From Blastocladiella emersonii ATCC 22665 (taxonomy: Eukaryota; Fungi; Blastocladiomycota), in assembly GCA_025594325.1 (NCBI GenBank), contig JANHCV010000006.1, forward strand, positions 1,302,001 through 1,366,000: 64,000 nucleotides of DNA, in the 5' to 3' direction. The notes under the pieces are model-generated. The model was given only the letters and a program-made list of their open reading frames with translations, made no database searches and was not told where the DNA came from. Shown in pieces: positions 1 to 64,000 of this stretch; position 1 is the first letter of the stretch; each line of letters opens with the position of its first letter. A program made the translations under genes and the position numbers.

Positions 1-53
1 CGGTGCGGGAGCTCCATGTCGTGGCCGGGTCTGCGCTCGTGAAACGTAACTAA

Positions 54-383
54 ATTGCTCGGATCCTCGATTGCGGGCCTTCTCGGTCCTGGTCGAGCGA
101 GTACGAGTCCAGCGAGGGCCACTTTGTCTCGTACAGCGGCGCTCTGCTTGAGTACGACTTCGCGGGCGAGACGAGTCGAGTCGCACCCGGCGACCCTGGT
201 TTTGATTATGTCACCTCGCTCTTCTCCGCTCTTCATGATCACATTCTCCCCTTGGCTTCGCAGGCCCTCCGATCCTGCACGACTGGAATAGAAAGCCTTG
301 TTTTGGGGCTCAAGGATTCGATTGCCGATCCGACTACCATCCTTGCCACTTGTATCAGGAGCGGGACAGTATTGCGCGCGTAA
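54..383 (+). CDS. Possible terminal exon or fragment of an unknown gene entering from the left
   Basis: Stop-free frame of about 109 codons with no ATG (…SEYESSEGHFVSYSGALLEYDFAGE…IRSGTVLRA*), ending TAA 381-383. Weaker GC3 bias than the neighbouring genes and no recognisable motif. Confidence 0.25.
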   Translation: MARILDCGPSRSWSSEYESSEGHFVSYSGALLEYDFAGETSRVAPGDPGFDYVTSLFSALHDHILPLASQALRSCTTGIESLVLGLKDSIADPTTILATCIRSGTVLRA

Positions 384-508
384 CATTGCTTCGGATTTGA
401 TGAACGATACATGGGTGTATCCAGAAGGGTGATGTATCTTTTCGTGCTTTAAAAGCGTAAAGTTGCGATGACCAGCGAGGTTCAATTGTTACAAAGACGC
501 GAGGGTCG

Positions 509-1901
509 TCAACCATCAAAAGCAGCGAGCTTGGCCGCCTCATCCTTGGCGGTAACGCGGCCCTGCCAAATCGACACAGCGCCCTGCTTCCCCTTCCCGC
601 CGCCACCACGGATCGATGGAAAGGCTTCCGCGGCCCTCGCGATGGCAGACGCGAGCGCGGAGCCAACAGGTCCCACGATCAGGACGGCGCCAGCACCTGA
701 GTCATCAACGGCGGAGAGGACCGCAGGGGTGGCCATCTTGGGTTCCTTGGACTTGAGCGCATTTGCCATGGCGAGTAGCAAGTCCATGGAAGCCGGCTCC
801 TCCGAGTGGAACCGGCGAACCGCCACGTCCGCGTCGGCGAGGTGCAGGCGAACGAGCGCGGCCGCCAGCGAGTCGGTCGCGGCCTTGATCTTGCGCTTGT
901 CAGCGCGCGACGCCTCCACGAGCTTGCCGACCTTGTCCTCGAACTCGGGCGCGCCGCTGGACAGAATGGCCGTGAGCGCCACGTCGCGCGCGTGGGCGAC
1001 GGCCAGGTGCTTGCGCACGCGGTCGCCAAACGCAAAGAAGATGCGCGTGTGGGTTCCGCGGGCGCGCTCGGTCGTCGGGCGCACCGTCACCGATTGGATG
1101 TGCAGCGTGGTGGGCGGATGCGTGCCGCAGCAGAGACTGACGTCGACGTCGCCGATGGTCACGTAGCGAACAATGAGCTCAGCGGCGCCGACAAGGTCGG
1201 CGGGGATGGTCGAGTTGATGATCTGCGAGGGATCCGTTGGCGCCGTCTCCGAGACGGTCACGGCGTGCGCGGCGGCAATGTGCTCGGCCACGCGCGCCTC
1301 GAGCTCCGCCAGCGTCTTGGCGTTGATGGGCTGCGCGGGCACGCCAGGCACGTCGGGCGCCACCTCGATATAAGTCCACTCGGGACCGCACGACCTGGTC
1401 AGGGGAGGAGAGTGTGAGTTACATGCGCGGCTCCAGACAAGCGCAGTTTCGCACGCAAAGCCAATCGTACCAGCTCATGGTTCGCCAACCAAACTCGCGC
1501 TGAGCCACCGCGGACAGGAGGTGCTGGCCGCAATGCTGCTGCATGTTATCCAGCCGACGCGCCCAGTCAACCGTAACCTGGACGGTTGCGCCGGCCTGCA
1601 AGAGCTCGGCCGCAGCATCGTCGGGGACGGCGACAGTGTGGACGGCGGTCGTGCCCTTGCGCTGCACGTCGACGACGTCAAACGTGGCGCCTTGGGCCTC
1701 GAGCTTGCCGTAGTCGGCGGGCTGGCCGCCGCCCTCGGGGAACAGGACCGTGTCTTCGAGGACGACAAGGAGCAAGGCTGAAGCGACGGCGGGCGGCTCG
1801 ACCGACACAATTCGGGTTACCAGTGACCGCGCGAGCGAGTCGCGCTGACAGAGCAGGGTGCCAACCGGTTGAGTCGCGAGGGCAGTCGTTGCAGAGTTCA
1901 T
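509..1901 (-). CDS. AlaX-type alanyl-tRNA editing protein (AARSD1-like), 1 intron (1395-1470)
   Basis: Motifs LEDTVLFPEGGGQPAD, DWARRLDNMQQHCGQHLLSA (HxxxH) and CCGTH (CxxxH Zn site). A GT..AG intron joins MSW to SCGPEWTYIE in frame. Confidence 0.9.
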
Positions 1902-2755
1902 GGCGGAGGGAATTCGGATGCGGCTTGGGCGGCAGCGAGAGCGAGGAAAGAGCAGGACGCGGCTTTCGACGGGATACAGTACCCCCTTGGGCAGGGACGC
2001 TGGAACAATTTGTACCTCCAGCGGATAAACTCGGGAAGAATTTGTCAAAGACTGAACCGATGCTGCCGAACCAGCGGAACGGTCGCAGTCACAGCGATGG
2101 CTGCGACGCTTGATGGCGATAGCGTCCGAGTCATTCGGCTGTGTGGCGTGTGTCTCGCTTGCACGCCAATTTCCTCGGCCTTCCACCGCGGTCAGGCGCC
2201 TTCGAGTCAACTGGTCGTGAGCACGATGCACAACGACTGACCGTGGGTTGATGAAAAAGGAATGTTTTGGTTCAAGCTTTCAAGGTGGCATCGCTTGGCC
2301 CTGGCTCGTACCACGGGAGCTCATCAAGTGCGAGCGCGAGTGCGAGCGCGAGTGCGAGGCCAAGCGAAGACGCGCTGGCAGGCTTCCAGCGGAATGGAAG
2401 CGCTTTAACGTTGATGGGCCGCGAGGTGAGCGATGGCCGTGTTAACGCCAACTCCTCCGATCACATTGTCGACGCGGTGCGCATGTCTTTCTTCCAAAAG
2501 GTCGCCTGATAGGATGGAAGAGCCCTTGGTGGGAGCTTGCAGTGACCTCATTGACGCATCGGTTCCTCGCAGGCGGGCCCATTCACGCGCCGCGCCACTC
2601 ACGTGGTGGCGTATCAGCACTCGCTGGTGCGCAACCGATGCAAGCGTGTGAGACGAAGCGAAGCTGTCGCACATTCAGAAAAAGCAACGAAAAGATCACT
2701 CAAATCGAGACTGATAGGGAGGACAATGACGGAGGAGGGCGGGCACGCGGACGGT

Positions 2756-4762
2756 CTACTCGAGGATGGCGCGGAAGCGGTCCTCCATCTCCTTCTGGAG
2801 CGCCGTGTAGCGGTCGCGGAGGGCCTGCTCGCCGTCGTTGGGATTCTCGAACTTCATGGACGAGAGCTTGTAGATGAGGTCGCCCATCGAGTCCTTGATG
2901 CGGGCCCAGGTGATCTGCGAGTTGGTCACCTCGACGGCGTGGGTCGCGTGGTCGTAGAAGCCCATGAGGTTGCGCAGCATCCACACCGTCTTGTAGAAGG
3001 GGCAGAACCGGTCGTACTCCGAGTACCCGTTCTGCTGGAGGAAGTCGTCCTTGATGATCTTGGCAATCTCGAGCGTGATCTTGTCCTTTTCGGCCAGCGC
3101 CGACTTGCCAACGAGCTGCACGATCTCGCTCAGGTCCTCCTCCATCTGCAGGATCTCCTTGCACTTGGTGCGCAGCGCGACAAACTCGGGGTCGAACTGC
3201 TCGTAGAAGGGGTCGAGCGCCTTGAGGTACTTGGAGTAGGACAGCGACCAGTTGACCGACGGGAAGTGCTTGCGCTGCGCGAGCTTCTTGTCGAGGCCCC
3301 AGAACACCTGGACGATGCCGAGGGTGGCGGCGGTGACGGGGTCCGAGAAGTCGCCGCCAGGCGGGGACACGGCGCCGACGATGGACACGGACCCGTTGCG
3401 CTGCGGGTTGCCGAGGCACACGACTTTCCCGGCGCGCTCGTAGAAGGAGGCGAGCTTGGCGCCGAGGTACGCCGGGTAGCCCGAGTCGGCGGGCATCTCG
3501 GCGAGACGGCCCGAGATCTCGCGCAGGGCCTCGGCCCACCGCGACGTCGAGTCGGCCATCATGGCCACGTCCATGCCCTGGTCGCGGAAGTACTCGGACA
3601 GCGTGATGCCCGTGTAGATGGACGCCTCGCGCGCGGCGACGGGCATGTTGGAGGTGTTGGCGACGAGCGTGGTGCGCTTCATGATCGACTCCTTGCGGCC
3701 GTTGATCTCGGTGGTGAGGGTCGGGAAGTCCATGAGCACCTCGGCCATTTCGTTGCCGCGCTCGCCGCAGCTATTCGAGGGGAAGCAAGTGTCAGTGTCG
3801 CGGAGTCGGTCGAATTCGGAGAGAAGAGGCGTACCCGACGTAGATGATGACGTTCGAGTTCGAGTACTTGGACAGCGACTGCGAGATGACGGTCTTGCCG
3901 CACCCAAAGGCGCCGGGGATCGCGGTAGTGCCGCCCTGGACGCAGGGGAAGAGGGCGTCGAGGACGCGCTGGCCGGTGAGGAGCGGGTAGTCGGCGGCGA
4001 GCTTCTCGGTGACGGGGCGCGGGGTGCGGACGGGCCACGACTGCATCATGGAGAACTTCTCGCGCTCGCCGGCAAACTCGACCTCGAGGACCGTGTCGAC
4101 GACCGTGTAGTTGCCGTGCGGGGCAATGTAGGTGATGGTGCCGCGGGCCTTGGGCGGCAGGAGGATCTTGTGGTTGACGAGCGAGTTCTCCTGCACCTCG
4201 CCGAAAATGTCGCCGCCCGTGATGTGGTCGCCGACGCGCAGCGACGGGTTGGGGACAAACTCCCAGTTGGTGCCCTTGTCGAGGGCGGGCGTCGAGATGC
4301 CGCGCGGGATGTAGATGCCCTTGGACATTTCCTGGATGGCCTTGAGCGGGCGCTGGATGCCGTCGTAGATGTTGGAGGCGAGGCCCGGCCCGAGCTCGAC
4401 CGAGAGCGGCTTGCCGCTGCGCAGGACGGGGTCGCCGACGGTGAGGCCGGCTACGCGTGTTGTGGGGTCAGTCACGAACGAGGTGCGAGAGACACAAGGA
4501 AGAAGCGTACCCGTCTCCTCGTAGACCTGCAGCGTGGCCTTGGTGCCGTCAATGCGGATCACCTCGCCGACGAGCTCCTGGTGGCCGACGCGCACCAGCT
4601 CGTACATGGCGGAGCCGGACATGTTGTCGGCGACGACGACTACGGAGTCAGAGTTAGGTTGATGTTGCTGTCGACCGCGATCGAGAGCGGCGTACCGGGG
4701 CCCGACACGGAGAAGACGTAGCCGAAGCGCGACTCGCGCTCCTCGTCGCGGATGCGCGGCAT
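2756..4762 (-). CDS. VMA1: V-type H+-ATPase catalytic subunit A, 3 introns (4640-4695, 4451-4510, 3771-3834), no intein
   Basis: Walker A GAFGCGKT, plus [47 protein letters not shown] and [12 protein letters not shown]. All three introns restore the frame. Confidence 0.97.
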
Positions 4763-5182
4763 GTCGCGGTTGGCGTTCTCGAGAGCGCCAGCCTACCGAC
4801 GGCAGTCGTGGGCGTAAGCAAGGCGATGATGCATGGCGAATACATGGCAGAGGGGCGCGAACCATGGTGGGGACGGGTGGGGGTTCGCGCGGGAGGGAGT
4901 TGCAGGCAGTTGCGGCGCAAGAGGGTGCGGCGCTCGCGGTGCAGGGCGATCGACGGGGGAGGCGATGGCGGGCGAGACCGGGGGACGCGTCGAAGGTAGG
5001 CGGCACGGCACGCGTCGCGGCGGCGTTGACGACGGGTCGGTGAGCCGCACGTGGCGTCACCCTGCGCCGGTCGGCCCGCGTCGCGTCGGTTGCACTCGGC
5101 CGTCTCGTCTTTCGTCCCTCTCCTCCTCCCCCTCGCAAGATCACCCCCACACCACTCGATGCAACCCGCGCCGTGACACCCG

Positions 5183-8100
5183 ATGGACTACGAGGCCCTC
5201 GAGACGCACATCTTCTCGCTGTGCAGCGCCGTGGGCGGGTTCGAGGACACGCCGGCGCCCGACGGCAGCGTGGTGCAGCACTACGTGCTGGGCGACGAGG
5301 CGCTCGACTGCCTGCGAGACCTGAAGCGCTTCCTGCGCTACGACGAGGCCAACAAGGAGAAGACGGTCGCCGCCCTGCTCGGCAAGTTTGCGCTGGTGCA
5401 GGCGAACCTGGTCCCGATCCTCGAGCACCACGCCGGGTCGAGCCAGCTGGTCTTCTTTGCCGCCATCGAGCTGCTGGTCCCGCTGACGTGGCCGCTGACC
5501 GCCGACGAGCTGGGCACCGACTTGCTCGCGCACCACCGCGCCTACAAGCGCGCGCTGGTCACCGAGTCGCGCGCCGTCGACGTCGTCTTCGACCACCTGG
5601 TCCTGCTCCTGTCCGAGCCGTTCGCGAAGCGGTCCGACCGCACCAACGCCATCATCCGCCTCATCCTGTACCTCTTCCGCAACCTGCTGGCGATCCCGGA
5701 CCCGCCCGCGGGCGTGAACACGACGACCGACACGTTCCACCTCGCGCGCATGCAGGAGCGCCTGCTCGTCAAGTACCACGACCTCGACGTGTTCGCGTTT
5801 CTCATCACCGCCGCGTCCAATATCGCCGACCGCGAGTTTGCCACCTGGAACACGATCCTCGTCGAGATCTTCTTCCTCGTCTTTGCCTCGTGCTCGCCCA
5901 AGGCCCTCACGACGCCGCACAAGGAGCACTCGGCCGACCTCGTCGACGAGCTGCTCGCCCGCGAGGCGGCCAAGGCCGTCAAGCCGCGCCGCCGCCACTC
6001 GCGACTCGCCGGGTCGTACACGGTGCGCCAGGGCGTACGTTGCTACTTTTGCTGATGTTCCCGCGCTCGGTCACTCACTTTTTCGGGAATAGGACGGGAC
6101 CCAGATCGTCGTGCACAGCCTCGACAAGACCATCGACGCCATCGACAAGTCCAAGCAAAAGAACCGCGTGCGGTCCAAGTTCAAAAAGGACGCGGGCCCG
6201 ACCACCGCCGTTGCGCACGCGCTCGCCCCGGCCTTCAAGCCCAAGCCGCTGCCCGACGAGGGCGCGGTCCGCGTGCTGCGCGCCACGGCCGACCACTTCC
6301 TGTCGTCGTGCTTTGACGTGCTCGTGGCTGCCACGAAGCGCGACATTGACGCGGAGCGGTCGCACGTGCGCGACGAGGACCCGATCCACCTGCTGTACCT
6401 GGTCGGCTTCTTCCTCGAGTACCAGCGCCTCACATCCGCGACCCACCCGCTCAACCTGCTCGCGAGCGTCGTCAACGTGCACGGCCTGCTGTTCCTCTTC
6501 AAGAACATGCGCGACGCGGCCGACAACGCGCAGCCGTCGCGCCTGCACATGGCCGTCGACTGCACGCGCCACTTCCTCCTGACGCTGCAGGACGTGCGCG
6601 CCGCCGACGACCCGGACGTCCGCGACGTCGCCGCCAACGTCCTCGACAACCTCTACTACGAGAAGGCGCACCTCGACATGCTCGTCGGCCTCATCAAGCA
6701 CTTCAAGAACCAGTCCCGCCGCCACCTCGTCGCCCTCGCCGACCTCACCCACCTCCTGCTCAAGCTCATGGACGCCCACGCCAAGGCCAGCGGGAAATCG
6801 GCACTCACCGTGCGCGCCGCCAAGCGCGGGCGGAACGGCGCTGCCAAGCGCGCGGGCGGCAAGTCGGGCGAGGCCGAGGAGGAGGAGGACCAGATCGCGC
6901 GCGACGTGGTCGACGACACCCCCGACTCGGGTGCCGCCGCGCAGTACGTCGAGCGCAGCCTCTCCTTCGCGCGCATCGAGGCCATGTTCGCGACCGACGC
7001 GGTGCTCGACAAGTACATGCTGCTGCTCGGCATGCACGCGTCGCTGGCGCCCGCCACGCTGCACGCCGTCGCCAAGATGCTGTACCGGATCGCCGTCAAA
7101 TGCGACATGCCCGCGCTCTTCTTCCAGCTCGACTACCTGGTCCAGATCCACGGGATCCTCGGGGACCCGGTGGTCGCGCGCGCCGTGACCCGTGCGCGGT
7201 CGCGGGCCGCGAACCCGCGACCCGAAGACGCACACTACCGCGACCTCGTCGGCGTCCTGCGCGTCGTCGCGGGCAAGTTCTTTGACGCCACCGATAAGTA
7301 CCCGCTGCTCCTCGTCGAGGTCTTCTTCCCGCACTCCAAGGGCGACGCCGACCGACTGCTCACAGGTGCGCCCGCGGCGCCCAAGCCGAAGCGTGGCGCG
7401 GGCGGCGAGCCCAGGGGCCCGAAGCAGTGGGACCCGGACGTCGAGCTCGAGGTGCGCCCCGGGTTCTCGCCCAAGATGCAGATCCAGATCGCGACGTCGG
7501 CGCTGCTCGCGCGCGGCGAAGCCGGTGCCGCCGGCGCTGACGGCGAAACCGCCGAGCCCGGCGAGGAGGTCGGCGTGGTCCTCGACCGCGTCCTCACGAC
7601 GCTCTCCGCGCTCGCGAGCATGCGCAAGGGCATCCCGCCGCTCGTCAACCCCGACGACAACTCGGACGACGACGACGACGCGGTCCGCGCGTGGCCACCC
7701 GCGGCGCTCGCGGTCCCGCCCGCCGACCTCGACATCAAGGAGCTCCGCCTGCTGCTCAAGCTGACGGGCATGGTCGTCGAGGACCTCGCGGGGATCACCA
7801 CGGTGACCGCGCCCGGATCCGTCACGGGCGCTGACCTCGAGGACATCGTGCAGTGGATCCTCGATGCCCGCGCCAACCCCGTCTCGCACGAGGGTAAGAA
7901 CGCCGTCAAGCTGCTCAAGGCCAAGCGGCCGCGCAAGCCGCGATCACGGCGGGCGCCGCGGTCCGACTCGGACGACGAGGACGAGGGCGAGGACGAGGAG
8001 CGGCCCCGCAAGAAGAAGAAACGCGTCCCCGCGAAAGCCGCCAGCGCGAAATCGGCCGCGTTCATCTACGACTCGGACGAGATGCTCGACGACGTCGACG

Positions 8101-8939
8101 ATACCGAGTTCTACGCGCGCGAGCGCGAGCGGCGGGATAAGACTAAGGCCATGCACGAGGCGCTCGTCGGCGCGCAGTCGGCCCCGGAGCCCGCTAAGAA
8201 GACGGCGGCGGCGTCCAAGCCGGTGGCGCCCGCCAAGAAGAAGAAGGCGATGACGCGCAAGGCCCGCGCCACCGTCGAGTCCTCGAGCGGATCCGACTCG
8301 GACGACGACGAGGAGGCCGAGACCGACGCCGACGCCGCCGCGCCGACCACCGCCTCAGCCGCGTTCCTCGCGCAGCGCCGCCCGCGCCTGCCGCGCCGCC
8401 GCGTCGCGACCGCATCCAGCGACTCAAGCAGCGACGACGACGCCGAGTCCGCACCCGTCACCACCTCCGCGCCCGCCCCCGCCCCCGCCGACCTCGCCGA
8501 CCTCGACGACGACCCCGAAGACGAGTTCTCGAAACGCATGGCCGCGCTGCGCGCCGAGACGGGCACCCGCGCGCTGTCGGGCGTCTCGCGCCGGTTCTTC
8601 AACGACCCGGACAGCAGCGACGACGAGGAGAGCGACGACGACGGTGGCGGCGGTGCGAGCGGGTCGGGCGTCGTGACGCCTCCGTCGTTCGCGACCACGA
8701 CCGCGACGGCGAGCTCCGCAGCGGCGGCGACGGCGGGAGGAGGCGTCGCGGACCGGCTCGCGGCGGTGCGCGGGATCAAGCCCGTGGCGCTGCGCGGGGC
8801 GGACGCGTGGGCCGGGAAGCCGGCGGCGACGACGGTGGGTGAGGAGGAGGAGGAAGTTGATGTGCGGCCGACGAAGCGCGCGCGCGTCACGGATGGCGAA
8901 GACGAGTCGGAGGAGGCGGCCATGGACGTGGACGAGTAA
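5183..8939 (+). CDS. TOF1: Timeless/Tof1/Swi1 replication fork protection protein, intron 6035-6092
   Basis: N-terminal SLCSAVGG…[22 protein letters not shown] typical of the Timeless domain, [13 protein letters not shown], and a long acidic/basic C-terminal tail. Confidence 0.88.
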
Positions 8940-9042
8940 GGCTCACAATGAATACACTCGCACTGTTGCAAACGAACCACGTCAATTATTACTACCCATC
9001 AGCACGAAACAAACCAGTCTCTCTCCCTCCTCAACCCTCCGC

Positions 9043-11652
9043 TCACAGCAGCAGCTCTGCACCACCACTCGGCGCCGCAGCACCACCGATCCACGCGTCG
9101 GGAACCTGTCCGGCAAAGTACACGATCCCGGCGCTCGACTTGACAGCGGCCTGGACCGTGTTCCCCATGTTCTGCGCGACCATCGCGGGCGCGGACGTGA
9201 GCGGGACCGGCGCGGTGGCCGACGCGCCGGGCGCGAGGGTGGCGACCCAGTTGGCGAGCGGCTGCGCGGGGGCGAGCCCGAGCGTGTTCTTGTTGAGCTG
9301 GATCGCAAACTCGGCGAGCGGCGCGCCCGTGTGGTTGGTGAAGGTGAGCTCCCACGCGTACCCGCCGGCGGGTGCGTTGGTGAAGGCGCCGGCGATCTCG
9401 AGGCCCTTGCCCTGGTCGCGGTCGAGCAGGGTCACCTTGGGCGTGGGCGAGCCGGCGACGGGCGAGGAGGCCGTGACGGCGGGGTTGGTCGCGAGGCCCG
9501 CGGGGAGGGCGAGGCCGAGCGAGCCCATACCGGCGAGACCCGATGCCGCGACAGGCGACGCGGCGGGCTTGGGCGGGCTGCTGGACAGGAGGTCGAGGAG
9601 GTTGGCGTTGCCGAGTGGCGGAGCGGGGGCGGGCGAGCCGACGGTCGACGTGGCCCCAGAGACGGGCGCGGCGGGGAGGTCAAAGTCGAGGTCGAGCAGA
9701 TTCCCAATCGTCTGCGGGACGGTCTGCACGGAGGGCGACGCGGCGGTACTCCCGCCAGCGGTCGCGGTCCCGCCCATGGCGGACTGCGGGTCGTCGTCCT
9801 CGTCGTCGTCGCCATCCCCATTCCCGTTGCGGCCGAGGTCCTTGGGCGACACGGCCGCGACGGGCTTGTGCCAGACGGCGGCGAGGGTGCCGAGGTTGCG
9901 GACGAGTTCGGCGAGGAGGCCGGGCGAGAGCTGCTCGGCGGGCTCGTACTCGATGGGCGGGCACGCCGTGATGACGGCCGCGATGTCGGCGTTGGACGAG
10001 AGCAGGCGCCAGTAGACAAAGGCGCGGTCGCGCAGGTCCGGGTTGTCGGAGGCGGTGGCGAGCTGGAGCACCTGCTGGACGAGGTCGCGGGCCTCGGGCC
10101 GCTTCATGAACGTCTTGATGGCCGAGGTGAGGAGCTGGAGCTGGACCTGCAGCTGCTCGTCCTTGAACGAGTCGACGAACATGGACAGGAGCGACACGGA
10201 ACCCGGGATGTGCTCGGCGTGCTCGCCAATGACCCACAGGAACGCGGCGCGGGCCTCCTCCTCGTCGAGCGACTCGAGGTTGTCGCACAGGATGGCGATG
10301 ATGTTGACGAAGCGGCCGGGGTACCGGCGCAGAATGTCCTTGGTGACGACCATGGCCTCCTGGACGACGTGGGCGACCTGGGTCTTGATGAGGTCGATGA
10401 GGGCGGCGATGCACCGGTCGGCGGCCGCGTCGATCTTGAGGGCGCAGGTGCCCATGGCGCGGATGGCCTTGCGGACAAAGGCCACGTCCACCTCGTTGGC
10501 GTACTCCTTGAGCTCGGTCAGGACCGCGTCGACGTTGGCGTCGTTGGTGAGCCGCATCATGATGTCGAGCTTCTCCATCTTGACGTACTGCGGGTCGTTG
10601 TACTTGCAGAAGAAGAGGCGGATCTCGGACGAGAGCACGTCGGGCCGCTTCTGCAGGATGATGGAGATGTTGCGCAGGGCGACGTAGGTGAGCTCGGGGC
10701 CCGAGGCGAGCAGCGAGACGAGCGGCGGCGACATTTTCTTGACGACCTGGGCCGTGAGCTCGTCGGCGCCCGTGGCACCGCGCAGGTGGTCGAGGTAGAC
10801 GAGGAGGACGCGGATGGCGGACAGCACGACGGACCCGTTGGCGTGGGAGAGGCGGGGCAGGACGCGCTCGACAATGTTGGTGGCCTCGGCGGCGTCGGCG
10901 GGCGAGTACTCGGCGAGCGACTCGAGGATGAAGATCTGGCCCCACTCGGTGCACTCGTTGAGGGCGGCGAGCAGCTTGTGCAGGATGACGGCGTTGACGA
11001 CGAAGACGGTCTGCTTGTTGCGCGGGTTCTCCTGGATCTCGCGCAGCGAGGCGACGGCGTTGGCGACGACCATGGGGTTGGGGTCGGACAGCAGGTCCTG
11101 CAGCATGGCGATGAAGCCGTTGTCGACGGTCGACTGCGGCTTGAGGTCGTACATCTTGGCGACGCACACGGCGGCCGTCTTGCGCACGTAGGGGTCCACG
11201 TCCTTGAGGGTCTTGCGCAGCGGCTCCATGAGGTAGTCGACGATGCGCTCGGCGCGCAGGCAGCCCATGGTGCGCACGGCGAGGGCGCGGATCAGCGGGT
11301 TGGCATCGTCCACGTCCTTGACGAACGAGTTGACGGCGAGGATGACGAGCTCGGGCTGCGACTTTGCGTAGTTCATGAGGTACAGGTAGACGAGCTTCTT
11401 GAGCTCGAGGTCGTCGGTCTGCATGCACTTGAGCACGTCGGCGAACAGGCCCGACACGTCCTTGCCGACCGTCATGTTGGCGATGACGCGCTTGACGGCC
11501 TCCTTGCGGCGGTCGCGGTACTCGGAGTTGAGCTCGGTCTTGAGCTCAAAGTTCTCGCCCTTGCGGATGTGGCTGGTCAGGAACTTTTGCACCTTTGGTG
11601 GGAGCGAGTTCATAGCCTGCTCGATGCGGGCGCGGGCGATGGAGGCGGCCAT
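9043..11652 (-). CDS. AP adaptor complex beta subunit (AP-1/AP-2 beta-adaptin, more likely AP-1 type), intronless
   Basis: KRVIANMTVGKDVS, LELKKLVYLYLMNYAKSQPEL and NPLIRALAVRTMG; hinge with clathrin-box-like LLDLD; C-terminal sandwich-type ear. Likely ATG at 11652 (MAASIARAR). Confidence 0.93.
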   Translation of the reverse strand: MAASIARARIEQAMNSLPPKVQKFLTSHIRKGENFELKTELNSEYRDRRKEAVKRVIANMTVGKDVSGLFADVLKCMQTDDLELKKLVYLYLMNYAKSQPELVILAVNSFVKDVDDANPLIRALAVRTMGCLRAERIVDYLMEPLRKTLKDVDPYVRKTAAVCVAKMYDLKPQSTVDNGFIAMLQDLLSDPNPMVVANAVASLREIQENPRNKQTVFVVNAVILHKLLAALNECTEWGQIFILESLAEYSPADAAEATNIVERVLPRLSHANGSVVLSAIRVLLVYLDHLRGATGADELTAQVVKKMSPPLVSLLASGPELTYVALRNISIILQKRPDVLSSEIRLFFCKYNDPQYVKMEKLDIMMRLTNDANVDAVLTELKEYANEVDVAFVRKAIRAMGTCALKIDAAADRCIAALIDLIKTQVAHVVQEAMVVTKDILRRYPGRFVNIIAILCDNLESLDEEEARAAFLWVIGEHAEHIPGSVSLLSMFVDSFKDEQLQVQLQLLTSAIKTFMKRPEARDLVQQVLQLATASDNPDLRDRAFVYWRLLSSNADIAAVITACPPIEYEPAEQLSPGLLAELVRNLGTLAAVWHKPVAAVSPKDLGRNGNGDGDDDEDDDPQSAMGGTATAGGSTAASPSVQTVPQTIGNLLDLDFDLPAAPVSGATSTVGSPAPAPPLGNANLLDLLSSSPPKPAASPVAASGLAGMGSLGLALPAGLATNPAVTASSPVAGSPTPKVTLLDRDQGKGLEIAGAFTNAPAGGYAWELTFTNHTGAPLAEFAIQLNKNTLGLAPAQPLANWVATLAPGASATAPVPLTSAPAMVAQNMGNTVQAAVKSSAGIVYFAGQVPDAWIGGAAAPSGGAELLL

Positions 11653-12094
11653 CTTGGTGTCGTGGGCGCGGATCGGGTTCGAGTCGGGGTGGATCAGACG
11701 CGTCGGTGGGGGCGGTGCATAGAGTTGCGGGTCGATCGGGCGCGCGCACGAGCAGCGGTGGCGGCGGTCGCAGGGAGCGATGCGCCGAGTGGTGGAGGGG
11801 CGGGGGGGGGGGGCGACGCGTCGCTGCGTTGGGCCGTGTGAGCGGCGCGCTCTCACGCGTTCTGCGGGAGGTGCGAGGCAGCGAGCTGCTGGGAGAGGCG
11901 CTCCCGCCACGTCACCTGACGCGACCGCGGTGTGGCGCAGGGCCGCCCTGCCACCGGGCCACGTGTGGTCGCCTGGCCTGCGACGCGCTTCCCGCTCGTC
12001 GTCGCTGGTCTGCTCCCTCCCCGCTATGCCGATCGGACCGTAGCGAGTTGTCTCGGACGAGTCACCGCAACCGACTACCTGCAACGCATCCACT

Positions 12095-15000
12095 ATGTTA
12101 CGCAACAAGGCCTTCACGAAAAAGACCAAGCGCGGCGGCATCGTCAAGGTGGTCCGCGAAAACTACCTGCAGGACGACGTGTACTGCTCGTCGCAGTTCT
12201 GCACCGCGTGCCCCGAGCCCAAGCCCGTCCTGTCCACGGCCCCGCCCGCCCTCGACGGCGCCGGCCCGCACTACCTCGTCCCCGACACCAACGTGTTCCT
12301 GCACAACGTGTGTTGTCTCTCTTACACTCCATTTCCGGACTCGCACTAAATCGTAACCGCGCCACAGATCGACTTCATGGAGAACCCCGCCACCAAGGAC
12401 GTGATCGTGTGCCAGACGGTCCTCGACGAGGTCCGCCACCGCAACCTCAACACGTACAACCGCCTCAAGGCGCTGCTCGCCAACCCGGACCGCCGCTTCT
12501 ACTCGTTCGCCAACGAGCACCACCGCGCCACCTACGTCGACCGCCTCGACGCCGAGTCGCCCAACGACCGCAACGACCGCGCCATCCGCGTCGCCGCCAA
12601 GTGGTACGCCGACCACCTCGCGCAACACCCCGTTACCATCGTCATGCTGTCCGACGACCTCGGCAACCGGACTTTCGCGGCGCAGGAGAAGCTCAAGGCC
12701 ATGCGCGTCGCCCACTACGCGGCCCGTTTTTCAGCTGCGCCCGAGCTCGTCGACCTCGTCGCCGCGTCCGAGTCGACCGCCGCGCCGCCTGCGGGCAACC
12801 CGAAGTTCGCCTACGACTACCCCGAGCACCTCGCCCCGAGCACCGTCGGGTCCGCCGTCCTCGCCGGCACCCTGTACCAGGGCACCCTGCAGATCGCCGC
12901 CCACAACGCCAACGAGGCCTACATCATCGCCACGGTAAAGGCCGACGACGGGTCGCCGCTCGTCGCCGACAACAAGATCTACGTTCAGGGCCGCAAGCAC
13001 CTCAACCGCGCCATGCAGGGCGACGTGGTCGCCATCGAGCTGTTCCCGCGCAACGCGTGGATCGGCGCCGCCGACCAGGCCATCGCCGACTCGGACGACG
13101 ACGATGAAGAAGATGCGGCTGCCGCGGCTGCCGCCAAGATCGCCGCCATGAACGCGCGCCACAAATCTGCCGCTGACGCGGTCGCCGATGACGCGTCCAC
13201 GCACCTGCCGACGGGCCGCGTCGTGTCCATCATCCGCCGCAACTGGCGGTCCTACTGCGGGTCCGTCGAAAAGGCCGCCCTCAACGAGGCCGTCGGCACC
13301 TCGCAGGAGGTCCTGTTCCACCCGGTCGACCGCCGCATCCCCAAGATCCGCATGCGCACCAGCCAGGGCGTGCGGCTCGCCGGGATGCGCATCGTCGTCA
13401 CCATCGACGCGTGGGACCGCCGCTCCAAATACCCGGCCGGCCACTTCGTGCGGGTGCTCGGCCCGACCCAGGACAAGGAGACCGAGACCCAGGTGATTCT
13501 GCTCGAGCACGGCGTGCCCTACGAGCCCTTCTCGGCGGCCGTGCTCAAGGACCTCCCCGCCGAGGGCGAGGCGTGGACGTGCAGCCCCGACGAGCTCGCG
13601 CGCCGCCGCGACCTGCGCCACCTGCCCGTGTGCTCCATCGACCCGCCCGGGTGTACCGATATCGACGACGCCCTGCACGTGCGCCCGCTGCCCAACGGCA
13701 ACCTCGAGGTCGGCGTGCACATTGCGGACGTGACGCACTTTGTCAAGCCCAACACGGCCATGGACAAGGAGGCGGCCAAGCGCGGGACCACCGTGTACCT
13801 CGTCGACAAGCGCATCGACATGCTGCCCGGGCTGCTCGGGACCAACCTGTGCTCGCTGCGCAGCAACGTCGACCGGCTCGCCTTCTCGTGCCTGTGGGAG
13901 ATGACGCACGACGCCGAGATCGTCAAGGTCAAGTACGTCAAGTCCATCATCCACTCCAAGGCGTCCTTCACCTACGAGGAGGCGCAGCGGCGGATCGACG
14001 ACCCGCGGTGCACCGACGAGGTGACCGAGGGCGTGCGCAACCTCAACAAGCTCGCCAAGCAGCTCCGCGCGCGCCGCCTCGCCAACGGCGCCCTCACGCT
14101 GGCGTCGCCCGAGGTCCGGTTCCGCCTCGAGGGCGACGCCCAGGACCCCGTCGACGTCGAGCTCAAGGAGCTCAAGGACACCAACGCCCTCGTCGAGGAG
14201 TTCATGCTGCTCGCCAACGTGTCGGTCGCCGAGAAGATCTTCAACGTGTTCCCGAACACGGCCATGCTGCGGTGCCACCCGGAGCCCGCGCCCGAGAACT
14301 TTTTGCAGCTGAACCAGGCGCTCGCGCGGTTCGGGATCCAGCTCGCCACGTCCAGCTCCAAGGCGCTCAGCGACTCGCTCGACAAGGCCGTGCTCCCGCA
14401 CGACCCGTACTTCAACCAGCTCGTCCGCATCATGACGACGCGGTGCATGATGCAGGCGCAGTACTTTTGCTCGGGCGTCCAGGCGCGCGGAAAGTTCCGC
14501 CACTACGGTCTCGCCATGCCCATCTACACGCACTTCACGTCGCCGATCCGCCGGTACGCGGACGTGATCGTGCACCGGCTCCTCGCCGCGTCCATTGCCC
14601 ACGACAGCTTCGCGTACGGCCAGGAGCTGACGGACCGCGACACCCTCGACAAGCTGTCGGGCAACCTCAACCACCGCAACCGCATGGCACAGCAGGCGTC
14701 CCGGTCCTCGGTCGAGCTCTTCACCAACGTCTACTTCCGCGGCAAGGTCCTCCTCGAGCCCGCGTACATTACCCGTGTTCTCAAGAATGGCGTCGCCGCC
14801 CTGATTCCCAAGTACGGCGTCGAGGCCAACATCCCGCTTGACGGGAACGTCTGGAAGTACAACCCCGCCGACGTCAGCCTCGAGGCCACCGGGTGCGACA
14901 CGCCGCTCCGCATGTTCGGGCACGTCACGGTCCGCATCGAGGTCCTCGAGTCGACCACGGCCGCGGGGACGCAGAAGGTCGTCATGACGCTCACCGAGCC

Positions 15001-15193
15001 CGCCGTCGGCGAGTCCGCTGCAGCCGCGACCGCGGCGACGGATGCGGGAACGGTGGCGGCGGCACCCGCGTCGCCCATGGACGTTGACTCGGCCGAGACG
15101 TCGCCCAAGAGCAGCCCCGCCAAGACGGCGCGCGAGGCGCCGACCGCGGGCGCGGCGACCGGGTCCAAGGCCAAGCGCCGCCGGCAAAAGTAG
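12095..15193 (+). CDS. DIS3: Exosome catalytic subunit Dis3/Rrp44 (PIN + RNB), intron about 12309-12367
   Basis: KRGGIVKVVRENYLQDD, PIN PDTNVFLH, RNB SIDPPGCTDIDDALH, HYGLAMPIYTHFTSPIRRYAD. Confidence 0.96.
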
Positions 15194-15457
15194 AGTTGCG
15201 ACTGTCCCGTCGTGTTGCGCGTGAATATACATACATAGTGTCCTACCACCGTCGAACGAGTGAGTGATCAGGGGTTCTGGAGTGATGGTCGGCGCGGGCG
15301 TTTCGCGGTGAGTCAACGCCTTGGACGCGTTGCGCCGCGTGCCGCGTCGCTCGTCGCTCGCGAGCAAGCTCGGCCCCTTCCCCCGGCCGCGTCCGCTCCC
15401 CTACCCCCAAACCTGAATGACGCCAGGAACGGAACACGATGCATCACCGCCGCCACC

Positions 15458-15942
15458 ATGAGCACCCGCACCATCAGCACCGCCTGTCTCCGCTACGTGT
15501 CGCAGGTCGCCGTCTTCGTCTCGAGCGCAATGCAGTCGCCGCACAACGCGCCGTGGACCGCGTCCACGTACTGCATCGTGTGCGAGGTGGTCAAGTTCAT
15601 CGCGCCAACGGGCGCCGATCTGGCCGACGTGGTGCCCATGTCCATGGCCTCGGCCATCCTCGCCGTCGTCACCCCGTTCCTCAAGCCGTCGCCGCCGCCG
15701 CTCCTCACGACGTCTCCGGGCTCATCGCGGCGATCGCGAGCATCTTCGGCGTCGTTACGACGTGGTCGCCGTCGGGGACCGAGACGGCGGGGGAGGAGAA
15801 TGTGGCCGGTGCGCCGGCGGCGCGGTCGAGCAGCAAGAGTCCGAGGCGCCCGGCGGGGTCGCGCAGCAAGAGTCCGAAACGTGCGCCGGCGGCCGTGGCG
15901 TCGCGACCCCAGCGCCGCCGGGCCGCTGGCCACGGGCATTGA
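15458..15942 (+). CDS. Small hypothetical membrane protein A; needs a -1 frameshift or an atypical intron near 15690-15740
   Basis: GC3-biased frame MSTRTISTA…SAILAVVTPFLKPS switches to a second GC3-biased frame HDVSGLIAAIASIFGVVTTW…SKSPRR…SKSPKR…GHGH*. Confidence 0.45.
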
Positions 15943-16209
15943 GGTCTTGAGCGGTCGCGGGGTACCGCCGAGTGGGTGTGTGCAACGAGTACGAGCACTC
16001 CATACAAAAATTTCGTGCGAGACGAGCTGATCATGGCCGCGATCACGCATCGCGTCTCGAGAGAGTGCCCGACATCCTCCTGCCTCACGCTTCGGCTGAG
16101 GGACCTGTCGCGCGGTCAACTGTGCAGAAGGCACACCAGTTTGCGAAAAGAGAGCTGCTCAAGCTCGGCGGACGAGAGTGGTGATCGAGGCGAGGGATGA
16201 GTTCATGGG

Positions 16210-16243
16210 TGCGTCGCGTCGCGTCGCGTCGCGTCGCGTTGCG
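16210..16243. repeat. (GCGTC)n pentanucleotide microsatellite, about 6 units
   Basis: gcgtcgcgtcgcgtcgcgtcgcgtcgcgttgcg read directly. Confidence 0.85.
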
Positions 16244-16346
16244 CCACAGGCCAGCGTCCGCCGCTTCTCCCCTTGCCCTCGCGCGGATGCAGATACGATC
16301 CCGACGCATCGATGCTGCACGCATCGAACCGCCACGCATCGGCACC

Positions 16347-16586
16347 ATGGCCCTCAAGTACTGGGCCTGCACCGCCGCCATCCTCGCCGTCGTTGGCTCG
16401 AACCCGCTCCTCCTCAATTCGCTCACGGCCGCGGTGCTCGGCGGCCTGTGTGTGCTGGACATGCTGCTGGCGCCGGACGTTACGCTCCCCCTTGTGCCGC
16501 CGTTATACATGACCTCGGCGATCCTGGCCGTCGTGGTCCCGTACTTTTCGCCGTCGCGCCGTACGCTTATGGCCGCGCGCCGCTGA
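16347..16586 (+). CDS. Small hypothetical membrane protein B (79 aa, about 3 hydrophobic segments), probable paralog of protein A
   Basis: MALKYWACTAAILAVVGSNPLLL…MTSAILAVVVPYFSPSRR; good ACCATGG context; GC3 bias; shares SAILAVVxP(F/Y)xxPS with the upstream ORF. Confidence 0.55.
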   Translation: MALKYWACTAAILAVVGSNPLLLNSLTAAVLGGLCVLDMLLAPDVTLPLVPPLYMTSAILAVVVPYFSPSRRTLMAARR

Positions 16587-16629
16587 ATGTGCCGCGCGAG
16601 AGAGATACTTTGACCCACATGTATCCTAT

Positions 16630-17829
16630 TCAGACCCACGCATACCGCTCGTTCCCGAGCCACACCACCTCCCTCTCCAGCTCCTCGACGACCTTGCCGT
16701 CGCGCCACATCATGAGCGAGCTGAGACTCTGCTCGCGCGGCTCGACGCGCCACCCGGCGGGCAGCCCCGCCACGTCCTGGCCGTCACTCAGGTACGCGAC
16801 GACCTTGGCGAGATCGAACGCCTTGGCCTCAAGCGCGGCCGCCGCGAGCAGCGCATCCCGCGCCCCCGCCGACGCCGCGCGCCAGTGCAGCAGGTACAGG
16901 CACTTGTTGTGCGGCGCGTGGTGCCACACGACGAAGCTGCCAGCGCCAGCGCGCGCACCCTGCGATGTCGGCGCCGCGGGCGTCCCCGGCTGCCGGTAGT
17001 AGAAGGCAGCGCGCTGGTAGAACCAGTCGTGTACGCCGGGCGTCAGCGGCATCGAGAAGAGCGTGCGCGCGTCGGCGGCGGGCGTGGATGAGGGAGGGTA
17101 CAGGGCGGGAACGAGGAGGGTGTCGACATCGGCGCGCGAGAGCAGCGTCACGCCGGTCGGGACGGTCGACGGCGCAGTGGCCGCTGCGTCGCACACGAGC
17201 GACGTCGACGGGAGGATCTTCCAGCCGAGGCGCGCGTCTACAGGCGGGCAAGAGTCAGCACAGAGCGAATGCAGCGAGCCTGGCGGGCGGAACGTACAGT
17301 AGTCGGGCCCGATATCCGAGTACAGGTTCGACAGCCCGACCTCGGGCGCCGTCTTGATGAGCTCGGCGCGCAGCTTCTTCATCATGACGGTCGCGTAGCC
17401 CTTGCCGCGCAGGTCCTTGCTGACGAACACGGACCCAATGCTCCACACGGGCACGTCGCGGTCGCCGAGCCGGCCGGGGCGGCGGAACGACTCGCACGCG
17501 GCGAGGATCGGGAGGTCCTCGGGCACCTCGACGTGCGCGTGAATCCGGCCCGTCGCCGCGTCCGCGTACTTTGCGGCGGCCGCCGCCGTCGTCAGGATCC
17601 ACGACACGTGGCCCGACCGGGTGAACTCGGACGACTGCAGCGCATCCTCGCGCTCCAGGTACTGCGGGACCGTCAGGCCCTTGCCCCACTCGGCGTAGCT
17701 ACACAGCGACGGGTGAGCCGTCGCAACGGGGCGGCGGAGTCGAGGGTGACTTTACTTGATGCGCGTCGCGGCGTAGTGCACGGCGCGGTTCGCCTGCAGA
17801 AGAACGAGCTCGGTCGCGGCAGTTGTCAT
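16630..17829 (-). CDS. GNAT-family acetyltransferase (LYC1-like), 2 introns
   Basis: EWGKGLTVPQYLERE, acetyl-CoA motif IGSVFVSKDLRGKGYATVMM, SNLYSDIGPD-Y..LGW. First exon MTTAATEL… is spliced at a GTAAAG donor. Confidence 0.85.
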
Positions 17830-18138
17830 TGCAAGTAGTCTAATGATGATTGTTGGGGAGGGAGAGAAAGGACCGCGCGCGAAGCCGCGGCCTATTTGTA
17901 CCGGCGGCTGAGAACCCTGGGCTAGAGCTAGAGGGCCGGCCGTTCATCCGACCTCTCAGACGGCCGCGAATCAGGTCGCGAATGCATTCGAAAGACGAAG
18001 GCCGACACTGAACTAATGTCGGGGAGGCCGCCAGAGTCCGCTTAGGGCTCAAATCTTCGTCAAACGAGGTGCTTCCCGCCGAAGCCTGTTACGCGGCACC
18101 ATCCGCCTTGCCAGTCAACTGCAGGCTGTTAGACCCCC

Positions 18139-18543
18139 GTGCGTCACCCGGCGACTGGTCGCCATGCATTTCGTCGCGCAAAGCGAACAGTGCCGCGGCG
18201 GGACAGGCGGCGGGAGGCGAAAAAGCCCACGGAAACCGCTCACGTGCTCGAGGCGGTGTGGCGCAACGCGTCCATCGTCGCGGAATCTGGGGGCAACTTG
18301 GCGCTCGCGTGCAATCGTTGCAATTGTTGAGCAAAAGGATGTGCACTGAAACTTTAATCGTGAGGTATTCCACGCCCGAAGGGTACCCTGCTGGACGAGG
18401 GGAACCCGGCTGGAAGGCGTTCAGCGGTAATCCGCTTTTTGTACTCGCTGGCCGAAGAATGTGGACGGAAGCTACAGGATGCCGGACTCGCCATCGAGCT
18501 GGACCTCACCCCTCGTTATGGACGCGATTTCTCCAATAACTGA
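18139..18543 (+). pseudogene. Possible degraded coding remnant
   Basis: One frame reads HVLEAVWRNASIVAESGGNLALACN…*…*…GTLLDEGNPAGRRSAVIRFLYSLAEECGRKLQDAGLAIELDL, with three internal stops. Family not recognised. Confidence 0.2.
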
Positions 18544-19332
18544 ACGTCCGGTTCAATGTCGTTTGGACTTTGAGACACCGTGGCCAACTCGCCAAGCACA
18601 AATGTTAAGCACGGGTCAAGAACTTATTTCAACCTTATCAACTGCACAAACGCGACAACGAGATACACGACAAACGAAAGCAGGAAGGGTCTCTACACAA
18701 ATACGTTGTGTTACATCGCTTACTCTATATGTAATTAAGACCTTGAGCTTCGCACTCCAGAGACGACGCACCATCTTGCGTGAACGGCGAAGCAGGTCGC
18801 GACTACGATGAGGAGCAGCGACAGGCAGTGGGGCCACAGGCGAGGCACCCATCACGACAACAGCCACGGACCTTTTGTCCAGCGCGATTGGAAGCTGCAC
18901 TGCACACTCGTCGCTCCATTTGGCATCATCCTTGTGCGGTTGCCAAGGAGACGCGCTGCGCGCTGAGAATTTCGTTCGTGGTCAGGGTAGGTCTCGCTCG
19001 AGCGCGGGTCTTGAGTGGTTTGAGCACTCTGGCCGTTGTTGGATGTTGGAAGCTTTCCGGTTTTTGGCAACTTGACGCGCATATTTTCACGCTGTGGGTG
19101 AGCGGGTGATTTATTAGGGAAGCTGCAAGTCAAAGCGAGCAGGGACTGCACAGTGCTGATGGCAACGCTGAGGTTGACGGACTTGACTGTTGGCTGTTGA
19201 AGGGGAGAAGGGTGGCCCTTCAAGAGGCGGCTGGTTTTTACGCGAGCTCGTGTTACTCTGGGCACGTGCTGAAGAGCGCCGCGGGGGAAACGGTGTTCTA
19301 GGCAGGAAGCCCGTGTACGTAGACCGGTACAA

Positions 19333-19470
19333 CTAGTGATAACGCAACGTGAGCTTCGATTACAGCGGAATGAGGGGAACAAAACGAGGGGGAAACAAGA
19401 GGGAAAGGAAAGGTAAAGGGGCCGCACTAACCTAGTGATAACGGAACGTGAGCTTAAAGAGAGCTCACGT
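19333..19470 (-). mobile_element. Helitron-type 3' terminus signature, present as two tandem copies
   Basis: Minus strand: 9-bp stem hairpin ACGTGAGCT-N7-AGCTCACGT (19446-19470), 10-nt spacer, CTAG (19432-19435). A second copy 99 nt away (19333-19356, 23/24 identical) ends CTAG|T. No Rep/helicase ORF is visible. Confidence 0.55.
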
Positions 19471-20653
19471 CCGCGGCGGGGGCGCGGCCGCCTTTTGAGG
19501 GCGACGGAGAAATGGGCGGCAAGTCACCGGCGGCGGTCGGGCGCGGATGACCGTGTCCGCGGCGTTGGGGATCACGCGGAGATCAGCGGCGCGCGCGCGC
19601 GCGTGGGTCGACCTTCACGCGCGTCGCGTGACAGTGCGCGTTTCTTGATCAGTCTGTCAGGGGAGTGCGCATTGTGAATCACCCACGGCCGGCTGAGCCA
19701 CGCACGCGCACCTCGCAGCAGCGCATTACTGCGTGACACGGGCGCCTTCTTCCCGCGCGACTTTCACTTTCACACCTCTCCAGCAGTAAATTAGACATTC
19801 GCATCAAAGGTTCTGCGCACCAGGCCGCGATCTTTGATGAGGTGACATTCGGGTTCGCGGCAACGAGGAGTTCGTCCTGACTTCCAGGCGCGTCAGCATT
19901 GACGCCGCGATACTCCAACGCTCGAAGCTGACACACTCCGGATGTGCATAACCTGTGCAAAACGCGACGGACCATCACTCGAGCTTTGCAGGATGCGCGG
20001 TGCGCGTCCGCGGCTCGGTTCCGGACCAAGGTCACAATCAAGCTCACCGTTCCTGGGCGATGATAACGGCAGTCCGCTTTCAAGTGCAAGAACAATCAAA
20101 CCATCCACTATACGTCACGGCCTCTCATCAACCCGCCGCTGGCTGCTCCAGCGGTGCAAGATCGATGGGCGTTTGTTGCTCCACGGGATCAAACCGCGTA
20201 GCACCTCGCCCGCGGGTCCGTATTTCGCGTCATTTGCGAAGGATAATGAGCTAGGTTGATAAGCGGCTATGGGATTGTTTCTCCCGTCGTGGCGACCACG
20301 AGCCACGACAAGCGCGCAGTGGAGGACTCGATTCTTTCGCAGCGGCCACGGTGGTCTTGCACGGCCACTCCCTTGTTTGTGGCGGTCCTCAGGCTCTTAG
20401 ACCGTGAGCAAAACAGAACTCGACATTCTCGACGACGAAAAATTACTAGATTTTTGGTCGTAGCCCGGAAGGGACTTGTTCGGAGGCGATGGGGAGCGAG
20501 GCGCTTGGAGGCTCGATGGACGCGACGCGACGCATCGAGTCACGGCGACCGGCCGATTTGCGCGACTCCCAACTGCTTCAAGACTTGAAGAACTACGACT
20601 CCGATTGAACCTCTTTCTCCCTCAACGTAACTCGATGCAAACCCCATGAAACC

Positions 20654-23263
20654 ATGCCATGTAACGGCCTCAAGTTCGACAAGGCGTGGTTCGACCGGTT
20701 CCTTGCCGTCGTCCCGCCGCCCAAGATCCAGCCGGGCGCCATCGACTGGGGTGCGATCCCGCTGCCGACACGCGAGGAACTAGTACGTTCTAGGTCAAGG
20801 TGCAGAACGAACGGTCCCTTAACGCTTCCATGTCGCCAGGAAAGCGCACCCGAACCATGCTGCGCGGGCAAGCAGTGCCGCGGACTCACGCTCCCGCCGC
20901 TCGCTCCGATTGCCGTGCCAGAAGAGCCGAACCGTAATCCTGAGCCTGCCGCTGCACCTCCACCACCACCACCACCACCACCTCAACGACCGCCAGTACC
21001 ATCCGCAACTGCTCGACCGGCGCTGCAGCCGCCCGCGCTGCAGCCGCCATCTCTGCCGCGCCCGCCGCACCTACTTCAACCGCCGCAGCTACCACCACCG
21101 CCGCAGCAGCAGCAACAGGTGCTCGCACCGTGCCGCGGCCGGTGCGAGGAATCGCAGCTCCTGCGCGACAAGCTGAAACTCGCGCGGCAGCGCGCGCTGG
21201 ACCTCGAGTCGGCGCTGCGCGAGGAGAAGGCGCGGACGGTGCAGCTCGAGGCCGAGCTCGCGCGCCAGGCCTCCGCCGCCTCGCGCCCGCCGACCAAGTC
21301 GACCGACGTCATGACGGACCCGTGGACCCCGCCGGCGCCCAAGCCCGAACGGTGTGGCGGGCGGTGCGACGAGATCCGCGAGACGCGGTTCAAGCTGATC
21401 CAGATCAAGAAGCGCGGGCACGAGCTGGAAGCAGAAACGCACACGCTGACGCAGCGGCTGGCGAAATCGCAGGCGGACCTCGCCAAGGCGCAGAGCGACC
21501 TCGCCGAGTCGCGCGCCGCCGTCAACAAGCTCAAGCGCAAGGACCCGCCGGTGCTCCCGCCGTCGCTCACGCAGTCGGACGCCAACAAGCGCCGCAAGGT
21601 GTCGCCCACGGGGCTCCCGCCGGGCACCGCGCCGCCCGCCGCATCAGGGTTCATGACGGCCAAGCGACTCAACCGGCTCAACCAGAGCGGCGTCGGTGGC
21701 GGGCCAATGCCGCCGGCGGTCGATGCTGACAACAACTCGTCCGACGACGATACGAGGCCGCTTCCCCCGTCCATGGGCGGTGGCGAGGAGCGTGGTGCGA
21801 TTCGGCCGCCGTACGTATATCGCACTCGAGCAACGTACCCTCGACTCAATCCCGCGCTCACCCGTGACCCGTGTAGCTCGTACCACTTCAATGTGCCGCT
21901 GCAGCGCACCGGGTCCATGGGCGCGAACCGGCGCGCCGGCACGGGCAGCGGGCTCGCGGGGAGCTCGAGCAAGAGCAACGCGGGCAACACGCAGCAGAAC
22001 GGCGGCGGTGCGAGCAGCAGCAACGGCGCGGGCCTGATCGACGAGGCGACGCGCGAGAAGCTCAAGAACATTGAGCCCAAGATCATCGAGATGATCGAGA
22101 GCGAGATTCTCGACTCGCGGTCGGCCGTGTACGTTTCTCCCGCGCTCACCACTGGCCCCGACGCTGACGCCCACGACACGTAGCGCGTGGGAGGACATTG
22201 CCGGGCTCGAGCACGCCAAGCAGGCGATCCAGGAGATTGTGATCTGGCCGATGAAGCGGCCCGACCTGTTCAGCTCGGGTACGCTACGCCGCCCGTCTAA
22301 AGGCGTGCTGCTGTTCGGGCCTCCCGGGACCGGCAAGACCCTGGTGCGTTTTCTTACGGGCATGTCAGCCGGTGATCCCGGAGCAGTAACGCCGACGGCA
22401 ATCGTTTGGTATAGCTGGCCCGCTGTATCGCGAGCCAGGTGTCGGCGACCTTCTTCTCGATCTCGGCGTCCTCGCTCACGTCCAAGTGGGTCGGCGAGGG
22501 CGAGAAGATGGTCAAGGCGCTGTTCGCGGTGGCGCGGCTCAAGCAGCCGTCGGTGGTGTTCATTGACGAGATCGACTCGCTGCTGACGAGCCGCACCGAG
22601 GGCGAGAACGAGTCGTCGCGCCGCATCAAGACCGAGTTCCTCGTCCAGTTCGACGGCGCGTCCACCGACTCGGACGAGCGGCTGCTCGTCATTGGCGCGA
22701 CGAACCGGTACGTTGCACGCGCGGGCGGGCGCCCTCACAACCCAGCTGACCCGCCGATTCGATTGACGTGTAGGCCGCAAGAGCTCGACGAGGCGGCGCG
22801 GCGACGGTTCAAGAAGCGGCTCATGATCCCGCTGCCGTGCGAGCGCGGGCGGCGGCAGCTGCTGACGAACCTGCTGCGGCGCGCCAACCACTCGCTGACG
22901 CCCGAGGACATTGAGCTGCTGGTGCAGCGCACCGACGGGTACTCGGGGTCCGACCTCGCGGGCCTGTGCGAGGACGCGGCCATGGGCCCGATCCGCGAGA
23001 TCCCGCTGAGCCAGTTCGAGCACAAGGCCGTCGACGACCTGCGGCCCATCTCGCTCCAGGACATGCTCAACGCGCAGACCCAGATCCGCGCGTCCGTGTC
23101 GCGCAAGGATATCGAGTTCCATGAGAAGTGGAACGAGGACTTTGGGTCCTCGGCCGCCGCACCGGTGCCCTCGCGGCCGCCGTCGACGGACGGCGCGAGC
23201 CGCGAGGCTGACAATGACGGCGAGGGCGAACGGTCGCGCAAATCGTCCATGTCTGAGACATGA
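20654..23263 (+). CDS. FIGNL1: Fidgetin-like AAA+ ATPase, several introns
   Basis: [38 protein letters not shown], Walker [49 protein letters not shown]. The 5' end is less certain. Confidence 0.85.
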
Positions 23264-23436
23264 TCTTAAAGCATACAAATCGTACGCCATCGCAAAGGAG
23301 ACATGAGCGGCGCGTGGCCGACGCGTCACTGCCCGCGCCCCGGCGGCCGCCACGTGAGGCGAGCGTCCACGTCGATCCCCCTCTTCGTGCTTCGGACCGC
23401 CCGTTCCCTTCCTCTCCACTCAGAGACCCTGCAACC

Positions 23437-25604
23437 ATGCCCAATGTATGCTGTCATGAACCACCCTCTGCAAGCGCGAGGCGAGACCCTCACGACCGCC
23501 CACACCGCGCGCGCCACCCGTAGATCGTCATCCGCCTCCGCACCCGCGATGGGATGCAGCGCTGCTCGCTGCCCGACACGGCCGACGTCGGCGAGCTGTG
23601 GGGCCAGGTACTTTGCGCTTCTAAAAAGGTCTTGTCGAATCGGGCTGACGCGTTGAGCCGTGCGTGTAGACGGCCGCGCTCGTCAAGCGCAACGAGTTTG
23701 GCCTCAAGTCGGAGCGCGGAGCCCTACCCCGCGGCGGCGCGTCGCTCGGTCAGCTCGGCCTTAAGTACGCTTACCGCATGTCGATTCGCCGCCCCGATAT
23801 GCTAACGCGCCCCTGTACTAGGCACGGCGACATTGTCATGGTCGACTACGAGGCCGCGCCGCAGCCCGCCCCCGAGGCTGCTTCTGCCGCTCCTGACTCG
23901 GCTGCGCGCAGCAACGGCTTCGACGCGTCGGCCGCCGACGCGATCGACGTGGCGCTTGCCAAGGAGAGCGGCCTGATCAAGCGCGGCAAGGACCCTCGAT
24001 TGTACGGCTCTCGCTCTTGAACGCGGCGCCGCGAGAGCTCACGTTCTCTTCCCGTGTAGCTGCCGCCACGGCGAGAAGGGCATGTGCGACTACTGCAGTC
24101 CGCTCGAGGTACTCACTCCCGCCTCACACGCGCACCTTCGCGAACGTGAGACTCACACCCGACCGCCGCCGTGTAGCCGTACGACGCCAAGTACATGGAG
24201 GAGAACAAGATCAAGCACCTGTCGTTCCACGCGTACCTGCGCAAGCTGACGGCGGCGTCGACGCGGCAGTCGGGCGCCGCCATGGTGCACCCGCTGTCCG
24301 AGACGAGCTGCAAGGTGCAGGTCCCCTGCGGCAACTCGCACGCGCCGTGGCCCGAGGGCATCTGCTCCAAGTGCCAGCCGTCGGCCGTGTCGCTCAAGCG
24401 CCAGGAGTTCCGCATGGTCGACCACGTCGAGTTCGAGACCCCGGACCTGATTGACTCGCTGCTCGCCTTCTGGCGCACCTCGGGCCTGCAGCGCTTCGCG
24501 TACATGTACGGCCGCTTCGAGCCGTACCCGAAGGTGCCGCTCGGCATCAAGGCCGTCGTCGCCGCCCTGTACGAGCCGCCACAGTCCAACGCCAGCGACG
24601 GGCTCGCCCTCGACTACGTGCCGGGTACGCCCGACGGCGACAACGCCGACGCGCGGCTCGCGCTCGAGAACGCGGACCGCGCCGCCGCCGCGTGCGGGCT
24701 GGTCTGCCTCGGCATGATCGTGACGGACCTGATCGACGACGGCACCAACTCGGGCAAGGTGCAGTACAAGCGCCACGACAAGTCGTTCTTCCTGACGTCG
24801 GTCGAGGTGCAGCTCGCCGCACACATGCAGCGCCAGCACCCGACGCGCACGCCCTACTCGTCGTCGGGGACGTTCGGCAGCCGGTTCGTGACGTGCGTCG
24901 TGTCGGGCAACGCCGAGGGCGGCATCGAGATCGAGGCGTACCAGGTGTCGGAGACGGCAACGGCGCTCGTCGACGCGGGCATCGTCGAGCCCTCGACGGT
25001 CCCGTCCATGATGCTCGTGCGCGAGCCCACCAGCACCCTGTACGTGCCCGACATCATGTACCAGTCGCGCAACGAGTACGGCGCCGTCGTCAGCCACCGC
25101 GCCGCCCCGGCGTTCCCCGTCGACTACCTGCTCGTCAACGTCACCCACGGGTTCCCCGCGAGCCCCGCCCCGACGTTCCCTGCCGCCGCCGCGTACCCGG
25201 TCGCCAACCGGATCGCGTCCCCGCAGACCCCCGAGGCGCTCGCCCGGTTCGTCACCGCCGCGGGTGACACGAACAAGCCTGACTTCAACTTTGTCGAGCA
25301 CGTGTTCCGCACCGGGATCCTCGCGCCCGAGCAGGCCGCGGAGCTCGCCCGCGCCACGGTGCTGGGGGATGGCGGCGCCGCGGTCCGCCACACGCAGGCG
25401 TGGAACACGCTGCGCACGCTGCTCGCGAGCATGGCGCCCGCACCCGCGCCGTCGGCTCCTTCGTCGTTCGGCGGCGGCAACAGCGGCGCGGGATCGGCAC
25501 CTGCACCGGCCCCGGCCGCGCAGCAGTCGTGGAGCTGCCCGCACTGCACGTTCACCAACAGCGGGAGTGTGGTCGACTGCGAGATGTGCGGACTGCCCAA
25601 GTAA
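23437..25604 (+). CDS. NPL4: Npl4 (Cdc48/p97 cofactor) with C-terminal NZF zinc finger; 9-nt first exon and several small exons
   Basis: MPN|IVIRLRTRDG UBX-like start, CRHGEKGMCDYCSPLE|PYD, KHLSFHAYLRK, HAPWPEGICSKCQPSAVSLKRQEFRMVDHVEF, C-terminal WSCPHCTFTN…CEMC. Confidence 0.93.
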
Positions 25605-25694
25605 CCGAGCTGTGCGAGAGACAATTACAAATGGAAGACAGTTTTGTGTGCAGGGCTAAAGCGTATATGTATGGTACAGTCATGAACCTCGTTT

Positions 25695-26612
25695 TCAGTC
25701 CATGAAGAAGTCGTCGTTGTCGAGCTCCTCGTCCGCCGCGTTCTTCGCTGCCGCCTTCGTCCGTGCTGGCGCCTCGGTCTCCTCCTCGCCCTCGTCATCG
25801 GACCCGGCGCCGGGCATGACACCACGCAGCATGTTCCCAATGACGGCGTGCTTGATCTCCTCCTCGTCGAAACCCTTCTTCTTGGTCTTCTGCTTCTCGC
25901 GCTTCTCGCCCTCCTCGCCGACGACCGCGTTGACCGTCTCGGCGGCGTCAATCACGCCGGCGTCGGCGAGCGCGCGGATCTGCTCGCGGTACTCGGCGCG
26001 CTTCGCCGTGGTCTTGGCGTCCTCGGCCTCGACGCCGCCCTCGGGCCACAGCGCCACGTACTTGGTCGCGGCCGGGAAGTGCATCACGTACAGGAGGTCC
26101 AGGATCGCGTCGTCGAGCTGCGCCTGCACCGCCGCCCGGTCGGTTTCAGCGGACTCGGCGACCGTGCGGCGCAGCTTGGCGATCTGGCGCGTGGCCTTGA
26201 CGCGCTCGACGAACTTGACGGTGCGGTACATCTGGTCAAACTTCTCAACGCGGTCCTTGTCGAGGCCCTGGACGCGGGTGAGCTCGCCGCGCAGGGCGGC
26301 CAGCTTGGTCTCGAGCTTGGTGCGCGCGAAAGCGTCGAGCGACTCGCCCTTCTTGGCCAGGAACCGGTCCGTCATCCGGATCTCCTGCTTCAGCTGCGAC
26401 GCCGACTTGCGGATCGCGATCCCGTCCTTGATCTGCACGCCGCGTTTCCGCCGCGCCGGCGCGCCATCATCGCCGTCGTTGGATGAAGCGGCGGGACGGG
26501 AGGACGTGGTGTTGCGCTTCCCGCCACGGCCGCCGCGGTGCGACGAGGAGGACGCGCCGCCGCCGCCAGAGGAGCGGTTGAAGGGTTTCCCCGCGTGCGA
26601 GGTCTTTGTCAT
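25695..26612 (-). CDS. EFG1: rRNA-processing protein Efg1-like, intronless
   Basis: MYRTVKFVERVKATRQIAKL and LLYVMHFPAATKYVALWP match the Efg1 pattern (Y..V.F.ER.KA.R; Y...FP...KY..L.P); ends in an acidic DDFF tail. Confidence 0.75.
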   Translation of the reverse strand: MTKTSHAGKPFNRSSGGGGASSSSHRGGRGGKRNTTSSRPAASSNDGDDGAPARRKRGVQIKDGIAIRKSASQLKQEIRMTDRFLAKKGESLDAFARTKLETKLAALRGELTRVQGLDKDRVEKFDQMYRTVKFVERVKATRQIAKLRRTVAESAETDRAAVQAQLDDAILDLLYVMHFPAATKYVALWPEGGVEAEDAKTTAKRAEYREQIRALADAGVIDAAETVNAVVGEEGEKREKQKTKKKGFDEEEIKHAVIGNMLRGVMPGAGSDDEGEEETEAPARTKAAAKNAADEELDNDDFFMD

Positions 26613-26933
26613 TGGATTACGTTGCAGGGTTGTGTGTTTGTTGCCGGGTCGGCGTTGTGGATGGTGATGGACGGAGCAGGGGGGAGGGGGGAAACGCGAG
26701 GAAACCGGCCGTGTGTTCGCCGTCACACGCCGTCACATGAGCCGTCTCTGTCTCGCACCTGAGACGCGACGCGTCTCCCGACCACGGCCGCGGTCCCGCG
26801 GGTGTGATAGGTCAAGTACCGATCGCTGGCGATGTACGAGCTCGGAGACAAGGTGATAAGTCAAAGGTGCGAGTTTATTAAGCGCGAGGAGCTAGGGAGG
26901 GGAGGGTAATAGAGACGACAGGCAGCCCGCAGC

Positions 26934-28112
26934 TTAGCGGAACTTGCCGTACATGTACTGGTCGAGGTAGTGGACGTCGGCGTCGAGCTCGAGGGCGGCG
27001 CGCGCGACAAACGAGTCGCGGAGGAACTCGCGCGCGAGCATGACAGCATCGGCCTGGCCCGACTCGACGATCTCGTTGGCCTGCTTGGCCTCCTTGATGC
27101 CGCCGACGCCGATGACGCGGACCGCGGGCACCGCCTCCTTGATCTGCGTCGCGAACGCGACCTGGTAGTTGGGCCCGTACGCGATCTTCTGGTCCTTGTG
27201 GTTGCCGCCCGTCGAGCAGTCGACGACGTCGACGCCGAGCGCGGCGACCGTCTTGACGACCTCGATCACCTCCTGGATGTCCCACGACGACGACTCGACC
27301 CAGTCGGTGCACGACAGGCGCAGGAACACGGGCTTGGTCGCGGGCCACTCGGCGCGCACCGCATTCACGATCTCGACCAGGAACCGCATGCGGTTCTCGA
27401 GCGACCCACCGTACGCGTCGGTCCGCTGGTTCGTCAGCGGCGACAGGAACTGGTGGATCAGGTACCCGTGCGCGCCGTGGATCTCGGCCACGTCGAACCC
27501 GGCGAGCTCGGCACGACGCGCCGCCGCCGCAAAGTCCTTGATGACGCGCTGGATGTCGGCCGTGGTCATCTCGACGGGCGTCGCCATGTAGTCGGCCCAC
27601 GCGACGGCCGACGGCGCAATCACCTGTTCGGCCCAGCCGCCCTCGGCCGCGGGCACGAGACTGCGGCCGTCCTTCTCGAACAGCGGGTAGGTCGACGCCT
27701 TGCGCCCGGCGTGCGCGAGCTGGATCCCGATCTTGCCGTTGACGCTGTGGGCAAGGTCGACGATGCGCTTGAGCCCGGCGACGTGGTCGTCGGACCAGAT
27801 GCCGAGGTCCTGGTGCGAGATGCGGCCCTCGGACGCGACCGCCGTGGCCTCGACCATGGTCATGCCGACGCCGCGCAGGGCAAACTGGCCGAGGTGCGCC
27901 AGGTGGAAGTCGGTCGCGAAGCCCTCGGCCGACGAGTACATGCACATGGGGGACACGAAGATCCGGTTCGCGAACTCGACGTCGCGCACCTTGAGCGGGC
28001 GGAACAGCGCCGGCACCGGCTTGCCGCTGCCGTCCTTGGCCGCGGGGACCGAGCCGGGGACGCCCTTCTGGGTGACGCGGAACGCCGTGGGGTTGGGGTG
28101 GGTGCTAGTCAT
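26934..28112 (-). CDS. NADH:flavin oxidoreductase / Old Yellow Enzyme, YqjM-like class, intronless
   Basis: NRIFVSPMCMYS, EATAVASEGRIS, IGIQLAHAGRKAS, EIHGAHGYLIHQFLSPLTNQRTDAYGGSLENRMRF. Confidence 0.95.
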   Translation of the reverse strand: MTSTHPNPTAFRVTQKGVPGSVPAAKDGSGKPVPALFRPLKVRDVEFANRIFVSPMCMYSSAEGFATDFHLAHLGQFALRGVGMTMVEATAVASEGRISHQDLGIWSDDHVAGLKRIVDLAHSVNGKIGIQLAHAGRKASTYPLFEKDGRSLVPAAEGGWAEQVIAPSAVAWADYMATPVEMTTADIQRVIKDFAAAARRAELAGFDVAEIHGAHGYLIHQFLSPLTNQRTDAYGGSLENRMRFLVEIVNAVRAEWPATKPVFLRLSCTDWVESSSWDIQEVIEVVKTVAALGVDVVDCSTGGNHKDQKIAYGPNYQVAFATQIKEAVPAVRVIGVGGIKEAKQANEIVESGQADAVMLAREFLRDSFVARAALELDADVHYLDQYMYGKFR

Positions 28113-28189
28113 GGTGGATGTCGTTGAGTGTGTGCAAGAGCTGGCTGCTGATGAGAAGCGAGAGGAGGTGGTCGGGGACGCGGGCTGAC

Positions 28190-28370
28190 TTTATACCCGG
28201 CCGCGAACACGCGTGGTGCGCGAGGCGCGAGGCAGGCGCGCGTGCGTCTCCCGCCCGACCACACGCGCTGCCGCCGGCTTACGTGACGCGCCAAGGCGCG
28301 CTCACGCTCACGCTCTCCGTAAGCTTCCCCTCACTTCGCCTGCCGTAAGCGCGTGTCGCTCACTGACTCA
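28190..28370 (-). promoter_or_regulatory. Candidate OYE promoter: TATAAA (28190-28195) and AP-1-type TGACTCA (28364-28370)
   Basis: Both motifs read directly, about 80 and 255 nt upstream of the OYE ATG. Function is inferred only. Confidence 0.3.
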
Positions 28371-28467
28371 GCGGGGGCCGGGAAGGTCGCGGAAACGTCT
28401 ATGGGACACACACACAATGAAATGCTCGGGCCAGTGCCGCGGCGGGTGACGCGTGCTGGGAGACCGT

Positions 28468-31400
28468 CTACTTGACAGCCTTCTCGGGAGCATCAAACGG
28501 CCCGCAGAAGTCGCCACTGCTGCCGTAGATGAGCGGGTTTGGCGACGCGCCCTCGCCCTGGTTGAGGAACCAGATCGGCGCCGGGAGGTAGTGGGCGAGG
28601 ACGAGGTAGGTGAAGAGCACAGCCACGCCGGTTCTACGCGACCGCGAGGACGGCGTCAGTGAACGAGCCCTTGGGCGGCAGTGAGAAGCGGGGAGCGTAC
28701 CCAACGTCGGCGGCGGAGGCAACCACGTAGTTGTACCGCGACCACTAATTGATGTGAAAACGGCCCGGGTGAGTCGGGCACAGAGACGGATGCGAGCGCG
28801 AGCGGCGTACCCAGTCCTGGCGGTACCGGTACATGAAGAACTGGAAGAACGCGGCGACGAGGAACGTGCTGAGCATGGTGCCCTACATTGCCAGTGGCCG
28901 ACGTCAGCGAACGGTGGTCGGCAAGCAATCGCACGCTCGCGATCTCTCGTACCTGGTTGCTGCCGACGCCAGGAACGAGGAACAACAGCGGACCCTGGAT
29001 GTACTTCCACGGGATCGGGCCGCCGAGGAACACGTCGGCGAGCTTGAAGATGATGGGCGTCACGGCGCCCGCCGCGAACCCGAGCGTGACGACGGGGCCG
29101 TACGCCGACTCGAAGAAGAAGCGCTTGGGTCCGATCGCGCCCCAGATGAGCGCCGCGTTGTAGCTACGAAAAGGCGCGTGTGCGAGGTTAGTGCTTGGTC
29201 AAGTACCGCGTCTAGGCGCGGCCGACGTACTAGATGTTCGGCATCGTGCCAGTCCAGAACCTAGCCGTCCCGTTCTCCTTCTTGAACTCTTCCTGGCGCA
29301 TGATCCAGTCTTGATGGACGGGGTTGTCGACCCACATCCGCATCGTCACGTAGCACACGCCGACGGCGATGATCTGGGCCGAGATCTGCGAGATGAAGAC
29401 GTGGCGCGGCGGACTACATGGTTGACGGTCGGGTAAAGAAGTCAGTTGATGGCCATGGCCATGGTCATGGCCAAAAACGCGTCGACGGCCAAGATTCGAG
29501 AGCGAATGTACATCTTCATGTAGTGACCGAGCTTGAGATCCATGAGCAGCGTGATGCACTGGTTGACGACGCTGTACGCGATCGCCTTGAACGTCATCAT
29601 GAGAATCGGGCGGCCGGGCGCGATCAGACTACGAAGCGCGCCGAGGGGGAAAGTGAGTTGACTCGCGCCGGACCACGGTACAGCAGAGAGACTTGGCGTA
29701 CCCAATGACGAGCTCGGCAGGAACGTTGATGCCCAGCTGAGTACCGGTCGTGGCGAGCACAATGGAGACGGGGACGACGCCGATAATCGCGACACCGACG
29801 GCCAGCAACGTCGCCCACCACTCGGAGTCGAAGGCGATCTGGCACACGAGCACGAGCAGAACCTAAAGGTACAGCGATGCCATGGTGAGTTCTTAATGAA
29901 GCGCGGATGCGACGCGCACCAGGAACGCGAAACGTACTCCGACCACGACGAACAGGAAAAAGTAGACCGTGTTGGGCACCTCGGGGTACTGGTCGATGAG
30001 CTGGCAGTGCACGTCGTCCTCCTCGATGTTGCGGCGCGAGTTACGGAGGCGGCGGACGATGTCGCGGCCGTACCACGCGATGACGTGCGAGATGGCCGCC
30101 GTGAACTGGGCGAGGATGGCAAAGTACGAAATTGCGAACAGCGGGGACATGTAGATCGGGGATTTGGCCTGGTACTCCTTCTCGTTGATTCGCAACGTCT
30201 GCTTGTCCACGTATTTGCGGGCAGAAAAACGGTCGCCGTTCTTGTCGATGAGGTGCGGCACGTTGAGGACGAGCTTGTCCTGCGGCTCGCCGAACCACCG
30301 CTGGTACTTGGCCATCGGGGCGACGACCCACTGCAGGACCACGCCGCCAAAGAACATCGAGGCCGATGCCCAAAACGGCGACGACATGGCGGCCGACCCA
30401 GAGATCACGGACCAGTCGAGCGAGAACGAGAGGAGACCGACGCCCTGCATCGGCGAGCCGAGCTCGTGCAACCATGTGCTCGTCTTGGGCGCGATGAAGC
30501 AGAGAAGCGGGATCGTGCCGGCGAGCGGCGCGAGGTAACCGGGGCCGGCGAGGTGGTACACGAACGCGAGGAACACGACCAGGAAAAAGACGCCGAGCTG
30601 CGACCAGTGCTTCTTGCCGTCGTTCTCGGTCGCCTTGGCCTCGAACCGGTGGAAGGCCGAGTACACGGACACGACGGGGAGCACGGTGGGCCAGATCATC
30701 TGGATTGGGCGGATCGTGAAGCGGCGGAGCGGGCCCGACAGCGCGAACCCGAGCAGCGACGTGGCGAACAGAAACGTGAGCGAGTAGAGCGGGTTCACGG
30801 TCATGTTGAAGAAGGTCTCCTGCACCACCAGGTTCTCGGTGCCGTACACGCCGGACGCGCCCGTCGAGCCGAAGATGCCGCTATGGAGGGGAGGGAGCGA
30901 TGTGAGATGGTGAATCGAGTAGTATGAGCGATCCGGCGTACATGAGGACGTGCTCCTTGACCGTGAACGGACCCGGGTTGGTGTCAAAAGTGGTTCCGAA
31001 CGCGCGCAGGCGGATGCTTGGCACGTAGCGCTCCATGAGCTTGCCGAGCGGGTAGGCGAGCAGGATTCCGACGTAGGAGCTGATGGCAAAGTAGTTGGTC
31101 CGAAACAGGAACAACTGGTTGAGCATGCCGAGCAGGACGCTGGAAGCAAGGGAAGTCGTGGCAGTTAGTTGTGATCAACGTGGATCCGAACGTTGAGCAC
31201 GGACCAGAAGAAGGTGCCGAGGATCCAGACGCGGAACGTGAGCGAGGGCGTCTCGGGATGCTACAGGGACGATCTGATCAGTTCCTTGATCATGAGCGAC
31301 GCGTCCCGATCAAGAGCGCGTACGTCGGTGGTCGGCACAATATCCTGGACGACGCGCTCAAAGTCCTCGTCGACAATGAACCCGGACTTGGTGCTGTCGT

Positions 31401-32622
31401 GGGCGGCGGCGGCGGCGATCTCGGCGAGACCAGCCTGGCGCAGGTCCGAGAACTTGCCTTTGGTCGGCTTGTACTGCTCCGTCTCGTCGCGCGTGCGGCT
31501 GTAGCTCTCGTAGATGTTGTAGAGCTCGGACGAGTTCTCGGCCGTGTTGAGGCGCGGCCGGCCGTGTCCGTCGTCGAACGAGCGGCCGCTCGACCCGCGC
31601 CCGCCCGCACCCAGTCCGAGGTGCTGCTGCTGGTACTGCTGGTTGAAATACTCGCGCTGGTACTGGCCCTGCTGCTGCTGCTGCTGCTGCGGCTGCGGCT
31701 GCAACGACGACATGACCGAGGAAACGCCCGAGTACGCCGGCGGCGTCGACGGCTCGGCGCGCGCGCGGCCCGTGTCGGCGGGCTGGTGGCCGGCGTAGAA
31801 GTAGCCGACGTTGGGCTGCACCGAGTTCGGCGACGGCGGCGCTTGCTGCTGCAGCAGCTGCGAGCGAGGCGGCGACGAGCTCATCCAGCCGGGCGACTGC
31901 GCGCCGGCGTACGTCGGCGAGACGGGCGATCGGGGCTGCTGCGCGGTCGGCGACGGCGGACCAGCCGCAGCGGCGAACCCAGGACGCGGCGGCATGGCGA
32001 GCGACTGCGCCGGCGGCGCGTTCGCGGTCCGCGTCGCGCTGGGCGAGCGGTACACGTTCGGGCCCCCGAAGCCGGGACTGCGCAGATCCGCGGGCGGTGC
32101 GGGCGCGATACCCGTCGGCGCGGCCGAGGGTGGCGGCGGGACGCGCGGCTGCGAGCCGGACACGCTGCTGCCGGCGCGCGAGGCGGTCGACACGGCCGAT
32201 CCGGGCGCGGCCGTGGCGTTGAAGGTGTAGCCCGTGCCGTAGGTGCGCTGGGCGTTGACAGTCGAGTACGTGTTGCTCGCGGCGGAGACGGCCGAGCTGG
32301 GCCCACGCCGCCCGCCGTTCTGGAACGCGGGCCGGTTGGGGGTGGCGTAGTCGTCCTCGTCGCTGCTGTCCGTGAGGTTGGACCCCGGGTACTGCCACGC
32401 GGGCTGCGGCTTGCGCGGCGGCGTCGGATGCTGCTCCTGCGCGGGCCGAGCAGTCGACGACGAGGACACGGCCGAGGCCGCCGGCGGCACGTGGTCGACC
32501 GTGACGTTCTTGCGCGACGTTGACGAGGTGCGGCGGGGCGGACCGCCGACGCGATTGCCAGCAGTCGCGTCGCCGCGCGGATCGGACCCGCTCATCGACG
32601 TGTAGTAGCTGAGTTCCGACAT
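28468..32622 (-). CDS. OPT-family oligopeptide transporter with long low-complexity N-terminal extension, multiple introns
   Basis: Splicing joins DIVPTTD to HPETPSLTFRVWILG. Other OPT motifs: NPGPFTVKEHVL, PIQMIWPTVLP, LSFSLDWSVI, YSPLFAISY, YPEVP, DLKLGHYMK, GAIGPKRFF, YFHGIGPPRN. Confidence 0.85.
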
Positions 32623-33210
32623 AAGAGCGGTGCGCGCGCGACGGAGTGGGTGGCGCTGATGTGGCGTTGATCTGGAACGAGGCGCGTCGTTGGACCGCCG
32701 CAGGTCCCGAGCGCTGAGACGGAGAGGATGGCCAAGAGAGGAGCCCGAGGTGAGCTGGCGGGCGGGCGGAAGCTTTTGAGGTCCGCGGAGGTCGACGAGA
32801 AGAAGCGCGGTCGCGAAGAAGCGGCGCCACAGCTGCACGTCGGCTGCGTTTGCACAGAGTCTGCCGCTTCACCGTCGCATCGAGCGGCATGGGCCCGCTT
32901 CAGCCACACACGCGCGAGCATGGGCCGCTCGCTCGGCTGCTCGCCTGACTCGTTTGACTCGCGCGGTGTTTACGGACGGGAGTCGGAGATCGGCGGCAGT
33001 TCTCCTCCTCGCAGTCGATGCCCGCATGACCGTGCATTCTGCCGTGATCATGCCCCGCTCGTTGGATAACCGCATCGCAGTCTGCTGACCGCTTCTCCTC
33101 ACCAATGACCGGCGCGTGGTGGCGCCCCTCACGCGGTTGATTGAAGCCAGAAGCGGGTGGAAATTGCAAGCGATCAACGTCGGATTAAACCGGAGTCGAC
33201 ATCGCAGTTC

Positions 33211-33477
33211 GTCGCCAAGCTGTGCGCGTACCACGCGCTGTCGCAGCAGCCGGGCGCCAACGAGGCCAAGCGCGCGCTCAAGGCGTACGGGCTCGACCTG
33301 ATCAAGGGCGAGATCCGCGACAACATGAAGGCCGGTGTCCTCGAGCCCGCCATGTCCAAGATCAAGTCGCTCAAGGCCGCCACCGAGGCCGCCATCTCGA
33401 TCCTCCGCATCGACGACATGATCAAGCTCACCCCAGCACAGCAGCAGGGCCAGGACCCACATGACGAGCTGCACTAA
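33211..33477 (+). pseudogene. Inverted, 5'-truncated copy of the last 88 codons plus stop of CCT1
   Basis: 266/267 nt identical to the reverse complement of 35751-36017, with a single synonymous CGC/CGT difference. Upstream sequence does not continue as CCT1. Confidence 0.92.
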
Positions 33478-33816
33478 ACTGTGCTCGAACGCGCGGTCGG
33501 TCGGTCGGTTGGTCGTCGCGTAGTTCTAGTGCCTCCTCCTCGCATCGCTTGTCGTCGCTGACTCTTCCTTCAGTCACCGCTTTCAAGGGTCAGGAACACG
33601 GACGAGTGCGAGTGGTGAGCGAGTCACACAACGAAGAAGAGTCACGTTCAGTTCCGCAACTTCTCGAGCGCGAAAACGTTGGAAGCGAGCGGGGACAGAT
33701 TCACAAACTGTCCAAGGCGCCAACTTGAACCAGCGTGGTGCGTCCGTGCGGAGAAGGAGACGCGCGATCACAGCTCCGATCACGCGCCACGTGGGTGGCG
33801 GTGGCTCAGCTGGCCG
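33478..33816 (+). repeat. Diverged non-coding continuation of the inverted repeat (partner about 35222-35750)
   Basis: Shared blocks: TCGCGTAGyTsTAGTG…CCTCGCATC.CTTGT; perfect 24-mer CGCGATCACAGCTCCGATCACGCG (33763-33786 vs 35251-35274); 17-mer GGTGGCTCAGCTGGCCG (33800-33816 vs 35222-35238). Confidence 0.85.
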
Positions 33817-34432
33817 ACTTTCCGCCGCATATGCGTCTCATCAAACCGCTGCCAGCGCACTGCGGCAACAGTCGTGCGAAGATTAATAATGTGCATGTTG
33901 CCTAGGCCAACTGACTTGACTGTTCAATGCGCTGTAAACGACTTGCGCGGCTCCAGCCTGCCCCGCTACAAAACAGCCGCGACCGCCGACCAACCGTGCT
34001 TGTCCTCCCAAGCTCGTCCGCATCCCTTGACCGTGAAAGCAAGAAATGAGCACCACTAAACAGCTTTTCAACAAAAATGTATGCTCGCGCAGGACATCAA
34101 TGCCACTGTGATCGATACGATCGGAAGGGACTCAAGCGAGAGCCTATTCTCATTTACTGCCAGTTCGAGGGAACGGATCGTTATCTATGCGTCTCAACTG
34201 ATCCTGAAAGTGATGCGTGTACGTCCACGCGATGCGTCATCATCAAAAACCGCCGGGTATATTTCATTTTTGCTACTGATAGGCGTAACGCAAGACAATA
34301 GGATAGCGATAGGCCTCCGCCACGTCTTCGTGTAATGAAAGTGGCCGCGCTTCGCCAGGTCCTGCTGGAAAGGCTCGCTATCTGGGAGGTACCGCAGCGC
34401 GAGAGCGTCGATCCGCACTCTCCCAGCGCGCG

Positions 34433-35053
34433 CTAGGACGCGTGCGTGGGGCCAGTCGCAACTCGGAACTTGGGTACCATCGTCACACCCAACCCAATGA
34501 ATTTGCCAACGTAAGCAATAAGCTTCAGGACGCTGCAAGTGCCGGCCAACCACAGGAAGGCCATGAACACTGACGAAGAGGTGATGCAGCCAAACATCCC
34601 CACCAATAAGACGATGACACCAGTGAAGTACAAAGTGGTTCCGAGGGAATCGACCCATGATGGAACCTCACGGGAGGATACTTCCGAGGCCGCGGTCGCA
34701 CGGCGGCTTGGGCTTTTCGGCAGCAATCTACGAGTCGAGCAGGCGAGTTCAGTTTCAATTGAGCTGTCGCTGTTGGTTGCTCACGTACCGCACGTGCTAG
34801 GTTCGTGTTCGCGAGGTGCGGCCTCAACTGGAATGACAATCGCACCATCTCTTGCAGGCGAATTCATTCCTGACTTGTGTTCGCCTGCAGCCGCATTCAT
34901 GGGATGCAGAAACGCTGGGGGCCATGACATCCTGCTCAACGCTGTATGTCGGCGGCGGCATGCACTCAAAGCACCGACACCCAACTGGGTGCACAATGCT
35001 ATCGGCCTGGACGCGGGCAAGGTAGGGTTTACGAACGGTGAGCGAACGAACAA
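34433..35053 (-). CDS. Putative small spliced membrane-protein gene or pseudogene inside the inverted-repeat spacer
   Basis: Host-style intron GTACGT…CTGAAC…TAG at about 34730-34788 and a hydrophobic exon (TLYFTGVIVLLVGMFGCITSSSVFMAFLWLAG…). Simple splicing does not land in the hydrophobic frame. Confidence 0.25.
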
Positions 35054-35750
35054 GTCCTGAGGCTAATGGGAGTCGAGGCAGTCAGCACGTACCGACGAGG
35101 TAATTTTAGTGGACATGTTCAATTTGAGCGTTAAAATGTTGATTGCTCTTGCAGAGGAGAGCGGGAGCGGTCGCCAGCGACTCACTGACTGGATTGGTGA
35201 GATGTCGAGCGAGTGCGCTTGCGGCCAGCTGAGCCACCCGTGTGGCGCAACGCGTGATCGGAGCTGTGATCGCGTGCCTCCTCTTCCATCCGCCGATGCG
35301 AAGTGTGCACGTTTAGTTGTCCTTGTCGCATCGCTTCCGAATCAGCGCTTGTGGGTCACCATCGTTCACTTCTCAGACAGTTTCGAGGTTCGCGGAATCC
35401 TTGCGTGCCCTGCATCTCGCTCAACGCGAGCTTCGCAGCTGCCCGAACCTGTTTGCCACCGATACTCAGCGCACGTTTCGTCCACGGCCGTACGGCCAGG
35501 CTCATGCCCAGGGTTGTGAGGTGATCTCCATCATCCGCGCGCGACAACGTTGCAAGCGCAATGATGCGAGTCCGTCAATACGGCTCAACTGCGCGCGACA
35601 AGAAGGTTGATACAAATCGATTTCTTCAAGTACAATTGCAATGCAAACATTCAAAAACGGTGGGGAGGAGAGGGTAGAAGAATCACAAGTGATGCGAGGT
35701 GGAGGGGACACTACAGCTACGCGAACAGCAACGACACTGTCCAAGCGCAC

Positions 35751-37490
35751 TTAGTGCAGCTCGTCATGTGGGTCCTGGCCCTGCTGCTGTGCTGGGGTGA
35801 GCTTGATCATGTCGTCGATGCGGAGGATCGAGATGGCGGCCTCGGTGGCGGCCTTGAGCGACTTGATCTTGGACATGGCGGGCTCGAGGACACCGGCCTT
35901 CATGTTGTCGCGGATCTCGCCCTTGATCAGGTCGAGCCCGTACGCCTTGAGCGCACGCTTGGCCTCGTTGGCGCCCGGCTGCTGCGACAGCGCGTGGTAC
36001 GCGCACAGCTTGGCGACCAGGTCCGTCGAGTCCTTGGCCGCGTTGACGGCGAGCTGCTTGGGGATCACCAGGAGCGCCTGGGCAAACTCGGCAATGGCGA
36101 GCTGCTCGCGCGTCGACAGCGTGGTGGCAAAGTTCTCGAGGTAAATGGAGAGCGCCGACTCGACGGCGCCGCCGCCGGGGACGACCGCGCCCGACTCGAG
36201 CGTGCGCTTGACGACGCACAGCGAGTCGTGCAGGGACCGCTCCATCTCGTCGAGCATGTAGTCGTTGGCGCCGCGCAGGATGATGGAGGCGGCCGACTGG
36301 GCCTTGCACCCGCGCACGATGATGCACTCGTCGTCCGAGATGCGCTCCTGGGTGACCGACTCGGCGGACCCGAGGTAGCTGGCCTCGAACGTCTCCTCGC
36401 CCTCGAGGTTGGCGAGCGTGGACAGGAGCGTGGCGCCCGTGGCCTTGGCGATGCGCTTCATGTCCTCCTTGGCGACGCGGCGGACGGCCATGGCGCCGCG
36501 CTCGACGAAATACTTGAGGCACATGTCGTCGATGCCCTTGGTGGTGAGCACCACGTTGGCGCCGGCGGCGAGGATCTTCTCGATGCGCTCGGCGGTGATG
36601 TCGGCCTCGCGCTTGCGGATGGCCTCGAGCTGCGACGGGTCGTCGATGACGACGTGGACGCCGAGGTGCATGCGGGCCTTCATGAGGTTGATGTCGAGGC
36701 ACGCAATCTTGGCGCCGGTGACCTTGGTGGGCATGGCCTGCGACGCGATGGTGCAGTTGAGGGCGTAGCCGTTGATGAAGAGCGACTCCTTGGACGACTT
36801 GCCGTGGGCCTTGAGGATGTTGACGGCCTTGACGGGGTACTTGGTCTCCCCCCTCGCGTTGGTGTTCTTGACGGTGAGCATGGCGTCGACGACCATCTTG
36901 GAGAAGAAGTCGTCCTCGGGGCCAATGATCTTGGACGACATGGAGGTCTTGGCGGCGTTGATGAGGCAGTCGCGGCCGAGCGTGTCGACCTGGGTGGACA
37001 GCTGCTCGATGATGTACTTGCACGCCTCCTTGACGGCGAGGCGGAAGCCCGTGATGATGGTGGTCGGGTGGATGCGGTTCTTGATCAGCTCGTTGGCGAG
37101 CTTGAGCAGCTCGGCGGCCACGATCACGACCGAGGTGGTGCCGTCGCCCACCTCTTTGTCCTGCTGCTGGGCGAGCTCGACCAGCACCTTGGCGGCCGGG
37201 TGCTCGACCTCGAGCAGGCGCAGGATGGTGGCGCCGTCGTTGGAGATGGTCACGTCGCCAATGTCGTCGACGAGCATCTTGTCGAGGCCGACGGGGCCGA
37301 GCGACGTCTTGACGATGTTGGCGACCGAGCACGCGGCGAGCACTATACGTAAGGGGTGGGGGTGGGGAGTGAGCACGCGTCGTCGCGAGTGGGCGTGAGA
37401 GGGCGGCGTACCGTTCTGGGCGCGCACATCCTGACCGCTGGTGCGCTCACCGCCGATGCTGAGGGCCGTGGTCTGGTCCTTGGGGGCCAT
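35751..37490 (-). CDS. CCT1: Chaperonin CCT/TRiC alpha subunit, intron 37343-37411
   Basis: [92 protein letters not shown]. Confidence 0.97.
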
Positions 37491-38012
37491 GGTATCGAAT
37501 CTGCGGGGACAGGGGGCGCGGCGCCGGTCGTTAGAACGCGTGATCCGAGCGATCCCTTCAGACGCGGCTGCCACCGCCGCTTCGGGAGGAGATTTCCGTC
37601 GTCGTAGTCGTGGCGGCGTGGTTGATACATGTATAGGGCGCGCCCATGGCGCGAGAAGCAGATTCCATGGGACCTGCCCTGATCTCCCCCTCCCGCGGCG
37701 GCGGCAGCAGCAGCACAGTGCCGCGTAGTTGATGCGTGGTCGATACGTTACGTGTGTTCCGTGAGGTCTGATCCACGGTTAACGGGCCAGCTGGGGAGCG
37801 TGAGGGAGAGCGCGTTGCCGCGTGTCTGAGGCGAGGCGGGCGGGGAACCAGTCTCCCACGGGCGCGCCAGGGGGGCGCGCGCCCACACGCTCACGCGCCG
37901 CGGGCAGCAGAGACGGCGAGGGAAGCGTCGATCACCTCACGCCGCCGACCTGCCACTCGCATCACCCCGCACGCTCGAATGAACCACCGCGCTTTATTCT
38001 ATTTCTCCCGTC

Positions 38013-39231
38013 TCACACACGTTCCAGGTCGCGCGTCACGGCGCCGCACCGGAGACACGGGAACCCGATCTCCTCCCCCTCCCCTTCTTCTCCCTTAACC
38101 CCATCCCCGCCCTCCCCCTCCCCCTCCCCAATCGCCGCCGCCGCCCCCGCCTCCTCGGCGCGCCGCGCCTCGGCGCACACGTAGCAGTACGTGCACCCGC
38201 ACGTCCCGCGGACGGGCATCGTGGCGCGGCACCGCGCGAGGAGGTCCGTGTCGGCGACGGCAGTCCCCGCGTTCGCCTGGAACTGCGGCAGCGCCGCGAA
38301 GCACGACGCGCACACGGCGGCGGGGAGCGACTGCAGCGCGCGCTGCTGCCGCAGTTTTGCCGCGCCGCCGACCACGGCGTCGAAGACGCGCGATAGCGCG
38401 GGTGACCGGCGCAAGGCGCGGCGGGCGACGGGGCGCAGCGCGCGGTAGATGGGTAGCGCGAACAGGAGGAATTCCTACACTCGCGCTATGTGGTCAGCGC
38501 GTCTCCTCCCCTCTCACCGCACAAAGACGTACCGTGAACGCGTTCCACAACACCTGCCGGTGAAGAAACGCAAACGAGACCTTCCGCTGCGCGGCCGCGG
38601 CGACGGGCACCGCCTGGATCGCGAGCACGCGGTCGACGGGCGACCGGTACCTCCCCGTGGCGAGGAACCGGAGCAGGTTGACGAGCACGACCGCGTTCCA
38701 CGCGGGTTCCGCGCGCCGCGCCCACCGCCACGCGCGCGCGCGCCACGAGTCCGCGGGCGCGTCCGCCCACCGCGCCGCGGCCATGTGCGCCGCCAGCTTC
38801 GTCCACACGTACGGCGCGCCGACGGTGAGCACAATGTACGCGGCGATGTGGGTGCGGGAGAGGGTGGAGGCGGCGGCAGCGTGTGAGATCGAGTGTGTCG
38901 TAGGGACCTCGCCCCGCGGGAGCGCCTGGTACCGCAGGTTCTGCAGCCGCAGCCCGTACGTGGCGCCCGTCCGCCCGAGCGAAAGGACAAGGAGGACGAG
39001 CTGCAGCGCCGCGTCGAGCTCGGCCGAGAAGCGAGACTTGAGCGGGGTCTACGTTGCGGGATCGTCACACATTCGTTCATTCTCGCATCCCGCCCACCGT
39101 ATCCGTACGGTGAAGAGCGACAGAGCATCGTCGAGCTGCTCGCGCAGCAGACCCAGGATCTGCGCGTCGAGCAGCGCCGCGTCCAGCTGCCCGACGCGCG
39201 GCAGCGCGACTCGTTGCATCAGGACGTTCAT
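38013..39231 (-). CDS. PEX2: Peroxisomal RING peroxin Pex2, 2 or more introns
   Basis: RVGQLDAALLD, ATYGLRLQNLRY, NLLRFLATGRYRSPVDRVL, VSFAFLHRQVLWNAFT|EFLLF, C-terminal RING (CASC…CGCTYCYVC…CLRC). Confidence 0.88.
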
Positions 39232-39432
39232 GGTGTTGCAGCAGTGTGGTTCAGTTTACATGGGCAGCCAGCGGCTGTTGAGGGGAGAGCGATCGGAGAG
39301 GAGAGGGTCGGCTCGAGGCGCAGCGCCACTACGCCGGGCCGAAGCCGGCGACCACGGCCATGGCGTCACTGAACCGAGCGACCACCGACGAGAATGGAGA
39401 CTAAGAGACACGTATATACCAACAAACCGAGC

Positions 39433-42400
39433 TCAGCCAAACGTCTGGCTGACGCGCCCGTAGCGCTTCTGCTTGGACAGGCGCCACGAGTCCTTTTCCT
39501 CGTACTTGTTGTAGAGGGGCTCGACCTTCTCCTTGAGCTTGCGCTTAGACATGTGGGCGGGGTTAGCGACGCGGAAGAAGTTGGGCGCGACCTCGGCGAG
39601 CCACTTGCCCTCGATGGCCGTGACCTCGCGCATGTACTCCTTGGTGGTCATGACGAGCTCGTGGTAGATGACCCACTCGGGGTTCTTGTTGAAGAGCGCC
39701 GAGCTCGGGTGGATGTAGACGGGCGTTCCCTCGACGAGCGTCTTGTACCCCTCCTGCGGGTCCTTTTTCGCCGCGTGCGCAAAGAACCCGGAGCAGATGG
39801 CCTTGCGGACGACCGAGTAGTTGCGCCCGCAGCTGATCACGTCCTGGCGGTACCGGTCCATGATCCCGACCATCTGCTTGCGCACGTCGAGCGCGCGCTT
39901 CATGGTGCGCGCCTGGATGTAGTTGTCGTAGCACCACGGGTTCGAGAAGTTGCTCGCCTTCCACGCGTTGTAGACCGTCAGCAGCGTGAGGTGGTCGCCC
40001 TCGGGCTGGTTGAACCGCGCCTTCTTCTGGTCGGCCACCTGCTGCTTGTCCTTGGGCCGGAAGAAGACGTTCTGCACCGACAGCATCGCCACGATCGTCA
40101 AAATCTCCTCGGAGCACTTGAGGTCGACCGACAGCAGCAGCATCTTGGCGAGCGGCGGCTCGAGCGGGAACTCGGCCATCTTGCGCCCGATGCGCGTGAG
40201 CAGGCCCTCGCTGTCGAGCGCCGACAGCGCGTACAGGTTCTCGAGCGCCGTGATGAGCGTCTGCGCGGGCGGCGGGTCCATGAAGTCGAAGTGGATCAGG
40301 TCGTTGATCCCCATGGCCTTGAGCTTGAGCACGGTGCCCGCGAGGTTGGTCCGCTGGATCTCGGGCACCGTGTTGGGCAGCATCTCGTTGCGGTACGCCG
40401 ACTCCGTGTACAGGCGGTAGCACTTGCCCGGGCCCGTCCGCCCGGCGCGACCCGCACGCTGCCGCGCCTGCGCCTGCGAGATGGGCACGACGATGAGCGA
40501 GTCCATGCCGAGCTTCGGGTCGTACGCGTTCTGCTTGACGAACCCGGGGTCGACCACGTAGAAGATGCCGTCGATGGTGAGCGAGGTCTCGGCGATGTTG
40601 GTCGCGATCACCACCTTGCGGCTGCCGGGCGGCGCCGGGTCGAAGATGCGCGACTGCATCTCGGACGGCAGCGCAGAGTACACGGGCAGCACGATCAGCT
40701 CGGGCACCTGCGGGCCGAGCGCCTTCATGCGCTCGAACAGCGTCTCGGCGGCGTTGTCGATCTCCTCCTGGCCCGTCAGGAACAGCAGGATGTCGCCGGG
40801 CGGCTCCTGGATGTGGATCTGCATGATGGCCGTGAGCGACGCCTCGAGGTAGTCGGACTCGGGCTCCTTGGTGTACAGGATCTCGACGGGGAACGTGCGC
40901 CCGGGGATCGTGAAGATCGGGCACGAGTAGAAGTACGACGAGAACTTGTCGGCGTCGAGCGTGGCCGACGTCACGATGATCTTGAGGTCGGGCCGCGCCT
41001 GCACCGTCTTCTTGAGCAGCCCGAACAGCACGTCCGTGTTGACGGTGCGCTCGTGGGCCTCGTCGAGCACGATCACCGAGTACTTGGTCATGTCCTGGTC
41101 GTCGAGGCACTCGCGCAGCAGCATACCCTCGGTCATGTACTTGATCTTGGTGGCCGGCGACGTGCAGTCCTCGAATCGGATCGTGTACCCGACCTCGTCG
41201 CCGAGCGCGCACCCGACCTCCTCGGCGACACGCTTCGCGACCGACATGGCGGCGACACGGCGCGGCTGCGTGCACCCGATCATACCGGAGCGCGCAAACC
41301 CCTCCTCGAGCAGGTACTGGGTCATCTGGGTCGTCTTGCCGGACCCCGTGTCGCCGACGACGATGAGGATCTGGTTGTCGCGGACGGCCTGGACGAGGTC
41401 GTCGCGCAGCTTGAAGACGGGGAGCGACCGGCGCTGCTCGGTGATGGACATGCTGGTGATCTTGCCGAGCGTGCCCGAGTTGAGGTACGCCTTCTTCCAC
41501 TCGGGCATGACGGGCGCGCCCTGCTGCCCACCGCGCTGCCCGACACTGCCGAACCGGTCGGCGGCGCCCGCGACGCCCGCGGCCATGGCGCGCATCGGGT
41601 CGTCCCACGCCTGGCCCTCCTCGTTGCGCTTGGCCGCCTCCTCCTCGGCCTGCTGCTGGCGCAGCTCGCGGCGCAGCTTGGCCTGCTCGACGCTGGCGAC
41701 GGCGGCCCGGTTGAGCGACCCGTCGGGCGCCTTGACGATCTTGACGGGCGACAGCTGTATCGTGAGCTTAGTCTGCCCGCGCAGGAACTGCGGCTCCTCC
41801 TCGCGGATCTCAATGTCGACGTCCTCCTCGGGGTCGTGCTGGACCGCGCGCCCGGGCTGGTCCTGCTCGGCGTCAAAGTCGGGGTACTCGCGCGGGTCGA
41901 GCACGCCCGCCGCCATGAGCTGCTTGAGCTCGAACCGCTCGGCCGACGACAGGCGTTTCGCGGAGCGGAAGTTGGACGCGGAGCCCGTTGCCGGCGCACC
42001 ACCACCAGCGGGCCCGTCGAACTGCTCGCGGAACCGCTTCCGGGCGCGCCCGCGCTCCTCCTCCTCCTCGAGCTCGCGCTGGGTCTTGACGCGCAGGTGC
42101 GGGGTGAGGTCGGCGCCCGTTTTTTGATCGACGTCCTTCATGGACAGGGAGATGCGCGATGCGCCGATCGACATGACCTTGACCCAGACGGGCTGGTTCT
42201 TCCTGACGAGCTCGGCCGGGTCGGCGATGCGGGCGTTGCTCAGCATGCTGATGTGCACCATGCCCTCGATCGACCCGCGCACGCCGTCGAGCTGCACGAA
42301 CACGCCAAAGTCGCGCACGTTGAGCGCGCGCCCGCGGTAGATCTTGTACTGCACGGGCGCGTCGTCGATGCTCGGGGACCGGCGGCGTCTATATGCGGTT

Positions 42401-43094
42401 TGAGGGAGGGTGTGAGCGATGGGACGGGTACGGGTAGGGTTGAAAGTGAGGCGTACTTGTTGCCGCGCTCCGAATCGCGGTCGCCAAACCGTCCACGGTC
42501 CTGGTCGCGGCCGTTTCCGTATCCGCGGTCGCGGTCGTACCCGCGGGGCGGCGAGCGCGACCGGCGGCGCGAGCGCGGCGACCGCGAGCGGGATCGAGAC
42601 CGACGGCGGCGGTGGTCGTCGTCATCGCCTCTCCTTGCCGGCGGCGCAGCACGCGGGTCACGCGCGCGAGCCTCCATGGCACGGAGCACGTCGTCGACCT
42701 CGTCCTCCTCGACAACGGCGTCGAGGTCCGCGGCGCGCTTGGAGCGCCACGCGCTGTCGTTGGCCATGGCGAGGCCGGGGAATTTGGCTGCGTCGAGTGC
42801 GGGGCGGCCGCCGACGGGTTTGGCGAGGGCGGCGGCGGCGCGCTGCTTCTTGTAGGTCGGGTTGAGGGCGTTGATGAGGCGCGACAGCGAGTCGATGAGG
42901 GCGTCCGAGAAGCCGGCGCTGGCGTCGTCGAGCAGGCGCTTGAACTCGGCGCGGCTGCCTTTCGACTCCTCGTGCAGCGCGATGATGAACTCGGCCAGGT
43001 CCTTGTCCGACATGGCCAGGTGGTTGGCCAGCTCCGTCTCGACCTTGGACACGAGCGCTAGCTTCTCGAGCTCCTCGAGGTCCTTGCTGCTCAT
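39433..43094 (-). CDS. PRP22: Spliceosomal DEAH helicase Prp22/DHX8 with S1 domain, 1 intron at about 42357-42454
   Basis: [17 protein letters not shown]-rich segment, S1 domain (FGVFVQL…GMVHIS), [39 protein letters not shown]-terminus. Confidence 0.96.
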
Positions 43095-43358
43095 CGTGGG
43101 CGTGCGGCGGATGGAGCAAGGCAGCGGGTGCGTAAGGACGGCGCGAGGGCGATGCAGCAAGTCCCGCAGTTGTTGATTCGTAGCGTGCTTCGTCTACGGG
43201 GAGGGAGGGTGAGCTCGCCGAACGAGCGGCCTCGACCGCCGCGCGCCTCGCATCAGCTGATTGATGGTCGCCGAAATCCAAGACGCGTCTCGCATCCCAC
43301 GTCGTCGCTCGAACGCTCAAAACCAGCCTGTGGGTGTCAAAAAAGAGTTGAATGCACA

Positions 43359-44934
43359 CTATTTCCTGCGAAAGAACGAGTCAATCGACCGCACCGCCGG
43401 CTTGGCGGGCGCGAGCTTGCCCTTGGCCCCCGCCGCCGGCTTCGTCATGCCCTCGGACAGCAGGTCGAGCGCCTTGGACGAGAACCCGGGCACGCGTCTC
43501 CGTGGTGGCGGCGCGACGGGGAGCGGCGTCGCGATGGGGATCGGGTCGCCGGTGCCAAAGATGGGCAGCGAGCCCGTGGGCGTGGCCGCGGGGACAGGGG
43601 CGGGCGTCGTGGCGGCCGCGTCGAGCAGGTCCAGGAGGTCGCCGTCGTCCTCGGGCTCCTCGGCGAGCAGGCCGTACAGGTCGTCGTTGCTGCTGGTGTA
43701 CTCGGGCGCGCGGGTCACGGCGGCGGGCGCGGGCGCGTGCGTGATGGTCTCGGACGTGGTGCGGGACAGGCGCCGCCGCTTGGCCGCAGGTGCGAGCGCC
43801 GGTGGCGCGGGAGCGGGCGTAGAGGGGAGCTGCGGGGTCTCGTTGGGCGCGGTACCGCTGGCGCCCTGCAGCTCCTGGACGCGGCGCTGCAGCTTCTGCG
43901 AGCTGAGAAAGTAGCGCGCCGACTTTTCGCTCTCCTCGCGCAGCCGCTTCGCGGTCGCCTCCTTGGTCTCCACGGCCGCACTACATTGACGAGAGGAGTT
44001 AGCGGACGAATGGGAATCGATCCAATGAAGTAACGCACGTCAGCTCGCTCCGCAGCTCCGCATTCTCGCCGACGACGCCCGAATGCGCGACGCGGAGGTC
44101 CGCGAGCTCGGCCTTGAGCAAAGCGACCGTCTCCTCGTGCTCGCGCGCCATCTGCGCCGTCTTGCGCTCGTGGTCGACCATGAGCTTCTTGACCTTGGCC
44201 TTGTACCGGTCCTTGGTCTCCTTCTGGTCGCGGTCGAACTGCTCGATGCGCAGTTTCCGGGTCTCGGCCTCGGCCTTGGCGACGGCGAGCTCGTCGGTCG
44301 CCTTCTTGTGGTCGAGCTCGAGCAGCCGCAGCTGCCGCTGCGCGTCCCGCGCGACCTGCTGCAGCGACGCCTCGTCGCCGGGCAGCGCTGGCTCGACCTG
44401 CGTGCCGGGCGCCGGACCGTCAATGTAGATGGCCTGCATCCGCACACCCTGCTTTCGGCACATGTGGCACGCCTTGCGCGGGCGCACCCAGCCCTCGGCA
44501 CATCTGCGGACGGCGAACGGCGGACGGCGGGGTCAGCAGCGGGTCGCGGGACGAGGTCGGGCTGTGAGAACGCACTCTTTGTGCAGGATGTGCCCGCATG
44601 AGAGCGCGACCATGGTGTGCGTGTACGGCTCGAGGCAGACGCTGCATCCCGGGATTCCCTGGCACGAGTCGGGCTCTGCTTCTGCAGGGTCATCGGCCGG
44701 CTCGGCGGCTGCGTCGGCGGCTCCGTCGGCTTCCGCACCCGCCGACGCTGGTCCTGGCGCGGGTGCTGGTGGGCGCCCTCGCCTTCTTGCCCGCGGTTGA
44801 ACTATTGGCCCATAAAACGATGACAGCCCTGCTTCGTAGAAGGCATCGAGACCAACGCCGGAACCGTCCACACTCGTGGCGGCGTCGCCTTCCCCGTTCC
44901 CTGCTGCTCGGTTGCGTAATGCATTGGTAAACAT
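43359..44934 (-). CDS. RING-H2 + coiled-coil E3 ligase, TRAIP-like, 2 introns (start uncertain)
   Basis: Spliced RING CSVCLEPYTHTMVALSCGHILHKECAEGWVRPRKACHMC, then a coiled coil, ending SIDSFFRRK (PIP-box-like). Confidence 0.7.
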
Positions 44935-45148
44935 TGTGATGCATAGAGTGTCAGTCAAGTCTACATTGCTCTCAGAGGGGACGTGGAGAGCGCATCGAGA
45001 GAGCGAGCGAGCCGAGTTGGAAGCCGCGACGGCGTGCAGCCAGCGCGACCGCTGCCGACCAACTCGTCGCCCTCCTTCTCCCCCTCTCGCCTTGACCGCG
45101 ACTCTGACCCTCCTTTGCAACGTATCAAACTCGGCGCAACCGGCCGCC

Positions 45149-46757
45149 ATGTCCGAGAACGGCGAAGTGATTGACGCGACGGCGTCGGGCCCGGTGACCC
45201 CGGCCGCCGTCAACGAGAACCTCGGCTACCACATCAAGCGCGGCGACTACCGCGCCGTCGCACAGACCATCAAGCTCAACTCGAACGTCGCCGTCGACTT
45301 GCTCGAGTCCGAGGCGTTTGACGAGGTGGGTGTGGATCGCGCTCGACGTCGGCCCAGCGCGCTGACCCTTCGCCGCCGTTCAGGAAGACTACATTGAGCT
45401 GTGCAGCCGCCATGTCCCGCGGCACTGGCAGAAGATTGTCGCGCTGCACTACCAGGTCCTCGGCGCGACGCACCGCGGCGACCTCGCGGCTGCGGTCCAG
45501 CACCAAATGTCGCTGACCTCGTACGTCGCGCTCAGGGACGCGCGCTGCGACCCGCTTTCCTGACTTTTGGGGTGAGTGTAGCGAGTTCCTCTCGGCCGTG
45601 TTCCCGCGGACAACCAACGTTAGCCTGCCCGTGCTGTTCGCGATCCTCGAGAACCTCGGCCAGCTCGCCGTGACCGCCGACTCGGACCTGCGCGCGCAGC
45701 GCCGCCAGTCCGAGTTCCTCAACCGGTCGATGCAGCTGTTCCAGTCGGCGTTTGCCGCGTGCATGGGCGACCGGTACACACTTCGCCACCCGCGCGCCTG
45801 CACTCCCACTCACGCCCCTCACGTCTCTGTAGCTCCGAGAACCCGCGCACGTCCAAAGCGACGGGCGGACTGCGGATCGTCAACATCCAGATGCGCATCT
45901 TTTTCCGCGACGGGCAGACGCAGCTGATCGCCAAGTTGTTCCAGAACGTGGAGCACCGGTTCCGCAACGAGCACTCGTCGCTCGACCTGGCCATGTCGGA
46001 CCTGCTCACGTTCCGGTTCTGGTACGCGCGCGACTGTATCCTCAACGACCAGATCTCGGACGCGCGCCACTGGACCACGTTCATCCTGGAGCGGTGTCCC
46101 GCGGTTCTCAACAAGCACCTCGAGTACGTTTTTGCGCTATCGTACCGCTGGACTGCACTGACTCGGGCCACTGTAGATGGACCCTCCTCATCCACACGTC
46201 GCTCGAGATGGTCCACGGCCGACTGCCAACCGACGTGATCTGGACCAAGTACCCGAGCCTGGCGACCATCTACCGGCCGATCGCCGCCGCGATCCGCGCG
46301 GGGAGCATGCGCGCGTTCGAGCAGCACGTCCAGTCGCCGGCGATCCGCGAGGTGTTTGTCCTGTACAGCCTGGTCGACCTCGTCGACGCGCTGCGGTGGC
46401 TGGTCTTGCGCCGCGCGCTCAAGAAGCTGTTCCTCGTGCGCGACCGCGCGTCGCGGCTCTCGTTCGCCGACTGCCGCACTGCGCTCAAGGTGTCGTCGGG
46501 CACCGCGCCGGAGATGAGCGGGGTCGAGTCGACGCTCGGGATGCTGATCGCCATGGTACGGCCGTGCGCTTGCGTTGACGCGTGACGCGGCTCTCACACT
46601 TGCGTGTGCGTTGTTGTAGGGTCTCATCCGCGGCTACCTGTCGCACGAACACGCGACCGCCGTGCTCAGCAAACAGGACCCTTTCCCGGCCGTCGAAGAC
46701 AAGGTGGTGCGCGCGCTCGAACTCATGGATACGTGGCGGCGGCCCGTGCAGCAGTAA
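45149..46757 (+). CDS. PCI-domain protein (PCID2/Thp1/Csn12-like), multiple introns
   Basis: IVNIQMRIFFR, LTFRFWYAR, HGRLP, IAAAIRAGSMRAFE, VESTLGMLIAM|GLIRGYLSHEHATAVLSKQDPFP (WH end typical of this family). Confidence 0.8.
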
Positions 46758-46868
46758 TACTACAACTACTACGTTACGTTCCACATTGACGTCTTGGGAT
46801 GGGTGAGATGGGTTACAAAAACGGTCAGGTCTAGTATTATGTACAGATTCTTGGTCGGTCCGTCCGTC

Positions 46869-49800
46869 TCACTGCGCCCGCACGGAGACTGGTTCCTTGA
46901 TCGCCGGCATGCCCGCCGCCCGGTTCGCGGCCGCGGCCGCCTTGGCCGCGCGAGCTGCCGCCGATGCTGCGGCCGCGGCAGGGTGCGCGGCGACGGACGC
47001 GCGTTTCTGCGCCGTGGTCATGGGCTGCTGCTGCTCGCGAGCCGGGGCCGCGGACTTCGAGGCGCTGCTCTCGCCGGCCGACACGCGCTGCGGCGGGACG
47101 AGCACCTCCTTGCGACACTTGCGCATCGCAGCGCAGAACTGGCGGATCCGCTCGAGATGTCCCTCGCGCGCGATCCGCGCCTCGACCTGCTGCGTGAGCT
47201 GCATGCGCCGCTGGTTGGTGCGGACGGGGAGGCGGCCGTAGGCGACGCCGGCGAAGGGCGCGAGGTCCTGGACCGCGGGCTGCCAGCGGAGCAGGAGCTG
47301 GAGCGCCGTGTTGGCGAGCGACCGGGCCGCGGCCGTGCACGGGGCGAGGTTGAGAAGGTGCTGCTTGAGGTCGTTGAGGTAGTACGGCACGTTGTACGTG
47401 GACAGCGTGATGAACCACTCGGGCCCGGGCCGGCGGCGGCGCGGCGTCGACGGGTCCAGCAGCGCCACCAGGTCCTCGAGCGACCCGAGCGCGTGCTCCA
47501 TGACCTTGAGCTGCTGCTTGGTCACGACCAGCACGCGGTCCTCGGGCCCGAGCGGCGCTGGTGGCTGCACCGGGTTCACGACCTTGGCGCCCGGCACGTA
47601 CCCCGGGATCAGCGTCGCGAGAACGGGGCTGTTCTCGGGGCTCGCCGGCTCGACCATGGTCACGGCCACCTGTTTCTTGGCGGGCGCCGGCGTGTCCGTG
47701 TTCGAGGACGTCGAGTTGGGCCGGATGAACGAGTACCGCGTGTCGACGGGCTGCGGGATATTGACGCCGACGTGCACGGGGACCGAGACCTTGGCCTCGA
47801 CCTGCTTGAGTGCGATCCCGTCCGCGCCGCCCGCGGGGAGCGCGCGGCGGAGGCGTTCCTGGAGCTCGGCGGCCGTCGGGACCGCGCGGATCCGGCTGAG
47901 CCCGCGGTCGAGCGACTGGGTACCGGCGGGCGGTCCCGCGACCACGGCGTGCGCATTGGGCGTCGACCCGGCCGCCGCGATGATACTCGCGGGGACGCGC
48001 GACTCGGGCGCGGGCGGCTCGAGTGCGGCGCGCATGCGATTGATCCCGTCCATGGTCTTGCCGAGGACGAACAGCCAGTTGCGCAGGTCCATGGCGCTCG
48101 TCGCGCGGAGCAGGTAGTCGCGCGCCTGCGTCGACACGGCAAACGAGTTCTTCCACTTGCTCCCCGTGCGCTTCACGAGGCCCAGGAACACGACCTGGTG
48201 CAGGTCAATCGCCCACCGCGGCTGGTACGCGGGCAACATCCCGCCAGGTGCGGCGCCGGCGCCCGACTCGGAAATGGTAGGCGTCTGCGGCGGCGTCGGC
48301 TCGTCGCGCGCGACGCTCGGCGACATGAGCGTCGGCGGCGGGACCGACAGGAGCGGGTGCGACGCCGCGGAGTCCGAGGCAGCGGCAGGTTTGCCGGCGT
48401 CCGGGTCCTTGCGCAGGCACACGAGGTATCGGCCGTCGAACGAGAAGACGCGCTTCTGCCACTGGTTCCGGCTGTTGAGCTGGTACAGGTACCCCGTGAA
48501 CGCAAGCGAGTCGAGCGCGAGCTCCTGGTGCTCGGCCTGCAGCGCCGCGAGCTTGGCCGACGTCGGGGTCGTGACGACCGACGCGGCGGCGGCGGCAGCG
48601 GCAGCGGCGGCCTTGACCGAGGCGAGGTGCAGCGCCGAATCGATCCGCGGACCCTTGTTCTGCAGCGGCGCGTCCGATGGCGCGGGCAGCGTCGCCTGCG
48701 GAACCGGAACGCGCTCCTCGCGCGGCGGCGGGGCGAACACGGTGGCCGCGCCGGGACTCGCCATCGGCGCACCGACAGCCGTCGCGATCGCATGCGGCGA
48801 TGACGCCGCGCTCCCCGTCGGCGTCGACTTGGGCGTGAGACTATTCTCGCGTCCAGGCACCGCGCGCGGCTGCTGGTGATCGGGGACGGGCGGGAGCGGG
48901 AACACGGGCGGGAGGCCGGCGAGCGGCGGGACCTCGGGCGCCGCGGACAGCGCTGACGCGGACGGGCGGCGGATGATGCGCAGGACCTGGTTGACGGGCG
49001 GCATGCCCTCGGTGAAGACGCGCGTCAGGCCGACGTTGAGCGGCGGCGGCGGCGGCTTGCGCTTCACCTTCGAACCCGGGTGCCCACGGTGCTTGATGAC
49101 GCGCGACGGTGTGCGCTGGTGCAGCCGCGCGCCGAACGGCGGCATGATGGGCGGGCCGCGAGGGACGAAGGTCGACGCGCACGCGGATTCGTCGACCTCG
49201 GCGTGCGTCGAGTCGACAGCCTCGGATGAGGCGGGTTCGTGGGTGGCGGGCAAGTCCTGGGTGGCGTTCTCCTGCTGCTCGACCTGCTGGGCGATCTGGG
49301 CGGCGCCTGCGGGGAGACTGGACGAGCGGCGCGAGAAGAGGGCCTTGAACACGGCCGCGTACTCTTCGCGGCGCTGCGTCGACTGGCGGTGCTGGACGGC
49401 GGGCGCTGGTGCCTGATCGGTAGCCGCCGTAGAGCTGCGCTCGCGCAGGATACCGGCCTATTGCGTCAAAGTTAGTGCCTGATCGAATGATTTCTCCAAG
49501 TCCATGGAGCGTTACCTTGATCAGACTCGTACGACGGTTCGGAACGTCGTCCGAGTTGGCGGCGACCGACGAGACCGTAGGCGAGCTCGTGCCTGAAGCG
49601 CCGCCGCCGGAAACCATGGTCACGGGCGACTCGACGACACGCGGCTGGGCCGCGGCGACAGACCGCGGGCTTGGCGGCTTCGAGATGCCGCTCATGGACG
49701 TGCCCTCGTTGGCGAGCACGACGCTGCCGACGGGCCCCGTCCGCACGGCGTACTGGACCTCAAGTCGCGTGGGCGGCTGCGAGACGGGCACGGTGCGTGC

Positions 49801-50640
49801 CGTCTGCATCGCCATGATCTGCTCGAACACGGACTCGATGACGTCGGGCGCGAGCGGGGCCGACATCGGCTGCTGCTCCTCGACCTTGGCCGGCGACGGC
49901 TCAATGGACAGGGCCTGGCGCACGTTCTCCTCGAGCGCGGCCTCGAGCATCGAGACCGAGTCGTCCGAGTCGATGTCCGTGTCGTCCTCGCCCGCCGAGT
50001 ACATGGTCGACTCGGTGAGCGACGAGCAGGTGCTCGACCCGTCATCGCTCTCCTCGCCGCCCGACAGCGAGTAGTCGGAGCCGTCCATGGACTCGGTGCT
50101 CGAGTCGGAGACATCCGAGGTCGGCGATTCCGGGGAAGCTGGCGAGGACGCCGCCGAGTCAGATGAGTCGCTCGACGAGAGTGCGGCGCGCGCGGCCGCG
50201 TCGACGCGGTTCATGAGGTTGGTGGTGATGGACGCGACGAGCAGCTGCTTGCGCGCCTTGTTGTACTGGTTGCGCGCGCGGCGGCGGTACGCTTCGGGGA
50301 GCGACATGAGCCCGCTCGCGGGCCGCTGGGCGCCGGCGGGGCCGAGGCTCGAAGACGGCGCAGGCTGGTCGCCCGACAGACTGCCGCGGCGCGCGGTGAC
50401 GTTGGCGACGGCTGCGGCCATGGCGGCCGCGTGCGAGGAGAGCGACGAGGCCGACGACCGACGGCGACGGTCCAGGAACACGGTGTCGCCGTTGGACCCG
50501 CGGCGCATCGCGAGGTGCTTGAGCGGCGACGAGCGCACGGGGATGTTGATGCGGAGCTTCGGCAGCTTCGACGCCTTGGCCGACGACGACGACTTGGGCA
50601 CTGAGGCCGCCGTCAGCGACGCGGAACGCTCAGCGTTCAT
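46869..50640 (-). CDS. Large low-complexity PH-domain protein (about 1240 aa), intron 49458-49515
   Basis: Intron AAG|GTAACG…CTAAC…ATAG joins the two long ORFs in frame. PH fold: FTGYLYQLNSRNQWQKRVFSF…NSFAVSTQARDYLLRATSAMDLRNWLFVL. Confidence 0.7.
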
Positions 50641-51143
50641 GGTGGTGCGTGGGCGTGCACGAGTCGGTCGGAAGTCGGGAGATAGTGCGATGGCTGGTTG
50701 TTACTGAAGTGCACGGAGGGCGAGACGAGTCTCTCCTCGACGATGCGGGGATGTGGATGGGGCCGAGAAGGCCGCGGCGCTAGCGATTTGTTTGCTATGG
50801 AGGGGACGTCCAGGAGCGAGCGTCGAGCGGGTGGCGAGCACAAGTCATGGCGAGCGGCGGCGGCGACGGCCAACCGCTGCTGCTGCGACTGGCCGAGCCC
50901 GTGGATTGCATTCGGCAAAATGGACAAGCGAAATCATCACGCGAAGTGAAGCGGCGGGCTGAGGACGCGTTCATGATCGCGGTGGCTTAGCTGCGAGACA
51001 CGGCGTGACGCGACCTGCAAGGAACATGTGACCGGCCCGCGTCTCCGCTTCGAGACGCGTCAAGCGCGGCACGCGTTCGCCGACTTCAGCGGTCCCGTTG
51101 CATCACGAAACCGGCACATCGGCCGCATGCCTGACTTTTCACC

Positions 51144-54100
51144 ATGTTACGCTTCGGAGACTATGGAGAACTACCTGCATTTGCAAATGAAACCAATAAA
51201 AAGCTCGACAAGCTCGTGCGCACCATGTCCACCCGTTCGGGCCGCGAACCATGAAGGACTGACACCCGAGGACCCGGACGGTTCGTCGCGTAGGTTCGCG
51301 AGAAGGAGACGCGGCTGGCGCGTGTCTCGTCCGAGCTCGAGGAGCAGACGGCGCGCACGGACGCGCTCGTCCAGCACATGAAGAACGTCAAGCAGCAGCT
51401 CGCGCAGATCCAGGTATGAGCGTCGCGTGGCGCGTACCCGTCACCGTCGCCTCATCCTTCGCCTCGTGTAGAACCTCAACGATGCGCGCGGCCGCGAGAT
51501 CGAGACCGAGGAGCACCTCAAGGCCGTGGCGGAGCGCGAGAGCGGCCGGCTGACGAGCGACATGAAGCGGATCGCGCGCGAGTCCGAGGAGATTGCTGAG
51601 CAGAGCTCGTCGACGCAGAACACCATCTACCGCACCTCAGAGAAGGTGGCCAAGCTCAAGGCGCTGCTCAAGAGCGAGGAGCGCGAGCTCGAGGACTGGC
51701 TCAAGGTGCAGCAGGAGAAAGAGGAGGACAACCTGATCCTGCTAAAGTACAGCAAGGAGGACGACCAGCGCATCAAGGAGCTGTCGCTGCAGATCGAGAA
51801 GCTCATGGGCGAGGTCAACGAGAAGAAGGCCAGCCTCAGCCAATCCGTACGTTCCGCGCCGCGCATTGGTCCGCGCGATGGTTGCTGACTCGCCGTTGCG
51901 CGCGCGCGTGTAGGTCACCGAGACCCAGGTCTCGCAGATGGAGGTCGAGCGCATCGCCGAAGAGTTCCGCAAGCTGCACCAGGAGCGCCAGGACCTGCTC
52001 GGCCAGTGGGAGCAGGCCATCCTCGGCATGCGCAAGCGCGACCAGCAGATTGAGAAGGCGCAGCTGCACTACGAGGATCTCAAGGCGCGCCTCTCTCGTT
52101 TCCGGAATCGCTCAGCGCCATACTGACACCGGCTCGCGCGTGTAGCAAGAGGAGGTCGAGCGCCGCAAGAAGATCGAGGAGAAGCAGGCGTTCCTCGACA
52201 AGCAGATCGCCATCAAGGGCGACACCGAGAAGAGCATCCAGACGCTCGACCGCCTCGTGAGCAAGCTCAAGTACGTTCCCGTCCATGGCCGCGGTAGCTT
52301 GGCCGACGCTCACGACATGACTGCTGCGTAGGGGCGACCAGGTCGAGGCCAACCAGCTGCTCGTCTCGTTCCAGGACGAGCTCGAGGCGCTGCGCACGCA
52401 TCTCAACCGGAGTACGTTGATCCGCATCCGGCCGCGTCACACCGAAATTGACCACGGCCCCGCGTGTAGCCTCCAACGACGTCCAGTCCAAGCGCAACGA
52501 GGTCAAGAACCTGCAGGACGAGGTGCGCGCCAAGACCAACCAGGTGGCGAGCGAGGGCGACCGCGCGAAGCAGCTGCAGGCCAAGCTCAAGTCGGTCCTC
52601 GCCGGCACCGGGTCCAAGGAGGAGAAGGCGGCCGAGCTGCAGGGCTACCTGCGCCAGGACGAGCAGCGTAGCAAGGAGCTCGACAAGCAAATCAAGAGCC
52701 TCAAGGACCAGGGTACGGCCGACGTGATCACCCCGCGGCGCTGCGGATTGCGCTGAACCACGCCTTCACGTATAGCGTTCCGCCATAACCAGGACGTGTT
52801 CCGGCTCAAGCAGGAGGAGAAGACGCTGGGCGCCGAGATCTCTGGCGCGCACGCGGCGATCCGGAACCTCGGGTCCAAGATCGCCAAGCTCGACCAGGAG
52901 TCGATCCAGCAGCGGTCGCTCATCTACAACCAGGAGTACACGCTGCAGCAGCTCGAGCGCAAGGTGAAGCGGGCGCAGGGCGACCGGACGGACGAGGAGC
53001 AGGCGGCGCTCAACAAGAAGATTGCCGAGCTGACCGAGCAGTACGACCGCGCCGTCGAGAGCCACCAGCTGCTGTCGACGCAGCTCAAGCGCGCGCAGGA
53101 CGACCTGCGCCACGCCAAGCGCCGGCTCGAGGTGCTGACCAAGGAGAAGGCCGGCGTCACGGAGCAGATCGACGACCTGAACCTGTACATTGCTTCGGCT
53201 AGCAGCCAGCTGTCGGCCAAGGTGCGCGAGAAGGAGGAGGTGATGGTCGAGGAGAGCATCCTGCGGCTCGAGGTCAAGAAGCTGCGCACCTTCATGCACT
53301 CGCGCGCGGACGAGGTGCTGGCGCTCGAGTCGCGCCAGGTCCAGCTGCAGCTCGCGCTCGAGGAGCGCACGCAGGAGATCCAGCTGCACAAGACGATGCT
53401 GCGCGCGCAGATCAAGGCTGCCGAGGAGGAGCGGTTCTCGGCGGCGGCCGAGCTGCGCGAGAAGACGAACCAGGTCGCGCTCATGAAGACGCGGTACGAG
53501 ATCCTCATGGCGCAGATCGCGGGCGGCCGCGGGGACGAGGACGCGGACGGCGGGCCGGGCGGCGAGGATCGCAGCCAGGCGTACTACATCATCCGTGCCG
53601 CGCAGGAGCGCGAGGAGCTGCAGCGGCAGGGCGACGCGCTCGACGCCAAGATCCAGCGCGCCGAGAAGGAGATCAAAGCCATGGAGAACACGCTGCTGCT
53701 GCTCAACAGCCGCAACGACAAGTTCAAGGCCCAGCTCAACGCCGCCGACGTGTCGCCGCACGACCTCGAGCACCGCGCGTACCTGCAGGCGCAGTACGAC
53801 GCGGCCATGACCACGTACCGCCAGAAGCAGGACGTGCTCGCGGGGCTCCAGCTCGAGCTGCAGCAGACGGAGCAGGTGCTCGCGTCCATGAGCAACGAGG
53901 AGGCGCGCGAGCAGGCCGTCGTGGAGCAGCTGCAGGCGCAGATCGCGACGCTGAACCGCGGCATCGCCGAGGCCCAGACCAAGAAGACGCGCGCCGAGCA
54001 GGTCGTCCTCAAGCTGTCCAAGGAGCTGCGCCGGTCGCGCGGCCAGCCAGTGTCACAGCTCGCCGACGAGGAGATCGACATGAAGGCGCGCGAGGTCAAG

Positions 54101-54820
54101 GAGGTGACCAACTTTGTCCTGTTCAAGGCCGACGAGGTGCTCGAGCGCGCCGAGGACACGGTCGCCGCGCGCGACCGCATGCACGCCATCCTGTCGGACC
54201 TCGGCGTCGCCCCACCGTCGCGCCCGCTCACCCGCGCGTCCAACGTCTCGTCCATGCCCGGATCGCGCGCGCCCTCGCGCATGCAGCCGACGCCGGGGAT
54301 GCGCGGCGGCGGGCCGCACCTGGCCGCGATCCCGGGCACGCCGACGGGTCCTCGCCACGCCGGCAGCAACGGCGCGCCCGCATCACCAACCGCTGGCCGC
54401 GGCGCAGCGCCAAACCCCGCGCGCGGTCTCGCATCCGCCACACCGACCTCGGGCACGCGCCCCGCGGCGCTCTCCATCTCGTTCGACGCGGCGGCCGCGT
54501 CCAAGTCGCCGTCCAGCCCAAGGCCGGGGCACCACTCGCCAGGTACGGCTTCGCCGAAAGCGTACTCGCCGCTGCCCGTGTCGAAGCGGATGATGGCCGC
54601 GAGTACCGCGACGGGCAAGCCGGTGACGCCAACTCCTGGCATGCAGGACCTGGTCGGGATTGGGACCCTGCCGCTGCTGCCCAAGGCGTCGCCGAACCAC
54701 GTCTCGAGCGGCCGCACGACGCCCGCGAGTCCGCACGCCGGTGGTGCGTCGGGCCGGTCGAGCGTCGCGCGCGGCGTGTCGCGAACGTCCCGGCCCGGGT
54801 CCACGGCAAGCAACCGCTGA
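51144..54820 (+). CDS. CCDC39: Axonemal 96-nm ruler protein CCDC39/FAP59, about 7 introns
   Basis: LPAFANETNKKL, HMKNVKQ, ETEEHLKAVAERESGRL, LKYSKEDDQRIKELSLQIE, FRKLHQERQDLLGQWE, IYNQEYTLQQLERKVKRAQG, RSQAYYIIRAAQEREELQRQGDALDAKIQRAEKEIKAMENTL. Confidence 0.92.
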
Positions 54821-54863
54821 GAGGAACACGTTCAATATAGACTGGCATCCATTTCTACTACAA

Positions 54864-57800
54864 CTACATGATGCTACACTGGTCGCGGTGCGCCTTGGAC
54901 CTTGGCGTTGGCGGCCCGATGGGCGACGTGGGCGGCGCGAAGCTGTCCTCGGTGCCCGCCGTTGAGCCGCGCTTGCGTTTGCGCTTCCACTTCTTGGACC
55001 GGAACCTTGCGAGCTTGCTGCCCTTGGGCTTGTTGGACCGCAGCGAGCCGCCCTCGGCGACGCTGGGCCGGCGCGTCGTGTCGATCGGCGAGAGCCCTGG
55101 TGGTGGGCCGCCGCCCGTCGTCGTCGTGGCGGGCGCGGTCAGCGGTGTCGCGGGCGAGGCGTTCGACGGCCGACGTATTGGTTCTGCCGACGGCCGTCGC
55201 GCGAACGGCGACGACCGCTTCGTCCCAGCGGCGCCTGGTCGCCTTGGCAGCGAGCCCGTGGTCACAGCGAGCTGGTTCGTAGACGTACCGCCGGGCGCCG
55301 CGGCGCAGAACTCGCCGCTCTGCTCTTCGGCCTCCATGCTCGGCGGCATCAGCGACGCGTCGACGAACACTTCGTTCCCGGACCCCACCGCCGCCGGCTC
55401 GCCGTCATCGCTGACGGGAAACACCTTGGCGAGCGACCGCCCGCTGCCAAGCATGTTCCATACCGTAGACCGGGAGATCTGCTCAGCTTCGATCCCCGAC
55501 GCGAGCTTGATCTCGGTCCAGTCGAACTGGAGGTCGAACACGCCGACGACGGGGAAGTGGTCGCTGCCGGCCTGCCCGGGGACCGAGCAGTACAGCGGGC
55601 ACTCGACGGCGGATGCGAGCCCCGACCCGGACCGTTTGTGCCCGTGCGGCGCCCCCGCCGCGCCGCCACCGGGCAAACCGAGCATGCGCGACGACGGGCG
55701 GCGCGAACCGGCAACCGACGACGAGAGAGCCGCGGCGAGGTCCGTGACGCTGTTCCGCGTGCGCGACGACGACGAGCGCGACCGGATCGACGTGGTGGCC
55801 CCGAGATCCTCGCGCGTCGACTTGCGCCTTCCACCTGCGGTGATACTCCCGCCGTTCGACGACAGCGCCGTCTCATCGCGCCGCGGCCCCGCGGCGAGCC
55901 CCGCGGTGCTGGTCGGGAGCGACACGCCGAGATCGTTGCGCGACTTGTACAGGATGCGGTCGGTCCACGCGGGCACGCGCTGCGGGTTGTACCGCCGCGA
56001 CGACGGGCAGTCGGGCGCGACGGGCGAGAGGGCCGATTTCGATCCGCTGGTGCGATCCTCGGACCGCCGCCGGCGCCGGTCACTGACGGTCGTCGTGATG
56101 CGCAGTGCCAGCGTGTTGAGCTTGGTCCCGGACCCGGTGCTGCCCGTGCGCGTGCGGCGCATCGTTGGGACGCGGTCCTCGGCGGTTTCGCTCGTGGTCG
56201 TGCTCGTCTGCTGCTGGTCGGTGCTCGCCGAGACGGACGACGACAGGTCGCTCGTGGCGCCGGCCATGGACTGGCTCGCTGCCGATGACGAGCTCATGGA
56301 GGCGGCGACCGTGGTGGTGGTAGCCGCGGCCGACAGGTCAGCCGCCGGCAGCTCCTCGCCCGTCGTGATGGTCTCGATCGGATACTCGAGCGCCGGGTTC
56401 CGCGCGGGCTTGCGCGGCGTGGTCCCCGACCACGCGGCGGCGGCCGACGAGCTGATGGCGTTGATGGATCGGCTGAAGATGGTCGCGCGGCGGTTCCGTT
56501 TCCGCGCGGCGAACGCGGTGGCCGCCGACGGCTCGACGGCGGACCCGGGCGGCGGGACGATGAGCTTGAACGTGGGCGCGAACCGGATGGGCGCTTCCTG
56601 GAACCCGATGAACGTGTGCCCGGCGCGGCGCTGCGCCGTGAGCTGGTCGTTGTTGAGGCACGCGTCGAGGCGGTTGGTCTCGATCAGGTGCGTGATGGCG
56701 GCGTGGTTGCCGTCGATGCGGTAGTTTGTATCGCCGAAGAAGAAGGCGTAGTCGAAGGCGTCCGACGCGAGCCGCGGCAGGCCTTGCGGCATTGACGGCG
56801 CGGGTGGGGGCATGTGCAGCGGTAGGTGCAGGCCCGTCTCGATCTTCAGGTAGTCGGCATTGCGCAGTGACACGTTGTCCTGGTGGGCTAGGCGAGAATG
56901 ACGCGTTAGCGATGCTCAGGGAGGTATAGGTGGTCGCGCGAGCCGTACCCGTGAGGTGGACGTTGACGAACAGCAAGCTCGTCGACGCGAAGTCGATAGC
57001 GATCCCGACGCCGCCCTTGTTCCCGACCACGCCGCCGATCCCCGTCGGTACGCACGACGTCTCGACGCCTACACTTGCTCGCGCGGGTCAGCTTCCGCCC
57101 ATACCGCTCCACTCCGAGACAACGTACGCGAGACGAGATGCGCGCACGCGCGCCAGACGAGGACGCAGAGGTGCAGCGCGCCCATAGTATCGCACCTGAC
57201 GAGCTCGTAGAACCGGCCGAACGTGAGCAGGATCTGGCGCTCCCACTCGGCCTTGGACGGGAACATGACGGCCTCGGAGATGGACTTCTGGCACTCCTGG
57301 GTCCCGATCACCAGCAGGTGGAACGGGTGCGACCCGGCGGGGTCGCCCGCCGGCCTGGATCGGTCGGGCGGCGCGGATCCGCCCGCGAGATGGTGGTTCG
57401 AGCCCATGGCCGGCGCGGACGTGGACCCGTCGCCGTGCGTCGTCGCCGAGGTGTGGTGGTGGTGTTGTCCGCCGAGGTGCGGCCAGTGCCAATGATGGTG
57501 ATGGCTGCTGCTCCCGGACCCGTCGGCCCCACTTCCCGCCGCCGAAGTCCCGCGCGCGTGGTACCCGGGCGGCAGCGGTACGACGTTGGGCTGGACGACG
57601 AACGCCGACTCGTTGAGCGCGGGGATGAACGGCGACAGGCTGTCGGGCAGCATCCCGTGCATGTTCCACGTGCCGATGTAGACGCGGAGCGAGCTGCTGA
57701 TGGGCGGCGGTTCGGGCGCTGCCGCGGGCGGGGCGTCGCCGTGATGTCCAACGTTGAACGGGTTTAGGTCCACGATCGACCGCACGTGCTTCTTGATCCG

Positions 57801-58307
57801 CGACAGGAGCGTCGCGCTGCCCTCCCGGCTCTGCTCACCTCCGCCGCCCGCGAGCGCCGAGGGCCGGCGCGACGATTTGCCGCCGCGGGTCCCGCTCCCG
57901 CCGCCGCCGCCCGGTTTCGCGCGGCCCGTCAGCGCGTCTTTGACGGCAGCCGAGGCGCGGCGCAGGGAGAAATCCTTTTTGTCTCCGCCGCTCTCGTCGA
58001 CGAGGTCGGGCATCGAGAAGGCGCGCGAGCCCGACGCCGAGATCGCGTCGGCGTCGGGACCGCCCGGGTCGAGCGCGCGCGTGTTGGCCATGGTGCCCGG
58101 GTACGCGGTGGACCCGCGGCGCATCAGCGGGCGCGGCGCCGTGCTGCTGTGCGTCGCGGACCGGACCATGCCGGCGTGCAGCGCCGACGGCGACGATGTT
58201 CGTTCATCGGCGTCCTGTTGCGTGGGCGGGACGGACGGCGACGCGGGCAACGGCGGCGCAGCGGCGGCGGCCGCGGCCGGCCGAGGGCTATGTTTCGACA
58301 GAGTCAT
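54864..58307 (-). CDS. Inositol polyphosphate 5-phosphatase (INPP5E-like organisation), 2 introns
   Basis: LRVYIGTWNM, VIGTQE, GNKGGV, LLFVNVHLT, FFFGDTNYRI, NDQL, PAWTDRILYK, SDHFPV. No Sac1 domain. Confidence 0.88.
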
Positions 58308-58723
58308 GCTGTTGCGTCAAGAGGCATCGAGTTCCATGAGGTGCACATGATAGCCGAGGACGACGTCGCGGAACGGGAGGGGAGACCCGCGATCAACCCG
58401 GCAGGCGCACAGTGTGCATACTGCGTGGGTTGAAAAAATGTCGACCGTCGCCGCGGGGCGGGGTTGCGCCACGGACTGCCGAAAGCATGTGTGCGCGGAG
58501 CGAACGAGCGAGTGGGTGAGTGGGGGAGTGTCTCCACGGGACACATTTGCGGCGGCGCGGCGGACGTGTGGCGCGACGCGGTCACGTCGGCGGTCACGCG
58601 GCGTGTCTCGCAGGCTGACCGACGCGTTTCCGGACGCGACGTGGTTGAAGCGGCCGCTTTCTCCCCTCCCTTAAACCCGAACCATACCTGAAAGCTCATG
58701 AAAGACTAGCCGCAACCGCAACC

Positions 58724-59200
58724 ATGTCAAGCGCCATCGAAGCCGGTCCGGCCCCACCACCCCCAAACCCCGCCCCGCCTCCCTTCCCCTCACCCCCGCC
58801 CACCGCCTCCTGTAGTCCGTAAACACACGCGCCGCATGTCCGAGTCGCTGAAGCGGTCTCCGATCAAGGAGCCGCGGTCGAGCACCATCGAGGATCACCC
58901 GGCGCCCATCTCGCTGATGCTGGACGGGTGCGAGCTCGTCTTCTCGAACGGCGTGTGGACCACGGCGTCGGCCGACGGCGTGCAGCTGCAGGAGCGGCTC
59001 GCCGCGCTGAGCGAGCGCAACGAGCAGCTGCAGGAGGAGAACCAGATGCTCAAGTTCAAGCTCGAGCTGCTCATGGACATGGTGCGTCTCGCGTGTGCTG
59101 CGCGAGCGGGGTGGTGGTCGTCGGCTGACTTGTGGAGTGTGTGTAGCTCGCCGTGTCCAAGCTCGACGTGCTCCGGCTGCAGGAAGCGCAGCGCCACTAA
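58724..59200 (+). CDS. CBY1: Chibby-family basal body/transition-zone protein, introns 58746-58815 and 59082-59146
   Basis: ISLMLDGCELVFSNGVW followed by RNEQLQEENQMLKFKLELLMDML, matching the Chibby pattern (L.G..L.F.NG.W; N..L.EENN.L..K..ILLDML). Both introns splice in frame. Confidence 0.85.
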
Positions 59201-59265
59201 GTCACGCACGCATTGCACAAAAAAGCTCCATTTGTATCACACCATACTCTCCCAACCCTACGCCT

Positions 59266-62188
59266 TTACTTGAGCGGCTCCATGACGATATGCACGAGGA
59301 TGGTCGCGTCCGACGACTGCTTTCCCTTCCAGTTGCGCAGGTACAGGTGGCGGTACCCCTGGCGCAGGCACTTGACGGGGGCGGCCCACGACCCCAAGAA
59401 ATCGCTGGTGCCCACGTCCTTGTCGTACACGGTGAACCGGATCAGCGACAGGTCCGCGTTATGCACCTTGGCCGTGAACGACTCGTTCCACGGCGGGTTC
59501 CACCCGTTGTTCTGCACCGTCTCGGTCCGGTACACGAACGACGGGTCCTCGGAGATGCGCGACGCGTCGCCCGCGGTGCCGTTCGGGCTGTCGGGTGTAG
59601 GCGCGGGCGCGGCCTGCAGCGGCGGCGAGGAGCCGGGGACGGACGACGAGGTGGGAGCGGAAGCCGAGGTCGGCGAGCCGAGCGGCGCGGGCACAGGCGC
59701 GTCGTAGATCTCGACCACCACGTACGGGTCGATCACCTCGCCCTTGACCTTGTCCTTGGACTTGGGCAGGTGGTGCCCGCACAGGATCTACACACACACG
59801 CCGCTTCGCGTCAGTACAAACCACTTCCACGTCGTCAAATGTCTCTCCAAGCAACGAACGCACCTTGACACGCAGCTTGACCCCCACCGGCCGCACCGCC
59901 GCCGCGTCGCGCATGTACGCGGGCTTGAGGACGTACCCGCACCCGCCGTTCTGGGCGAAAAACCCGGCATTGATGGCCATCCCCGTATCGAACGTCTGCC
60001 AGTTGAGCGCGACGATCTGGGCGCCGCCCGCCCAGTGCGGGAACGGGTTGTAGTTGGACGACCCGACGCGCGTCCCCGCCGGGTACACGCGCGCGAGCCG
60101 GTGCGCCGTGTGCCCGATCATGCCCGACAGCTGCGCGCGCGCGTGCTTGAGGTACGCCGACTCGGAGAAGGACGACATGTAGCAGAACGACGGCGCGGTG
60201 GTGGCCGCGGCGGAGACGAGGGTCGTGGTCGACGGCACCGAGTCGCTGCGCGGGAGCGTGCGCTCGGCCGCGGGGGCGGAAGGCGACCCGAGCTCCTGGA
60301 TCGTCGACGTGCTGAACTTGACGGCGCGCGCGTACACAGCGAGCGCGGCGAGGTCCGGGTGGATCGACGAGGACGCTGCAGCTCCACTGGCGGGCGGCGA
60401 CGTGGCGAGCGCGGCCGCGGGACTCGACGCCGCACTGGGCGACCCGTTACTGCTGCTGTTGTTGAGGTCGAGTGCGCGCATCGCGGTGGCGAGCTGGTCC
60501 GACGACCCGTTGCCGGCGACGACGGGGATGGGCTGCGGGTCCGAGGTGGCGGTCGTGGGCGAGGTCGGGGCCTCGGTGCCGAGCGGCGAGTCGGTCATGC
60601 TCGCGTCGGTGGACGCGAACAGGGCCGACGACTGGCGGCGCGCAAAGGTCGAGCGCGACTTGGACATGGACTCGGACGCGTCGTCGTCGGCGCCGGCGCC
60701 CGATGAAGAGGACGAGGAGGGCGACGGGTACGACTTGCCCTTGACGAGGATGCGGTGCTTGAGGCTCTCGGGCGACGGGATGGCGGCCTCGTTCTCGTTG
60801 AGTCGGGCCGTGACGAGGGCGGGCCCGAGGATCGACTTGAGGTAGTACGCGATCTTGCCCTGCTGCGCGTACCCGCAGTGCATCTCGAGCGAGAGGATGA
60901 GCGGGAACTCGGACGCGACGAACGCGTATCGCTGGACGGCGACGACCACGTCGCGGAACAGGATCTTGGTGGTGCGCGTGTGTCCGTGGTAGACGACGGG
61001 TTCGTCGTGCGGGCCGTCCCAGCAGTCGACCTCGACGCACCGGCACCCGCGCTGGAGGGCGCGCACGTACGCCTCGACCGACGACTCGGAGTTGAGCTGG
61101 TTGCCGACGAGGTACGTGTTGTGCGACGAGGAGATGAAGTAGTGGGCGAGCGGCTGGGTCATGTCCATGTGCACGGCCTCGGTGCGGCAGTCGAGCGCCG
61201 CGTTCTGCGGCGACAGGAGGTAGATGTGGAACGACATGGCGTCGAGCGCCCACCCGCCCTCGACGTCGGCCGCGGGCACCGCGAACGAGTGGAACAGCGC
61301 CGCAATCTGCTCGTCGTCGAGCGACGTCTCGCGCTGCGTCGACCGCAGGAACTCGGCGAACCGCGGCAGATCGAGCTTGCCCGACCCGTCGACGCCGCCC
61401 GTGACCAGGTCAAACGCGCGTACCACCTCGGGCGACCGCTTGAGGTGCATGCACAGGCGCGAGAAGGCGTCAAAGTCGAGCCACCCCTGCTTGCGGTCGT
61501 AAAGCCCGAACAGGCGGCGGATCTGGTCCTTCGAGAGGGCGACGTTGAAGGACTTGAGCGCCTCGAGGGTCTCGTCGAGCTCGACGCGGCCGTTCTCGTC
61601 GGCGTCGGTGGCGGCCCACGCGCGCTGGATCCACGTGTTGATGAGGAACTCGATGTAGTCGCGTCCGTCGAGGGCCTTGAGCTCGGACCGCAGGCCCTCG
61701 AGCACCGCGACGAGCACGGTGCGAAGCTGCGGCGTGGGCAGGACGAGGTCGAGGATCTTGGGCTCGCCGTGGTGCAGGTAGTGGATCGACAGGCACCGCT
61801 CGTTGAACTCGACGGCCTTGGTCGACACAAACGACAGCTCGGTGCGCAGCTCCGTGATGTCGTGCACGTTGATGGTGGTCAGCTCGCGCGGCTTGCGCTT
61901 GGACGACCACCGGAAGTGCCGCCGCAGGATGTCGAGCTTGAAGACGCGGTCCTTGGACGACCCGGACTTGCGGTCCAGCTTCATCAGCGTCACGCCCGCG
62001 CACAGCACGTCCAGCGTCTGCATCTCGGCCGACTCGAGACCGTACATGGGCACCGCGCCGCCCGCGACCGAGCTCGGCGTGCCGCTCGCGGTACCCGCGC
62101 CCGCCGCGTCGGCCAGGTTCGCCGCCGACAGCGTCTTGACGCTCGGCTTGCGCGACAGCGGCAGCTGGAACCGCTTGAAGAAGGACAT
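59266..62188 (-). CDS. PLC1: Phosphoinositide-specific phospholipase C (PH-EF-X-Y-C2, delta-like), 1 intron near 59788-59860
   Basis: DMTQPLAHYFISSSHNTYL, GCRCVEVDCWDG, HGHT, ILSLEMHC, RVYPAGTRVGSSNYNP, VALNWQT, GGCGYVLKP, C2 with NNGWNPPWNE. Confidence 0.95.
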
Positions 62189-62401
62189 GGATGGACGGCG
62201 ATCTGGCAGCGCAGAGGCGTGCGTGAGTTGACGGATGCCGCAACGGCGGCGAGGGAGCAACCGTACTCGAAGAGGACGTCGCGATGGGAACAACAACAAG
62301 GTTACAGGTCGATTGGTTGGTGCAGGCCGCAACGGCACGGCAGTATAGATACAGAGCAGAGAGAGGGGGCGCGCGGTGTGCAGCAGGTGCGGGGCGTTGG
62401 A

Positions 62402-62409
62402 TATTTATA
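62402..62409 (-). promoter_or_regulatory. Candidate TATA box (TATAAATA) upstream of PLC
   Basis: Plus strand TATTTATA in an otherwise GC-rich intergenic region, about 215 nt upstream of the PLC ATG. Confidence 0.35.
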
Positions 62410-62582
62410 CGGCCGGCGGGCGGTCAAGGTCGGACGCGACGCGGTGGCGAGCGGAGCGGCAAGAACGCGTGGCCGTGCCAAGCACGTCGGCCCGATGCGC
62501 CACTGCGGCCGCCTCACCGCTGCCCCATCACGACGACCGCGAGTGCCAACCTAAGGTCTTCGGTTCAATTTGTACACACAGA

Positions 62583-63942
62583 TCACCGTCCAGGCGACGC
62601 CAGCGGGTCCGACCCGGCCGGCACCGCGAGGTCGTCGAGCGGCCGCAGCTCGCCGCGGCTGCCGCCTCCGCCGTTCGCGGCCGCACCGGATCCCCCAAGA
62701 GTGCTGCTCGACAGGGCGCCCGTGGATCCCAGCAGGGCCTTGAGCGCGCCGCGCGCTGCGTTGCGGACGACGCGGGGTGGCCCGCCGCCGAGCGAAGCGC
62801 CGCCACCGGTGCTGGTCCCGAGCGGGTCGGCTGCCGCTGTTGCTGCTGCTGCCGCGGGATCGGTAGCAGTGAGGGCAGCGAGCACGCTGCTCCGCGAGCT
62901 GGGCAGGAAGCCCGGGAACGCCGAGTCGGCCGACTTGCGGCGCGACCCCACGGCTGCGGCGGCAGCTGCTGGGCCACCCCGAGTCGCGCGGGTGGGTGGC
63001 GACCCCGCGGATGCCGCCGCGGCGGCCGCTTGCGCGGCGGCCTGGGCGCGCTGGTCGAGGTCAAAGACGACGGGGGCGAACCGGTGGCGAAACTGGACCG
63101 CCTGGAGGACCACGTCGGTGCCGGTGAGCGGGGACGCGTAGTGCATGGCGGCGCGCATGACGGCCGCGTAGTCGTCCTGCATGAGGTGGTGGCGGCTCGC
63201 CTCCATGACCGACGCGGCGAAATACCCGAGATGGTCGGCCCATGCGTTCGGGTGCGACCGCTGCATGCACAGGAGGCCGTCCCACAGGTCGACGAGCGTG
63301 TGGAGCGAGAACTCGCGCGCGAACAGGAGGCGCAGCCAGCGGATCCCGAACAGGTGCGGCTCGAGGCCGAGCGCGGCGAGGTGCCGGTACAGCTCGTCGT
63401 CGATAGCGCGCAGGAACACGTGGAAGAAGCGGGTCGAGTGCTTGACGGCGTGGTCGCGCTCGAACAGGAACCCCTGCAGCCGCATCAGCGCGTCGTACAG
63501 GTAGTAGGTGAGCGCCTCGCGGTCCGCGGCCGTCTGCGCCCCCGTCCGCTCCTCGTGCACCAGCCAGTACAGCACCGCGCACAGCTCGTGCATCCCCTGC
63601 CGGTACGGCACCCGCTGGTGCAGCGTGTACAGGCACAGGATGTTGGACAGCGCCGCCTGCGTCTCGGGGGTTTGGAAGAAGTCGTCCTCGGGGTACGCCC
63701 GCATCACGTCCTTGTCCACGGTCGCGCGAACCTCCTCGAGCGCAAAGAACCGCGACCACGTGCTGTCCTCGGACTGCGACAGCGGGTGGTCGACGCCGCT
63801 TGACGCGGGCGGTGTCGTCGAGGCGGCGCGGCGAGGGCCCGCACCGCCCCCGTGCGGGTCGACGAGCGTGCGGTCGCGCAGCTCCGTGTACGTTTGCGTG
63901 TTCCACGCGGGCAGGTCGGGTGAGACGACCGAGAGGTAGATC
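62583..63942 (-). CDS. TBC-domain Rab GAP (TBC1D5-like), partial; the upstream exon lies beyond the window (intron 63943-64000)
   Basis: DHPLSQSEDSTWSRFF, VDKDVMRAYPE (IxxDxxR), YRQGMHEL (YxQ), EPHLFGIRWLRLLFAREF, LWD. Confidence 0.88.
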
Positions 63943-64000
63943 TACACCTCATTCGTTGTGAGATGGTGCTCCTATCGCCGCAAAGCAAGGTCGCGCGTAC

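Follow-up and report, generated by a model that had tools for sequence, protein, structure and literature searches.

A short inverted copy of the CCT1 3' coding end in Blastocladiella emersonii, probably overwritten by gene conversion within an older diverged duplication

The last 267 nt of CCT1, the gene for the TCP-1 alpha chaperonin subunit, recur in inverted orientation between CCT1 and the neighboring OPT oligopeptide transporter gene of Blastocladiella emersonii; the two coding arms are nearly identical, whereas the non-coding DNA that appears to have been duplicated along with them is strongly diverged. We consider it probable, from the sequence, that an old partial inverted duplicate lies in the CCT1-OPT intergenic region and that gene conversion from CCT1 has recently replaced its coding part, both the conversion and its direction being read from one genome assembly. 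The features of the locus are listed in Table 1 and are numbered along the window, i.e., the whole stretch of DNA that was analyzed (64,000 nt).

Table 1. Features of the CCT1-OPT interval (window coordinates)
Feature	Position	Strand	Remarks
OPT oligopeptide transporter gene	28980..32622	-	Start codon read at 32622; lower limit approximate
Arm A	33211..33477	+	Inverted copy of the CCT1 3' coding end; Pfam Cpn60_TCP1 C-terminus, E 1.5e-13
Proximal block, copy side	33508..33552	+	Pairs with 35685-35732; 38/45 identical, one 3-nt gap
Distal block, copy side	33750..33816	+	Pairs with 35222-35287; 53/66 identical
Unique central spacer	33817..35221	.	1405 nt; lower GC, about 0.49-0.59
Distal block, CCT1 side	35222..35287	-	Pairs with 33750-33816
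Cleavage/polyadenylation-type motif cluster	35611..35715	-	UGUA x3, T5, AAUGUU; 35-140 nt past the CCT1 stop
Proximal block, CCT1 side	35685..35732	-	Within the true CCT1 3' flank; pairs with 33508-33552
Arm B	35751..36017	-	Last 88 codons and stop of CCT1
CCT1 (TCP-1 alpha chaperonin subunit)	35751..37490	-	Pfam Cpn60_TCP1, E 8e-163; product 556 aa

Arm A is the reverse complement of arm B at 266 of 267 positions, in full agreement with the original prediction, which had described a 267-nt inverted CCT1 copy with one synonymous difference. The lone mismatch lies at 33274, where the copy reads CGC and CCT1 reads CGT, both Arg codons. A self-BLAST of the 64-kb window with 16-nt words found this arm pair as the sole repeat; the whole structure spans 2.8 kb, with 2.3 kb between the arms. 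On the left of arm A identity ended abruptly at 33211, and an 8/9 match at 33192-33200 was not significant; we therefore abandoned the possibility of diverged homology further left, which would have placed the end of the converted tract inside the duplication. The parent gene was read from the sequence as two exons (37490-37412, and 37342-35751 including the stop codon) separated by an in-frame 69-nt intron (37411-37343) with GT..AG ends. Its protein has a full-length Cpn60_TCP1 domain and finds CCT1 orthologues as its best matches, as a CCT alpha subunit should, with 93% identity to CCT1 of Catenaria anguillulae and 87% to those of B. britannica and Allomyces macrogynus.

Past the stop codons, two short blocks can be aligned between the flank of the copy and that of CCT1. 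The local score of the proximal block was 26 (8.6 +/- 1.4 in shuffles) and that of the distal block was 37 (8.5 +/- 1.4), and 0 of 1000 shuffles reached either value. The first 30 nt past the stop codon of the copy, which lie before its proximal block and contain a (GGTC)n-like run, and the first 18 nt past that of CCT1 aligned no better than shuffles. Since each block is individually significant and collinear with the arm, arm and flank appear to have been duplicated together. The earlier statement that the duplication runs into non-coding DNA thus held for two significant, diverged blocks; what it had described as an indel of roughly 200 nt is non-homologous DNA between the proximal and distal blocks (197 nt beside the copy, 397 nt beside CCT1), which again aligned no better than shuffles. 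The distal blocks share a perfect 24-mer (33763-33786 in the copy, 35251-35274 on the CCT1 side) that is absent elsewhere in the window, and the two conserved flank blocks could have been kept by selection rather than being leftovers.

The same blocks could be read as two layers, which we consider unlikely: a ~1.5-kb non-autonomous DNA transposon (33750-35287) would have the 67-nt distal blocks as its terminal inverted repeats, and the duplication would comprise only ~340 nt (arm and proximal block), perhaps from a transposon-associated rearrangement. The lack of detectable homology between the proximal and distal blocks would fit this, as would the distal blocks facing inward like terminal inverted repeats, with the perfect 24-mer in them, and a possible 4-nt direct repeat, TCCG, flanking them. 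However, a 4-nt match is weak evidence, the 64-kb window holds no further copy, and the element would be one with neither transposase nor coding signal; moreover, the proximal block is still far more diverged than the arm, so that conversion would be needed anyway. A processed (retrotransposed) pseudogene was rejected, as homology extends ~340 nt (copy) or ~530 nt (gene) past the stop codon, well beyond the motif cluster, and no A-run follows 33816.

The contrast between arm and flank is what argues for conversion. One mismatch was found in the 267 nt of the arms as compared with 24 in the 129 nt of the flank blocks, which have gaps in addition (Fisher p = 8e-12); and from the 61 synonymous sites of the arm about 11 differences would be expected, where 1 was seen (P ~1e-4). 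These values uphold the earlier claim that a single duplication fails to explain the pattern, and the core of the inference drawn from it, that the arms are homogenized by gene conversion, stands as well, the arms being far closer to one another than the duplicated flanks are. The GC3 of CCT1 is 0.97, compared with ~55-60% GC in the surrounding non-coding DNA, and this also counts for conversion, because a neutral fragment would lose such codons without recopying. A second, recent templated-repair event would yield the same arm and flank pattern.

We infer the following history for the locus. DNA with the CCT1 3' end and part of its downstream flank would have been copied long ago in inverted orientation, and the copy, a promoter-less gene fragment, would have inserted ~1.4 kb downstream of its source, in the CCT1-OPT interval. 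Its non-coding part would then have decayed, leaving ~16-20% substitutions in the two alignable blocks with the rest replaced or unalignable; more recently, non-reciprocal homologous recombination with CCT1, i.e., gene conversion, would have replaced the 267-nt coding part of the copy. Arm B is the presumed donor. CCT1 would be the effective donor because it is essential and highly codon-biased, so that selection would purge indels and amino-acid changes copied into it, and changes arising in the fragment would merely be erased. The tract may stop at the stop codon because unalignable DNA begins there, including the microsatellite-like run in the copy, which would block extension of the heteroduplex; on the other side, it would stop because the duplication itself ends there.

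The passage from identity to non-homology exactly at the stop codon is neater than a random conversion tract would give, and might be a sign that the copy is selected as coding sequence. In one such reading, arm A would be the last coding exon of a distinct plus-strand gene, possibly a chimeric one, and selection on both copies together with conversion would explain boundaries that coincide with the coding limits. In its favor, a CAG (33205-33207) precedes the arm by 3 nt, no stop codon interrupts the frame as far back as 33157, and identity does stop exactly at the stop codon; but upstream the frame offers a GTG (at 33157) and no ATG. The GC3 of the 54-nt extension is 0.50 and that of the closest plus-strand ORF upstream (32728-33069), which is Arg-rich and noise-like, is 0.67, whereas the real genes here have values of 0.84-0.97. 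Furthermore, the copy faces away from OPT and lies just ~590 nt upstream of its start codon, which is on the opposite strand. We give a separate gene very little credence.

Gene conversion between inverted copies has well-known counterparts. Genomic palindromes and inverted repeats, such as the human Y-chromosome palindromes and the plastid inverted repeats, undergo arm-to-arm gene conversion; there, too, inverted copies remain near-identical while the sequence outside the converting tract diverges, and crossovers can passively flip the middle. The arms of those systems are kilobases to megabases long as compared with 267 nt in the CCT1 pair, which moreover joins the functional end of an essential gene to a fragment, and in which the converting tract covers no more than a portion of an older duplication, now decayed. 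Concerted evolution restricted to coding sequence, with diverged UTRs and introns, is known from, e.g., duplicated yeast ribosomal-protein or translation-factor genes. These resemble the CCT1 pair in that identity includes synonymous sites and ends at the coding boundary, and in that the outcome is skewed by purifying selection, the gene being highly expressed; unlike the yeast paralogues, the CCT1 pair has one whole gene, and a copy that lacks a start codon, evidence of a promoter and the 5' part. If conversion is the right reading, the locus would show it in compact, clean form, at work over a mere 267 nt of an inverted duplication that is older and has decayed, with an essential, strongly codon-biased gene as one partner; it would also be a natural lower-bound example of how little homology conversion can work with in a blastoclad fungus.

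An assembly or polishing artifact, with a chimeric join or with arms made artificially alike, is in our estimate highly improbable. The published assembly matching this genome drew on HiFi reads (SRR19593111) with a mean length of 10.5 kb, was purged of haplotigs, and was polished by Pilon with 65-nt reads (PMC9730499). Short-read polishing can blur paralogous differences and may have erased a small number of genuine mismatches between the arms; it cannot be the source of their identity, i.e., cannot have made a ~20%-diverged copy identical. The structure lies mid-window and the flanks of both arms are unique and mutually diverged, unlike those of fold-back read artifacts. The haplotype chimera allowed for in the original prediction is likewise unlikely, as the 2.8-kb structure is well under the mean HiFi read length (PMC9730499).

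An invertible 3'UTR switch had also been proposed, in which crossover between the arms would invert the 2.3-kb middle at a useful frequency and give CCT1 two 3'UTR/terminator options. With 267 nt of almost identical sequence, the inverted arms are long enough for homologous recombination in fungi; the CCT1 protein would be the same in either orientation. Nothing further was found in support. Neither a recombinase nor any other gene was found in the spacer, where no Pfam match fell below E 0.06 and no ORF has the coding signature of this genome; the best ORF has a GC3 of 0.69, below the range of the real genes given above. UGUA, T-run and AAUGUU motifs were absent by motif count from the 400 nt after the stop codon of the copy, compared with five motifs within 140 nt behind CCT1, and T-run, UGUA or AAUGUU motifs were present in the flanks of 4 of 4 CCT1 orthologues; lacking these motifs, the flank of the copy is unlike a maintained alternative 3'UTR. 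The flanks are, moreover, unconserved in relatives, and the structure is missing within 10 kb of CCT1 in four of them. Bacterial shufflons, Hin/Gin and the yeast 2-micron FLP/FRT system resemble the locus in having a segment bracketed by inverted repeats; unlike them, the CCT1 locus has neither a recombinase gene nor short dedicated sites, its arms are ordinary gene sequence, and its inversion would alter only a 3' flank. We thus hold out scant prospect for a functional flip-flop; under the conversion history, crossover in the arms would flip the middle as a passive and probably harmful by-product, not as a switch.

Smaller searches of the interval gave the following. A 97-aa spacer ORF (34433-34726, minus strand) with two hydrophobic stretches was not a convincing gene (tetraspanin E 0.067; GC3 0.69). 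Neither Rfam families nor tRNAs were found in 32600-36100, and the CCT1 3' flank showed no special RNA structure (z-score +0.5).

The locus might alternatively serve as a source of regulatory RNA: a hairpin with a 267-bp stem formed by CCT1 read-through, or an OPT transcript beginning upstream of the copy and thereby including 267 nt of perfect antisense to the CCT1 mRNA, would yield dsRNA or small RNAs that tune chaperonin dosage. CCT1 and OPT are both on the minus strand, the minus strand of 33211-33477 is antisense to CCT1, and read-through from CCT1 would run into this antisense copy; selection for perfect complementarity could then join conversion in keeping the arms identical. The arms derive from the would-be target gene and are inverted, as at hairpin loci. 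Hairpin-RNA and proto-microRNA loci that arose from inverted duplication of a target gene are known in Drosophila (hpRNAs), in plants (young MIRNA genes) and in poplar, where partial ARR17 inverted repeats act in sex determination; they likewise have a nearby inverted partial gene copy able to pair with the sequence of the gene. Those loci, however, have documented small RNAs and arms that share a single dedicated transcription unit, whereas at CCT1 one arm is formed by the 3' end of the gene itself and the loop would measure 2.3 kb. For the model to work, either CCT1 transcription would have to run 2.3 kb beyond a 3' end that looks normal, or the OPT leader would have to be unusually long; nor is it obvious what an essential, highly expressed gene would gain from being silenced by its own tail. 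The Dicer status of the Blastocladiomycota is mixed, a two-proteome survey listing the phylum both with Dicers and as including Dicer-less species (PMC12663654). We regard a regulatory RNA as very unlikely. Only a little less doubtful is the broader idea that the copy is kept identical through some use, whether by minus-strand dsRNA or antisense coupling chaperonin dosage to another signal, or by a flip altering the CCT1 3' end; if true, this would be a case of an essential housekeeping gene targeting itself, an unusual arrangement, in an early-diverging fungus. The locus would gain importance if both orientations or arm-derived dsRNA existed, and no finding points there.

Within 10 kb on either side of CCT1, a second copy of its C-terminus was absent in Catenaria, B. 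britannica, Allomyces and Paraphysoderma; with no such copy near CCT1 in these four blastoclads, the duplicate is probably specific to the lineage leading to B. emersonii. The CCT1 3' flank, the flank of the copy and the spacer showed no conservation in Catenaria or B. britannica. In Catenaria, a dCMP deaminase gene and three lipase genes separate CCT1 and OPT; remnants of these were sought by tblastx of 32600-35800 and rejected (best E 0.08), and the genes are absent elsewhere in the window. The order CCT1 to OPT is itself common to Catenaria, so that the copy sits in an otherwise syntenic interval.

We searched positions 31000-38500 of the window with a repeat finder and obtained one long inverted pair, with arms of 267 nt separated by 2273 nt; direct comparison of the arms gave a single mismatch (CGC in the copy, CGT in the gene, both arginine), and self-BLAST of the whole 64-kb window returned no repeat besides this pair. 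The plus-strand arm translates into the last 88 residues of the CCT1 protein followed by a stop; the minus-strand arm forms the 3' end of a long ORF, whose product Pfam identifies as a full-length TCP-1/Cpn60 chaperonin (E 8e-163). The near-identical inverted arms with one synonymous difference, as described in the original prediction, are real. CCT1 encodes 556 aa and is split close to the 5' end by a single in-frame intron of 69 nt. Its best database matches are CCT1/TCP-1 alpha orthologues, led by Catenaria anguillulae (93% identity) and followed by Blastocladiella britannica and Allomyces macrogynus (87% each); the closer match to Catenaria than to B. britannica is in keeping with the reported paraphyly of Blastocladiella as a genus (PMC9730499). 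Upstream of CCT1 lies a 1153-aa ORF in which Pfam detects no domain at E 0.001. The GARS/AIRS purine-synthesis gene, head-to-head with CCT1 in Catenaria and B. britannica, is absent from that position in the window.

Features of the CCT1 inverted repeat and its surroundings (window positions unless a locus is named)
Feature	Position	Strand
OPT oligopeptide transporter gene	28980-32622	-
OPT low-complexity N-terminal region	about 31400-32622	-
Inverted copy of CCT1 3' coding end	33211-33477	+
Sole arm mismatch	33274	
(GGTC)n-like microsatellite	33492-33512	+
Proximal flank block, copy side	33508-33552	
Distal flank block, copy side	33750-33816	
24-mer, copy side	33763-33786	+
Spacer (unique middle)	33817-35221	
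97-aa ORF	34433-34726	-
Distal flank block, gene side	35287-35222	
24-mer, gene side	35251-35274	-
Proximal flank block, gene side	35732-35685	
CCT1	35751-37490	-
Arm in CCT1	35751-36017	-
CCT1 intron	37411-37343	-
1153-aa ORF	39394-42855	+
Catenaria OPT	L001:18563-21851	
Allomyces direct repeats, first pair	L003:4857-5594/14763-15500	
Allomyces direct repeats, second pair	L003:4013-4740/8088-8816	

The published assembly of B. emersonii ATCC 22665 has 21 contigs; it was made from PacBio HiFi reads with a mean length of 10.5 kb, followed by polishing with Illumina reads of 65 nt (PMC9730499). A chimeric assembly as the source of the second arm is unlikely, as both arms have unique, mutually diverged flanks and the structure lies mid-window and is shorter than a typical HiFi read (PMC9730499).

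The duplication had been described as continuing past the stop codon into non-coding DNA. Homology is present there, but in two separate blocks with unalignable DNA between them. The proximal block is identical at 38/45 positions with one 3-nt gap (local score 26, shuffles 8.6 +/- 1.4), and the distal block at 53/66 (score 37, shuffles 8.5 +/- 1.4); neither score was reached by any of 1000 shuffles. Between the blocks, 197 nt on the copy side and 397 nt on the gene side aligned no better than shuffled sequence, and the first 30 nt (copy) and 18 nt (gene) past the stop codons did not align. Arm identity collapses at a short (GGTC)n-like microsatellite directly past the copy's stop codon, which has no counterpart behind CCT1. 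The distal blocks share one 24-mer without mismatch, a GATCAC direct repeat between CGCG and GCG, found nowhere else in the window even with 3 mismatches allowed; it could be a protein-binding site or a piece of a transposon end. The 67-nt distal blocks could be the ends, as terminal inverted repeats, of a non-autonomous transposon of 1.5 kb; a possible direct repeat of 4 nt, TCCG, flanks them closely.

At the other arm edge, at 33211, identity is lost abruptly, and an 8/9 match 11 nt beyond it was not significant, so the best reading is that the duplication itself ends here. The copy could instead serve as the terminal exon of a plus-strand gene that has escaped annotation, given a CAG 3 nt before the arm, but the upstream sequence is without a coding signature.

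The arms differ at 1/267 positions and the alignable flank blocks at 24/129, in addition to gaps (Fisher p = 8e-12). Among the 88 codons there are about 61 synonymous sites, where about 11 differences would be expected at the flank rate and 1 was seen (Poisson P ~1e-4); this estimate is conservative because the expected count was taken from the best-preserved parts of the flanks only. GC3 of CCT1 is 0.97, and GC of the surrounding non-coding DNA is 55-60%; the GC3-rich CCT1 codons would not persist in a silent fragment on its own. One duplication event with uniform decay afterwards is excluded, and the proposal that the arms are homogenised by conversion is well supported. The arm and flank pattern is of the kind generated by non-reciprocal homologous recombination between inverted copies, and the locus belongs among the known conversion-maintained inverted repeats.

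The identity contrast is the only demonstrated part of this history; from the one sequence we infer that a partial copy of about 0.6-0.8 kb arose long ago in inverted orientation, perhaps mosaic from the outset, as from template-switching repair. Its non-coding portion would have decayed and become interrupted, and its coding portion would have been recopied recently. The effective donor would be CCT1, because selection removes indels or amino-acid changes entering an essential, highly expressed gene; the converted tract would stop at the stop codon because heterology starts there, and on the opposite side because homology runs out.

The spacer has lower GC, and we found in it no ORF with a Pfam domain, no Rfam family, no tRNA and no recombinase, nor any evident gene for which orientation would be important. 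None of its reading frames has the codon-position signature of this genome's real genes; GC3 peaks at an intermediate 0.69, in a 97-aa ORF, versus 0.84 for OPT and 0.97 for CCT1. The product of this ORF would contain two hydrophobic stretches, and its resemblance to tetraspanins is very weak (E 0.067, well short of Pfam's cut-off); it is probably not a gene.

As the proposed invertible 3'UTR switch requires, a crossover within the arms would turn the middle around and give CCT1 an alternative 3' flank with the protein unchanged. As a switch it is unsupported: besides the missing recombinase, the incoming flank is without UGUA, T5 and AAUGUU, which CCT1's own flank has 35-140 nt past the stop, and motifs of this set are present in all four orthologue flanks. 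As an alternative 3'UTR the copy's flank does not appear to be maintained, and inversion could well produce a harmful allele. Likewise unsupported is a hairpin or antisense RNA, in which read-through of CCT1, or an OPT leader, would pair with CCT1 sequence. The geometry is correct, the copy's minus strand being antisense to CCT1 and both genes being transcribed from the minus strand, but read-through would have to extend over 2.3 kb, or the OPT leader would have to be very long. In a fungal Dicer survey, which covered only two Blastocladiomycota proteomes, the phylum is placed with the clades that have Dicers and also with those that include Dicer-lacking species (PMC12663654).

We compared CCT1 loci, with up to 10 kb each side, from Catenaria anguillulae (L001), B. 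britannica (L002), Allomyces macrogynus (L003) and Paraphysoderma sedebokerense (L004). CCT1 itself was the sole match to its C-terminal 88 residues in 4/4 loci, and the CCT1 flanks showed no conservation between species; the simplest reading is therefore that the partial duplicate is confined to the B. emersonii lineage. In Catenaria the order on one strand is CCT1, dCMP deaminase, three lipases and the OPT transporter. In the window the orthologous OPT gene, with its start codon read at 32622 and a long S/P/Q-rich N-terminal region, directly follows CCT1 on the same strand; the 3.1-kb interval holds the spacer and the copy, without remnants of the deaminase or lipases, which are missing from the whole window. 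The Allomyces locus carries two pairs of direct repeats near CCT1, 730-740 nt long, 99.9-100% identical and unrelated to CCT1.
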